From contig NC_091285.1 in NCBI RefSeq assembly GCF_032444005.1, forward strand, positions 119,598,001-119,662,000: a stretch of 64,000 bases of DNA, read 5' to 3'. The notes below the pieces were generated by a model. The model searched no databases and was not told the origin of the DNA. It saw only the letters and a program-made list of their open reading frames with translations. Numbering within the stretch: the first letter of the stretch is position 1; every line of letters starts with the position of its first letter. Both the position numbers and the translations under genes were made by a program. Origin of the DNA: Ranitomeya imitator (taxonomy: Eukaryota). Shown piece by piece: positions 1 through 64,000 of this stretch.

Positions 1-28
1 GGTGAGCATTTATATTGGTATATGGTCT

Positions 29-2202
29 CCATCCTGGTATGTGCTGCTCCATCCTGCGCCCCCATCCTGTCATGTGCTGCTCCCATCCTGCGCCCCCTTT
101 CTGTCATGTGCTGCTCCCATCCTGCGCCTCCATTCTGTCATTTGCTGCTCCCATCCTGTCATTTGCTGCTCCCATCCTGCGCCCATTCTGTCATTTGCTG
201 CTCCCATCCTGCGTCCCCGTTCTGTCATTTGCTGCTGCCATCCTGCGCCCGTTCTGTCATGTGCTGCTGCCATCCTGTGCCCGTTGTCATGTGCTGCTGC
301 CATCCTGCGCCTGTTCTGTCATGTGCTGCTGCCATCCTGCGCCCGTTCTGTCATGTGCTGCTGCCATCCTGCGCCCGTTCTGTCATGTGCTGCTGCCATC
401 CTGCGCCCGTTCTGTCATGTGCTGCTGCCATCCTGCGCCCGTTCTGTCATGTGCTGCTGCCATCCTGCGCCCGTTCTGTCATGTGCTGCTGCCATCCTGC
501 GCCCGTTCTGTCATGTGCTGCTGCCATCCTGCGCCCGTTCTGTCATGTGCTGCTGCCATCCTGCGCCCGTTCTGTCATGTGCTGCTCCCATCCTGCGCCC
601 GTTCTGTCATGTGCTGCTGCCATCCTGCGCCCGTTCTGTCATGTGCTGCTGCCATCCTGCGCCCGTTCTGTCATGTGCTGCTGCCATCCTTCGCCCGTTC
701 TGTCATGTGCTGCTGCCATCCTTCGCCCGTTCTGTCATGTGCTGCTGCCATCCTGCGCCCGTTCTGTCATGTGCTGCTGCCATCCTGCGCCCGTTCTGTC
801 ATTTGCTGCTCCCATCCTGCGTCCCCGTTCTGTCATTTGCTGCTGCCATCCTTCGCCCGTTCTGTCACGTGCTGCTGCCATCCTGCGCCCGTTCTGTCAC
901 GTGCTGCGGCCATCCTGCGCCCGTTCTGTCACGTGCTGCTGCCATCCTGCGCCCGTTCTGTCATGTGTTGCGGCCATCCTGCGCCCGTTCTATCATGTGC
1001 TGCTGCCATCCTGCGCCCGTTCTGTCATGTGCTGCGGCCATCCTGCGCCCGTTCTGACATGTGCTGCTGCCATCCTGCGCCCGTTCTGTCATGTGCTGCT
1101 GCCATCCTGCGCCCGTTCTGTCATGTGCTGCTGCCATCCTGCGCCCGTTCTGTCATGTGCTGCTGCCATCCTGCGCCCGTTCTGTCATGTGCTGCTGCCA
1201 TCCTTCGCCCGTTCTGTCATGTGCTGCTGCCATCCTTCGCCCGTTCTGTCATTTGCTGCTCCCATCCTGCGTCCCCGTTCTGTCATTTGCTGCTGCCATC
1301 CTGCGCCCGTTCTGTCATGTGCTGCTGCCATCCTGCGCCCGTTCTGTCATGTGCTGCTGCCATCCTGCGCCCGTTCTGTCATGTGCTGCTGCCATCCTGC
1401 GCCCGTTCTGTCATGTGCTGCTGCCATCCTGCGCCCGTTCTGTCATGTGCTGCTGCCATCCTGCGCCCGTTCTGTCATGTGCTGCTGCCATCCTGCGCCC
1501 GTTCTGTCATGTGCTGCTGCCATCCTGCGCCCGTTCTGTCATGTGCTGCTGCCATCCTGCGCCCGTTCTGTCATGTGCTGCTCCCATCCTGCACCCGTTC
1601 TGTCATGTGCTGCTGCCATCCTGCGCCCGTTCTGTCATGTGCTGCTGCCATCCTGCGCCCGTTCTGTCATGTGCTGCTGCCATCCTGCGGCCGTTCTGTC
1701 ATGTGCTGCTGGCATCCTGCGCCCGTTCTGTCATGTGCTGCGGCCATCCTGCGCCCGTTCTGTCATGTGCTGCGGCCATCCTGCGCCCGTTCTGTCATGT
1801 GCTGCGGCCATCCTGCGCCCGTTCTGTCATGTGCTGCGGCCATCCTGCGCCCGTTCTGTCATGTGCTGCTGCCATCCTGCGCCCGTTCTGTCATGTGCTG
1901 CTGCCATCCTGCGCCCGTTCTGTCATGTGCTGCTGCCATCCTGCGCCCGTTCTGTTATGTGCTGCTGCTATCCTGCGCCCGTTCTGTCATGTGCTGCTGC
2001 CATCCTGCGCCTGTTCTGTCATGTGCTGCGGCCATCCTGCGCCCGTTCTGTCATGTGCTGCGGCCATCCTGTGCCCGTTCTGTCATGTGCTGCGGCCATC
2101 CTGCGCCCGTTCTGTCATGTGCTGCGGCCATCCTGCGCCCGTTCTGTCATGTGCTGCTGCCATCCTGCGCCCGTTCTGTCATGTGCTGCTCCCATCCTGC
2201 GC
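29..2202. repeat. 32-bp minisatellite (CCATCCTGCGCCCGTTCTGTCATGTGCTGCTG)n, about 65-68 copies
   Basis: Unit read directly from the sequence. It has no stop codon on the + strand, which explains the 351/742/994/516-aa ORFs. Confidence 0.97.
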
Positions 2203-2274
2203 CACCATTGTATTATATGCCCCCGAATGCTGCTGCCATATAAAAAAAAAAAAAAATACCATACTCACCTATCG

Positions 2275-2665
2275 TCCGGCTCCACTGCAGGTATATCTTC
2301 AAGAAAATGGCGCCGGAAAGCGGGGACTGCGCAGGCGCCGATTCCGGCAGCAGGAATCAGCGCCTGCGCAGTCCGCGCTTTCCGGCGCCATTTTCTTGAA
2401 GACACACCTGCAGTGGAGCCGGAGTGTGTCTTCAAGAAAATGGCGCCGGAAAGCGCGGACTGCGCAGGCGCCGATTCCGACAGCAGGAATCGGCGCCTGC
2501 GCAGTCCGCGCCCTCCGGAGCAGGGAGCAGAGGAGCCGGGAGACGGAGCCGCAAGCAGCGCTGGAACCGGGAAAGGTGAGTATACTTACCCTCCCTCCTG
2601 GCGGTCCCTGACTCTCCGGTGGAGATCGCGGTATGCGTTCAGTGCTTACGCATACCGCGATCTCC
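2275..2665. repeat. Cluster of near-perfect inverted repeats (hairpins at 2275-2423, 2452-2510, 2621-2665)
   Basis: 2275-2423 has ~70-bp arms around a 7-nt loop. A partial second copy follows, then GGAGATCGCGGTATGCGT/ACGCATACCGCGATCTCC. Confidence 0.9.
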
Positions 2666-2766
2666 CGGGAGCGTCGCTCTGTGAGGCCCAGACTGCGCCG
2701 GCGCTTGCGCTTGCGCAGTCTATAGAGGCTTCGGACAGAGTGACGCTCCCAGCGTTATATTATAGA

Positions 2767-3226
2767 CTAGAGAGAGTACAAAGGAGGGCAACAAAATTAA
2801 TGAAGGGGATGGGAGAACTACAATACCCAGATAGATTAGCGAAATTAGGATTATTTAGTCTAGAAAAAAGACGACTGAGGGGCGATCTAATAACCATGTA
2901 TAAGTATATAAGGGGACAATACAAATATCTCGCTGAGGATCTGTTTATACCAAGGAAGGTGACGGGCACCAACATAGAAGAGGATTCTTTACTGTTAGGG
3001 CAGTGAGAATCTGGAATTGCTTGCCTGAGGAGGTGGTGATGGCGAACTCAGTCGAAGGGTTCAAGAGAGGCCTGGATGTCTTCCTGGAGCAGAACAATAT
3101 TGTATCATACAATTAGGTTCTGTAGAAGGACGTAGATCTGGGGATTTATTATGATGGAATATAGGCTGAACTGGATGGACAAATGTCTTTTTTCGGCCTT
3201 ACTAACTATGTTGCTATGTTACTATG
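2767..3226 (+). mobile_element. CR1 LINE 3' fragment with a 43-bp internal deletion
   Basis: Encodes [11 protein letters not shown]...LGLFSLEKRRLRGDLITMYKY, has a (TATGTTAC)n-type tail, and is nearly identical to the 3' end of the CR1 at 10131-12689. Confidence 0.95.
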
Positions 3227-3416
3227 AGGGGCTAAGTGAGGGCACAACAGAGATCTTCCTGGAAGAGAGTCATATAGGGCCTAGCTTGCAGCTTGAGCAG
3301 ACCTTTGGTCTGGTTTGTCAACAGAACCATATGGAAGTGGGTGACCTTGTGGTGAGAGGGAGAGGACCGCACAGATAGTAAGACTGCACACTTAATATTT
3401 GAGTATTAGATAGTAA

Positions 3417-3801
3417 AGGTACCGTCACATTAAGCAACTTACCAATGAGAACTACAGCGATCCGTGATGTTGCAGCATCCTGGATAGCGATCTCGTTGTG
3501 TTTGACACGCAGCAGCGATCAGGATCCCACTGTGACATCGCTGGTCATCGCTGAAAGTCCGGAACTTTATTTGGTCATCAGGTCGGCGTGATTTGTCATG
3601 TTTGACAGCAAAAGCAACGATGCCTGCCATGTTTTTCCATGGAGCGAAGAACCAGCGAGAACGATAAGTATGTCACTGGATCACTCCTACATCGTTCTGC
3701 TGTTGCTGTGTTTGACGTCTCCTAGCGACCTAAACAGCGACGCTGCAGCGATCGGCATCATTGCCTATATCGCTGCAGCGTCGCTTAATGTGACGGTACC
3801 T
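3417..3801. mobile_element. PIF/Harbinger-type MITE
   Basis: TIR AGGTACCGTCACATTAAGC and TAA target duplication at 3414-3416 and 3802-3804. Confidence 0.85.
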
Positions 3802-4122
3802 TAAGACTCAGCAGAGAAAGGAGAAAGCTGTAAGAAAAGTAAATAGCAGCCCAGAGTCAGGACAGAAATAATGAGAGAGCAAAGAAAAAAGTATTGGGGC
3901 CTGGGGCAGGAAGCCTATCAGTACTGTACACAGTCATCTGCCAGTATGGTATTGCAGAGTTAAGGGAAGGTGAAACATGACAAAGAGTAGAGCAAATGCC
4001 CCATGTTGTAGTCCAAAGGCATCAGTAAAAAAGGAAGCAGGTTGGAGTTTAGGACTGTGAAGTTATCAAGAATGAAGGAATATTCCGAATTAGTGTGCTG
4101 GGCTGTGCTAAGAGAAGAGTAA

Positions 4123-4846
4123 AGGTACCGTCACACATAGCGACGCTGCAGCGATACCGACAACGATTCGGATCGCTGCAGCGTCGCTGTTTGGTCGCTG
4201 GAGAGCTGTCACACAGACAGCTCTCCAGCGACCAACGATCCCGAGGTCCCCGGTAACCAGGGTAAACATCGGGTAACTAAGCGCAGGGCCGTGCTTAGTA
4301 ACCCGATGTTTACCCTGGTTACCATCCTAAAAAGTAAAAAAACAAACGCTACATACTTACCTTCTGCTGTCTGTCCTCGGCGCTCTGCTTCTCTAGTCTG
4401 GCTGTGAGCGCCGGGCAGCCAGAAAGCAGAGCGGTGACGTCACCGCTCTGCTTTCCGGCTGACCGACGCTCACAGCCAGAGCAGGAGGAGAGCAGAGCAC
4501 AGCGCTGGAGGACAGACGGCTGTAGGTAAGTATGTAGTGTTTGTTTTTTTACTTTTAGGATGGTAACCAGGGTAAACATCGGGTTACTAAGCGCGGCCCT
4601 GCGCTTAGTTACCCGATGTTTACCCTGGTTACCAGCAAAGACATCGCTGAATCGGTGTCACACACGCCGATTCAGCGATGTCTACGGGGAGTCCAGCGAC
4701 GAAACAAAGTTCTGGACTTTCTTCCCCGACCAGCGATCTCCCAGCAGGGGCCTGATCGCTGCTGCCTGTCACACTGGACGATATCGCTAGCGAGGACGCT
4801 GCAACGTCACGGATCGCTAGCGATATCGTCTAGTGTGACGGTACCT
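4123..4846. mobile_element. PIF/Harbinger-type MITE with nested palindromic core
   Basis: TIR AGGTACCGTCACAC and TAA TSD (4120-4122, 4847-4849). Same family as 60772-61485. Confidence 0.9.
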
Positions 4847-4849
4847 TAA

Positions 4850-5243
4850 GGCTATGTGCACACATTGCAGATTGGTGTGCGGATTTTTCTGCACTGTTTT
4901 TGCAAAATCTGCAGGTAAACCGCACTTCAGATTACCCGTGGATTTGCCGAGGATTTACCGCGGTTTTTGTGCAGTTTTTGTGCGGATTCCACCTGCTGTT
5001 TTACACCTGTGGATTCCTATTGAGGAGCAGGTGTAAACCACTGCGGAATCCGCACAAAGAATTGACATGCTGCGGAAAAAACACTGCTGCTTTTCCGCAC
5101 ATTTTTTTCTGCAGCATGTGCACTGCGGATTTTGATTCCGTATGTTTACATGGTACTGTACAACGCAAGGAAAACTGCTGCAGATCCGCAGCGTCAAATC
5201 CGCTGAGGATTCGCAGCAAAATCCGCCACGTGTGCACATAGCC
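4850..5243. mobile_element. PIF/Harbinger-type MITE abutting the previous element
   Basis: TIR GGCTATGTGCACAC. Left TAA is shared with the preceding MITE; right flank is GAA. Confidence 0.85.
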
Positions 5244-8200
5244 GAAGTAACCGGGGAAGGCAGAGTATTTCCAGGAAAGGAAATGTGTGTGATGATGCTT
5301 CTTGGCCAACAAATGTCCTTGAAGATAAATGCCTACTATCTGCTGTATACAGATCATACCAATTTTATTTAAGCAAAATATGTTTAGTTATGAAATGTAG
5401 TCTGCCTCAAAAAAGTCTGTAACATCTGGTCCTGGCCAGCTGAAGACAATGGCACCATGTGGTCTGCAGAGGCGTAAAAGTCCAAACACCCAGTCAGCAC
5501 CCGTATTTTCATGTTGAGTGCAGGGGCATGGAACATGAGTACCTTACCCATAGCTACTGCCCTCAGTCATGTTACACTTACATCCCTAATGTCAAAAGAT
5601 GTCTGATAACTAATCATGTGAAAGCCTAAAGAAATTGTGCAGTCTGTTATCATGCAAAATTACAAAAAATGTATAAAAATGTGAAAACAACCTAAGCATG
5701 AATATCTGGCTATATCCCAGCAATGAATAAAGATCTCATAATGGCAATAAACACTAAAACTCCTGCCAACGACAGCGAAAAGAAGTAACTCAGATAGTAA
5801 TATGCAGTATAATTAGACGTTAGGTGACCCACCAAACCCAAAGCACATTTCACTATGCTGTATTAATCATCATTCTTGAGAGACATAATGTATGTAAAGA
5901 GGGCCAAACATTCTAAACAAATTTTTGTCAGCTATATTTTCAAATGGTGTCAAATTTAGTCTCACTATGTCAAATCTTACACTGAATTATAGTAATAGTT
6001 TCTTAATAGCACAGATGGCATTGTCATACACTATACACAGATTATAGCAGATATCACATTTCAATCAGTATCAAGAGGAATCAAAACAAAACAAACTTGT
6101 TATATCAGATTCCCTTTAATGTTCCACACATGAACAAACCTAAAGCTACTTCAGCTTTCCAGAAATCAAAGAGCATGGAGAAATACTGTGAGCTGTAATG
6201 AGCTGCAGATTATTCAAGAAGTGAACTGGTTAAATATCTTTGGATGTAGCACATACACCTATTGTAACTAGTGCTCACTTAAACATCAATAGTCAGATTA
6301 TCAAACTTTGCTGGCTGCATTTGTACATCTGTCTGCTCCAACAAGACTCAGGGCAGCAGACTTTAGTCTATTAGAATGACAGGTAGGCCTCCTTCTAACA
6401 ACCGCTTTTTACTCTCCCTGACAAATGCGCTCTGTGCCATATTTGACATATGTGTCGTAATCAGGACTGATGGATAGGGACGCCAGCTCTGCCGAAAGTA
6501 CCCCCCGATTTAATGTGAGCGATTTGTCAAACGTGCTACGGTTGCACTGCTGTCAGACACAGACCAGAAAACATTCTGTCATCTCTGCACTAACCAAGGT
6601 CGTTTTGGCAGGTGCAGAAGAGATCTCCAAGAGATGTCCATGGTCGTAGATGGTAATATGACTGGCCTACTTTTCATGTCTGATATTGTTACAGCCAAAA
6701 TAACATGTAAAATATGAATCAATGACATAAAAGATATGCTATTATGTTAAGTGATAACCACACAATGGAAATAAACCTTAAATAAACAGCATCCAGTTAC
6801 ACAATATCTTAGCATTTAGGGTAAAACAGGCCAGAGGAGAAAGCCTGAACAACACTGCTTAAACTTAATAGAGATGATAGTGGACTCAGGGGATGCACGA
6901 CACAAAAGTACTTTGCAAACAATTGCAAAATTGAGATTCATATGTAACAATCGCCAGCTTGTCAGGGTGCAAGGCCTAAGCTATATTTATTTCTCACATT
7001 TGGATAATATGTCTTAAGCATGTGTAGATTTTCCCAGAAATAACAAGCACATACTCTAATGTCATAGGCAAATACTATATGGCATATACAGCAAACATAG
7101 CATACATCTACACAGTATCCTTCTGGACAATAAACATACACAACATAGAAAGCCAATACAGAACAAAAGAGATTGCCTCAGGTTATTAAATGGTTAAAAA
7201 TGCTCTTGTAAAAACTTTTACCTCTTGTTAAAAATCTTCAGTTTTACAGTTTACCGACTTATCTGTGGTCTCAGAGTGGTGGCTAATCATAGCACTGAGT
7301 GCTCAGCGTACATATATGTCACATGCATCAATGGTATCAATAACAAATAAAGTGCGGCACACATAACAAGCCTTCATGTAGACCTATCAGAAAAATAAAA
7401 CAGGTACATTTCATAAAAATATATTTTAGCCGGCTTAATAAGTAAAAAAAAACCTATTCAAGTTTATACACAGACATTTGTGCAAACAAAATACAAAAAA
7501 CGATGGCAGGAAGGCTTTTTTTTCAATATCCTCCCACTCGTCATTTTTCCCCCAATTTTTCAGTACATTGAATATTTAATTGATTGGTGTCTTGAAAACA
7601 ACTTATCAAACAAAAACAACCCCTTTCACAGCTATTATTGCAATGGAATATAATTGGTATTGTACCTGGAAAAAGGATAGGAGAAAAACAAAGAACAAAA
7701 ATGAAAAACAAAATATCCCTGTCCTGAAAGAGCTAATACTGATATTTTCTAATGTGACAGCTAAAAGTATAAAAAACATGTTAACTAATCCTTACAGGTC
7801 AAGGCATCCAGGGAGAAAGCAATCTTTATGAAATTCTGTGATGTATTTTACACCCAGTGCACAGCTCAGCTAAAAACTTCTTTCCTTTTTTATTCCAAAA
7901 TTCATTGTTATATTTTGGTCTAATCATTCTTATGAGGAAAAGAGCACAGTATCCACAAATATTGGTGTAGTTTAGAAGACTTTCTAATTCCATGCAAACC
8001 ACGTATAGAAAATGTATTTTTCAAGCAGAAAAAAGGATGGGAATATATGAAGACTATAAGAAATGTCATTCAATTAAGTCATGAATTAAACTACATAAAT
8101 GATTATGGTGAGGTATTATAGTACAGGTTAATTCTCTAGCCAGGAACCAACAGAGACACTGTGCATAGAGATAACCCGCAATTTATGTCCACCATCCCTT

Positions 8201-8636
8201 GCAGCTGTGTCAGTCAATCAGAAAATAGATACCGTAATACTAAGGGGTTGCAGCAGACAAAAATTTGTGTCTCTTGATAAAAACGTCATCTAGATACTAT
8301 ATATAAGCATTGCTGTCGCCAACAGGAGAAATACAGTGCATACCATACAGCACTGACCAGCCTTACCTTTCCACAATTCATCAAAAAGAAAGTATTCCCA
8401 TATTATAAAGCAAGTATAGTTAGACAATGTGAAAATAAGCACGTGTCTTGATTTTTCCACTTGCTCTCATTCAACTGCAATGAGAACTTTGCTTTCAAAA
8501 TATTTTATTGAATTTTAACTTTAACCGGTAAGGATTGGTCAGGAAAGGGAGGAGGGGAAAGGGTGGGGTATGGAGGTAGGGAAAAACAAACCCCCTAACA
8601 ATAGGGGAGACAGGCGTTCATACAATAGAATTGTAT

Positions 8637-8825
8637 AAACATAGTAAGATAACAAGTACTTTGTGCAGTTTCGCTAAAACATAGTGGTTTAGGTTGGAAT
8701 AACGCAATAGGCTATAAAACTGACCTAGGTAAACACAATAAGATAATAAGTACTTTGTGCAGTTTCGCTAAAACATAGTAGTTTAGGATGGAATAACGCA
8801 ATAAGCTATTAAACTAACATATGTA
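8637..8825. repeat. Two-copy ~94-bp tandem duplication in the HAL1-like 3' UTR
   Basis: AAGTACTTTGTGCAGTTTCGCTAAAACATAG occurs at 8654 and 8748. Confidence 0.9.
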
Positions 8826-10130
8826 AAGTTTTATGTAGAATCGTTGAGTAAGCATCTAATACCATAATGATTAACTAGTAGGTAGTAGTATACGAAAGCC
8901 TGTTATGAACTTTTGCTTAATGTATGGTATGTATCAACTCTGAAGCTGTTCAGTAAAAATAGATAGTATGTAAAGGTCTGTCGACGCGAGGTCATCTCCA
9001 GATGACCCTCGGACCGTTGGTGGGTCAATGTCCGGTTCAAATCAGTAAGAATAGTAAGTGGAGAATTAGCAAGTAGCATGAGGACTGTTAGTTGGCTGGG
9101 CTATTTGTAGGCCAAGAAGAGAGATTACATGGGATAAGAAGAGTCTGTTGAGGGTGAGAACGAGCGGTTGTGAGAGCCCGATGAGTGAAGTATGCCGATT
9201 TTTTCCAAAAAGACGATTCCTTCTTCCGGAGTTGCGATGAGAGTTAGTTTTGATGCATATTTGACTCGTATGGTGGAAGTCTGAGACCAATAATAGGGAA
9301 TTCCTGTGCGTAGTAGTTCTCTAGTAACGCAATCAAATGATTTCCTTTTTTGGATCGTGGCTTTAGACAAGTCTTTGAACAGAGTTATTTTGTCATATGG
9401 ACTTGGGAGGGTTTTAAATTCTTTGTCAAGTCTAAAAGGTCATTCCTTACCCACCTAGGGTAAAAGGATACTATAACGTCTCTTGCAACGTCTGGAGGGA
9501 GAGATGGTGGCCTTGGGATTCTGTATGACCTCTCAACCAGATTCGTCACTCTGGAGGTGGGTAACAGCTTGGATATCATGGTGGAGATGTAGTTTTTTAA
9601 TTGGAAGGGTTGGATCGCCTCAGGGATCCCATCTGATTTTTAAGTTGTTCTTTCTTTTAAAGTCCTCATATTTGATTAGGTCTTCCCTAAATAAGAGGAT
9701 GTCGTTTTTTATCCTTTCCAGGGAGTCTGAGTATAGGGACGGGTTATTAGTATCCTTTGGAGGTGGGGTTTTACCGTTTTGGAGTATCCTGTCGGCTGTT
9801 TTTGGAGTGAGTGAAGAAAGGTTGTGGGCTTTAGTAGGAATAGGTTTGGGGGCTTTCACAATGGCTGACAGTGTGTCTGTTAGTAGTTTTTTGATAAAAG
9901 CCTCTGAGGCCGTTGTTTCAAGGTCAGATGTCAAATTGTATTTGATGCCGAAGTCTCCTCCTGTGGTGTTCACCGATGATAAAAAGGCCTCACATATTTT
10001 AACCATAAATCCGACAGATGGAGAATTTTTTGAAGCGGGAATGCTGTCCATTATGAGCAAATTATGGGAGTATATCCTAGACTCCCTTGAAGTATGCCTC
10101 AGATTAGGGTTCTTTGTAGTAGAGTGTTGT

Positions 10131-12689
10131 AACATAGTAACATAGTAACATAGTTAGTAAGGCCGAAAAAAGACATTTGTCCATCCAGTTCAGCCTATAT
10201 TCCATCATAATAAATCCCCAGATCTACGTCCTTCTACAGAACCTAATTGTATGATACAATATTGTTCTGCTCCAGGAAGACATCCAGGCCTCTCTTGAAC
10301 CCCTCGACTGAGTTCGCCATCACCACCTCCTCAGGCAAGCAATTCCAGATTCTCACTGCCCTAACAGTAAAGAATCCTCTTCTATGTTGGTGGAAAAACC
10401 TTCTCTCCTCCAGACGCAAAGAATGCCCCCTTGTGCCCGTCACCTTCCTTGGTATAAACAGATCCTCAGCGAGATATTTGTATTGTCCCCTTATATACTT
10501 ATACATGGTTATTAGATCGCCCCTCAGTCGTCTTTTTTCTAGACTAAATAATCCTAATTTCGCTAATCTATCTGGGTATTGTAGTTCTCCCATCCCCTTT
10601 ATTAATTTTGTTGCCCTCCTTTGTACTCTCTCTAGTTCCATTATATCCTTCCTGAGCACCGGTGCCCAAAACTGGACACAGTACTCAATGTGCGGTCTAA
10701 CTAGGGATTTGTACAGAGGCAGTATAATGCTCTCATCATGTGTATCCAGACCTCTTTTAATGCACCCCATGATCCTGTTTGCCTTGGCAGCTGCTGCCTG
10801 GCACTGGCTGCTCCAGGTAAGTTTATCATTAACTAGGATCCCCAAGTTCTTCTCCCTGTCAGATTTACCCAGTGGTTTCCCATTCAGTGTGTAATGGTGA
10901 CATTGATTCCTTCTTCCCATGTGTATAACCTTACATTTATCATTGTTAAACCTCATCTGCCACCTTTCAGCCCAAGTTTCCAACTTATCCAGATCCATCT
11001 GTAGCAGAATACTATCTTCTCTTGTATTAACTGCTTTACATAGTTTTGTATCATCTGCAAATATCGATATTTTACTGTGTAAACCTTCTAAAAGATCATT
11101 AATGAATATGTTGAAGAGAACAGGTCCCAATACTGACCCCTGCGGTACCCCACTGGTCACAGCGACCCAGTTAGAGACTATACCATTTATAACCACCCTC
11201 TGCTTTCTATCACTAAGCCAGTTACTAACCCATTTACACACAATTTCCCCCAGACCAAGCATTCTCATTTTGTGTACCAACCTCTTGTGCGGCACGGTAT
11301 CAAACGCTTTGGAAAAATCGAGATATACCACGTCCAATGACTCACCGTTGTCCAGCCTATAGCTTACCTCTTCATAAAAACTGATTAGATTGGTTTGACA
11401 GGAGCGATTTCTCATAAACCCATGCTGATATGGAGTTAAACAGTTATTCTCATTGAGATAATCCAGAATAACATCCCTCAGAAACCCTTCAAATATTTTA
11501 CCAACAATAGAGGTTAGACTTACTGGCCTATAATTTCCAGGTTCACTTTTAGAGCCCTTTTTGAATATTGGCACCACATTTGCTATGTGCCAATCCTGCG
11601 GAACAGACCCTGTCGCTATAGAGTCCCTAAAAATAAGAAATAATGGTTTATCTATTACATTACTTAGTTCTCTTAGTACTCGTGGGTGTATGCCATCCGG
11701 ACCCGGAGATTTATCTATTTTAATCTTATTTAGCCGGTTTCGCACCTCTTCTTGGGTTAGATTGGTGACCCTTAATATAGGGTTTTCATTGTTTCTTGGG
11801 ATTTCACCTAGCATTTCATTTTCCACCGTGAATACCGTGGAGAAGAAGGTGTTTAATATGTTAGCTTTTTCCTCGTCATCTACAACCATTCTTTCCTCAC
11901 TATTTTTTAAGGGGCCTACATTTTCAGTTTTTATTCTTTTACTATTGATATAGTTGAAGAACAGTTTGGGATTAGTTTTACTCTCCTTAGCAATGTGCTT
12001 CTCTGTTTCCTTTTTGGCAGCTTTAATTAGTTTTTTAGATAAAGTATTTTTCTCCCTATAGTTTTTTAGAGCTTCAATGGTGCCATCCTGCTTTAGTAGT
12101 GCAAATGCTTTCTTTTTACTGTTAATTGCCTGTCTTACTTCTTTGTTTAGCCACATTGGGTTTTTCCTATTTCTAGTCCTTTTATTCCCACAAGGTATAA
12201 ACCGCTTACACTGCCTATTTAGGATGTTCTTAAACATTTCCCATTTATTATCTGTATTCTTATTTCTGAGGATATTGTCCCAGTCTACCAGATTAAGGGC
12301 ATCTCTAAGCTGGTCAAACTTTGCCTTCCTAAAGTTCAGTGTTTTTGTGACTCCCTGACAAGTCCCCCTAGTGAAAGACAGGTGAAACTGTACAATATTG
12401 TGGTCGCTATTTCCTAGATGCCCGACCACCTGCAGATTTGTTATTCTGTCAGGTCTATTAGATAGTATTAGGTCTAAAAGTGCTGCTCCTCTGGTTGGAT
12501 TCTGCACCAATTGTGAAAGATAATTTTTCTTGGTTATTAGCAGAAACCTGTTGCCTTTATGGGTTTCACAGGTTTCTGTTTCCCAGTTAATATCCGGGTA
12601 GTTAAAGTCCCCCATAACCAGGACCTCATTATGGGTTGCAGCTTCATCTATCTGCTTTAGAAGTAGACTTTCCATGGTTTCTGTTATTT
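10131..12689 (-). mobile_element. 5'-truncated CR1 LINE with stop-free ORF2 remainder (C-terminal half of APE endonuclease, complete RT, C-terminus) and intact 3' tail
   Basis: Motifs MGDFNYPDINW, LLDLILSN, LGNSDHN, NYRPVSLTS, YLDFSKAFD, SGVPQGSVLGP, IFADDTKL. (TATGTTAC)n tail and 5-bp TSD GTTGT at 10126-10130 and 12690-12694. Confidence 0.96.
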
Positions 12690-14082
12690 GTTGTGAGAGA
12701 GAACCCTGAAAGTCGGGACTTTGGGGATCGTTAGGGCCCTCTGAGTAAGAGTGTAAAGAGGAGGAACAGGAAAACTCTTCCCTATACAAAAACTCACTCC
12801 CCTCCAGAGAAGAGGACTCTGCCATATCTGAGAGGTCCTCCGAGTAGATACTCCCCATCTCCCCCACAGAGTCAGAAAGGACGTCGAAGTCAGGGTGTGC
12901 GACCTGGCATGAAGTCACTAACTCTAAATGTTCCTCCATATCATTTCCTTCTCCTATAGTAGGGACCGACTCCTTTCCAGAGACCTGAGATGACTTAAAA
13001 TTCAAGTTCCTAAGCAGTTCTGCGAATGATGCCTTCCATTCGTCAAGGTTAAACTCTTTAGGGCCGCAGGAAGAGTCAGGAGGGGAAAAGGTGACGACCT
13101 CCCCTGTTGTAGAGTAAGTGTGAGGTCCTACATAGGGCTCAGTAGGAGATCCTGCGTCTGTCATTAGCTGCATTTCTTTATGATTATAGTTGTAATTGTC
13201 ATCTCCGGAATTTGCTGTATATTGTCTTTTGTCTGGTATGTCCCTGTAGGTCTTGTCCCCCTGTAAGTTCCCTGTGAGTTTCAGGCTCCTATTAGGGGAT
13301 TTAGGGGTGGCACACCTCTTTTGAAGTTTATGGGGCTGCAGTATACCGTCGTGTTGTTGGAGCGGTGTGGAGTTCACTGTATCAGATGTGCACTGTGCAG
13401 CTCTGTCTTCCCCATTAGATCTCCACTGTGTGGGCATGTTGTGAGCCTTTAATTTGTTGGTATGCTGACCATTTGCCGGTGCAGATAGCCTGCCCCGGTC
13501 TCCATAAGACCTCCGGAGTGTGTGGGTGTCCCCATCCCCCTGCAGAGTCCCGTAGCCAGTAGCCGCCGCCATTTTATCTTCCCCCCTGCAATCTCCTGCC
13601 TCCGGGAAGGTTCCACTGCGGGCTCCCGCTTCCTTACCAGTATAAGGGTCACCGGGTCTTCCCTGCTGCTTCAACGTGGTCTCTCTCTCTGGCGCCGATT
13701 CGGTTCCCGTCCACAGCTTCGGCACAAACACCGGAGCGCTGTGCCTCAGCCGCGACGGGGCGGGCGCCATCTTGTTTCCCGCTCCGCATCTGACAAGCTG
13801 AGTTTCCTCTTTGTCCCGGTCTCTGTGCTCAGCGCTGCAGGTATGATCCGGGGCCGTGGCAGCGGTGGGTTTCTTACCGGTCAGGGGCTTTTTATGCGGT
13901 GGTGCTTCCTGCTTCTTCGGCTTGTGCTGGGTGAGGGGAGGGGACCTCTTGGTCTCGGCATACCCGGTCAGCGTCTTTTCCTGTGTCTTTAGGCCTCCGT
14001 TCATTTTAGCTCCTCTCTGGTTCCAGGCTGTATTAATCTTCTTGGGAATACATCCCTTCTTGGCTTGACTGGCTCCTGGCAT
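10243..14082 (-). CDS. Chimeric open frame of 1279 aa: HAL1-like ORF1 N-terminus (464 aa) fused in frame to CR1 partial EN plus RT
   Basis: Uninterrupted ORF in the track (10243-14238). The first ATG inside the element is at 14082 (MPGASQAKK), and the junction is at ..GSLSQ|QITETMESLLLK.. Expression is unknown. Confidence 0.6.
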   Translation of the reverse strand: MPGASQAKKGCIPKKINTAWNQRGAKMNGGLKTQEKTLTGYAETKRSPPLTQHKPKKQEAPPHKKPLTGKKPTAATAPDHTCSAEHRDRDKEETQLVRCGAGNKMAPAPSRLRHSAPVFVPKLWTGTESAPERETTLKQQGRPGDPYTGKEAGARSGTFPEAGDCRGEDKMAAATGYGTLQGDGDTHTLRRSYGDRGRLSAPANGQHTNKLKAHNMPTQWRSNGEDRAAQCTSDTVNSTPLQQHDGILQPHKLQKRCATPKSPNRSLKLTGNLQGDKTYRDIPDKRQYTANSGDDNYNYNHKEMQLMTDAGSPTEPYVGPHTYSTTGEVVTFSPPDSSCGPKEFNLDEWKASFAELLRNLNFKSSQVSGKESVPTIGEGNDMEEHLELVTSCQVAHPDFDVLSDSVGEMGSIYSEDLSDMAESSSLEGSEFLYREEFSCSSSLHSYSEGPNDPQSPDFQGSLSQQITETMESLLLKQIDEAATHNEVLVMGDFNYPDINWETETCETHKGNRFLLITKKNYLSQLVQNPTRGAALLDLILSNRPDRITNLQVVGHLGNSDHNIVQFHLSFTRGTCQGVTKTLNFRKAKFDQLRDALNLVDWDNILRNKNTDNKWEMFKNILNRQCKRFIPCGNKRTRNRKNPMWLNKEVRQAINSKKKAFALLKQDGTIEALKNYREKNTLSKKLIKAAKKETEKHIAKESKTNPKLFFNYINSKRIKTENVGPLKNSEERMVVDDEEKANILNTFFSTVFTVENEMLGEIPRNNENPILRVTNLTQEEVRNRLNKIKIDKSPGPDGIHPRVLRELSNVIDKPLFLIFRDSIATGSVPQDWHIANVVPIFKKGSKSEPGNYRPVSLTSIVGKIFEGFLRDVILDYLNENNCLTPYQHGFMRNRSCQTNLISFYEEVSYRLDNGESLDVVYLDFSKAFDTVPHKRLVHKMRMLGLGEIVCKWVSNWLSDRKQRVVINGIVSNWVAVTSGVPQGSVLGPVLFNIFINDLLEGLHSKISIFADDTKLCKAVNTREDSILLQMDLDKLETWAERWQMRFNNDKCKVIHMGRRNQCHHYTLNGKPLGKSDREKNLGILVNDKLTWSSQCQAAAAKANRIMGCIKRGLDTHDESIILPLYKSLVRPHIEYCVQFWAPVLRKDIMELERVQRRATKLIKGMGELQYPDRLAKLGLFSLEKRRLRGDLITMYKYIRGQYKYLAEDLFIPRKVTGTRGHSLRLEERRFFHQHRRGFFTVRAVRIWNCLPEEVVMANSVEGFKRGLDVFLEQNNIVSYN

Positions 14083-17022
14083 AGTATAAGTGATCCAGGC
14101 AGCCAAAATTCCACTTTTGTACGCTTTTTGTAGGCTTTCTAAGGGAGATTGCCAGGAGCTCCTGTGAGACACGTCTGCTCCCTTCCCTTGGCAAACCACG
14201 CCCCCTTGCAATGAGAACTTTGATCTAACATTATGCACAGCTTATTTGCGCAGCAGTTACATTCCAGGCTGATGAGTTAAATACTGAGATACCAGCCACC
14301 TCTCCATTAATTTCTATTACAGCAGTTGGATGTTGTCTTCTCCCTCCATCTTAGCTCTTCGTCAAGCTGCTGTTATCAGTCTTGCCGAGGAGAAGCCACC
14401 AGAGATTGGCCTATCTGACTAGTCTTCTGTGCGGCTTGGTCCCCGGCAGCTATGCAACTATGTTGCATAGCTTGGTCCCCGGCAGCTATGCAACAGCTAT
14501 GCAACTATAGCTAAACTCACGCAGCCAGGGTCTGATACATACTGACTGTGAATCAGGCCGCAGGTATCATCTGTCACAGTAGCATAAGCTCAGAAGGAAA
14601 AAGCTACTAACCCAGAACTGTCACTCAAGCAAAAGTGTTCACTCCTATAGCAACAAGAGTGTGAAAGAGACAAGAATGCTGGATGCTGCTCAAGACACAA
14701 CTTGAAAATAACCATTTAAGAGATAAACTTTATTACTATACCAATTTAATACATTATTGGGAGAAGCTAGCTAAAGCCCTGACTGGCTGCAAATACCTCA
14801 CAATCACTGGGAGGCCACATGTGCGAATATATAGTCTACAACTATCCTAACAGGATATCATAACATTATTTTTCAAAGCTGGTCATGTTGTGCCACACAT
14901 CTTGAGATGTGTTAGGTCAGGAGAAAAAGGTAAAGAAATGCACCTCTGTATATATGACAGGTTTGCAAAAAGATGCATCAAAGTAAAGTGGAAAAGAAAG
15001 TGTTTGTTGCGGAATATCCATGACTACTCCATTTACCTAAATTGGGGTTTACACAAAACTATACCGATGCTGCAGAAGATCATTTAGATATATGTAAGAT
15101 TTTTTAGCGTGAATAGATCCAAAAGTGTCTTAACAACGCTATTGATAACTGTATACAGTGAATGTAAAGAATTCTTGTATGATTTATTTTGTACTTAATA
15201 TTCATGCCACTAAGCCAATCTAAATGTTCACAATCACAATGTTCCCTTCCTTTTCTACACCCATCTGAGATGTTCAATATTCAGGTAGCCATTAGTCAAT
15301 CTAGGGTGGTAGATCAAAGAACCATAATTTTTTTTCTCTACTCAAATTTTGAAAAATATTATAATTTTTTTTTTTACTACTTTAGCACCCTAGTATTTTT
15401 ACTGCTCCGGTTAAAATTCATGATGAAAGAATGGTCCAGACAGAAGGCCCCTGAGCAAGAACAATGGCTGGGTCCTTCTTTGGGGGTGGTAGTGGACCCC
15501 CTTATATCTTGATCCCCTGTGTGGTCCCCAATGGCATGTCCACCCCTGATCCAGATTTATCATTAGATCTTGGCACTCTCTAGGTTGCTCTAGTTACATA
15601 GATTACTTGGAAACAAAGCAGTGAATATTCTGCAGAGGTTGAGAATGTAATAAAGCTTTGTTTTTTGAGCATTGAGGGAAACGTATAACACTGTTATTAA
15701 TTCCTCTGTTTCAAAAGAATAAGTCTCTGGATGCTACGGAGAGTTTGTTCACCTTGACTTCACATTACATATTTCGACCCTTTAGGAAATCCCAGTTAGC
15801 ATCAATTCTTTTCCTTTTGCCATCATCAATAAAATACAGATGGTTGGACAGCATGGCGACTAAACACTCCAGGGGACTGACATACACAAATTGAAACTGT
15901 TCATGGGAGCTATTCCTGTTTTGCTGCAGCTGATCAGGTCAAGCAGAAAACTGGCAGTCAGAAAAAGAACCGACTTTGGAAAAAATTAAGATTGTCAATA
16001 TTTGGAAAGCTACATCAATAGCAGGTAGCAACATCTGGAGAAAATTATACCAACTGATTCCACACTCGAGAGAAATTAAATAACACTCAACAATGCAAAT
16101 TACAGAAAGAAAAAAAGACATTTTTGTCGAACAGAAAACAACGGCTTGACTGTGATGAAAACAAAAGCCTGTTCCATACTACCTTATGGACTTGTTCGCA
16201 TAGTTCAGTATTGGTATCAAACACTGCGCCAAACTTCTATAATGTGAACATGGTCTTAGGGAGCATTTTAACAGAAAACATATACATCTCTTGCTTTATT
16301 CCATCAGAGATGTGTGGAAGTTCCCTTTGAAAGTGCTGAATTTTCAGTAACAAATATGTACCCAGTGACTAAATGGTTTAAGTGCCTTTATAAGTCCTAT
16401 CAATCTTAAAAACAGCGCTATTCTCAGATCACAAGGCGACCTGCTCACATGTATCTCTGAAATATAAGAAGATTATTTTCACTTGGTCTTACCTTTATTG
16501 AGAAATTGTGATGTGAATAACATAGCCAAGTTTTGGTAAAATGACCTGTCATTGTATTCTTGCTGCCCAAACCTCGGGCAGCATGAATCAGAGCCTGGCT
16601 GGCCGCACTATTGCAGCCATGTGCTTTACTTTACAATGCGGCAGCATTTCAGAGAATACATAATTTGAAAAACCATCTGGCTTCTTCTGACTCCAGTTTA
16701 TTGACATGTATCTTCCTATGTACAGACACGTGAGAGAACTGTTAATCAACTGATGATGGGCGCGGAGAAGCCAGCCGCAGACTGCATTGGAGAGCGAGCC
16801 GGGGCTGTGCAGTCAGGTCAGTCTCTGTAGTACCCTGCCAGCTTGTCAGATTATGCAGCAATTCAGAGTAAAACACCCCAAGCTGCAATCACACACAAAG
16901 ACTATGACTAATGGTGCCCGTACTTTGAGCAGCATGAATCTAATGAGAGGTTCCCTTTAAACATAAAATAACATGCAAAACAAAGCATGTACAGCATTAA
17001 CCCCTTAATGCTATTTGACATA

Positions 17023-17640
17023 AAGGGTGGGTCATTTATATGGATACACCTAAATAAAATGGGAATGGCTGGTGATATCAACTTCCTGTTTGTGACACAT
17101 TAGTATATGGGAGGAGGAAAACTTTACAAGATGGGTGGTGACCATGGTGGCCATTTTGAAGTTGGCCTTTTTGGATCCAACTTTATTTTTTTTCAATGGG
17201 AAGAGGGTCATGAGACAGATCAAACTTATTGAGAATTTCACAAGAAAAACAATGATGTGCTTGGTTTTGACGTAACTTTATTCTTTCATGAGTTATTTAT
17301 AAGTTTATGACCACTTATAAAAATGTGTTCAAAGTCCTGTCCATTGTGTTGATTGTAAATGCAACCCTCTTCTCCCACTCTTGACACACTGGTAGCAACA
17401 CTGCAGAAGAAATGCTAGCACAGGCTTCCAGTATCCGTTGTTTCTGATGCTGCACATCTCGTATCTTCACAGACAATTGCCTTCATATGACCCCAAAGAT
17501 AAAAGTCTAAGGGGGTCAGATCGGGAGACCTTTGTGGCCATTCAACTGGCCCATGATGACCAATCCACTTTCCAAGAAACTGTTCATGTAGGAATGCTCG
17601 GACCTAACACCCAAGATGGTGCACCACCATGTTTCTTATG
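17023..17640 (-). pseudogene. Degenerate mariner-like (Tc1/mariner superfamily) transposon, 3' part with TIR
   Basis: Minus-strand translation gives VRAFLHEQFLGKWIG..EWPQRSPDLTPLDFYLWGH. TIR-like end AAGGGTGGGTCATTTATATGGATACACC follows a TA. Confidence 0.8.
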
Positions 17641-18674
17641 CACCTTGTTTTTGGTCTATCACCTTGTATTGAGCTTGTAACCACTGGCTTCATTCTGTGA
17701 TTGTATACATTTTTTGTGCAATTTATGCAACTGTGCACATTCTTTATGCAATTGTTATATACCATGAGCCCTAGTTTTATCTTGCTAGGCCTGATGCAAT
17801 TTCTTGTAGTTTCTTTTTTTACCTTTTTTTTACAATTACTAATAAAGATATACATTTCTATACATGTGGGTATATAGAATTTATTTGTATGTTTGATATA
17901 GACAGCCACCCGAATACACATGTAATAAATCAGTGCACTAGGACAAAATATTCTAACAGTATTTTTCAACACTTTCCAGTTGGCTGCCTGTTCCATGTTA
18001 CTGCACTACTGTAGCAGATGTAATACCTATGTGATCATAGGATGGCATGATCATGTCCCCTTAGGGGACCCATATTTGAATTTTTTTTAGAAGAACATAT
18101 TACGTATGTGATAATAAGATTGCCTATTCATGTCTCCTTAGAATGTAATAAATATTGTAAAAAAATGTTTTTAAGTCTTTAATTATAAATCCTAGTTTGC
18201 CCAGTAAAAAGTTGATTGACCAGATCACAAATATAAATTTAAGGTGCTTGGTTCTGGGCTTTAACCCAGTGCCATTGTAAATGGATGGTTTGGGGCTAAA
18301 ACTTTTGCTCCTGCAGTCTAGTGGCAGCAGGTAAGTACCCAACTGTGAGATATAGCCAGGACCCTGAAAGAGGAAATGACTTTTTACTGCCAGATCTATG
18401 CTATTGCATATATTACAATCTCTAAAGCTAAATATTGTAAAGCTTGCATGTCTATGTAAAGACTTAAATGGCATTTCATTATAACTCATTGTGCATTAAA
18501 AATAATGTAAATTATAAAAAAAACTTCTATGTTTTCTAATTTTTGGGGAATTCCTAGGCAAAATCAGCATTTTAAAATAAAAAAATACCCTTTGCATCAA
18601 ATACTACATTGTTCTGGAAATCTAAAGAAGTTAAGCAAATACTGTTAACTCACCAGGAACTAAATGCATATTTG

Positions 18675-18677
<3 letters not shown>

Positions 18678-18709
<32 letters not shown>
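18678..18709. repeat. (TA)n microsatellite
   Basis: Seen directly in the sequence. Confidence 0.95.
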
Positions 18710-18712
<3 letters not shown>

Positions 18713-20112
18713 AATAAATCATATTTCTCAAAGAAAATGAGTAGTGGTAAGTGGTGCTATCTCAGCCAGGGCAAGCTACGTTTTATAGAGGAGACATGGC
18801 AGATATAGATGAAAAGAGAATGGCCATTCATATATTTGGTTAGGTTTTTATTTTACATTTTTCTGGTGTCTACATTTCTAAAAGCCTTGATGAAAAATAT
18901 TACTAAAAAGTGCATTAAAAAAAACATTCTTCAGGAGATAAACTGTTATTGCCTGTAATAGCAGCCTGATGTCACTTGTACCTATAGGTCACAATGGTCT
19001 CCCTCCTAATACGTGATATGTGTGAGCCCATGCGGGCAGGGTCTTCTCACCTCTTGTACCAGTCGGTGATTTTGGCAGGCTTGGCTGACAGTCTAATATA
19101 TAATGTATATGGGGGCTTCCTCCTCTCCCCTGACAGAGGATATTGGTTTAGATAAGGGCATGTCTGTTTTTAGTTTGACAAATCTTTTGTTCTTGAAGAG
19201 ATAAGAACAGTCTGCCAGAAGTTCTTTTATAGAGAACACAGGAGATTTAACATGGAGATGTAAGGAGCGATAGCTGCCAGCTGAACAATCTGGCAAACCA
19301 TTTCTTGGCTGACAGCTATATATTGCATAATGTTCCCTTTAATGTATCTTACTATATAATACCTTCCTAATTAGTAGCCAACTTGAATACCTTGCTACTG
19401 TAAGGTGTGAGCTTTTCACACAAAGCCCCCTTTCTGGACACTGCAAGTATTGCCAAACTATGAGAGACATCATGATGTCTGTTTCAGGTCTCAGTATAAG
19501 GCGGCACATTGTACAACCCACCTTCCAGAACTCACCTCTCCTTTGCTGCAATATTTTGAAAGAAAGGATGGGGAAATGGGAAACTTGATGGTAATGCTTA
19601 TGCAATGGGATACAGTGGCCATGTTGGCATCACCAATAAGAGGGGTGACTGCTATCTAATGGGGAAACAGAAAGGGAAGAATTTTGTTATTACTGGGTAA
19701 GTAGGTAGACTGCTTTGTCTGCTAAGTGGGCGTCTGCTGAGATGTCTGGAGGAATAGAGTGGGTTACAATATCTACTATTAGAAAGGGAAAAAGGGTAAC
19801 TATCAATAGAAATCTAGAATTGTGTCTATCTTCTGGAAAAGGTCAAAACATTGTGAGTTGCATTGCGGACTTAGCACTGCAGCTTTTTTGTTGGCGGCTC
19901 CTAGCACTATAACTAAATTTAGTCAAGTTTGATATTGCATGTACAAAATGGATAGATACTGAGAGCTTGCCTAACTTTTTAGGAATTTTCTATTACGGTA
20001 TATAAATGTTTAATTGACTCGAGCTAGTCACATTTCTTTTTACTAAAACACCAGGAGTCATTACTAGATTATTCTTACTAAATGCCTTGACCTTGAAAAA
20101 AAATTATAATTG

Positions 20113-22660
20113 TGTAGCATCCTGGATAGGACCTGTGCACAGTATATACCGTATGGCAATAAACATACTAGAAATAGGAGGAAACCAATATGGCCAAATA
20201 GAGCTGTAAGGGGCGCAATAAGTGACAAAAAGAAAGCATTTAGAGAATTAAAGGAAGTAGGTAGTGATGAGGCATTAAATAAATACAGAAAATTAAATAA
20301 ATTCTGTAAAAAGCAAATCAAGGCAGCAAAGATTGAGACAGAAAGACTCATTGCCAGAGAGAGTAAAAATAATCCCAAAATATTCTTTAACTACGTACAT
20401 AGTAAGAAACTAAAAAATTATAGTGTTGGCCCCCTTAAAAATAGTCTGGGTGAAATGGTGGATGAGGAAAAAGCCAATATGCTAAATGACTTTTTTTGAT
20501 CAGTATTTACACAAGAAAATCCCATGGCAGACAAAATGATCAGTGGTAACAAAAATTCCACATTAAGGCTATGTGCACATGTCAGGATTTCTGGCAGAAA
20601 TTTTCCTGACAAAAACCTGACATTTCTGCTAGAAATCCGCATGCGTTTTTTTCTCGCGGTTTTGATGCTTTTTTGCGTGTTTTTTATGCGTTTTTGATGC
20701 GTTTTTTCCAAATGCATAGAATAGCGGGGAAAACGCAGAAAATCTGCAAAACTAATGAACATGCTGCTTTTTTTACTGCAATGTGTCCTTTTCGTGGAAA
20801 AAAACGCATCATGTGCACAAAAATTGCAGAATGCATTCTAAATGATAGAATGCATAATGTATGCGTTTTTATTGAGTTTTTATCGCGTTTTTATTATGAA
20901 AAAACGCGGAAAAAAACGTGAAAAAACCTGAACGTGTGCACATACCCTAAATGTCACCTGCTTAACCCAGCAGGAAGTACGGCAGCGTCTAAAAATCACA
21001 CCCTCGAGTACTGCAGGAATTAAGTACAGTCATTGATAGAGCATTATTTTAATCTTCAAAGACTCCATAATAACAGGGTCTGTACCACAGAACTGGCGTA
21101 TAGCAAATGTGGTGCCTATATTCAAAAGGGGACAAACACTGAACTCGGTAATTATAGGCCAGTAAGCTTAACCTCTACTGTGGGTAAAATCCTGGAAGGC
21201 ATTCTAAGGGATGCTATACTGGAGTATCTGAAGAGGAATAACCTCATGACCCAGTATCAGCACGGGTTTACTAGGGACCATTCATGTCAGACTAATCTGA
21301 TCAGCTTCTATGAAGAGGTAAGTTCTGGACTGGACCAAGGGAACCCAGTGGATGTAGTGTATATGGACTTTTCAAAGCTTTTGATACGGTGCCACACAAA
21401 AGGTTGATACATAAAATGAGAATGGGGATAGGGGAAATTATGTGTAAGTGGGTTAAGAGCTGGCTCAGGGATAGGAAATAAAGGGTGGTTATTAATGGAG
21501 CACACTCGGACTGGGTCGTGGTTAGCAGTGGGGTACCACAGAGGTCAGTATTGGGCCCTCTTCTTTTTAACTTATGTATTAATGACCTTGTAGGGGACAT
21601 ACAGAGTAGAATTTCAATATTTGCAGATGACACTAAACTCTGTAGGGTAATCAATACAGAGGAGGACAATTTTATATTACAGGATGATTTATGTAAACTA
21701 GAAGCTTGGGCTGATAAATGGCAAATGAGCTTTAATGGAGATAAATGTAAGGTCATGCATTTGGGTAGAAGTAATAAGATGAATAACTATGTGCTTAATT
21801 CTAAAACTCTGGGCAAAACCGTCAATGAAAAAGACCTGGGTGTATGGGTGGATGACAAACTCATGTTCAGTGGCCAGTGTCAGGCAGCTGCTACAAAGGC
21901 AAATGAAATAATGGGATGCATTAAAAGAGGCATAGATGCACGTGACGAGAACATAATTTTACCTCTATAGAAGTCACTAGTTCGACCACACTTAGAATAC
22001 TGTGCACAGTTCTGGTCTCCGGTGTATAAGAAAGACATAGCTGAACTAGAGCGGGTGCAGAGAAGAGCGACCAAGGTTATTAGAGGACTGGGGGGGTCTG
22101 CAATACCAAGATAGGTTATTACGCTTGGGGCTATTTAGTTTGGAAAAACAAAGACAAAGGGGTGATCTTATTTTAATGTATAAATATATGAGGGGACAGT
22201 ACACAGACCTTTCTGATGATCTTTTTAATCATAGACCTGAGACAGGGACAAGGGGGCATCCTCTACATCTGGAAAAAAGAAGTTTTAAGCATAATAACAG
22301 GCATGGCTTCTTTACTGTAAGAGCATTGAGACTATAGAACTCTCTGCCATATGATGTTGTAATGAGTGATTCATTACTTAAATTTAAGAGGGGATTGGAT
22401 ACCTTTCTGGAAAAGTATAATGTTACAGGGTATATACACTAGATTCCTTGTTAGGGCGTTGATCCAGGGAACTAGTCTGATTGCCATATGTGGAGTCAGG
22501 AAGGAATTTTTTTCCCCAAAGTGGCGCTTACTATTTGCCACATGGGTTTTTTTTGCCTTCCTCTGGATCAACATGTTAGGGTATGTTAGGTTAGGCTATG
22601 GGTTGAACTAGATGGACATAAAGTCTTCCTTCAACCTTAATAACTATGTTACTATGTTAC
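20113..22660 (+). mobile_element. Degenerate 5'-truncated CR1 LINE (second subfamily) with a MITE insertion
   Basis: ORF2 fragments (KNNPKIFFNY, NYRPVSLTS, MDFSK, SGVPQRSVLGP, IFADDTKL) carry stops and frameshifts. Ends in a (TATGTTAC)n tail. Confidence 0.93.
20567..20947. mobile_element. PIF/Harbinger-type MITE inserted in the CR1
   Basis: TIR GG(C/G)TATGTGCACA and TAA TSD. Removing it restores CR1 NSTLNVTCLTQQEVR. Confidence 0.9.
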
Positions 22661-25355
22661 ATCACATTGAATACCCTATTAGTTTATTTGCTTAGTTGAT
22701 ACGCATTTGCCAGATTTTTTTGGTTGCTTTCATTTAGCATACCTTTAAAAAGCAATATTATCATATGCTAGTCAATACCTGGTAAAATATCAACTCGCAC
22801 AATAAAACATGGAGTTTTCCTTGCGTTGAAGTCAATGAACATATTAAAGATTGTTAAGTGTTAAAATCACAGTCCTGGTAATGGCATTAGCATATTATGA
22901 GGTCACACACTTTAATTAATCAGAAAAAAAAGAAGAAAGAAATCTAACAATGAGTAATTATGATAACCACCAATGGAGGGACATGACAAATGCTCCCATT
23001 CCAATAAAGAAGATGATTTATTGTTTACTGATATGCACAGATTAAAGACCCAATCAAGGCTTGTATTAACAATCTTATGAAGAGAAGCCCTTCAGTGCTG
23101 ACACATAGGATGCAGGAGATTAAACTTGTGTTTACCGTATGAAAGCCTGCGATATGAACGTCTTTCACACAGGCGTCCAAGCGTGACTTCATTTCAAGGT
23201 TCTTAACCCTCTCAGCCAATCACAGCACGAATTTGCCCTGCATTTCTAGTGCATGTTATGATAGATTGTGATATACTGTGCTATGATTACCTTCCAAGGC
23301 TAGGGAACATCACTGATTCACTGTGATATAGCACGATACATATTGATACTTATTTTTAGCCTTTTTTATGGAAGTTGTGATACAATGTTATTGCACATTT
23401 ATCCACAGGATGATTAATTGAGTTTTCTGATCAAGGCTTTTGTTATCTGAAATGGCTGAATGAAACCAAGAGATAAAATTCTCTAAGCACCATAATGGCC
23501 AAAAGCAAAATGACAAATTCTTTTTAACCATTCCAGTAAAACATCTAATTTATCCAATAATATTTGCAAGACAATTAGCAACATATAATGCAAAGAATAT
23601 GTACATCCAAAATGGTACAATTTGCCAAATTATTATCCTACATTTATAATAACATTTTTACAACCCTACCATAGAACCATAGACATAAATAGTACTATGG
23701 TTCAAAAGCATGTAAAGCTACTAATAACTGCATATAAAGAACGTTATTGTTGTTTAATTTTAGGTGTTCACCAAGCATCAATTAAACAATCCAAAATAAC
23801 ACATTAATGAACAGCGGAAGAATGGCTTTATACTTGCTCCATAACAGTTGGGTGGTCTGCCTTCATTGGAAGCACACCACTTCCGAAAACATAAAAGTTG
23901 TGGAAATCCCTTCAAGGACATTTTGCAGCTTACTCCTGGAGAGCAGTTTCTACCAAGCTACACCAGGTGGCATGACCTAATAAGTGGTACTTGGCAGACC
24001 TTGGGGCTTTGTTAGGCCAACAACAGCAGAGGTAAACTATCCAAGGCTTGCAGTCACATTTCTGGGCACTGATGAGCTGCCAGAGGGAGCCATCTCGTGT
24101 CAATGATGCCAGAAGAGGGATCCCTCTGGCAATGTAATCACCTTGATTGGCATTTATGCCATGGTGTCTTATTATCTTAACAAAAGACATTTCATGACAA
24201 TACATGTACAGTATGTCACAGTATACTAAGAGATAAAATCATATCATGCCATGCTATACATGCTAAGGTCCTTCAATTTTGTTTTAAAGTTGATGTTTAC
24301 CACTCATTATAATAATTAGAACAAACTAATCAGCATCTTGATGAATGACATGCATAATTAGTCTGTTGCAAATTCTAAGATGCTGTAAAAACAGACTAGG
24401 TAAATGTTCCTTAATTATCTTGTTATTGTGATCCTTTTCCCGCGTAATTATGAACAACCTTTCGCATTCCCAGCAACATTTTTTTACATCCAATTTTGAT
24501 ATGACTTAAACATATTCCACTATGGCACACCAATCAAATTTAAAAAAAAAGAATGAAGCCTGATGATGCAGCTTCATCAAGTCTTACTCATTTAGTATGA
24601 CAATTACGTTTTACAGAGTGAGGTCATATCAGGACACGTTGAGCTTCACATACAATAAATACCCTAAATGTAGATGGCAAATCTTGCCTTGGCGAGATAA
24701 ACTGACACACTAAAAAGTTCTTCCACCTATGTACGGTACATGGAAATGTATTATGCAGGTGATGACAGACAACTGCTCACTAACATAATGTGTACCTATT
24801 ACCAGAAAAGAAATACGAAAAAAACTTTCACTGAACTATTAATTTATCTTTTTATTTGAAAGCATCATTAAAGTATTGCATTCATTCCAGTACCCAATGC
24901 CCCATCCATGATACAATTAGTGTGCCAATTGAATGAGAGAAGGGGACACCTATTACCACCTTCTTTACTCTCCTATAAAGCCCAGCTTGTGGCTCAGCTT
25001 CATATGGCATCCTTATTTTCAGTAAATACTTCATGCCACCTAAACGGCAGTCTATAACAAGTGAAAAGGGTGCACATTAAATGTCTACTGGAACGAGTAG
25101 TGGTATATCTAATTTTCTGTTTGGATCAGGCTTTTAGGCACCAATATAATTTTTTCTGCATTTTATGCATTATGACAATATGCGACACTAGTACTTTCAG
25201 AAAATATATAGGCATTGGGGGATGATATCAATTTATCATTTAGTAAGATAAATTTTGTTTATACACTTCAAAATTGCAAAAATTGTTCTAGAAACCAGAG
25301 GCGCAAAATGTCAAGAAACCTCTGAGATGAAAGGGTTTAACTACAAAATTATACA

Positions 25356-25360
<5 letters not shown>

Positions 25361-25393
<33 letters not shown>

Positions 25394-25400
25394 TATATAT
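25361..25400. repeat. (TA)n microsatellite
   Basis: Seen directly in the sequence. Confidence 0.95.
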
Positions 25401-27559
25401 AAAGTTTGGTATCACCAGAATCGCACTGACCTGAAGAATTATGTTGCCAGGTCTTTTTTTTGGCCCATTAAATGCCAAATTAATTATTACAATTAATTAT
25501 TGCTATCCTTTCTGCAACAGTTACAAGTTGTACTTGAGTTGTACATTGGGAAACCCCTGGCTTTGTTCTGGCAGCACCGGGCAGGAAACCGCTTAAGTAA
25601 AAGCATATTACTTGTGCCATCAATTTGCCATACTTGTTATCTACTTTACAATAGCACTTTTTGGTAGAATATTCATTTGACGTTATGTCAATAACACTTT
25701 GTTATTTCCCTCAAAAACACGTAGATTCTCTCTTTACATCTTTTCAACTACCCCCAAGAGTCTGGTCAAATGATACTAAGAAGCGTTACAAGATCCAGTG
25801 ACTACAGAAAAGGGATTTAGAGTTACAAGTATTAAAGCAGATGAATCACATTAACCTCTGCTCTTTTTATTATAATCACTGCCCACTGGAAACAACAACA
25901 GAATTGCTAAAATCTCACATTGCCTAATGGGATGGTAATAGAATTCAGAGGCCATTAGGGTAAAAGCAATCCATATTTAACAGTTTAATAAGGTCTTACT
26001 TAAGATTCAGTATTCTTTCTCAATTTGACAAATTCTCATTAGACAATCAGTTGTATTTATACCATTTTTAAACTGGCGTTTATATTACCTTATTTTTCAT
26101 TAATATCTTGCTATATTATGAATATTTTTGCAGAAATGATGGCGTATTTTGCAAAATCAAGTGTGTCTAATCCGAAGCTTTTAAAGGCATTCAATTGTCA
26201 GAGTGTGTAGCAAGTTACCCTTGCATATTCAAAAGGTAAGTAAATCCTTCATAATGATTTGAATATGCACCATAAACAAATCTAAACAAATATACTGCTT
26301 TGTTCTAATCATAAATTTAATAGAAAATCAAATATTTGTGGAACTGTCATACTTAAAAAAGCAGTTCAAGAATTATGCACAGTGAATTAATGGGTCATTC
26401 ACCAAATCATAATGTGGTCTCAGTTTTCTGCACATACAGAATGAATAATGTGTGCCAATACAATCTACTGTTAAATCTGCACTGATTTGCAGCTCACACA
26501 ACCATAATGATGATCCCTTATGTGTTTTTTTACTATCCATTTCCACTTATTCCGTTCTCCAGTAGTTCTAATGCTGGCGGTCAATCATACTCAGATGTAC
26601 CTAATGACTGTATAATAAAACATAAAAAAAGCCAGCTAGTATCACAGTTCAGCTATGCTATGCTGAAGATCCCATTGATACAAGCTGCATGTGCACCTAT
26701 TGTCTAGCCAATAAAAATAAAAAATACCTATGATGTAATTAAACATAGATGCTCTCATCTTTATTGCCCTGATAGTCATATTGCAGCAAAGCTCAGTCAT
26801 TCTATGCTTAGAACTGCTATATAGGCACTAAAATATGACGACTGTCATAGCAATAAGTGTTGGTTACCTAGTAGGACACAGACACTGCATTGACAACTAT
26901 TAACCCCTTCAAGACCCAGCCTATTTTGACCTTAAAGACCTTGCCGTTTTTTGCAATTCTGACCAGTGTCCCTTTATGAGGTAATAACTCAGGAACGCTT
27001 CAACGGATCCTAGCGGTTCTGAGATTGTTTTTTCGTGACATATTGGGCTTCATGTTAGTGGTAAATTTAGGTCAATAAATTCTGCATTTATTTGTGATAA
27101 ACACGGAAATTTGGCGAAAATTTTGAAAATTTCGCAATTTTCACATTTTGAATTTTTATTCTGTTAAACCAGAGAGATATGTGACACAAAATAGTTAATA
27201 AATAACATTTCCCACATGTTTACTTTACATCAGCACAATTTTGGAAACAAAATTTTTTTTTGTTAGGAAGTTATAAGGGTTAAAATTCGACCAGCGATTT
27301 GTCATTTTTACAACGAAATTTACAAAACCATTTTTTTTAGGGACCACCTCACATTTGAAGTCAGTTTGAGGGGTCTATATGGCTGAAAATACCCAAAAGT
27401 GACACCATTCTAAAAACTGCACCCCTCAAGGTACTCAAAACCACATTCAAGAAGTTTATTAACCCTTCAGGTGCTTCACAGCAGCAGAAGCAACATGGAA
27501 GGAAAAAATGAACATTTAACTTTTTAGTCACAAAAATTATCTTTTAGCAACAATTTTTT

Positions 27560-30080
27560 TATTTTCCCAATGGTAAAAGGAGAAACTGAACAACGAAAGT
27601 TGTTGTCCAATTTGTCCTGAGTACGCTGATACCTCATATGTGGGGGTAAACCACTGTTTTGGCGCACGGCAGGGCTTGGAAGGGAAGGAGCGCCATTTGA
27701 CTTTTTGAATCAAAAATTGGCTCCACTCTTTAGCGGACACCATGTCACGTTTGGAGAGCCCCCGTGTGCCTAAAAATTGGAGCTCCCCCACAAGTGACCC
27801 CATTTTGGAAACTAGACGCCCCAAGGAACTTATCTAGATGCATAGTGAGCACTTTGAACCCCCAGGTGCTTCACAAATTGATCCGTAAAAATGAAAAAGT
27901 ACTTTTTTTTCACAAAAAAATTCTTTTCGCCTCAATTTTTTCATTTTCACATGGGCAGTAGGATAAAATGGATCATAAAATTTGTTGGGCAATTTCTCCC
28001 GAGTACGCCGATACCTCATATGTGGGGGTAAACCACTGTTTGGGCACTCGGCAGGGCTCGGAAGAGAAGGCGCGCCATTTGACTTTTTGAATGGAAAATT
28101 AGCTCCAATTGTTAGCGGACACCATGTCGCGTTTGGAGAGCCCCTGTGTGCCTAAACATTGGAGCTCCCGCACAAGTGACCCCATTTTGGAAACTAGACC
28201 CCCCAAGGAACTTATCTAGATGCATATTGAGCACTTTAAACCCCCAGGTGCTTCACAGAAGTTTATAACGCAGAGCCATGAAAATAAAAAATAATTTTTC
28301 TTTCCTCAAAAATGATTTTTTAGCCTGGAATTTCCTATTTTGCCAAGGATAATAGGAGAAATTGGACCCCAAATATTGTTGTCCAGTTTGTCCTGAGTAC
28401 GCTGATACCCCATATGTGGGGGTAAACCACTGTTTGGGCGCACGGCAGGGCTCGGAAGGCTTTTTAAATGGAAAATTAGCTCCAATCATTAGCGGACACC
28501 ATGTCACGTTTGGAGAGCCCCTGTGTGCCTAAACATTGGAGATCCCCCAGAAATGACACCATTTTAGAAACTAGACCCCCAAAGGAACTAATCTAGATGT
28601 GTGGTGAGGACTTTGAACCCCCAAGTGCTTCACAGAAGTTTATAACGCAGAGCCATGAAAATAAAAAAAAAAATTATTTTCTCAAAAATGATCTTTTAGC
28701 CTGCAATTTTTTATTTTCCCAAGGGTAACAGGAGAAATTTGACCCCAAAAGTTGTTGTCCAGTTTCTCCTGAGTACGCTGATACCCCATATGTGGGGGTA
28801 AATCACTGTTTGGGCACATGCCGGGGCTCGGAAGTGAAGTAGTGACGTTTTGAAATGCAGACTTTGATGGAATGCTCTGTGGGCGTCACGTTGCGTTTGC
28901 AGAGCCCCTGATGTGGCTTAACAGTAGAAACCCCCCACAAGTGACCCCATTTTGGAAACTAGACCCCCAAAGGAACTTATCTAGATGTGTGGTGAGCACT
29001 TTGAACCCCCAAGTGCTTCATAGAAGTTTATAATGCAGAGCCGTGAAAATAATAAATACGTTTTCTTTCCTCAAAAGTAATTATTTAGCCCAGAATTTTT
29101 TAATTTTCCCAAGGGTAACAGGAGAAATTTGACCCCAATATTTGTTGTCCAGTTTCTCCTGAGTACGGTGATACCCCATATGTGGGGGTAAACTACTGTT
29201 TGGGCACATGCCGGGGCTTGGAATTGAAGTAGTGACGTTTTGAAATGCAGACTTTGATGGAATGCTCTGCGGGCGTCACGTTGCGTTTGCAGAGCCCCTG
29301 ATGTGGCTTAACAGTAGAAACCCCCCACAAGTGACCCCATTTTGGAAACTAGACCCTGAAAGGAACTTATCTAGATGTGTGGTGAGCACTTTGAACCCCC
29401 AAGTGCTTCATAGAAGTTTATAATGCAGAGCCGTGAAAATAATAAATACGTTTTCTTTCCTCAAAAATAATTATTTAGCCCAGAATTTTTTATTTTCCCA
29501 AGGGTTACAGGAGAAATTGGACCCCAAAAGTTGTTGTACAGTTTCTCCTGAGTACGCTGATACCCCATATGTGGGGGTAAACCACTGTTTGGGCACACGT
29601 CGGGGCTCAGAAGGGAAGTAGTGACTTTTGAAATGCAGACTTTGATGGAATGGTCTGCGGGTGTCACGTTGCGTTTGCAGAGCCCCTGGTGTGCCTAAAC
29701 AGTAGAAACCCCCCACAAGTGACCCCATTTTAGAAACTAGACCCCCCAAGGAACTTATCTAGATATGTGGTGAGCACTTTGAACCCCCAAGTGCTTCACA
29801 GACGTTTACAACGCAGAGCCGTGAAAATAAAAAATCATTTTTCTTTCCTCAAAAATTATGTTTTAGCAAGCATTTTTTTAGATTCACAAGGGTAACAGGA
29901 GAAATTGGACCCCAGTAATTGTTGCGCAGTTTGTCCTGAGTATGCTGGTACCCCACATGTGGGGGTAAACCACTGTTTGGGCACACGTCAGGGCTCGGAA
30001 GTGAGGGAGCACCATTTGACTTTTTGAATACGAGATTGGCTGGAATCAATGGTGGCGCCATGTTGCGTTTGGAGACCCCT
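27560..30080. repeat. ~388-bp tandem repeat, about 7 diverged copies, inside the piggyBac-like element
   Basis: Marker TGTGGGGGTAAA at 27639, 28021, 28415, 28791, 29181, 29570 and 29958. Confidence 0.92.
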
Positions 30081-30114
30081 GATGTGCCTAAACAGTGGTA
30101 ACCCCTCAATTCTA

Positions 30115-30268
30115 ACTCCAACACTAACCCCAACACACCCCTAACCCTAATCCCAACTGTAGCCATAATCCTAATCACAACCCTAACCCCAACACACCCC
30201 TAACCACAACACTAACCCCAACACACCCCTAACCCTAACCACAACCCTAATTCCAACCCTAACCCTAA
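30115..30268. repeat. Degenerate CCCTAA telomere-like tract
   Basis: CCCTAACCCTAA units interspersed with AACACACCCC. Confidence 0.8.
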
Positions 30269-30612
30269 GGCTATGTGCCCACGTTGCGGATTCGTGTGAG
30301 ATATTTCCGCACCATTTTTGAAAAATCCGCGGGTAAAAGGCACTGTGTTTTACCTGCGGATTTTCCGCGGATTTCCAGTGTTTTTTGTGCGGATTTCACC
30401 TGCGGATTCCTATTGAGGAACAGGTGTAAAACGCTGCGGAATCCGCACAAAGAATTGACATGCTGCGGAAAATACAACGCAGCGTTCCCGCGCGGTATTT
30501 TCCGCACCATGGGCACAGCGGATTTGGTTTTTCATATGTTTACATGGTACTGTAAACCTGATGGAACACTGCTGCGAATCCGCAGCCAAATCCGCACCGT
30601 GTGCACATAGCC
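30269..30612. mobile_element. PIF/Harbinger-type MITE (family of 4850-5243)
   Basis: TIR GGCTATGTGC and TAA TSD; the left TAA belongs to a CCCTAA unit. Confidence 0.88.
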
Positions 30613-30621
30613 TAATTCTAA

Positions 30622-30952
30622 AGGTATGTGCACACGCTGCGGAAAACGCTGCGGATCGGCAGCAGTTTCCCATGAGTTTACAGTTCAATGTAAACCTATG
30701 GGAAACAAAAATCGCTGTACACATGCTGCGGAAAAACTGCACGGAAACGCAGCGGTTTACATTCCGCAGCATGTCACTTCTTTGTGCGGATTCCGCAGCG
30801 GTTTTACAACTGCTCCAATAGAAAATCGCAATTGTAAAACCGCAGTGAAATGCGCAGAAAAAAACGCGGTAAATCCGCCATAAATCCGCAGCGGTTTAGC
30901 ACTGCGGATTTATCAAATCCGCAGCGGAAAAATCCGAAGAGGACCAGAATAC
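30622..30952. mobile_element. Second related Harbinger-type MITE, truncated by the gap
   Basis: TAA followed by AGGTATGTGCACAC, with the same internal GCGGATT-rich sequence. Confidence 0.75.
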
Positions 30953-31118
30953 NNNNNNNNNNNNNNNNNNNNNNNNNNNNNNNNNNNNNNNNNNNNNNNN
31001 NNNNNNNNNNNNNNNNNNNNNNNNNNNNNNNNNNNNNNNNNNNNNNNNNNNNNNNNNNNNNNNNNNNNNNNNNNNNNNNNNNNNNNNNNNNNNNNNNNNN
31101 NNNNNNNNNNNNNNNNNN
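30953..31118. other. Assembly gap (166 N)
   Basis: Run of N. Confidence 1.
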
Positions 31119-33137
31119 GGAAAAAAAAAAATTTCTTTATTTTTTTATTGTCCCTACCTATGGGGGTGACAAAGGGGGGGGGGGTCATTTATTATTTTTT
31201 TTATTTTGATCACTGAGATAGATTATATATCAGTGATCAAAATGCACTTTGGAACGAATCTGCCGGCCGGCAGATTCGGCGGGCGCACTGCGCATGCGCC
31301 CGCCATTTTGGAAGATGGCGGCGCCCGGGAGAAGACGGACGGGACCACGGCTGGATCGGTAAGTATGATAGGGTGGGGGGGGACCACGGGGGGGTGGGGG
31401 GGCGATCGGAGTGGTGGGGTGGGGGCACACTAGTATTTCCAGCCATGGCCGATGATATTTCAGCATCGGCCATGGCTGGATTGTAATATTTCACCCGTTA
31501 TAATGGGTGAAATATTACAAATCGCTCTGATTGGCAGTTTCACTTTCAACAGCCAATCAGAGCGATCGTAGCCACGAGGGGGTGAAGCCACCCCCCCTGG
31601 GCTAAACTACCACTCCCCCTGTCCCTGCAGATCGGGTGAAATGGGAGTTAACCCTTTCACCCGGTCTGCAGGGATGCGATCTTTCCATGACGCCACATAG
31701 GCGTCATGGGTCGGATTGGCACCGACTTTCATGACGCCTACGTGGCGTCAAAGGTCGGGAAGGGGTTAATGGTTACCTCATCCATACAAATTATGATTGC
31801 CCATGCTGAGATCTATCTATCTCTGTAAGGAATGACACGAGTGCAGAGGAAGGGTCCTGCAGTGTGCTGGTGGGAAATGAAGCATTAGCTGGTAAGCGAT
31901 AGACCGCCCATTCAGCTCTGTGAAGAGGGATCTACAATAAAAAGACACAAACATACAAGAAACCTTGCTGAGATTTCATTGTCAACAGGTCAATAGTGAC
32001 CCGTTTTTGCTCTTATTTTACTCCCACTGATCCCCGTCTTTTCTTTAAATTTGCCACATGGTTACAGAAATATGGACCTGCTTATTTGGTGCTACCCCTT
32101 ATTGGCTTTACAAGGGGGCATTGCACAGAGAATTCTCTAAGGGTGTGTATTTAGGCTGCTCTGCGTTATTACCTTGAAAGCACCACCCCCTTAGTAAATA
32201 CCATAAAAGTCTGCAGCAAATAAAAAGATCCATATTTCTTGAAACGGACATCTGACTTAAAAAAACAAACAAAAAAGCATAATGCTTAGGGGAGCATGGA
32301 TATAAAATAGGAGCAGAAACTGGCCACTTTCAATCTTATGATGTATGATCTGAGTAGGCATATTCAGCTTAAATGCATTGCACCTCAGAGCCACGTTGGG
32401 TCCTTGCACTGCAATGCAAGCTTCTGGCCAATCAGAGGCCGGCAGCAGACGTTGGCATGCAAATCACTGACAGCACATGGCAATGATGTCATGCAGGGCC
32501 TGTCTCTTGAACGTTGAAATAATCTGACAGCTATGGAAGAGGACACTGCACGTTGTCGGAGTGGGAAAAAGGGAGTAGAATATTTTTTTTTCCAACATTG
32601 TTGGAGAAGAGCAGCAGAACACAGACATTATTACTGGAAGAAGCCCAAGATTAGGCATATTACACCAGAATGGAGGACATATATAAATGGAAAGGGCCCA
32701 GGATGGGGGACATTTTACCCAGAGGGGGCCCATGATATTAGATTAGGACAGGGCGATATTATACAAGAAAGAGACCCAGGATAGAGGACATTATACCAGG
32801 AAGGGGAGACATTATACCAGGAATAGGCCCAGGAAGGAGGGCATTATACCAATAAAGGGAGACATTACAGCAGGGAAGTCTCCAGGATGTAGAAATTATA
32901 CCAGGATGGGGATAATATTACAGGAAGGGACCAGGATGGAGGAAAATATTACAAGGGGCTAGACATTATTACAGAAAGGGGCTAGGATGGGGGACAATAT
33001 TACAAGAAAGGGAAACAAGGTGCAAGACATTATTACGGGAAGAGGTCTGGATGGAGGACATTATTATAGGTAGGGACCAGGTTCAGGGATATTATTACAG
33101 GATGGAGGTTATTGTTACATGAAAGGGTGAACATGTA

Positions 33138-33337
33138 CAGTACAGACCAAAAGTTTGGACACACCTTCTCATTTAAAGATTTTTCTGTATTTTCATGACT
33201 ATGAAAATTGTAAATTCACACTTAAGACATCCAAACTATGAATTAACACATGTGGAATTATATACATAACAAAAAAGTGTGAAACAACTGAAAATATTTC
33301 TTATATTCTAGGTTCTTCAAAGTAGCCACCTTTTGCT
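33138..33337 (+). mobile_element. Tc1-like left-end fragment
   Basis: TA|CAGTACAGACCAAAAGTTTGGACACACC, a typical Tc1 TIR start. Confidence 0.7.
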
Positions 33338-33530
33338 AAGGTTTTTCTTTTCTGTTTTCTGACAGGGCCATTCATACCAGGATGGGGGTGGGGGCCAGTC
33401 ATTCCAAGATAAGGATTGGGCCATGCATACCAGGACTTGGATGGGGGCCAATTACACCAGGCTAAGGGTGGGGCCCTGTATACCAGTATAGTGATGGGGC
33501 CATGCATACTAGGATGAGATGGGGGCCCTG

Positions 33531-34822
33531 CAGGGTCGGCTCTAGTTTTTTGAGGGCCCTGGGCGAAAGAGTCTCAGTGGGCCCCTTTAACACATACCAC
33601 GATTCATGATCGCATATAAACACAGCCATGTAGTATATAACAGCCCACGTAGAATATAACAGCCCATGTAGTATATAGCAGCCCACGAAATATATAGCAG
33701 CCCACGTAGTATATAGCAGTCCACGTAGTATATAGCAGCCCACGTAGTATATAGCAGCCCACGTAGTATATAGCAGTCCACGTAGTATATAGCAGCCCAC
33801 AAAGTATATAGCAGTCCACATAGTATATAGCAGTCCACATAGCATATAGCAGCCCACGTAGTATATAGCAGCCCACGTAGTATATAGCAGCCCACGTAGT
33901 AAACAGCAGCCCACGTAGTAAATAGCAGCCCACGTAGTAAATAGCAGCCCACGCAGTATACAGCAGGCCACGTAGTAAACTGCAGCCCACGTAGTAAATA
34001 GCAGCCCACGTAGCAAACAGCAGCCCACGTAGTAAATAGCAGCCCACGTAGTAAATAGCAGCCCACGTAGTAAACAGCAGCCCACATAGTGAACGGCAGT
34101 CCATGTAGTAAATAGCAGCCCACACAGTATATAAGAGCCCACGTAGTAAACAGCAGCCCACGTAGTAAACAGCAGCCCACGTAGTAAACAACAGCCCACA
34201 TAGTAAACAGCAGCCCACGTAGTAAATAGCAGCCCATATAGTAAATAGCAGCGCACGTAGTAAACAGCAGCCCACGTAGTAAATAGCAGCCCACGTAGTA
34301 AACAGCAGCCCACATAGTAAATAGCAGCCTACGTAGTAAACAGCAGCCCACGTAGTAAACAGCAGCCCACGTAGTAAACAGCAGCCCACGTAGTAAATAG
34401 CAGCCCACGTAGTAAATAGCAGCCCACGTAGTAAATAGCGGCCCACATAGTATATTAGACAGCCCAACCAGTATATAAGAGCCCATACCTTGTGCTCCTA
34501 GCCAGGCTCTGCATCCCCCTGCAATCTTTTGCTCCAGGTGACAGGTGCTGCACATTTCCTGTTTGGCGATGCGCGGCTCATTCTCCAGGCACTGGACGGT
34601 CGGAACTTAGTCACTCTGCGTATCCATGGCGACGCATTGTGGGCGGCTCTCCAGGAGCTGCGAAAGTCCTAGAGCTTCGTGGGTGCACCTCGGCCCGCAG
34701 ATGCCTGCCTCAGGGGCCACATGTGGGCAGCCTGCCCCTAACGCCGGCCATGAATGGGCCCCCCTGTCTCGCCAGGGCCCCCGACACTTGCCCGGGTACG
34801 CCGGGTGCTGACGCCGGCCCTG
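33531..34822. mobile_element. hAT-type non-autonomous element
   Basis: TIR CAGGG(T/C)CGGC and perfect 8-bp TSD GGGCCCTG at 33523-33530 and 34823-34830. Confidence 0.88.
33625..34450. repeat. 19-bp minisatellite (GCAGCCCACGTAGTAWAYA)n, about 43 copies
   Basis: Seen directly; matches the 19-aa periodicity of the spurious minus-strand ORFs. Confidence 0.95.
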
Positions 34823-34829
34823 GGGCCCT

Positions 34830-35385
34830 GCATACCAGGATAGGGATGAGGGGGACCATTTGTACCAGGATAGGGATGAGGAGGCCATGCCTACCAGGCT
34901 AGAGAAAAGGGGGACATGCATACCAAGCTATGGATGAGGGAGCCATGCATACCAGGATGGGGATGAGGGCCATTCATACCAGGATAGAGATAAGGGGCCA
35001 TGCACACCAGGATAGGGATGAGGAGCCATGCATACCAGGATAGGGATGAGGAGCCATGCATACCAGGATAAAGATGAGAAGCCATGCATACCAGGATAGG
35101 GATGAGGAGCCATGCATACCAGGGTAGGGATGGGAAGCCATGCATACCAGGATAGGGATGAGGAGCCTTGCATACCAGGATAGGGATGAGGAGCCATGTA
35201 TACCAGGATGGGGATGAGGAGCCATGCATACCAGGACATGGATAAGGGGACCATGCACACCAGGATAGGGATGAGGGAGCCATGCATACCAGGATAGGAA
35301 GGAGGGTGCCATGCATACCAGGATAGGGATGAGGGGGGCATGTGTATCAGGATGGGGATGAGTGGAATCATATGACCAGGATAGG
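34830..35385. repeat. 28-bp minisatellite (CATGCATACCAGGATAGGGATGAGGAGC)n
   Basis: Seen directly in the sequence. Confidence 0.93.
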
Positions 35386-35724
35386 GGATATTAAGTATAG
35401 AATTGACATTTTTTGCTTCAATTTGTTTTCCTAATTTCCTCCTCCAAACCTAGGTGCATCTTACAATACAATCCGAAAAATACGGTAGTTCCTTGGAAGA
35501 AATGAGGAGCATGATTACTCTGATAATGTAACATATTATTCTATTCTGTTGATTTGGAAAACAGCATGCATTGCAAATCTGCAAACAAGTAGAACATCTA
35601 GATCATTGCACTCACTACTATTATATTAAATTGAGAACTCATTGGTGTCAAAACAACTATTTAGATGGCCCACAAAGTCCGTTTGTCCGTTTGTCACCAT
35701 GATCCATCAAGCTATCTTGTAGTT

Positions 35725-36290
35725 TATGCAATCCAGATATTCCTCTGTACATTAGACATTAAACGTTTATATAAGAATATACCACAACATAACGGCATAA
35801 ATTTTGTTAGAGTTAGAGGCTGTCTGGATCGCACATTGAGTAATGAGTCTACCAAGTTATTAATATTGTTATCAGAATTTGTATTATAGTAGAAGCACGT
35901 TAACCACATATCTATGCTATTTCAAAATCTTGGAAGAAAACTCAGTGATGGACACAAATGAAAATAATTTTGTGTTTCCCATCACAATGTTTGCTACACT
36001 TGGAGCCACAATGGTGCCCATTGATGTCCTACTCAGCTGAAAATAAAACAAAAAAAAGAGTCGGAGTATACCGTAAGTTGCATGCATGCAATGCTTAGGA
36101 GAATGTTTACACTGGCCAGTTAAAAACAAAGCCTGCAATAGAAACAAAATGTGCAATAAAACATTTTTTTTGCTCATTTTGTTTCGATCTTAGGCTTTGT
36201 AGCTGCAAGTAGTAGAAACCATCAAATCTGAAGTAATTTCTAGATAATTCTAATAACAATATTAAAAGTATGACAGACATATTCCTCAAT
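35725..36290. pseudogene. Degenerate Penelope-like RT fragments in opposite orientations
   Basis: + strand (35725-35889): FLCTLDIKRLYKNIPQHNG..LLILLSEFVL. Minus strand (36290-35940): LLELSRNYFRFDGFYYLQ and RTSMGTIVAPSVANIVMG. Confidence 0.7.
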
Positions 36291-37110
36291 GTGGGAACAA
36301 GACAAAGGCTACACCTTATCTTGTCATATTCTATATTTGTATATAAATGTTCAATGTCCTAATGTACAAAGTAATGTTTAGACCTAAGGATAGATTGACA
36401 GTGAGAATAAATGGAAATTTGGTGATACCTCTGGTACAAACATTTCAATGAATACTGGCACAGAGAATTATTTTGGCAGCTATTGGATGCAATAGATCGT
36501 ATTCATTTTGAAAAGGCCAATAGAAGAAAATTATTATAGCAAGAAATGTATTGGATTACATAGGTTAGAAACTCAATGTGTTAAATTAGTGCTGTAATTT
36601 TAGTATATATTTGTGATCACTTTCCTGTATGCTAAGTTAACCAGAATATGCAAGGTCCCCCTGCACATGCCGGCACATGTCCAGGCCTGCTTGAAGTTTA
36701 CCAATGACCATCTGCATGATACAGAGGAGGCATGGGAGAAGGTTATGTGGTCACATGAGACCAAAATAGAACTTTTAGGTATCAACTCCAATCACCGTGT
36801 TTGCAAGAAGAAGGATGAGTGCAACCCCCAAAACACCGTCCCAACTGTGAATCATGGTGAGGGAAACATAATACTTTGGGGGTGCTTTTATGCAAAGAGG
36901 AAAGGACGAATGCACTGTATTGCATGGAGGATGGATGGGTCATGTATAGTGAGATTTTGGTCAGCAACCTTCTTCCCTCATGTCAGAGTATTGAATATGG
37001 GTCATGGCTGGGTCTTCCAGCAAGAAAATGACCCAAAACACACAGCCACGACAACTAAAGAGAGGCTCTGTAAGAAACATTTAAATATCCTGCAGTGGCC
37101 TAGCTAGTCT

Positions 37111-37443
37111 GAGACTTGCGGTGGACGCCGTGTCTGGAGGCGGTTCTCCTCCCCTCTCTCTCCAGTCTGCTCAGTTGCGGGTGTGTTTTCCTGCAGGTGG
37201 TCATTACCCACCATTTGTTCTCTGTTCCCCAGTTGTTAGTTCCGCCCCTTTGTCCATTTGTTTTGGGGCGCTCTACGGTTGCGCTATTATCTTTTACGTA
37301 GTGTTCTACTCTAGTTCATTGGCCGGATTGGCCCTCATATGCATGTGACTGATGAAAGTCCCAAGGGACTGAAACGTTTCTTGTGCTACCAATAAATCGT
37401 TTCAACGGTTACTGAAGTTGAGTGCTAGACTTCTTGTGCTATA
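37111..37443 (+). mobile_element. 333-bp non-coding retro-insert (Penelope-like pLTR 3' fragment or retrozyme-like monomer)
   Basis: 10-bp TSD TAGCTAGTCT at 37101-37110 and 37444-37453, splitting the Tc1 WPS/QSPD codons. Contains a hammerhead core and AATAAA at 37391. Confidence 0.8.
37341..37386 (+). ncRNA. Minimal type I hammerhead ribozyme (Penelope-type, palindromic helix III)
   Basis: CTGATGA at 37349-37355, an extra A, stem II AGTCCC-AA-GGGACT, GAAAC at 37371-37375, and palindrome GAAACGTTTC. Stem I GCATGTGA/TCTTGTGC has one mismatch and two G-U pairs. Predicted GUU cleavage after 37378. Confidence 0.75.
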
Positions 37444-37868
37444 TAGCTAGTCTCCAGACCTGAACCAAATAGAAAATCTTTGGAGGGAGATGAAACTCAA
37501 TGCTGCCCAGCGGCAGCCTCGAAACCTGAAAGATCTGGTGAAGATCTTATGGAGTAGTGAGCCAAAATCCCTGCTGCAGTGAGTGCAAACTTGGTCAAGA
37601 ACTACAGAAACGTCTGACCTCTGTAATTGGAAACAAATGTTTATGTACCACATATTAAGCTCTTTTTCAAATGTATCAAATATTTATTTCATGCAATAAA
37701 ATGCAAATTAATTATGTAATAATTATACAATGTGATTTTCTTTTTAAGATTCTGTCTCTCACAGTTGAAGTGTGCCTACAATAAAAATTACAGACCTCTC
37801 CATTCTTTATTAGGTGGGAAAACTTACAAAATTGTCAGTGCATCAAATACGTATTTTCCCCACTGTTT

Positions 37869-37877
<9 letters not shown>

Positions 37878-37918
<41 letters not shown>
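37878..37918. repeat. (TA)n microsatellite
   Basis: Seen directly in the sequence. Confidence 0.93.
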
Positions 37919-37919
<1 letters not shown>

Positions 37920-38122
37920 ATATGCATAAAAGATATTCACTGCACACTGTTTTACAGCAAAAGTTAAGAGTTTATTCAACTTAATGACACAATAATTAGA
38001 AATTCAGACAGTGCGTGTTGGCTGTGATAAATCATACATTTAGTTAAAAGTCAGACAGTGATTGTGGTAGCTATCCATGGTGCTGCTGAACACCAAAAGA
38101 AACACAAGCTGCTCTTCTACAG

Positions 38123-38227
38123 CACTGCCAATGCGTTATTACTGCTGGCTGCAATCAAGACGCAGTGTCTGAATTCCTAATAAATATACCAGAAATCATG
38201 CATGCTCTAGTATCTCCAGAAGACAAG
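38123..38227 (+). CDS. Candidate internal coding exon of an unidentified host gene (HCQCVITAGCNQDAVSEFLINIPEIMHALVSPEDK)
   Basis: Acceptor CTGCTCTTCTACAG and donor AAG|GTGAGT. 105 bp, phase 0-0, with only that frame open. No protein recognised and no partner exons found. Confidence 0.35.
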
Positions 38228-40098
38228 GTGAGTGTACTCCAGTTTTCGCTACATACACATGAGATGCAGGCTCCCGTTAAATGACAGATTACTCCTTATA
38301 GAGGAAGAAATCTGTCCGCCAGAGACTGGAGTGCAGGGGACGCAAATTTACATATTGCATGAACATCTTTCCCCTTTCTTGAGCGATGGTATTTTTCATT
38401 TTATTTACAGCTCTTTTCCTGGGTTACCTGCCTCTGATGTCCATGACAGGTGGCTTGTCTCTTAGGCAAGGAATGCAGCACTTATAAGCAATGTCTAATT
38501 GTGTGCTGCTCTGAATCTGGCCAAATCACTGGCCAACTGCAGTGCCACTGTGCTCCTGTGATGCTGAGCGCGGCTGAGCCGCTACTTGCAGTACACAGCG
38601 CACAGCTCTGGCCAGCGACACAATGGCAAAGGTCAGGTGTTAATAAAGCAGAAGTGCACCACCCTCCGCCGGCAAGTTTTACAGCCATATTCCACCATTA
38701 ACATAACATGGGTTTTTTCATACAAAGGTACACATTTGCAAATTTTCCTGGTCTAGTTTACTTGTGGAGACTAAGACTAGTTTGGCTGCCGTAGCTGCAG
38801 TCAAGCCTTCCAAGCCATGACTGACATTCTCTGGACAGCCCTGGTGTTTTCCTCAGTTCTTGAAAACCTTTGATTTTCCATGCACTTTCTCTTCAGTCCA
38901 ATACACCCTGGGGACCTAGACTGTAGCTACTAGTCTTGATGAGTTAACGCCTCACTGAACTAGTCGGTTTCATTTCAAAATAAGGCTTAAAAAATAGGGT
39001 GGTTTAAACTCATTTGGGAACCTGACAGTTTTCCAAGGAGAGAATGATCAAGCCATTTTGAAAAAAATACATCATGTACCTGAACTGCTGCTAGGTGATA
39101 TGCCAGATGTATTACAGTTGCTGCCATGAGCAGTACTAGAAATTGCAGACATGCAATGGTTAATAATAATCTTTATTTTTATATAGTGCTAACATATTCC
39201 GCAGCGCTTTACAGTTAATTACAAATTCTGCGTATGCCATCAGCAAGATATGTAGGCCACCGCATGACAAAGGGCACATGTGGCTTGAATAATGTGACTT
39301 TTTTTTACCTTTAGAATGTTTTGACATTTTTCCATATAGATGAAATTGCTAGAAGAATGCAACAATACCCACTTAAAAGCCAATGTGGCCGATGTCCTAT
39401 ATTCTACACCACTGTAGCTAGCTGTGTGAAAGTAGAAAACATACATTCATTACTTACTGTTTGCTGAGGTTTCACTCTTATTAATTAGAAACATATTGGA
39501 GTCATTAAAATGCCAGTTGTTTTTTGACTCGACTGTGATATGCATGTATAAGCTCATCTCAACTCTAATTAGGCAAAAAATATACACAGCAAAATAATCT
39601 GCACTTTCTAAATAGGAGAGAAATCGACTGAATGCCTTACAAAGGGTGACAGCATCGCTTGGATTGCCAGATAATTTATCGGAGCTGGAACATAGATTTT
39701 ACTTGGATTAGTCAAAACAAAGAATGATTTATACTGATTGGGGAAAGTGTGATGTCACATTGTTCAGATCTGAAGCGGCAGTGTCCTGCATCAAACATTG
39801 CCGCAGTTTCTTCTCATTACCTCTGTGCTGCAGTTTCCTCATTATTCATAACAGTACAATAAGGCAAGGTCAACAATTCCTCATTATAAGGGTCTTCCGG
39901 CAGATCTTCTATATGAGTCAGTGTACAGCGACAGAAAAAACATATACAATGACATTTATTACAACTTTTAGTTTTCTCTGGGTGTCCGTGTTTTCTTACA
40001 ATGTGACTATGGGGTTAGTAATGGGGGTGTCTTATTGACGCCTCTCCATTTCTAACCTCGGGGCTTGATGTCACCTGACAATAAAAACACGCAATGTA

Positions 40099-41704
40099 CA
40101 GTGGGGCAAAAAAGTATTTAGTCAGTAAGCAATAGTGCAAGTTTCACCACTTAAAAAGACGAGAGGCGTCTGTAATTTACATCATAGGTAGACCTCAACT
40201 ATGGGAGACAAACTGAGAAAAAAAAAATCCAGAAAATCACATTGTCTTTTTTTTATCATTTTTTTGCATATTATGGTGGAAAATAAGTATTTGGTCAGAA
40301 ACAAACAATCAAGATTTCTGGCTCTCACAGACCTGTAACTTCTTCTTTAAGAGTCTCCTCTTTCCTCCACTCATTACCTGTAGTAATGGCACCTGTTTAA
40401 ACTTGTTATCAGTATAAAAAGACACCTGTGCACACCCTCAAACAGTCTGACTCCAAACTCCACTATGGTGAAGACCAAAAAACTGTCAAAGGACACCAGA
40501 AACAAAATTGTAGCCCTGCACCAGGCTGGGAAGACTGAATCTGCAATAGCCAACCAGCTTGGAGTGAAGAAATCAACAGTGGGAGCAATAATTAGAAAAT
40601 GGAAGACATACAAGACCACTGATAATCTCCCTCGATCTGGGGCTCCACGCAAAATCCCACCCCGTGGGGTCAGAATGATCACAAGAACGGTGAGCAAAAA
40701 TCCCAGAACCACACGGGGGGACCTAGTGAATGAACTGCAGAGAGCTGGGACCAATGTAACAAGGCCTACCATAAGTAACACACTACGCCACCATGGACTC
40801 AGATCCTGCAGTGCCAGACGTGTCCCACTGCTTAAGCCAGTACATGTCCGGGCCCGTCTGAAGTTTGCTAGAGAGCATTTGGATGATCCAGAGGAGTTTT
40901 GGGAGAATGTCCTATGGTCTGATGAAACCAAACTGGAATTGTTTGGTAGAAACACAACTTGTCGTGTTTGGAGGAAAAAGAATACTGAGTTGCATCCATC
41001 AAACACCATACCTACTGTAAAGCATGGTGGTGGAAACATCATGCTTTGGGGCTGTTTCTCTGCAAAGGGGCCAGGACGACTGATCGGGGTACATGAAAGA
41101 ATGAATGGGGCCATGTATCGTGAGATTTTGAGTGCAAACCTCCTTCCATCAGCAAGGGCATTGAAGATGAAACGAGGATGGGTCTTTCAACATGACAATG
41201 ATCCAAAGCACACCGCCAGGGCAACGAAGGAGTGGCTTCGTAAGAAGCATTTCAAGGTCCTGGAGTGGCCTAGCCAGTCTCCAGATCTCAACCCTATAGA
41301 AAACCTTTGGAGGGAGTTGAAAGTCCGTGTTGCCAAGCGAAAAGCCAAAAACATCACTGCTCTAGAGGAGATCTGCATGGAGGAATGGGCCAACATACCA
41401 ACAACAGTGTGTGGCAACCTTGTGAAGACTTACAGAAAACGTTTGACCTCTGTCATTGCCAACAAAGGATATATTACAAAGTATTGAGATGAAATTTTGT
41501 TTCTGACCAAATACTTATTTTCCCCCATAATATGCAAATAAAATGTTAAAAAAAACAGACAATGTGATTTTCTGGATTTTTTTTTCTCAGTTTGTCTCTC
41601 GTAGTTGAGGTCTACCTATGATGTAAATTACAGACGCCTCTCATCTTTTTAAGTGGTGGAACTTGCACTATTGCTGACTGACTAAATACTTTTTTGCCCC
41701 ACTG
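40099..41704 (+). mobile_element. Full-length Tc1-family (DD34E) DNA transposon with ~207-bp IR/DR-type TIRs
   Basis: TA TSD at both ends and TIR CAGTGGGGCAAAAAAGTATTTAGTCAG. An inner direct-repeat-like AAATAAGTATTTGGTCA is present in both arms. Confidence 0.97.
40465..41487 (+). CDS. Intact Tc1 transposase, 340 aa
   Basis: HTH N-terminus, [24 protein letters not shown]. 34 residues lie between the second D and the E; no stops or frameshifts. Confidence 0.96.
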
Positions 41705-42040
41705 TATATGTGTGTTTTGAAGAACATTTTCTTTGAAAACGATGTGTAAATGACAGAATTACTGTATGTAAAAGCTCATGTTAAAATCGCATTGCAATCG
41801 TACACCAATCACAATGCACTCGGATGTAAATCGGACGATAGGTGTGAAAACGCGGATTGTACTCGCACAACAAACGCATGACACTCGCTTTATACTCGTC
41901 CGACTTAGCAGGAACAAAATCAGAGCGATTTTAAACTGGCTAGTGTGACTCCAGCCTTACTGTGACAGCCGAGAATCTGCAGAAGACCCCCGTCGCTGTC
42001 ATCTCTGTCCTCCTATGAAGCTCAGATTGATCAGACTGAG

Positions 42041-44077
42041 ATGTTACAAAATCCTGTAATACTAAGGTATTGCAATATAACATATAAGATTAAATCAGTT
42101 AGAATGTGGAATCCAACAAATGAACAGGCTTTACAGGATTGCTTTCATCTTACAGACTGGGATGTGCTGCTTGGGACAATGGACGAGTATACAAATGTTA
42201 ATGAAGTGGTTGGTAGGGTGACTGACTACATTAACTTCTGCACTGATATGTTGGTGCCGACTAAAAAGATTAGGTGTTTTGCAAACAACAAGCCATGGAT
42301 AACAAAGGAATTGAAGCATTTGCTCAACAGGAAAAAAAAGGCATTTAAACTGGGTGACAAAGAGGAAATTAAAATGATACAGCATGAATTGAAGCATAAA
42401 ATAAAGGAGGCCCAGGAAGCCTTCAGAATTAAACTTGAAAAGAAACTGTCCCACAATAATACCAGAGAGGTTTGGGCAGGAATGAAATTACTGACTGGGC
42501 TTAAGCTGAGGCTTGAAAATGATCCAGGAACAATGGACAAGGCTAATGAGATGAATGAGTATTTCAACAGGTTCAGCAGTACATGTGTAATGCAAACTGA
42601 TAGTGGATGGGAACTGGGTGCAAATTCTGCAACATCGATATTGGAGGATGAGCAGACCTATTTTAGAGTATCCGAAAATGATGTGAGGAGGCAGTTTAAG
42701 TCACTTAACATTGGTAAAGCTGCAGGACCTGATGGACTCAGCTCACGTGTCCTTAAAGTGTGTGCAGACCAGCTGTGTACTGTCTTTACGCGCCTATTTA
42801 ATGGAAGTCTACAAACACAGAGGGTACCGGTGTTATGGAAAACTTCCTGTCTGGTGCCGGTACCCAAGACTTCTTCTCCTGCAACCCTAAATGACTATCG
42901 TCCTGTAGCCTTAACATCTCACGCTATGAAGGCCTTGGAAAGATTAGTGCTTGCTCACTTAAGACCGAGGGTCAATGCTTTTATTGATCCCCTTCAGTTT
43001 GCTTACCGACATAGATTGGGGGTGGATGATGCTATCCTTTCTCTGCTACATAGGGTACATTCATTTCTGGAGAATGACGGAGCCACGGTGCGAGCGATGT
43101 TCTTCGATTTCTCGAGTGCATTCAACTCCCTGCAGCCACTTTTACTACACAAAAAGATGACTGATATGAAGGTTGAGGAGGGGATGAGAAATTGGATAAC
43201 TGACTACCTATCAGATCGGCCACAGTTTGTACAGATGGGAGCAGTGGTGTCAAGCAGATTATTGAGCAGTGTAGGTGCCCCCCAGGGAACGGTGCTTGCG
43301 CCCTTTCTATTCACACTGTATACTTCAGACTTTCAGTATAAATCTGAACTTTGCCATCTTCAAAAATTTTCGGATGACTCCGTGGTTGTGGGATGCATTA
43401 GGGGAGATCAGGGGGATGAGGAATATAGAAGGGTGGTGTCGAATTTCGTGGATTGGTGCAATGGTAACTATCTGCAGCTAAATGTTAAGAAAACCAAGGA
43501 GTTGGTGGCCAACTATAGCAGGATAAAGTTGGAATGCTTACCGATCACTATTGCTGGTCAGGAGGTAGAGCAGGTGGAGAGTTACAAATATTTGGGGGTC
43601 CATTTGGATAGCAAACTGGACTGGAGATGCCACTCAGAGTTTGTCTACAAGAAGGGGATGAGCAGATTGTATTTCCTAAGGAAACTGAGGTCTTTTAATG
43701 TGTGTAGCAAAATGTTAGAAATGTTCTACCAATCTGTGGTGGCAAGTGCCATCTTTTTTGCAATCACGTGCTGGGGTAGTAGTGTGCGGGCCTCTGATGC
43801 TAATAAGCTGAATAAGATTATTAAGAAGGCAAGTTCTGCTGTGGGCTGCAATCTGGACTCTTTTGGGGAGGTAGTGGAGAAAAGAACTCTGAGAAAGTGT
43901 ATGACAATTATGAACAATAATGCACATCCATTATATGAGCTATTCATGAGACAGAAGAGCACCTTCAGCAACCGGCTAATACTTCTGAGGTGTAAGAAGG
44001 AAAAATACAGGAAATCGTTTGTGCCAACTGCCATGGGAATGTACAACAATAACATTAGGGTTAAACCACCAAGGTGA
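42041..44077 (+). CDS. Rex/Babar ORF2 remainder (RT domain intact, endonuclease missing); the first ~16 codons come from flank
   Basis: Motifs LQDCF..TDW, NNKPW, NDYRPVALTS, DPLQFAYR, FFDFSSAFN, GAPQGTVLAP, QKFSDDS, YKYLGV. Confidence 0.88.
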   Translation: MLQNPVILRYCNITYKIKSVRMWNPTNEQALQDCFHLTDWDVLLGTMDEYTNVNEVVGRVTDYINFCTDMLVPTKKIRCFANNKPWITKELKHLLNRKKKAFKLGDKEEIKMIQHELKHKIKEAQEAFRIKLEKKLSHNNTREVWAGMKLLTGLKLRLENDPGTMDKANEMNEYFNRFSSTCVMQTDSGWELGANSATSILEDEQTYFRVSENDVRRQFKSLNIGKAAGPDGLSSRVLKVCADQLCTVFTRLFNGSLQTQRVPVLWKTSCLVPVPKTSSPATLNDYRPVALTSHAMKALERLVLAHLRPRVNAFIDPLQFAYRHRLGVDDAILSLLHRVHSFLENDGATVRAMFFDFSSAFNSLQPLLLHKKMTDMKVEEGMRNWITDYLSDRPQFVQMGAVVSSRLLSSVGAPQGTVLAPFLFTLYTSDFQYKSELCHLQKFSDDSVVVGCIRGDQGDEEYRRVVSNFVDWCNGNYLQLNVKKTKELVANYSRIKLECLPITIAGQEVEQVESYKYLGVHLDSKLDWRCHSEFVYKKGMSRLYFLRKLRSFNVCSKMLEMFYQSVVASAIFFAITCWGSSVRASDANKLNKIIKKASSAVGCNLDSFGEVVEKRTLRKCMTIMNNNAHPLYELFMRQKSTFSNRLILLRCKKEKYRKSFVPTAMGMYNNNIRVKPPR

Positions 44078-44268
44078 ATGTCTACTTATTTCTCTGCATT
44101 TCGGTTCACTCGTTGTGTATGACCTATTCTAGTGTGTGGTGTTCTTCTGTCAACAGGCTGTCATGTCAACTGTGGAATTCCTTTGTGATTTTTGTGATTT
44201 GAGTTGTGCTGCTGTGATACCATAATTTCCCACGGGATCAATAAAGTGTATCGTATCGTATCGTATCG
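42090..44268 (+). mobile_element. 5'-truncated Rex1/Babar-clade LINE
   Basis: Stop-free RT ORF, AATAAA plus (TATCG)n tail, and candidate 7-bp TSD TATAAGA at 42083-42089 and 44269-44275. Confidence 0.9.
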
Positions 44269-45105
44269 TATAAGAGATCAGATCAAATCACATAAGGGAT
44301 TCAAAATTAAAGTAAAAAAATTTAATGTAAACATTTAAAAAAAAACAGAAAATGTTAAATATAAAAGTTCAAATCATCCCTCATCAAAAAGAAAAAAAGA
44401 AAAAAAACACATATTTGGTATCACCAAGTTTATAAAAGTCTGATTTATTAAGATATGTAATAAATCAACTGTATTGGTAAATGCAGTAAATAGAAAAAAA
44501 AATCAAATCACCATAATTGTGTTTTTTGGTCACCTCACCTTCCTAAAAAAATGAACAAATAAGCCAAACACAAGCCTTCACTCATTCCCATCAACAAACA
44601 AAAATGTTACAGTTCTTGGAAAAAGGCGATATAAAAGTGAAAAAAAATTATGATAGTGACATCTAAATGGTTAACAACAGAAATTATAGTTCAGCTCTAT
44701 TCGCTGCTATTACCGACAGATGACTATGGAATTTGTCACAGATTTCATAATGTATGTGAATTGGGTAATAAAAAATCAGTGCAGTAGATGACGTCTTCCA
44801 TTTACAGTGAATATTGTATGCAATGCTAAGTCCTTGTGTTACATGTGCAGTGTATAGCGCACACATGGCTAAACTCCGCAGAGTCTCTTCACTAATTTTT
44901 CACTGACTCCTAGCCTCATGCAATCTATGGCACTGCTGACATATCCCCTACTGTGCCTGAAATCACTGTTTTATTACACTAAGGCTGCTTCAGGAACACT
45001 AATGTTGTTTATATCTGCTACTCAAGGGAAATGTCTATGACTGTCCACTGAAGGGGGGAGGCTTCATTCATTCTTTTGGTCTCCATACACCTTTGTTGCT
45101 GCTAA

Positions 45106-45650
45106 GGCTACTTTCACTCTTCCGTCTTTTAAAATCAGTCACAATCCGTCAAAGTGTTGAAAAGACGGATCCTGTGCAGATTGTAAAAAAACGGATGCAC
45201 TGGATCCTGTTTTTTGACGGATCCGTCGATGCAGCAGTAATGGGTTAAATTAAAGGAATAGAAATCCTTCCAGGCATACTCAGTGTAAAAAAACGGAATC
45301 TGTTGCTGGATTCCGTCATTTGACGGACAGCAACAGATCCTGCGCCTATAGGCTTCCATTCTAGCCAACGACGGATGCCGCAAGATCCGTCGCTGTACGT
45401 GTTTTTGACGCAAACAAAAAGCGTTACATTGAACGTTTTTTCCAGACGACAGTCTGCCAAAACACGACGGATCCGTCGCACGACGGATCCGTCGCATGAC
45501 CGATGTGACGTGTGGCCATCCGTCGCGATCTGTCGCTAATACAAGTTTATGGGAAAAAAATGGATCCTGCAGGCACATTTGCAGGATCTGTTTTTTTCTC
45601 AAAACGACGCATTGCAACGGATCTGAAAAGACGAAAGTGTGAAAGTAGCC
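45106..45650. mobile_element. PIF/Harbinger-type MITE
   Basis: TIR GGCTACTTTCAC and TAA TSD on both sides. Confidence 0.88.
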
Positions 45651-46977
45651 TAAACAGGGAGATCACTGCAAAAGCCTACACTACTATTCCAAGTATCCAT
45701 CATACACACAGCTACCATGACTATGTAGCAGTGCAGGTCAGGTCTTTACACTAGAAGCACAATGGACACAGGGGAAATATGAACAGACTTTACAGCAAGC
45801 AATAAATAATGTACTGTTTCCAAAACGGCAAACCCCCTATAAAACAGACAGGAACATACTAGATCTATTCAAGTGTTAATAATAAGGTACACGTGTGCAG
45901 TAGGCCAGGACAGTGCTTCCCTGACACACCGGCCACTCTTACATATGATTTCATCAGGTTACAATATGGGATGCGATAGTGCCATGATGCAAGCTCCTGC
46001 ATCCTACAGCAATGTACCAGCCCTTATATCATCACTGTCTTCCATGTGACCAGGTTTTCTCTAAGGCCTGAGCAGCCAGCACAGACGTCAGCACCGGCTG
46101 AATATGGCATGTGGTGCCACAATAGCTTTTTCTGCTTTTTGTGAGAAGACAGGACTTATTTAAGAGCACTTTGTGTCTTGTCCACACTGGGAACGGAATG
46201 TGCAAGAGAAGCAATTTTATTTACAGCCCGGGGAATTTTTTTTCTGCTCTGCAACCATGCGGCAATCTTTAATTAAGCCCCGGTGTGAAGATACATACGT
46301 GTCAGACAATGTCGGGCGAGTGTGCAGCTCACTAAGGGAATGATTGGAGTTCATGGATGCCAACAATGTGTAATGTAAAAGTGCATCTTCAGCTGTAACA
46401 TCCAGAATAAATTAGAGACCATAAAACCAGTCGTAAAATACATATTGCATTTGTGGGAAGCCTTAAAACTACCTCTGTATACATGTGGGAGTGCTTTGTA
46501 ATCCAGATTGTAAATGAAGGAAAATAAGAGGGGATGGCTGATTTTATATCAGTACGTGGAAGTTGTTATGCCCTGTAATTTGATTTACAGGCCGCCCTTG
46601 GCTTTTGGTAATTGAGGTAGGATAAAAAAAAACACCAAGAAATTACAAGTTGGGAAATGACATTGAGATTGAAAATTGAAAAAAACAAGAGCACGGGTCC
46701 TGTCCGTGACAAGCCAGCATTGTACTATATATTAGGGGATGCACCACATCTTAGTTTAGGATTCTTCTGACCAGGGTTTGCATCCTTAGTCCCCTTATTG
46801 AATTTGGTTTAAGGCTATATACACGTTTCCATTTTATCATGGATTCCAAAATATTTTTTGGAAAAAATTATAGTCAATTTTTTTTCATTTATTTCATAAT
46901 GTAAGCAAAATAGCACATGCAAAATCAGCCTTTTTTAGATGAATCTTCTGCAAACAGAAGCAAAAAACATCATGTAA

Positions 46978-47960
46978 GGCTGGTTTCACACTTGCGTTTC
47001 AAAACAAAAACGCATGGTGAAAAAACGCATGTAAACACGTGAAAACGCTGCGTTTTTTTGACGCATGCGTTTTTGAATGTGGTGAAAAAAACGCAGCCTT
47101 TTCACGCGTTTACATGCGTTTTTTCATGCGTTTGCGTTTTTTAAACGCATGCTGAGAAATGTGTGACAGCTGCCAATCATCAAAATAAAGTAAAAAACCC
47201 ACTATAAACAGAAATAGTTAGGGTTAGGGTTAGGGGTAGGGATCATAACTCTAACCCTAACCCTAAAGGGATCCTAACCCTAATCCTAACCCTAAGCCTA
47301 AAGGGATCCTAACCCTAACCCTAAAGGGATTAGGGTTAGGGTTAGGGGTAGGGTTAGGATCCCTTAACCCTAAGCCTAAAGGGATCCTAACCCTAACCCT
47401 AAAGGGATTAGGGTTAGGGGTAGGGTTAGGATCCCTTTAGGGTTAGGGTTAGGGTTAGGATCCCTTTAGGGTTAGTGTTAGGGGTAGGGTTAGGGATAGG
47501 GTTAGGATCCCTTTAGGGTTAGGGTTAGGATCCCTTTAGGGTTAGGGTTAGGATCCCTTTAGGGTTAGGGCTAGGATCCCATTATTACCTTTATGGTGGG
47601 GGTGGCATATCAGTGTGTTTTCTGTTTTTTTAATAAAAACGCATGCGTTTTTAAAGCAAACAAACGCATGTGCTTAAAAACGCATGCGTTTCCATTGACT
47701 CCAATGTATTTTTTGACACAAAAAAAACGCATGAAAACGCATGCGTTTTTATGTGTCAAAGAAACGCCTCTCAAAAATACTACAAGTTGCATTTCTGAAA
47801 AAGAACGCATGCAGCAAAAAAACGCATGCATTTCAAAACGCGACCAAACGCGTACAACAAAAAACGCATGCGTTTTCAATGTTAAATATAGGGAAAAAAA
47901 ACGCATGCGTTTTTTTGTGCAAAAAACGCTGCAGACAAAAACGCAAGTGTGAAACCACCC
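46978..47960. mobile_element. Harbinger-type MITE with a telomeric-repeat core
   Basis: TIR GG(C/G)TGGTTTCACACTTGCGTT; flanks are TAA and TTA, an imperfect TSD. Confidence 0.8.
47218..47580. repeat. Interstitial telomere-like array, alternating (TTAGGG)n and (CCCTAA)n blocks joined by GGATCC-containing linkers
   Basis: Seen directly in the sequence. Confidence 0.95.
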
Positions 47961-49073
47961 TTAGCTGTCATTTACTTCCAGGCACATCTCAATTACAAGC
48001 CCGTCCCAGAAAGGTGCAGGTACTGCAACTCAGCCCCATTCACCTGAATTGTGAGGTTTGCCAGGCACATATAGCTCTGGTGCCAGGAAAATGTATTTAA
48101 AACAAGAGTTGTCTTCAAGAAACAACCCCTGACTCTGGGATTAAAGTGGTAACAAAGTTCTGTTTTGTATTTATGGATAGTGGAAGACTACTGCTGTACA
48201 GTCAACATGAGGCTAATTAAGGGCACACTACAAAAACATATATACCAAGAGAACAATGTTTAAGTCTCTTTTAAAGCAACCCTCCACCCTGCATATTACA
48301 TATGACTTAATGTGCTTCCCTCTGTCTCCACTGCCTCCAACTCTGAGATCAATGCACCATCTTCATCTCCTAAATGGTCTCTGCGGAGGCACAGGGAGTC
48401 TGAAGCAGGCCTCCTCTGAATGTGCTCTGATGATGAGGCATCGACTTCAGAGAAAGCGGCAATGGAAGAAAGCACATTAGGAACATTGGAACTGTAGTCA
48501 CATTTCACATGGTGGTCGCTCTAAGAAACACTCCCGAGCGTTGCACACGTTTGCATACATTACATCTCATGTGAAGACATCTGCCTTATGAGATTGAGAT
48601 TGCAAGCTCTACAGGGCAGAACAGCTTAGTCGCTCATGTCCTGCTTTCCTCCTTGCTCAACATAGGTAATCGGCATCAGTATTGTGAGAGAAAGTAAATG
48701 CTAGCTGTGTTCTTTGGTGATTTGGTGACACAGATTTCACGCTTAACACTTCTCAGTACACTGCACAACAAGAGTAAACAGGTATTGTGGTCACAGAGAC
48801 CAAATGCCACTTACATTCCGCTTTTTACATTATTTGCTCCTGCTGCTAGGAACTAAATGAAATATTAAATCCCTTAAATAAACCAGAAAACTGGGGATGA
48901 TGTTCATGACAGCATAAACCATCAGGTCCAAGAATCTGTTCTATTATTATTATTTATTTATATAGCACCATTAATTCCATGGTGCTGTACATGAGATATA
49001 TGAGGATGCACATCATTCCTGGCCAATGTTATAGAGCAGCGTTAACAGTAGGGTGTCTACATAGTCTAACATA

Positions 49074-50705
49074 CAGTTAGGTCCATATATATTTGGACAG
49101 AGACAACATTTTTCTAATTTTGGTTATAGACATTACCACAATGAATTTTAAACAAAACCAGATGCAGTTGAAGTTCAGACTTTCAGCTTTCATTTGAGGG
49201 TATCCACATTAAAATTGGATGAAGGGTTTAGGAGTTTCAGCTCCTTAACATGTGCCACCCTGTTTTTAAAGGGACCAAAAGTAATTGGACAATTGACTCC
49301 AAGGCTATTTCATGGACAGGTGTGGGCAATCCCTTCGTTATGTCATTCTCAATTAAGCAGATAAAAGGCCTGGAGTTGATTTGAGGTGTAGTGCTTGCAT
49401 TTGGAAGGTTTTGCTGTGAAGTAAACATGCGGTCAAAGGAGCTCTCCATCCAGGTGAAACAAGCCATCCTTAAGCTGCAAAAACAGAAAAAAAAACATCC
49501 GAGAAATTGCTACAATATTAGGAGTGGCAAAATCTACAGTTTGGTACATCCTGAGAAAGAAAGAAAGCACTGGTGAACTCATCAATGCAAAAAGACCTGG
49601 GCGCCCACGGAAGACAACAGTGGTGGATGATCGCAGAATAATCTCCATGGTGAAGAGAAACCCCTTCCCAACAGCCAACCAAGTGAACAACACTCTCCAG
49701 GAGGTAGGCGTATCAATATCCAAATCTACCATAAAGAGAAGACTGCATGAAAGTAAATACAGAGGGTTCACTGCACAGTGCAAGCCACTCATAAGCATCA
49801 AGAATAAAAAGGCTAGACTTGACTTTGCTAAAAAACATCTAAAAAAGCCAGCACAGTTCTGGAAGAACATTCTTTGGACAGATGAAACCAAGATCAACCT
49901 CTGCCAGAATGATGGAAAGAGAAAAGTATGGCGAAGGCGCGGTACAGCTCATGATCCAAAGCATACCACATCATCTGTAAAACACGGTGGAGGCAGTGTG
50001 ATGGCTTGGGCATGCATGGCTGCCAGTAGCACTGGGTCACTAGTGTTTATTAATGATGTGACACAGGAGAGAAGCAGCCAAATGAATTCTGAGGTATTCA
50101 GAGCCATACTGTGTGCTCAGATCCAGCCAAACTGATTGGTTGTCGTTTCATACTACAGATGGACAATGACCCAAAACATAAAGCCAAAGCAACCCAGGAG
50201 CTTATTAAAGCAAAGAAGTGGAATATTCTTGAATGGCCAAGTCAGTCATCTGATCTCAACCCAATTGAGCATGCATTTCACTTGTTAAAGACTAAACTTC
50301 AGACAGAAAGGCCCACAAACAAACAGCAACTGAAAACCACTGCAGTGAAGGCCTGGCAGAGCCTCAAAAAGGAGGAAACACAGCGTCTGGTGATGTCCAT
50401 GAGTTCAAGACTTCAGGCAGTCATTGCCAACAAAGGGTTTTCAACCAATTACTAAAAATGAACATTTTATTTAAAATTATTGAATCTGTCCAATTAATTT
50501 TGGTCCGTTTAAAAACAGGGGGGCACATGTGAAGGAGCTGAAACTCTTAAACCCTTCATCCAATTTTAATGTGGAGACCCTCAAATGAAAGCTGAAAGTC
50601 TGAACTTCAACTGCATCTGAATTGTTTTGTTTAAAATTCATTGTGGTAATGTCTATAACCAAAATTAGAAAAATGTCTCTGTCCAAATATATATGGACCT
50701 AACTG
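49074..50705 (+). mobile_element. Full-length Tc1-family transposon (second family), ~220-bp TIRs, defective transposase
   Basis: TA|CAGTTAGGTCCATATATATTTGGACA..TGTCCAAATATATATGGACCTAACTG|TA. Confidence 0.95.
49427..50455 (+). pseudogene. Tc1 transposase with two frameshifts
   Basis: MRSKELS.., WTDETK, MDNDPKH, DLNPIEH. Frameshifts at the A-run near 49490 and at a small deletion near 50130. Confidence 0.9.
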
Positions 50706-50810
50706 TATATTAATTACTAGTGAGACTTTGTAGAAAAACTGTACAGACCTACAAGACACACTGCATGAGTGGTTAATGATAATTTCCTCTCGAAAGCTGC
50801 CATACTGGTA

Positions 50811-51284
50811 GGGTATGTGCACACATTAAGGTTTTATCGCATTTTTATCGCAAAAAAACGCGATAAAACCGCATTAGAAGCCGCATCCTATGATTTAGAA
50901 TGCATTCTGCAATTTTTGTGCACATGATCCGGTTTTTTTGCGATAAAAACGCGATAAAACCGCATTAGAAACCGCAGACATATGCATCCTATCATTTAGA
51001 ATGCATTCTGCAATTTTTGTGCACAGGATGCGTTTTTTTTCTGCGAAAAAAACGCATCGTGGTAAAAAAAAGCAGCATGTTCATTAATTTTGCGGATTTT
51101 CTGCGTTTTTCCCGCTATTCTATGCATCTGGGAAAAAACGCACCAAAAACGCACCAAAAACGTGTCAAAAATGCGTCAAAAATGCATGGGAAAACGCAAA
51201 AAAAATGCATGCGGATTTCTGGCAGAAATGTCCGGTTTTTGTCAGGAAAATTTCTGCAAGAAATCCTGACGTGTGCACATACCC
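50811..51284. mobile_element. Harbinger-type MITE (family of 20567-20947, opposite orientation, internal ~80-bp duplication)
   Basis: TIR GGGTATGTGCAC; TSD is degraded. Confidence 0.8.
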
Positions 51285-52197
51285 GCACTCACACAGTAAC
51301 ATTTTAATCAGTATTTTCTATCAATTTCTGTAAGAAAAAATCAGGAGCAGATCAAAATGCAAAAGTTTGAGTAGTTCCATTATTCTTTTTTGGTTTCACT
51401 CTTGGTTTTTAGCCGATTTCCATCCGTGGGATTTTCCACCGTTTTGGTCTGTGTGTTAGGGTTCATCAAACAAGCGTATCGGTGCCATTCTCATCCAGAA
51501 AAGAGGTGCAATTTATTTCTCACTTGTCATCCGTGTGCAGTCCGTGTGCTGTCAGTTTACAATCTGTTTTTTAACTCAGCAGCTATAAATCTTTTACAAA
51601 ACCATTTACAGCTTCCTATAAGAGAAAATTATAATGTATCAATAAAAATCAGATGCCATCAGATGTCGGAGTGAAATCACAGCATGGAGCGATTTTTTTG
51701 CTAAATACAGCTGAGAAAAAAATAAGCAGATCTGCACTGCTTAGTAGATTAACAGTGGGCCTAGTGCAATACCTTTTTTTCTCACAATGCATGCTTCCAA
51801 TTTATACACTACTTACGGTATACGCTATTTATATGCCCCATTTTAGGAAGCATTCACACGTTCAAAAATGATGTTCAAACAATGTTCACAAACGTGAGTC
51901 AAAAATGCATAAGTGGTGACGTGTTTCTATTTCACTGTTCATCTGATTGTTCCACTCCTGACTTTGGCTTACAAATACTGAGGTAAAATACTGACCACAT
52001 ACTGAATGTGACCAATATTAGTGTGTCATGCTTGAAAAATAAAACTATCGGAGGATTTCCTATGCTTCTTGTGGCATTAGTCAGTGAAAATCAGATAGCC
52101 TATGATGCAAGCCAGGTAATATCTGTGGGCTACCTGTTTTCTCACTGACCCATTAAGTTGATTGGGCAAGCTTGATTCTTAATTCAGACAAAGTAAG

Positions 52198-53155
52198 TGT
52201 CACGGATCCCTTCTCCGTGGTGTCACTAATTCGTCACGTGTCCGCTCTCACACGTGACTTGGGGTTGTGCCTTTAAGGGTTAATCTATCTCCCCACTCTC
52301 AGTCCAGCATTCAACCTCTGTCCCATGGTGTAATAAGAGCATAAATCACACACCAACCCAGGCCACACACCCGCTCATACACGCTGCCACCACTCACCGA
52401 ATACACGGGCGATGAGTCCCAGACTATTAATAATAATGTCTATCACTTATAAGGCTCACACACCTTAGGCTATGGATTCTTTTAGAACATTCAAGGTTCA
52501 ACTTGTTAACGTTTTATACTTTAATAACAAAAGGTTCAATGCTTACAATAAGAAAAAGGTATAAAATATGATGATAATAATAAGACATACAACTTATGCA
52601 AAACAGTATAAAATAAAGAGGAGAACTTACAGAAATGATCTAACTGGTAGTTGCTTTCTGCTACCTGAGGGTAGGATGAATGTAGATTGGATCATACCAG
52701 CTTCTCAGGCTGCCCCCATCATGTGAACACAATTCTCTGTCTGCAGCCTAAATTTATAAACTTTGGTCTGAGGTCAGGTTTCTAGACCGGCCCTTCAGGT
52801 TAATATCATAATTGTGGGCTGTTTGATTGGGCATGGCCGCTCTACTAATGAATATATATTATGTTCCTCTGGAGACACTTGTGAGATGGTTCCCAGGAAT
52901 AGCTAACCTCAGACCGCAATTAGCATCTCCCCTCCAAGCACTAGGAGGTGTCAAATGTTACTTTTCTTCTTGGCTCTAGCTAGACCTCCTGGTGAGATAT
53001 GGAGACACAATTTCTACTAGTCCCAAGGAAGTACCTATTAACACCTAGGTGCGACTTGCCTTCAGGACAGATGTTACATTATCACTAGTCACACATATAA
53101 CCCTAGACATATGTCACTACACACATATAGATATATATACACATATTTCACCACA
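52198..53155. mobile_element. Solo LTR (958 bp)
   Basis: TG...CA ends and perfect 5-bp TSD GTAAG at 52193-52197 and 53156-53160; no internal coding sequence. Confidence 0.85.
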
Positions 53156-53399
53156 GTAAGGATATCTCTTTTTTCCCCACAATGAAAAAAAAAACCTGAT
53201 AGAATACATATGTGGCACTCAGACCAGCACTCTGCCTTCAGCACCTAGCGAACAGCACCAATTTTCATAGATTATTACCATCAGCCCCCTAGTGGTCAGC
53301 TTTCCCTCTGCTAGTTATGAAAATGACATGGGAGCCATTTTTTAATCAGAATGTACAGAGAATGTGCTGAATGCAACTCCCATCATTGTCGCCTGGCTT

Positions 53400-54189
53400 C
53401 AACCACATATCCAAGCCCTTTTCACTTCCTGCTGACTCCAACTCAAAAACATTTCTCAGATATGCACATTCCTTAACCAAGAATCTTTAAAAACACTAGT
53501 GCATGCCCTCACCATCTCCCGCCTCGACTTCTGCAACTTCCTGCTTTGCGACCTCCCCGCTAACACACGCACCACTTCAATATATCCTAAACTCTGCTGC
53601 CTGACTAATTCACCTGTCCCCCCTCTATTCCATGGCCTCTCCTCTATGTCAATTACTTCACTGGCTTCCCATTACCCAGAGACTCCAGTTCAAAATCCTA
53701 ACCATAGCATACAAAGCCATCCACAACCTGTCTCCTCCATACATCTGTGACCCAGTCTCCTGGTACTTACCAGCATGCAACCTCTAATCCTCACAAGATC
53801 TACTTCTCTACTCCCCTCTTCCCACAATTGCATGCAAAATTTTTCCCGTGTATCCCCCTACTCTGGAACTGTGTACCCCAACTTATCAGACTCTCGCCTA
53901 TTGTGGAAACCTTCAAAAGGAACCTGAAGAACTACCTCTTCCGACAAGCCTACAACCTGCAATAACCATTGTTCCACCATGCTGCTGCATGACCAGCTCT
54001 ACCCTCAGCTACTGCATCCTCACCCATCCCTTGTAGATTGTGAGCCCTCGCGGGCAGGGTCCGCTCTCCTCCTGTATCAGTCGTGACTTTTACTGTTTAA
54101 GATTATTATATTTGTTTTTTAGGTATACCCCTTTTCACATGTAAAGTGCCATGGAATAAATGGGGCTATAATAATAAATAACAATAATG
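53400..54189 (+). mobile_element. L2 LINE 3' fragment
   Basis: VHALTISRLDFCN.. and LWNCVP.. fragments, 3' GATTGTGAGCCCTCGCGGGCAGGG motif, and AAT-rich tail. Confidence 0.85.
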
Positions 54190-54879
54190 TGTGCAAACAC
54201 ATTCATTTGAATGGGTTTATGTGTGTAACTGTCTCAGGTATGTGTGAAAACTGTCACCACTGCAGACCATGATATGTGAAGGATGTCTTACTATAAAAAT
54301 GCCATGAAAGTACAAAAAAGTACCCATTGAATTTAATATTCTTTTCTCTGTAGAATTTTTAGCCAACAAAATATAGCAGGCCAGTGGCGTAACTACAAAG
54401 TGAGGGGCCCCGATGCAAACTTTCAAATACCCCCTTCCCCCCCGCGCCAAAATATTTCCCACCGAAATTCACATTTTCCCTATTCATTTCGCACACTATA
54501 GTTTTGTTGCAATGTTGTATAGTCTGACCTAATACTTCCCTGTAATCGCTGAGAAAAATGATTTTATAACTAACATGTCTCTATACTAATTAGGGCGATG
54601 TCTTCGGAAGTGCAGACTCTGGGCGTTCATGTCCTCCCTCGCTCTAATTCCAAGCACACTCCCGGCGTTTGAAATCTGTGTGCTGTTTCTTCCTGGTATG
54701 ACGCTGCAGTGCGTCATTTCCGGACCTGTGCAGTGTGGGGGTGTACTGGTTGGCTCCGGAGCATGTGCACTGCACATTCTGACGCTGGTGAGTACACGCA
54801 ATACTCCCCCACAGTGCACATGCTGGGCTCTGCCCACAGCCGTGTACCATTCTTCCCGACTCGGAAGTTTACAGCCCGT

Positions 54880-56360
54880 ACACACGGCTTTGCTCCGAGA
54901 ACCCCGTACACATACGGTTCTGCTCCGTACACCTTGTACACACGCAGCTCTGCTCTGTACACCTTGCACACATGGCTTCGATCTGAGAACCCCGTACACA
55001 CGTGGCTCTGCTCCGTACACCTCGTACACACACGGCTCTGCTCCGTACACCTTGTACACACGGCTCTGCTCTGTACACCTTGTACACACGCGGCTCTGCG
55101 CCGTACACCTTGTACACACGCGGCTCTGCTCCGTACACCTTGTACACATGCGGCTCTGCTCCTTACACCTCGTACACACGCGGCTCTGCTCCATACACCT
55201 CGTACACACGCAACTCTGCCCCTTACACCTTGCACACACGCGGCTCTGCTTCTTACACCTTGCACACACGCGGCTCTGCCCCTTACACCTTGTACACACA
55301 CGGCTCCGCTCCTTACACCCGCCGATCTGCTCCGTACACCTCACACAGCTCCTCTTTGTACACTCCATACACACGCTTCTCCGCTCTGTCCACCCCGTAC
55401 ACACGCGGCTCCTGTTATGGCTGGCAATCAGGCAACACAGCGTGCAGTAATCAGCGCACATACAGAGATCTGGCAATAACCAAAAACAATAGGACGAGCT
55501 CTGAGACGTGGAATCTCTGTAGACTGCAGTACCTGATCTATCCTCACACAACTATAAGCAGCAGTGGATTGCGCCTATCACTACCTATGCAACTCGGCAC
55601 TGCCTGAGGAGCTGACTAGCCTGAAGATAGAAATACAAGCCTGACTTACCTCAGAGAAATACCCCAAAGGAATAGGCAGCCCCCCACATATAATGACTGT
55701 TAGCAAGATGAAAAGACAAACGTAGGAATGAAATAGATTCAGCAAAGTGAGGCCCGATATTCTAGACAGAGCGAGGATAGCAAAGAGAACTATGCAGTCT
55801 ACAAAAAACCCTAAAACGAAAACCACGCAAAGGGGCAAAAAGACCCACCGTGCCGAACTAACAGCACGGCGGTGCACCCTTTGCTTCTCAGAGCTTCCAG
55901 CAAAAGTTAATAGCAAGCTGGACAGAAAAAACAGAAAACAAACTAGAAGCACTTATCTAGCAGAGCAGCAGGCCCAAGGAAAGATGCAGTAGCTCAGATC
56001 CAACACTGGAACATTGACGAGGAGCAAGGAAGACAGACTCAGGTGGAGCTAAATAGCAAGGCAGCCAACGAGCTCACCAAAACACCTGAGGGAGGAAGCC
56101 CAGAGACTGCAATACCACTTGTGACCACAGAAGTGAACTCAGCCACAGAATTCACAACAGGCTCCGCTCCATACACCTCATAAACACGCAGCACCACTCC
56201 ATACACCCCATACATACACAACTCCACTCACCTCTTTCACCCTCGGCTCAGCTTTGTACACCTCGTACACACCTGACTCCGCTCCGTACACCTTGTACAC
56301 ATTGCTCCACTACACACATACACGGCTCCGCTCTGTACACCTTGTACACACACGGCTCTG
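54880..56360. repeat. 30-bp minisatellite (GGCTCTGCTCCGTACACCTTGTACACACGC)n split by a solo LTR
   Basis: Units at 54880-55410 and 56160-56360. An unmatched hAT-like TIR CAGTGGCGTAACTA lies upstream at 54382. Confidence 0.88.
55413..56159. mobile_element. Solo LTR (747 bp)
   Basis: TGTT...AACA termini with GGCTCC duplicated at 55407-55412 and 56160-56165. Confidence 0.85.
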
Positions 56361-56526
56361 TTACATCCACCCAGTAAACCCCTCCTGACCCCACACATAA
56401 ACATCCCCTCATTCAGCACCATGACAATCAAGCACAGCAGAGTCCTGCATACACTGAGGCCCTGATCATGTGACCCCTGACTCCTCCCCTCCTGTGACCT
56501 CATCACAGGTCCTGTGCGCACAGAAC

Positions 56527-56528
<2 letters not shown>

Positions 56529-56558
<30 letters not shown>
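56529..56558. repeat. (GT)n microsatellite
   Basis: Seen directly in the sequence. Confidence 0.95.
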
Positions 56559-56561
<3 letters not shown>

Positions 56562-56648
56562 CGCATGTGTCAAGTGTAAGCAGCACATCAGCACTTTACA
56601 GCCGCTTCACTCACCAGCTGCTGCCTTCCATCTCTGTCAAGCCCAGAG

Positions 56649-57294
56649 ATATCTTTATGTAGCATCTTATGAGGCCATAATCAACGTTTGTGCAGCACTA
56701 TATGGGGCAAATATCTTTATGGAGCATCTTATGGGGCCATAATTAACGTTTCTGGAGCATTATATGGGGCAAGTGTCTGTGTGGAGCATCTTTTGGGGCC
56801 ATAATCAAGGTTTGTGCAGCAATATATTGGGCAAATATCTTTATGGAGCATCTTATGGGGCCATAATCAAGGTTTGTGCAGCACTATATGGGGCAAATAT
56901 CTTTATGGAGCATCTTATGGGCCATAATCAACATTTGTGCAGCATTATATTGGGCAAATGTGTCTATGGAGCATCTTATGGGGCCATTATTAACCTTTAT
57001 GCAGAATTATATGGGGCATATTTTAATAGGGAGCATCTAATGGGGCCATCATAAACTTTATGGAGCATTATGTGGGGCTCCTAATTCAATATGGACATTC
57101 AAAAACACTTAACCTACTCATGTCTCAATTAATTTTACTTTAATTGGTATCTATTTTTACTTTTGACATTTACCGGTAGCTGCTGCATTTTCCACCCTAG
57201 GCTTATACTCGAGTCATTAAGTTTTCCCAGTTTTTTGTGGCAAAATTAGGGGGTCGGCTTATACTCAGGTCGGCTTATACTCGAGTATATCCGA
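56649..57294 (-). mobile_element. Tc2/pogo-like non-autonomous end fragment with a ~62-bp tandem array
   Basis: Terminus GGCTTATACTCGAGTATATCCGA|TA, degenerate relative to ..GTATATACGG|TA. About 7 units of 62 bp. Confidence 0.65.
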
Positions 57295-58209
57295 TAGGCT
57301 TAAAGCAAAGCGGACAGAAATACAGTTATTTATCTTAAAAAAATAAAACAGATCAGAAAAACAGAAAATGGAAGGCTATATAAAGGAAATGCCTATACAT
57401 CTGCTCAATTTCTTCACTAATGAAAATGTAGGTGATGTGAAAGGGACGTAAGAATGAATATTATCACCACCACAATCGGTATGTCAATCACATGCAGGTT
57501 GGTAGGTTTTGCTTATTTTCTTGGCATGGCACTTTATGACTGAGCAATGCTAAGATGGTTAATGATGTGGAACAGCAGCAAAGATCATTCGAACCCGACA
57601 TGTAATAACATATTTGCTGCACTTGCTACCATAACAAAGGCATCAACAAAAGAACCAATAAATGAATGAAGCAGCAATATGTTCAGCTAATCTAGAAATA
57701 ATGGTCAATAAAATACTGAAACTAATATATCTTTAAGACTTTATCTCAATTTATTCTGATTGAATATAGATTTTAAACTCATTTGATAACTCTGGCATTA
57801 TATAAATACTCATCTGCTATCTTTCTGAACAAACACACATTAGATTATAGGGCTCCACTGTAACCACACTGATACTGAACACTGTTTAGGCTGAAAAGTA
57901 GGGGGCGGAACTAATAAAATTATATTCCATGTATATTGATTTACGCAGTATATTAAAATATATGAATAAATATGTATTAATTCATATCTGCTTTATAAAT
58001 CCTTACTAGCCAAAAGAGATACAAGTCAATCCTTCACAGCTTATCGCAAGCTCTGCAGCTGACGCATCTCGTTCCAAACAAACACCTTGCACTATTAGGT
58101 CTCAGCAATAGCAATGCCTCTGCATGCGGTCTGTATGGGGGAGCACAAAGTCCCACATTGTGGACATCCCACGTGCCACCCTGAGGAGCCTCCATGCAGA
58201 ACTGTATTC

Positions 58210-58510
58210 TATTCAGAAGTTATGTTCATAAGGTTTTTTGCTTTTGTACTTGGGTTGATATGCATGTCGGACAAAAGAACGTTAATCTGTGGGACACAGA
58301 TTCCCATCTTGTTTGTACTTGCGTATAATGGTTGTACAGATGAACGAGGCACCTTCAGATATCTTGAAATTGTACCCAAGGGTGAGCCAGACTTGTGCAA
58401 GTCCACAATTCTCTTCCTGATATGTTGGCTGATTTCTTTAGACTTCCCCATGATGCTACACAAAGAAGCAGTGTGTTTCAGGTGTACATTAAAATACATC
58501 CACAGGTGTG
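58210..58510 (-). pseudogene. Sleeping Beauty-like Tc1 transposase N-terminal relic
   Basis: MGKSKEISQHIRKRIVDLHKSGSPLGTISRYLKVPRSSVQ closely follows the SB N-terminus as recalled (MGKSKEISQDLRKKIVDLHKSGSSLGAISK). Confidence 0.8.
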
Positions 58511-59189
58511 TCAGAAGCTTCCAAACACAGAAAGGATAGCAGGCACCACAAAGCATGAGTAAGTCAGGGATCAACCATATGCATATGAGGAAGACTATAA
58601 AGAGAAACTAAAAAAAAAGATATGCATAACACTGGGATCGACCATCAAAAGATACAACTTTATTCATACAAAAAGGCACATCAAAACAAGACATACATTA
58701 AAAAGCATTTAAAAACGGAAAAAACAGCACATGGCTAGTAAGCTACATGCAACCCCCCAGACAGTTGGAAACAAATGTCATTTAGCACTGAACAATGTGA
58801 CAAATATTTAGAGAAGGTACATGCGTATGAATTGAAACATGTACACTAATATATACTCATATACCACCAACTTATACCCTACAGGCATTAAAAAGCATTA
58901 AGAAAAAAAGTATAATGTATACAAAATTTAGGCTCAGAGTATGCCCCCTCATGCACCCTAAAAATTCCAATGGAAGCAATAACACTATATGAGATGCTAT
59001 CCAGAAAACTGGGTGTAAGGTAACCATGTATTAGATCAAGATATACCCCCCAGAAACAATAGCCAAGTTATAAAGGAATATATCACCAAAAGACCAGGAG
59101 CGAGGCAGATACTAAACTCCGAAGAAGCCTAAAGTGCAGGGATGCCAAGTGGAGATGAGGTAGTTCAAATATAAAGTGCTAGTACTGGG

Positions 59190-60166
59190 CCCATATAATG
59201 CTCCATGCAGTTCATTATGGCTCCATAAGATGCTCCATATTAAAATATGCCCCATATAATGCTCCATGCAGTTCATTATGGTCCCATAAGATGCTCCATA
59301 TTATAATATGCCCCATATAATGCTCCATGCAGTTCTTTATGGCCCCATAAGATGCCCCATATAATGCTCCATGCAGTTCTTTATGGCCCCATAGATGCCT
59401 CATATAATGCTCCATGCAGTTCTTTATGGCCCCAGAGATGCCCCATATAATGCTCCATGCAGTTCTTTATGGCCCCATAGATGCCCCATATAATGCTCTA
59501 TGCAATTCTTTATGGCCCCATAGATGCCCCATATAATGCTCCATGCAGTTCTTTATGGCCCCATAGATGCTCCATATAACATTGTGCCACATGTAATGCT
59601 GTTGCTGCACTAAAAAAAATGACAAACTCACCTCTCGTCGCTGCCCGCTGCTCCTCAGCGTACCGTCTCTCCGCAGTAACTGTTCAGGCAGAGGGTGGCG
59701 CGCACACTAATACGTCATTGCGCCCTCTGATCTGAACAGTCAGTGATGAGGACGCGGAAGACGGAGCGTCGGTGGAAGGCGGAAAGGTGAATATGAAATA
59801 CTCCACTCCTGACGCGGTCCCTGCATGTCCCACGGTCTCCGGACGCGGCAGCTTCTTCCTGTAGTGAGCGGTCACATGGTACCGCTCATTACAGTAATGA
59901 ATATGTGGCTCCACCCCTATGGGAGTGGAGTCCATATTCACTACTTTAATGAGTGGTACTAGTGACCGCTGAACAGGAGAAGAAGTTGCCGCGCCCGGAG
60001 ACCGTGGGACATGCAGGGACCGCGTCAGGAGCGCTGGGAGCAGGTGAGTATTTGACAGTCGTCGCTCCCCCTCACCCTCCGACCATGACTCGAGTATAAG
60101 CCGAGAGGGGCACTTTCAGCTCATTTTTTGGGCTGAAAATCTCAGCTTATACTAGAGTATATACGG
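59190..60166 (+). mobile_element. Tc2/pogo-like non-autonomous element (repeat array, CpG core, right end)
   Basis: 43-60-bp GCCCCATATAATGCTCCATGCAG repeats at 59190-59580 and terminus CTTATACTAGAGTATATACGG|TA. Confidence 0.7.
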
Positions 60167-60771
60167 TAATAATTTGTAATCGTAATTGACCTAAAATCGG
60201 AAAGGTTTATTCTGATTTCATGTCAGATATTGAGAAAAGCATGCATTTGTGTCTTTTTATATAGCACATTTAAACTTCTAGTTTATGTACACACACACAT
60301 ACCATCAATGGCCACATCAAGAGAAATTCTGAACAATCACTGATTGCTTTATAACAAATCCACTACAATGACTGTTTATGAAGACCAGCGTACAATTGTG
60401 GCAGACCACTTCAATCGTCACATTGCAAACTTTAACCTGATATTTACTGTCACATGCTACAGAAAATGTCAAGTGACAATTTGCTATGCAGTGAGACGTG
60501 AAGTGACTTAAAGACGGAAAGTTCCTCTAATTACTGGCAGAAAAGAGTGGAGTGGTGCAGCTGGGTATAATTATTTTTTACTTGATGGTTAATGGATTGT
60601 TCCCAAGACTATATTCGTAGGAGAGAGGATAAGGTATTGACTGTCTGAGCATTGTTTCATTTGTTGGCTACGGGGCAGTCAGAAATAGATGTACATGGTA
60701 GTCTGCAATCTCCAGCAGTCCCACAATGAATGGAGTGGAGGTATGCAAACTGTCAACCTTGGCTACATTTA

Positions 60772-61485
60772 GGGTACCGTCACACAGTGGCACTTTGATC
60801 GCTAGGACGGCACGATCTGTGATGTTCCAGCGATATCCTTACGATCTCGCTGTGTCTGACATGCTACTGCGATCAGGGACCCCGCTGAGAATCGTACGTC
60901 GTAGCAGATCGTTTGAAACTTTCTTTCGTCGCTGGATCTCCCGCTGACATCGCTGAATCGGAGAGTGTGCCGATTCAGCGATGTCTTCACTGGCAACCAG
61001 TGTAAACATCGGGTTATTAAGCGCAGGGCCGCGCTTAGTAACCCGATGTTTACCCTGGTTACCAGCGTAAACGTAAAAAAACAAACACTACATACTTACA
61101 TTCCGGTGTCTGTCCCCCGGCGCTCTGCTTCTCTGCACTCCTCCTGCATCCTGTGTCAGCGCCGGCCAGACGTCACCGCTCTGCTTTCCGGCTGGCCGCT
61201 CACTGTCAGTGCAGGAAAGCACAGCGCCGGAGGACAGACACGGAATGTAAGTATGTAGTGTTTGTTTTTTCTATGTTTACGCTGGTAACCAGGGTAAACA
61301 TCGGGTTACTAAGCGCGGCCCTGCGCTTAGTAACCCGATGTTTACCCTGGTTACCAGGCGACTTCGGGATCGTTGGTCGCTGGAAAGCTGTCTGTGTGAC
61401 AGCTCTCCAGCGACCAAACAGCGACGCTGCAGCGATCGACATTGTTGTCGTATCGCTGCAGCGTCGTTTCAGTGTGACGGTACCC
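60772..61485. mobile_element. PIF/Harbinger-type MITE (family of 4123-4846, opposite orientation)
   Basis: TIR GGGTACCGTCACAC and perfect TTA TSD. Confidence 0.92.
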
Positions 61486-61933
61486 TTAGAGGGATGTTTG
61501 CAGAGCCCAGTTTTCAAAATCACTGGGGGTTAAAACGTTACCTCTTCTAGTTTGTGTTAGGAGTGTGAAACCAACGGTTAGGAAGCCTTTAGGAGAACAA
61601 AGTCAATCACACTTCCTGTTCACTATACTGGAATAGCTTTTTCGGTAACTTTGCTTTGTTGCAATAAAAGTAAAATCATTGATATCTCAATAGCAGATCT
61701 TTTTAGTTCAAGTGCTCAAATTTGTCAATTTTGGCAGGGTCAGCCAACCATCTAATATGTATTGGGGTGTCCTGACTCTCCCCTAACGGCAGATGCCAAG
61801 GGAAAGAAAGATTAGACATCTTTAATATCAACATAATAGATCCTTAGTTCTCATGGGAGAGAAACTACCTCAAAATGTTTTATCACTTATCCTGCAAAAA
61901 AGGTTATAACACCAGATTTTGAATCCGACTCAA

Positions 61934-62573
61934 AAGGAATCTGTCCGTAGGATTAACCCGTCAAAGCTGTCTATATGGACATGTAGGTCATAGGAAGCTG
62001 AATAAAGTGATACATAAAATGATACCTTGTTATCTGTGATCCAATATCTTATTCCAGAGATATCCACATTTTTCTTATATGAATATGAGATGATCAGGGC
62101 TATGGGCCAGACACTAATCTGCCTCCAGAGCCTACTGTAAATGACAGAGGGACTTACCAGTGTGATGTGTAATGGCTGGTCTCTGCTCTCCAGATCTCAC
62201 TGCAGAGCTGTGTGTGATTATACCTGACACATCTGCAAGTTCTTCTCAGCTACAGCTTCCATCTCACAGGCAGACAGGGCTGCAATATTGTTGAAATACA
62301 GCAGAGCTCTGTAAGAGCTGAATAATTATGTATTTGCAAGGAGATAAAGTTCAGTTCTACTGCACTCTGTTAGTTACATGTCCCACACTGGTAAAACTAC
62401 ACTCTTATTAAAACTAAGCTCTGGAGGCAGATTCTCAGGGAGATCAGTGTCCTCCCTATAGAGATATCCATGAAAAACATGGATTTCTCAGGAAGACATC
62501 GGATTGCAGAAATCAAGGTATTATTTTATTCTGATTCGTGCTCATATAGGAGGGTTGATCCTACGGACTCATT
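61934..62573. mobile_element. Degenerate Kolobok/T2-like MITE
   Basis: Inverted ends GTCCGTAGGATTAACCC / GGGTTGATCCTACGGAC, with TCAA and TTAA flanks. Confidence 0.55.
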
Positions 62574-62974
62574 TTAAAGTAGCCAGAGATGACAAATTTG
62601 CATAACAGATTAAATAAATCCAAAAATAAACATGAGAAGTGCATTAGAAACTAACATTCACGACAAATCACAAAGAAACTATTTTTTTACCATTACTGTC
62701 TCTTATTTATACTAGGGCTTGTAATGTTCTCTTTCTGAAGGCCAAATAATAGCAATAGCACATTTCTCCCAAACAAAACAGGAGAAAATGTAATAGAGTG
62801 ATTATTTCTACTTAAAATATGGACTTGTAAAGCAAAAAGGAAAATACATTTCCATTAAGAAGGTCATCTGCTTTATTTACACAGGCTTTCATATACTTTC
62901 TGTCAAATCGGTAGTCAGTGAGTTAGAATGGTTTCATCAAAACACCCAAGCCTTACACTATGGCTGGTCCGAAT

Positions 62975-63189
62975 AACTATAGCAATTGTTACCATCCACC
63001 TCTCGTGTCTCCCCTTTTCCTCATAGTTTGTAAGCTTACGAGCAGGGCCCTCACTCCTCTTGGTATCTGTTTTGAACTGTATTTCTGTTATGCTGTAATG
63101 TCTATTGTATGTACAAGTCCCCTCTATAATTTGTAAAGCGCTGCGGAATATGTTGGCGCTATATAAATAAAAATTATTATTATTATTAT
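62975..63189 (+). mobile_element. L2-type 3' end fragment
   Basis: TTGTAAGCTTACGAGCAGGGCC..GTAAAGCGCTGCGGAATATGTTGGCGCTATATAAATAAA followed by (ATT)n. Similar short tails occur on the minus strand at ~39163-39215 and ~48945-48995. Confidence 0.75.
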
Positions 63190-64000
63190 CAAAGTATCTA
63201 GTTGAGTCCTCGTTTCCCAGCTTTTCGCTCGTGACACAAAATGCAGATAATGTACCAGTGAGAAAGAGATTTCTTGGGTGAACTTCTGCCTAATGATGGC
63301 CTATCCCCATGTCCTTACCCCAAATTGCTGATATCTGGATATAAACAATGTATGGAATGGAACCCCACAGCATTGCCCATTGTGTACAGGCAGCTGCCAA
63401 GTACTGCATTGCATCTCCCATTCAAGTGAATGATGAAAGCGTGAAAAGCTCAAACATTCAAGGAAAACAAATTCTTCCAACAGAACGTTATCAACTCTTA
63501 ACCATTTAACAACTGGTGTGCTTATAGTACAGCATGGACCTGCCGCACACTATTATGGCACTGTGACTACATGGGCACTTACATGGTAATAAATAGCATC
63601 ATTCTGCTTTTAGGTTGACATGAGAAACCCCTGATATCCATAGTTTAACCCTTTATATGTTGTGAGGAAAGCAGATAGAGGCATATAAGGAGAAACACAA
63701 AGAAAGGTCCCATTTGATTTTATCATGATACAATCTACACATAGCCCAGGAACCATTGAGAGACCCAAGGGTTGTCTCTTTATGGCACGCTCCTACCTGT
63801 ATTTTTAGAAATAAAAGGATTTGTTCAGCCTTCTGACATGTTTTAGTAAATACAAGTATGATTCTTTTTCTCAAAATTCCTCCTCATGCCATATATCCTT
63901 AATTTAATTGAAAGCTGGACGTTAATATTGCTCTTGTTTGTCAAAGGGGTATGTCTATGTGTAGCCTGGCACTATCAGCCTTAACCGGACACTGTGAGAG

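Follow-up and report, generated by a model that had tools for sequence, protein, structure and literature searches.

HAL1 (half-L1) elements are non-autonomous L1 derivatives known from mammals (Smit 1999; Bao and Jurka 2010, via PMC5753468), and several independent origins are attributed to the group (PMC5753468). Our literature search returned no report of HAL1-like elements in amphibians. Here, we describe a half-L1 in a 64,000-nt stretch of the genome of the frog Ranitomeya imitator (NC_091285.1, positions 119,598,001 to 119,662,000; hereafter the window), in which an L1 5' end, ORF1 and a 3'UTR are kept and ORF2 is absent. Like HAL1, the frog unit encodes only a homologue of ORF1p, lacks ORF2, is multi-copy and presumably uses L1 ORF2p in trans. 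In contrast to mammalian HAL1, its ORF1 specifies ~797 aa, more than twice the usual length, with a predicted disordered N-terminus of ~590 aa that holds a conserved PAM2-like island and a coiled coil of only ~4 heptads, and the copy studied here has no poly(A). As the host is a frog, the origin of the unit is independent of that of mammalian HAL1. We consider it likely, with a probability of roughly 70%, that the locus holds a full-length but dead copy of a half-L1 of a dendrobatid-type frog, an element that is young, multi-copy and non-autonomous and that was amplified as an ORF1-only unit and mobilised in trans.

Insertions of the L1 type are marked by a target site duplication (TSD) of 7–20 bp, a poly(A) tail and a TT/AAAA target. 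The unit, comprising the ORF1-only L1 derivative and a nested CR1-like insertion, occupies positions 8492–14206 on the minus strand. A perfect 16-bp direct repeat, TGCAATGAGAACTTTG as read on the plus strand, flanks it at 14207–14222 on the 5' side and at 8476–8491 on the 3' side; comparison of the flanks identified this repeat as the longest word common to both, and it occurs nowhere else in the window. Read on the minus strand, the unit begins with AGGGGGCGTGG at 14206 and terminates with AATAAAATATTTTGAAAG at 8492. Excision of 2,564 nt, corresponding to the CR1-like insert and one copy of its TSD, leaves a host unit of 3,151 nt. The G-rich start opens a 5'UTR of 124 nt (14083–14206), which presumably contains an internal promoter; a scan for bacterial-type promoters, a type unsuited to this element, gave no match over the 5' end. 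The 3'UTR spans 633 nt (8492–9124), includes a 94-bp tandem duplication at 8636–8827, and ends in TTTTGAAAG with no A-tail, its AATAAA signal lying at 8509–8504, 12–17 nt from the 3' end of the unit. On the primed strand, the insertion target reads 5'-CTTTG/AT, a degenerate form of TTTT/AA. The first-pass annotation had described a TSD-bracketed, ORF1-bearing unit without ORF2, ~3.15 kb long and with both ends present, a G-rich 5' start, a 3'UTR of ~630 bp with AATAAA, no poly(A) tail and an atypical target, and for this copy each of these observations holds. Its description of the element as complete is correct for both ends and the TSD but not for the interior, which is broken by two frame shifts and the CR1 insertion, so that the copy is not intact.

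The nested sequence at 10131–12688, also on the minus strand and thus in the orientation of its host, is a 5'-truncated CR1-like LINE that retains the end of the endonuclease and the reverse transcriptase (RT) and finishes in a 3' (TATGTTAC)n repeat. It is bounded by a 6-bp TSD, TGTTGT, at 12689–12694 and 10125–10130. In two DNA runs, contigs of other copies connect position 10124 directly to 12689 without the CR1 sequence; the CR1-like LINE is a later, secondary insertion. An open reading frame of 1,331 aa (10243–14238) crosses this junction, and its interpretation as a designed ORF1–RT fusion was rejected. Since other copies are without CR1, this frame is the product of a chance in-frame insertion.

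The absence of ORF2, which had also been claimed for this copy, was borne out: searches of the host unit with a frog L1 ORF2 (tblastn) and with Pfam gave matches only in the nested CR1. We also considered that the 3'UTR might hide an ORF2 remnant and rejected this, as none of its frames yielded an endonuclease or RT match, or any other protein-domain match. Other copies, whose existence had been proposed, were indeed found in the DNA runs, where they are represented by the CR1-free joints and by host-derived contigs that are 1–4% divergent, with a word depth of 80–100, a depth that does not translate into a copy number. One 476-nt contig of another copy, 3.6% divergent, covers 8867–9342 and thereby runs from the ORF1 stop into the 3'UTR. 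Contig depth stays about level along the whole unit, with similar values over its 5' part, over ORF1 and over the 3'UTR. These data support the presence of multiple copies of the unit in the same organism, and we infer that the amplifying unit is ORF1-only. The window itself holds no second copy of the host unit, and an exact-word scan of metagenome contigs gave no match.

After removal of the CR1 insert, the two halves of ORF1 share one frame, and the gene extends from an ATG at 14082 to a TAA at 9127–9125 over 2,394 nt and 797 codons, in agreement with the ~800 aa first proposed. Two frame shifts, near 9631 and near 9411, interrupt it in this copy; the 797-codon ORF1 is therefore a reconstruction and not an intact gene. 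At each break this copy differs in length by 1 nt from the majority of the other copies, which lack both, and the breaks are secondary to this copy. All parts lie on the minus strand: an N-terminal part of 464 codons (12689–14082); a middle part that continues in the same frame once CR1 is removed (9743–10124); a short coiled-coil stretch, PSLYSDSLERIKNDILLFREDLIKYEDFKRKNNLKIR, directly before the RRM (9632–9742); the RRM piece with the break near 9631 (9412–9639); and the CTD piece with the stop codon and the break near 9411 (9125–9439). The N-terminal open frame runs for 505 codons, whereas none of 2,000 shuffled sequences exceeded 241, and the indels listed for this part in the contigs are of 6, 6 or 3 nt, or form a -1/+1 pair. 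The comparison of synonymous with non-synonymous changes, of the kind that had been suggested, revealed no sign of constraint: among the 23 coding-part substitutions listed, 6 are synonymous and 17 non-synonymous, and purifying selection is not evident.

Homology, together with the fold of the nearest relative, identifies the C-terminus of ORF1 as the RRM and CTD of L1 ORF1p. A full HMMER scan with the CTD piece matched 56 proteins, led by P0002 (E=1.1e-12, 47% identity). This protein, R. imitator XP_069614618.1 (625 aa), is annotated as 'mucin-3A-like'; together with P0058 (R. imitator XP_069609349.1, 678 aa) it is 47–49% identical to the RRM and CTD pieces of the window, and a profile of the two recovers these pieces at E=2e-27 and E=3e-17, respectively. 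Searches with P0002, whole or restricted to its C-terminal region, returned only P0058 and P0010, both from R. imitator. A profile of 15 frog relatives and the pieces from the window matched human LINE-1 ORF1p across RRM and CTD (2YKP, E=2e-19), and the same profile matched the human ORF1p RRM-CTD entry 2LDY (E=1.4e-18). In an AlphaFold2 model of P0002 residues 450–625 (pLDDT 87.9), the ten best Foldseek matches in the PDB were exclusively human L1 ORF1p (E=4e-9), on whose trimer the model superposes with a TM of 0.70. The RRM and CTD motifs reported by the first-pass annotation are thereby substantiated, and so is its short coiled coil, of which ~30 residues (~4 heptads) align to P0002.

The HMMER check against Transposase_22 and L1 ORF1 profiles that had been proposed gave a different outcome with Pfam, as neither Transposase_22 (PF02994) nor Tnp_22_dsRBD (PF17490) matched any of the four ORF pieces at E<=1. 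On the frog relatives, the Pfam ORF1 models reached only E=0.0025–0.0058, under the gathering cut-off, and phmmer searches of the PDB with the RRM and CTD pieces gave chance matches only. A feature search of the CTD piece names PF17490 clusters (score 0.94). We read the Pfam result as a failure of the models to reach these frog sequences rather than as non-membership.

The order of coiled coil, RRM and CTD is that of type II L1 ORF1p, as in the human protein (2YKO, 2YKP, 2YKQ, 2LDY), from which the frog protein differs in its low identity (~22%) and its very long N-terminal extension. When three chains of P0002 residues 420–625 were modeled together, the predicted trimer scored 0.60 against 0.00 for the best control, a result that memory of the solved human trimer may explain; of the proteins used for calibration, 21 of 30 with structures solved as pairs of one chain attained this mark, and 0 of 23 solved as single chains did. 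The runs shared at least 76% of contacts, the partner pLDDT was 76, and the interface in this model, which represents the relative and not the broken ORF of the window, follows heptad spacing at residues 430–460. In ordinary frog L1 ORF1p, of which P0005 is an example, the coiled coil has ~90 residues, as opposed to ~30 here. An autonomous frog L1 is represented by a 6.1-kb bullfrog Logan contig (L001), in which ORF1 precedes an ORF2 with a match to human L1 ORF2p (2.6e-154). The RRM and CTD of its ORF1p (P0060) are homologous to those of the window at ~31% identity, but P0060, at 383 aa and with an extended coiled coil, lacks a PAM2-like motif, unlike the protein described here. Autonomous elements of this kind could supply ORF2p.

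A life cycle consistent with these features can be proposed for the half-L1. The unit would be transcribed from its own 5' end, with the RNA cleaved just past AATAAA at the 3' end, and translated into an ORF1p of ~797 aa comprising a disordered N-terminus of ~590 aa, a trimerising coiled coil of ~4 heptads, the RRM and the CTD. This protein would coat its own RNA in cis, and the resulting RNP would rely on an autonomous L1 in the same genome for endonuclease and reverse transcriptase. Target-primed reverse transcription at the T-rich nick 5'-CTTTG/AT would then have generated the 16-bp TSD. The two frame shifts and the 5'-truncated CR1-like LINE, which by chance extends the ORF in frame, would have followed insertion.

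L1 ORF2p primed on poly(A) normally leaves a poly(A) tail and an L1-type target. This copy has no poly(A) and a degenerate target; the partner could therefore recognise the 3' end of the RNA or be another LINE altogether. On this reading, an ORF1-only unit would have been copied not by a poly(A)-priming L1 ORF2p but by a LINE that recognises the 3' end of its RNA, which could be an L1 lineage of the stringent type or a member of a different clade such as CR1 or L2. Several features would suit such a partner: the A-tail is missing despite an AATAAA so near the end, the final bases of the unit, GAAAG, resemble the opening bases of the TSD, CAAAG, the 3' end of L001, a bullfrog L1 transcript, resembles that of the unit (AATAAAA...TTGAAA), and CR1-like LINEs are hugely abundant in the R. 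imitator genome. The 16-bp TSD, however, suits an L1-type insertion, whereas the nested CR1-like insertion produced a TSD of 6 bp only and its terminal 8-nt repeat has no counterpart in the host unit, and the 3' end of the host shows no similarity to the CR1 copies in the window. We regard a partner of this kind as unlikely.

Two further readings dispense with a transposon family of this structure. Because a single locus was read from end to end, the unit might be what remained of a normal, full-length L1 once a single internal deletion, during or after insertion, had removed ORF2, with no ORF1-only family behind it. This is improbable in view of the 476-nt contig, in which another copy bridges the ORF1 stop to the same 3'UTR, the comparable contig depth in the 5' part, in ORF1 and in the 3'UTR, and a supposed breakpoint that bears no trace of ORF2. 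Alternatively, an L1TD1-like host gene, domesticated from ORF1, could have given rise to the copies as retrocopies or paralogues. NCBI annotates the intact relatives P0002 (a single exon) and P0058 as genes, and no RT gene is annotated within 10 kb of P0002, as this reading would have it. The many copies at 1–4% divergence, the fact that this copy has a 5'UTR of its own and a TSD without poly(A), unlike processed pseudogenes, and the several divergent lineages (47–54% identity), as transposon families show, make a domesticated gene a very improbable source. The half-L1 family mobilised in trans remains our preferred reading.

The N-terminus of ~600 aa had been characterized as mostly of low complexity. 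Although ~590 aa are predicted to be disordered, the region is not without features, since two conserved islands occur in it, of which one is PAM2-like. A single-sequence AlphaFold2 model of the N-terminus gave a pLDDT of 40.5, which agrees with disorder but is weak evidence since no alignment stands behind the model, and contains one predicted helix (residues 346–362). P0002 and P0058 belong to lineages different from that of the window, and their N-termini can be aligned to it at just two short islands. They share the overall plan of a long disordered N-terminus with both islands, a short coiled coil, RRM and CTD. One island, TASEAFIKKLLT, lies in the middle part of the window's ORF1 and corresponds to TAS-x-x-[FY]IK in the two relatives. 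The other is the PAM2-like motif SRLRHSAPVFVP at 13720–13755 (minus strand; L3, A7, F10, P12), which is common to P0002 and P0058 and is also present in the R. imitator RARS2 gene model P0001, which was the sole match when the N-terminal 505 aa served as query in a word-indexed search of proteins.

PAM2 is defined as x-x-Phi-x-(P/V)-x-A-x-x-F-x-P, with a hydrophobic residue at position 3, a polar one at position 4, Ala7, Phe10 and Pro12, and the PAM2 motifs of Paip1/2, eRF3, Ataxin-2, Tob and PAN3 bind the MLLE domain of PABPC1 (PMC2854688). L3, A7, F10 and P12 are all present in the window, P0001, P0002 and P0058. The frog motif is comparable to known PAM2 in being a 12-residue Leu3/Ala7/Phe10/Pro12 motif within a predicted disordered region, and is a putative MLLE-binding site. 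The version in the window has Arg4 and His5 in place of the Asn/Ser and Pro/Val of the definition; the relatives' versions read TLNYNAPVFIP and TLRYDAAPFTP, Asn4 occurs in P0002 only, and no version has Pro/Val at position 5, which is occupied by His or Tyr. Strict matches numbered 3 against 0.26 expected in the N-terminal piece of the window plus 57 proteins, a count in which two matches, those in the window and in P0001, come from copies that belong to a single family; P0058 was judged by eye. None of the 54 shorter relatives had a strict match. The only Pfam match to the motif came from the version in P0002 (PF07145 PAM2, E=0.016, 15.3 of 20 bits, below the cut-off), and the version in the window had no Pfam match.

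L1 ORF2p is believed to acquire its template at the poly(A) and translation-termination machinery. [quoted passage not shown] If so, an ORF1p encoded without ORF2 would tether its own RNP directly to PABP and to this machinery, and the unusual protein thus raises the idea of direct recruitment of poly(A)-binding protein by ORF1p. Our literature search found no retrotransposon ORF1p with PAM2 and no report linking PAM2 to L1 ORF1p.

If the unit is indeed a young multi-copy half-L1 of frogs, the loss of ORF2 with retention of ORF1 would be a recurrent route of L1 evolution across vertebrates, and frogs would offer a second independent system in which to ask why L1 parasites retain ORF1. The locus also bears on annotation, since Pfam ORF1 models overlook such proteins and RefSeq labels an intact relative 'mucin-3A-like'. 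Evidence of RNA from the unit is weak: runs that are only presumed to be RNA contain 5–23% of the words of the unit. In the RARS2 gene model P0001, the first ~160 aa derive from a copy of the frog element, with 81% identity.

Two copies of the 16-bp sequence TGCAATGAGAACTTTG, the only ones in the window, lie at 8476-8491 and 14207-14222. They enclose a minus-strand unit that begins with AGGGGGCGTGG at 14206 and ends with AATAAAATATTTTGAAAG at 8492. The boundaries 8492-14206 and the perfect target-site duplication (TSD) proposed by the first-pass annotation are therefore exact. Excision of 2,564 nt yields a host unit of 3,151 nt in which the two ORF halves share one frame. It comprises a 124-nt 5' UTR, an ORF of 2,394 nt (797 codons) from the ATG at 14082 to the TAA at 9127-9125, and a 633-nt 3' UTR with AATAAA 12-17 nt before the end, followed by no A-tail; the predicted ~3.15-kb unit, ORF of ~800 aa and ~630-bp 3' UTR with its AATAAA agree with these values. 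Within the 3' UTR lies a 94-bp tandem duplication (8636-8827; 2.0 copies, 89% identity), and the raised contig depth there is expected of a doubled segment. The N-terminal 505 codons are open, whereas the longest open frame among 2,000 shuffles of the same stretch was 241 codons, showing that this stretch is coding or was so until recently. Elsewhere in the window, a run of 166 N (30953-31118) marks an assembly gap or masked sequence.

The excised segment contains a LINE fragment at 10131-12688, in the same orientation as the host, labeled CR1-like after the first-pass annotation. It encodes the end of an endonuclease domain and a reverse transcriptase (RT; Pfam RVT_1, 1.6e-34), terminates in a (TATGTTAC)n repeat, and is flanked by the 6-bp duplication TGTTGT (10125-10130 and 12689-12694). 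Two DNA runs of this organism contain contigs in which 10124 abuts 12689; other host copies thus lack the LINE, and its insertion is secondary. The N-terminal part of host ORF1 runs on into the LINE endonuclease end and RT as a single uninterrupted 1,331-aa ORF (10243-14238, minus strand); because other copies lack the CR1-like insert, this fusion was dismissed as a chance in-frame insertion. The CR1-like family is hugely abundant in the runs, with a summed word depth of ~1e6 compared with 150-400 for the host element, and two further copies lie in the window at 2757-3226 and 20118-22660 (90% and 72% identity). The host copy at this locus is dead: it carries the nested insertion, and its reading frame is interrupted around 9631 and around 9411. 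Most contigs from other copies show a one-base length difference relative to the window at each of these positions, so the interruptions are specific to this copy or shared by a minority.

As first claimed, the host unit lacks ORF2: tblastn with a frog L1 ORF2 query found no endonuclease or RT in it, its matches within the window being confined to the nested LINE and a further LINE at ~42.7-43.3 kb, and Pfam searches of the 3' UTR frames gave no match. The window holds no second host-unit copy. Copies are present, however, in sequencing runs of the same organism, where host-derived contigs differ by 1-4% at a word depth of 80-100, and one 476-nt contig (spanning 8867-9342) crosses the ORF1 stop into the same 3' UTR. 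Word depth is about even from the 5' to the 3' end, contig depth not being equivalent to copy number; small word shares also occur in runs labeled as other organisms. We consider an amplifying ORF1-only family the main reading, with a probability of roughly 0.7, and a one-off deletion improbable. Of the family originally proposed, the other copies are borne out by the CR1-free joints and divergent contigs, from which we infer its amplification.

The ORF pieces were searched individually, not as a consensus or frame-restored sequence. Pfam Transposase_22 and Tnp_22_dsRBD matched none of them, so the suggested ORF1 HMM check failed in its simplest form, and phmmer against the PDB returned chance matches only. 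Homology to L1 ORF1 is nevertheless solid through intermediates. Scanned in full with HMMER, 1.84 billion representatives yielded 56 matches to the 104-aa C-terminal domain (CTD) piece; those whose source was looked up were all from frogs or Logan runs. The best (E=1.1e-12, 47% identity) was P0002 (XP_069614618.1), an intact 625-aa R. imitator protein of L1 ORF1p type that carries the RefSeq name "mucin-3A-like", a label presumably prompted by the Pro/Ser/Thr-rich N-terminus; its gene has a single exon, and no RT gene is annotated less than 10 kb away. A profile of P0002 and a second R. imitator protein, P0058 (678 aa), recovered the RRM piece at E=2e-27 and the CTD piece at E=3e-17. A profile of 15 relatives plus two window pieces reached human LINE-1 ORF1p (2YKP/2YKO, E=2e-19, covering RRM and CTD) and the RRM-CTD entry 2LDY (E=1.4e-18), upholding the RRM/CTD assignment. 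Furthermore, the ten best PDB matches of an AF2 model of P0002:450-625 (pLDDT 87.9) were human L1 ORF1p chains only (E=4e-9, TM 0.70). On the 6.1-kb Logan contig L001, P0060, a relative with this type of ORF1, is followed by an ORF2 matching human L1 ORF2p at 2.6e-154, which places the ORF1 type among true L1s.

The coiled coil is short, as noted initially: ~30 residues, whereas ordinary frog ORF1p (P0005, for example) has ~90. When P0002:420-625 was modeled in three copies, the score was 0.60 (best control 0.00); 21 of 30 proteins solved as one-chain pairs attained this mark, as did 0 of 23 whose structures are single chains. The runs showed at least 76% contact agreement and a partner pLDDT of 76, and contacts across residues 430-460 followed a heptad spacing; the predictor may owe this pass to having learned the solved human trimer.

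Approximately 590 residues precede the coiled coil. They contain few hydrophobic residues, and AF2 without an alignment predicted one helix (pLDDT 40.5). P0002 and P0058 share this architecture, and their N-termini align with that of the window only at two islands. The first reads SRLRHSAPVFVP in the window (13755-13720), SRLRHIAPVFVP in P0001, an R. imitator gene model, RTLNYNAPVFIP in P0002 and RTLRYDAAPFTP in P0058. PAM2, which binds the MLLE domain of poly(A)-binding protein, is defined by Leu3, Ala7 and Phe10, and the refined pattern Phi3-x-(P/V)5-x-A7-x-x-F10-x-P12 adds Pro12 (PMC2854688). Judged by sequence, the island fits the PAM2 core and is the most interesting lead of the analysis. 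Three strict matches were found against 0.26 expected, including the window and P0001, which are copies of one family; none of 54 shorter ORF1p relatives carries the island. Pfam PAM2 was the sole match on the P0002 segment, below threshold (E=0.016, 15.3 of 20 bits), and did not match the window version. The second island, upstream of the coiled coil, reads TASEAFIKKLLT in the window (within 9743-10124, minus strand) and TASGTYIKDALT and IASESYIKDALT in relatives (P0002:360-375).

The best reading of the host element is a HAL1-like parasite of L1, an interpretation supported in outline: it would make its own ORF1p, which would coat its RNA, and, we infer, be mobilized in trans by ORF2p borrowed from an autonomous L1. 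The 16-bp TSD is consistent with L1-type target-primed reverse transcription; the absent A-tail and the degenerate target on the primed strand (5'-CTTTG/AT), both flagged early as atypical, do not fit it neatly. A live alternative is priming at the 3' end of the RNA itself, since the element's last bases, GAAAG, resemble the first TSD bases, CAAAG, and a bullfrog L1 transcript ends similarly (AATAAAA...TTGAAA). The A/T-rich ends at L001 6040-6100 and window 8492-8515 (minus strand) are alike (AAAATT-x-AATAAAA ... TTGAAA), which may be coincidence or may mean that frog L1s have a 3' recognition or cleavage site in common.

Element-related sequence also occurs in P0001 (GCA_958301615.1), a model of the mitochondrial arginine-tRNA ligase RARS2. 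Its first ~160 residues, from MAPAPSRLRH onward, are 81% identical to the element ORF1 and precede the ligase sequence; the model is chimeric, or else a copy of the element provides promoter and first exon. A Penelope-like element (RVT_1 and GIY-YIG; contig L007, 12159-13562, minus strand) apparently splits an Eleutherodactylus coqui L1 whose ORF1 (P0048) is related, and is followed by an endonuclease ORF at 16077-16835 that may belong to the L1.

Follow-up and report, generated by a model that had tools for sequence, protein, structure and literature searches.

In-frame nesting of a young CR1 retrotransposon in an ORF1-only L1-type element of Ranitomeya imitator

Related elements and the composite locus

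In the account given in PMC5753468, HAL1 (half-L1) elements are mammalian non-autonomous L1 derivatives that encode ORF1 only (Smit, 1999; Bao and Jurka, 2010, cited therein). CR1-mobilised SINEs and chimeric retroposons, for example the SINEs of passerines, arise by gaining a CR1 3' tail (PMC5729268). In the window, by which we mean the whole analysed stretch of 64,000 nucleotides of R. imitator DNA, a CR1 element interrupts an ORF1-only L1-type element (the host element) on the same strand and in the same reading frame. The 3' end of CR1 is the part thought to be recognised by reverse transcriptases (RTs) of stringent-type LINEs. The host element resembles HAL1 in encoding an L1-type ORF1p but no RT, and in occurring as full-length copies with target-site duplications (TSDs). 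It is, however, of independent origin and from a frog; ORF1, at ~790 codons, places a stretch of ~530 residues before the conserved core, a poly(A) tail is lacking, and its TSDs start with CAAAGT. With a core identity of 25-51% to any homologue, descent from the mammalian HAL1 lineages is not seen, and the term 'HAL1-like' should be read as an analogy of architecture, not as membership. A foreign 5' module upstream of a CR1 3' end is shared with the CR1-tailed SINEs; those families, in contrast, comprise many copies with their own TSDs, whereas the composite is one locus, in which the CR1 tail is internal and followed by the remainder of the host. In its TSD, its 5' truncation and a 3' end that is intact and carries the family tail, the CR1 matches a 5'-truncated LINE nested in another transposable element; the older element is likewise cut in two, its pieces colinear with a paralogue that is uninterrupted. 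Unlike the usual case, the CR1 is co-oriented and in frame, leading to an ORF of 1279 codons. The composite is very probably a one-off, ordinary nested insertion.

Anatomy of the two elements

The anatomy of the composite and the domain content of its parts are as follows (all on the minus strand).

8492..14206, minus: host element, interrupted by the CR1; full-length ORF1-only L1-type non-autonomous element, ~3.15 kb without the CR1
14207..14222, minus: 5' copy of the host TSD (CAAAGTTCTCATTGCA), an exact 16-bp repeat
8476..8491, minus: 3' copy of the host TSD, an exact 16-bp repeat
12691..14082, minus: N-terminal 464 codons of host ORF1, an extension with no recognised domain
9128..10125, minus: orphaned 3' half of host ORF1 with the conserved end of the coiled coil, RRM and CTD; frameshifted
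10131..12689, minus: 5'-truncated CR1 insert of 2559 bp, nearly identical in nucleotide sequence to the copies at L002 and L003
12690..12694, minus: 5' copy of the CR1 TSD ACAAC, an exact 5-bp repeat
10126..10130, minus: 3' copy of the CR1 TSD ACAAC, an exact 5-bp repeat
12391..12681, minus: C-terminal remnant of the APE endonuclease (aa 468-564 of the fused ORF, Pfam Exo_endo_phos_2)
10864..11559, minus: RT domain (aa 842-1073, Pfam RVT_1, E=3.8e-34, FADD present)
10131..10242, minus: CR1 3' UTR ending in the (TATGTTAC)n tail (TRF: TATGTTAC x3.2 at 10129-10154)
10243..14082, minus: fused ORF, 1279 codons from the ATG at 14082, plus stop

The host element is 95% identical at the nucleotide level to L001:9566-13623 of R. 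imitator, with both the 5' and the 3' ends matching (in L001 they are ~3.15 kb apart after removal of insertions), and as the TSD of L001 is a different one, at least two copies of the host family with distinct TSDs are present. No ORF2 or RT of its own was found within the element ends, either by Pfam or by three-frame translation 3' of ORF1, which gave stops only. The 5' end is full-length and may carry a promoter; at the other end the terminal AATAAA is intact, placing the host polyadenylation signal 1.6 kb past the CR1 tail; AATAAA/ATTAAA also occurs at several places within the CR1 insert. The earlier note had described a 5'-truncated CR1 with a 5-bp TSD in the orientation and frame of ORF1, and this was borne out by the ACAAC on both sides and by the empty site of the CR1-free paralogue L001, which is continuous across the insertion point with a single ACAAC and zero bases lost. 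The 16-bp host TSD encloses the entire composite; next to the CR1 tail come first the TSD of the CR1 itself and then the 3' half of the host.

Judging from an ORF2 with APE followed by RT, the insert is a non-LTR retrotransposon. The label CR1, as against L2, Rex1 and other clades, is a putative one based on the octamer tail, an established CR1 trait. Its closest described counterpart in the comparison, a 931-aa CR1-type ORF2 from Xenopus tropicalis (UniRef A0A803JG40, a cluster of 178 sequences), aligns over residues 109-924 with 56% identity and without large gaps, covering the C-terminus of APE, the RT and the C-terminal domain; residues 1-108 are absent from the fused ORF and replaced by 464 residues of an L1-type ORF1p N-terminus. 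In line with this, Pfam Exo_endo_phos aligned at profile positions 131-225 of 225 only, indicating that just the C-terminal part of APE is present. From the CR1 thus come the last (C-terminal) ~40% of the endonuclease, the entire RT, and the 3' UTR with its (TATGTTAC)n tail, and the GDFN, SDH and FADD motifs are legible in the translation. A probably dead endonuclease had been proposed earlier from a missing N-terminal half; the Pfam and Xenopus alignments confirm the truncation (~108 N-terminal residues absent), and the remnant is presumably non-functional. Instead of poly(A), the element has a short microsatellite of octamers at its 3' end, a family-wide trait, as a (TATGTTAC) end of 1.5-3 units is common to four other family copies (L001, L002, L003 and window positions 3160-3230). 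The predicted fold of the CR1 3' UTR was no better than that of shuffled sequences (z -0.96).

The fused ORF joins the 464 codons of the L1-type ORF1 N-terminus to the 5'-truncated CR1, and the minus-strand frame is without stops across 10243..14238 (1331 codons), remaining open upstream of the ATG to 14238. CR1 homology begins abruptly at aa 465/466 in every match to a CR1 ORF2 protein, which together with Pfam agrees with the proposed order of 464 aa of ORF1, C-terminal APE, complete RT, CR1 3' UTR and tail; likewise, a stop-free 1279-aa ORF behind an intact host 5' end was claimed and is found, open from 14082 in a host whose 5' end is full-length. An exact-product look-up gave no database record of the 1279-aa protein. 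Among 5.8 billion predicted proteins, none with a length of 110-352 or of 704-2238 aa spans the junction.

The N-terminal 464 codons contain no stop against 21.9 expected, and none of 20000 dinucleotide shuffles was open, so this frame is not open by chance. Pfam gave no match for the 464 aa, and AF2 modelling led to a mean pLDDT of 40.5 with one helix at 346-362, suggesting an extension that is unfoldable or disordered; it is also weakly constrained. The sole relative found for it is a RARS2 gene model of R. imitator, which wrongly takes a copy of the host element as its first exon; to P0021, the nearest long ORF1p, it has no real similarity at the N-terminus. The ORF1p core, by contrast, lies wholly downstream of the CR1 junction, in the orphaned half. 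Here, two 1-bp frameshifts at ~9631 and ~9415 are clear, in accordance with the number given before, and a third 1-bp difference is possible at 9205. Pfam was negative both for the broken ORF1 pieces of the window and for the intact 254-aa ORF1 C-terminus of the paralogue L001, and a single-sequence PDB search reached LINE-1 ORF1p at E=0.02 only. The link needed a profile: one of 30 homologues, led by the intact ORF at L001:12169-12930, matched human LINE-1 ORF1p (2ykp/2yko) with E=2.9e-24 and the mouse protein (2ldy) with 6e-19, and the homologue P0026 passes Pfam Transposase_22. By these profile matches, the coiled coil, RRM and CTD of the host are homologous to LINE-1 ORF1p.

Relative ages and substitution patterns

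The order of events and the relative ages of the two elements are clear, the CR1 being the later and much younger one. The insert is 98.9% identical at the nucleotide level to L002:8169-10726 and 98.8% to L003:6625-9174, a divergence of 1.1-1.2%, and both copies extend at least 1.1 kb further 5' than the insert. The family is abundant in gene models of R. imitator (93-99% aa identity) and looks currently active from copies that are ~99% alike; given this abundance and identity, an open CR1 frame is unremarkable. All counts are from observed differences only. The fused part had been called mutation-free earlier, which does not hold: 13 substitutions in the CR1 ORF are private to the window copy, 8 of them non-synonymous and 5 synonymous, and beside the CR1 stop codon 3 bp are deleted in this copy alone. 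Among the replacements are R832H, N947I and D1079N, at positions conserved with Xenopus. Two private indel events were observed in each of the comparable copies L002 and L003, and an intact copy at such an age is a minority outcome, not a rare one.

The host differs from its paralogue L001 by 4.4% substitutions in both halves. dN/dS against L001 was 0.63 for the N-terminal part, 0.7-0.9 for wrong frames, and 0.38, 0.07 and 0 for the orphaned C-terminal core. The fused 5' half (1392 nt) is free of frameshifts, against 2-3 in the orphaned half (998 nt), a distribution with a chance probability of ~0.17 to 0.07, and the contrast between intact fusion and broken orphan is not significant. That the fused part is intact and the orphaned half broken is also explained by the CR1 being much younger (pairwise divergence ~1% versus 4.4%). 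Both the 13 private CR1 changes and the N-terminal dN/dS of 0.63 are small-number figures compatible with neutrality. Selection keeping the 5' half open was considered and rejected, as the frameshift distribution is not significant and the N-terminal dN/dS is near that of wrong frames. As an observation in its own right, the frameshift contrast runs in the direction expected from selection on the fusion.

Origin of the fused reading frame

The composite is best explained by three steps. An ORF1-only L1-type element came first and left the 16-bp TSD; later, a CR1 from the very young and abundant family jumped into its ORF1; and this copy, 5'-truncated inside the endonuclease-coding region, produced the 5-bp TSD. 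Same strand and same frame are a 1-in-6 chance outcome. The long ORF owes its existence to a host 5' half that has so far gained neither a stop nor a frameshift, and to the youth of the CR1, which has left no time for decay. Translated, it would give a protein with an ORF1p N-terminal extension that is disordered, half an endonuclease that is non-functional, and an RT; the RNA-binding core of ORF1p would be missing, and the protein is presumably without function. Nothing in the sequence data indicates expression, selection or copying of the composite.

The earlier note had inferred that a non-autonomous element gained an RT together with a 3' recognition end, and took this as a snapshot of how chimeric LINEs could arise. 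The structure behind this claim stands, but the evolutionary reading found no support in the tests made: the host TSD lies outside, beyond the CR1 tail comes the 3' half of the host, the ORF1p core is lost from the fusion and no junction-crossing protein occurs in the set searched. Were the locus to found a new family, chimeric LINE or non-autonomous, RNA from the host promoter would have to end at, or be primed from, the CR1 3' UTR and tail, and be copied to new sites by the fused RT or, in trans, by proteins of active CR1 elements. A full-length host 5' end with an open ORF, a complete RT with a family-typical CR1 3' end, and a seemingly active family agree with this. However, with the host TSD outermost the locus is a birth site and not a retrotransposed copy of a chimera, and the mark of a propagating chimera, a copy ending at the CR1 tail with its own single TSD, is absent at this locus. 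The truncated endonuclease leaves no complete endonuclease and RT machinery, and the private CR1 changes look neutral. Moreover, given the host polyadenylation signal 1.6 kb past the tail and the AATAAA/ATTAAA sites inside the CR1, transcripts would not be expected to stop precisely at the CR1 tail. Such a founder role is therefore very unlikely. The fuller version, with transcription from the host 5' end, translation as an ORF1p-N-terminus/RT fusion and copying via the internal CR1 3' end by active CR1 machinery to found an L1-5'/CR1-3' mosaic family, is a shade less likely again. Expression and copying, if shown, would make the composite a rare case in which the shuffling of modules between two LINE clades, here the 5' module of an L1 and the RT and 3' end of CR1, is seen directly.

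Mobilisation of the whole composite by the host's L1 partner via the host 3' end, with the CR1 as cargo, is as improbable as that fuller version: both ends of the host are preserved, as are its TSD and terminal AATAAA, and at least two family copies with different TSDs exist, but no functional ORF1p can be supplied in cis from an ORF1 that is split and frameshifted in its 3' half, and the paralogue L001 is without CR1. A repeat mis-assembly joining the CR1 to the host element would be conceivable in a very repeat-rich genome with both partners being multi-copy repeats; the clean 5-bp TSD on both sides, the exact continuity of the host sequence over the site compared to the paralogue, and private CR1 substitutions throughout the insert make it extremely improbable. 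Least credible, with a probability close to nil, is a host-domesticated fusion gene under selection, for which the long intact ORF might speak, as protein searches found neither an orthologue nor a paralogue of the fused architecture, the substitution pattern looks neutral and the parts are very young.

For a nested insertion, the wider meaning is one of caution: in a genome full of active CR1, such insertions yield long 'fusion' ORFs by chance, and these should not be called new genes or element families without evidence from copy number or expression. Nevertheless, the nested pair provides a clean dated marker, placing activity of the CR1 family well after that of the ORF1-only host family.

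The fused reading frame and its domains

On the minus strand a frame without stops runs from 14238 to 10243 (1331 codons, 1279 when counted from the first ATG), and the long ORF1-RT fusion described in the earlier note was confirmed with two corrections, one to the mutation-free state of the fused part and one to the frameshift count of the orphaned half. The features concerned are as follows.

14206-8492, minus strand: host element, interrupted by CR1
14207-14222 and 8476-8491: perfect 16-bp duplication around the host element
14082-10243, minus strand: fused ORF of 1279 codons (stop at 10243-10245)
12689-10131, minus strand: 5'-truncated CR1 insert within host ORF1
12690-12694 and 10126-10130: ACAAC at the two ends of the CR1 insert

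Pfam placed RVT_1 at aa 842-1073 of the fused ORF (E=3.8e-34) and Exo_endo_phos_2 at aa 468-564, with Exo_endo_phos matching at profile positions 131-225 of 225 only, and gave no match for the first 464 residues; of the APE endonuclease only the C-terminal part is present. All CR1-type proteins recovered in database searches begin to align at ORF residue 465 or 466, their own sequences extending further upstream. As the alignment to a 931-aa ORF2 of Xenopus tropicalis starts at its residue 109 (residues 109-924, 56% identity), about 108 N-terminal endonuclease residues are absent, and RT and C-terminal domain are complete. The proposed order of 464 aa of ORF1 N-terminus, APE C-terminal part and complete RT holds, as does the truncation of the endonuclease. 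The 3' UTR after the stop, for which no significant fold was predicted, terminates in (TATGTTAC) x3.2, a type of 3' end common to four other copies of this CR1 family.

Two further CR1 pieces lie in the window on the plus strand. The one at 2757-3226 is a 3' fragment that shares 90% identity and the tail with the insert; the other, at 20118-22660, is older and ~70% identical. CR1 activity here spans a long period.

An L1-type, ORF1-only host

In a protein database search, the sole relative of the 464-residue N-terminus was an R. imitator gene model at a locus (L001) containing a CR1-free paralogue of the host element, 95% identical. There the insertion site is uninterrupted and holds one ACAAC, compared with two in the window, and no host base was lost, in agreement with the 5-bp TSD reported before. 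The paralogue has the termini of the window host and a different duplication.

No RT was found in the host outside the CR1 insert, either by Pfam on the fused ORF or by three-frame translation downstream of ORF1. In the window copy, the two frameshifts already noticed, each of 1 bp and located near 9631 and near 9415, disrupt the C-terminal part of host ORF1; its L001 counterpart is an intact ORF of 254 residues with 771 homologues. A profile built from 30 of these matched human LINE-1 ORF1p (2ykp) at E=2.9e-24 across coiled coil, RRM and CTD, and one homologue passed Pfam Transposase_22. Together with the missing RT, this identifies the host as an L1-type, ORF1-only element; the earlier label HAL1-like holds for its architecture (as defined in PMC5753468), although its origin is independent of HAL1.

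In both host-family copies the TSDs start with CAAAGT (L001 ~9546-9565 / ~13610-13630), and the element ends in ...AATAAAATATTTTGAAAG with no poly(A) tail, an indication that the L1 partner mobilising this ORF1-only family either prefers certain targets or primes by microhomology. Both copies also carry a 94-bp tandem duplication in the 3' UTR (2 copies, 89%; window 8636-8827, L001 13274-13465). The paralogue ORF1 contains an insertion of ~890 bp (L001 11262-12153), ~170 bp downstream of the window's CR1 target site, matchless in the window and the other loci compared. A 625-aa RefSeq protein of R. imitator named 'mucin-3A-like' (P0021, XP_069614618.1) has a long low-complexity N-terminus followed by an L1 ORF1p core 51% identical to that of the host family, and looks from its sequence like another long-ORF1 L1-type element. 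The first exon of the R. imitator mitochondrial arginine-tRNA ligase (RARS2) model (P0001) consists of ~160 codons of a host-family ORF1 copy (L001 10001-10500). This is likely to be either a mistake of annotation or an alternative first exon derived from a TE.

Nested insertion or emerging chimeric LINE

The locus is best explained by an ordinary, recent nested insertion in frame by chance, and we are highly confident of this reading. The earlier note had instead proposed a new chimeric LINE in the making, which is unsupported. The locus is where the chimera formed and not a copy of one, since the outer duplication is that of the host and the host 3' half comes after the CR1 tail. No junction-crossing protein was found among database proteins of 704-2238 aa or 110-352 aa, and the exact 1279-aa product has no database record. 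A transcript started at the putative host promoter would encounter several AATAAA/ATTAAA sites within CR1 and then the host signal at 8509, with nothing to stop it at the CR1 tail. Mobilisation would require internal priming by CR1 proteins in trans, which is conceivable where a CR1 family is active in the genome and is unsupported here.

The description of the fused part as mutation-free did not hold. The CR1 insert differs by 1.1-1.2% from longer copies at two loci (L002 and L003; 99.1% identical to each other across 3655 bp, both reaching at least 1.1 kb further 5'), and its ORF carries 13 private substitutions (5 synonymous, 8 non-synonymous), several altering residues common to other frog copies and Xenopus, while a private 3-bp deletion adjoins the stop codon. 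As the frames of L002 and L003 are broken by two private indel events apiece, an open frame at such an age is a minority outcome and not a rare one, with an estimated chance of ~10-20%. Between the two host copies the divergence is 4.4% in either half; in the window, host ORF1 has no frameshift in its 5' half (1392 nt) versus two or three in its 3' half (998 nt), a contrast with a chance probability of ~0.17 to 0.07 by our own arithmetic.

The retained 464 codons are genuinely coding, with 0 stops against 21.9 expected, 0/20000 shuffles open, and 18 and 32 stops in the remaining two frames. They lack a predicted fold (single-sequence AF2, mean pLDDT 40.5, one helix), and a dN/dS of 0.63 between window host and L001, against 0.7-0.9 in wrong frames, suggests almost neutral evolution between these two copies; ORF1p core segments gave 0.38, 0.07 and 0. 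This conserved core starts ~70 residues into the L001 C-terminal ORF and lies entirely within the orphaned 3' half. With the ~108 APE residues also absent, the predicted fusion would lack the RNA-binding part of ORF1p, and its endonuclease would be incomplete.

Elsewhere in the window, a run of 166 N at 30953-31118 represents a gap or masked stretch, and a GC-rich 32-bp minisatellite at 145-2203 (64 copies, 96% match) accounts for the extreme AT skew over the initial 2 kb.
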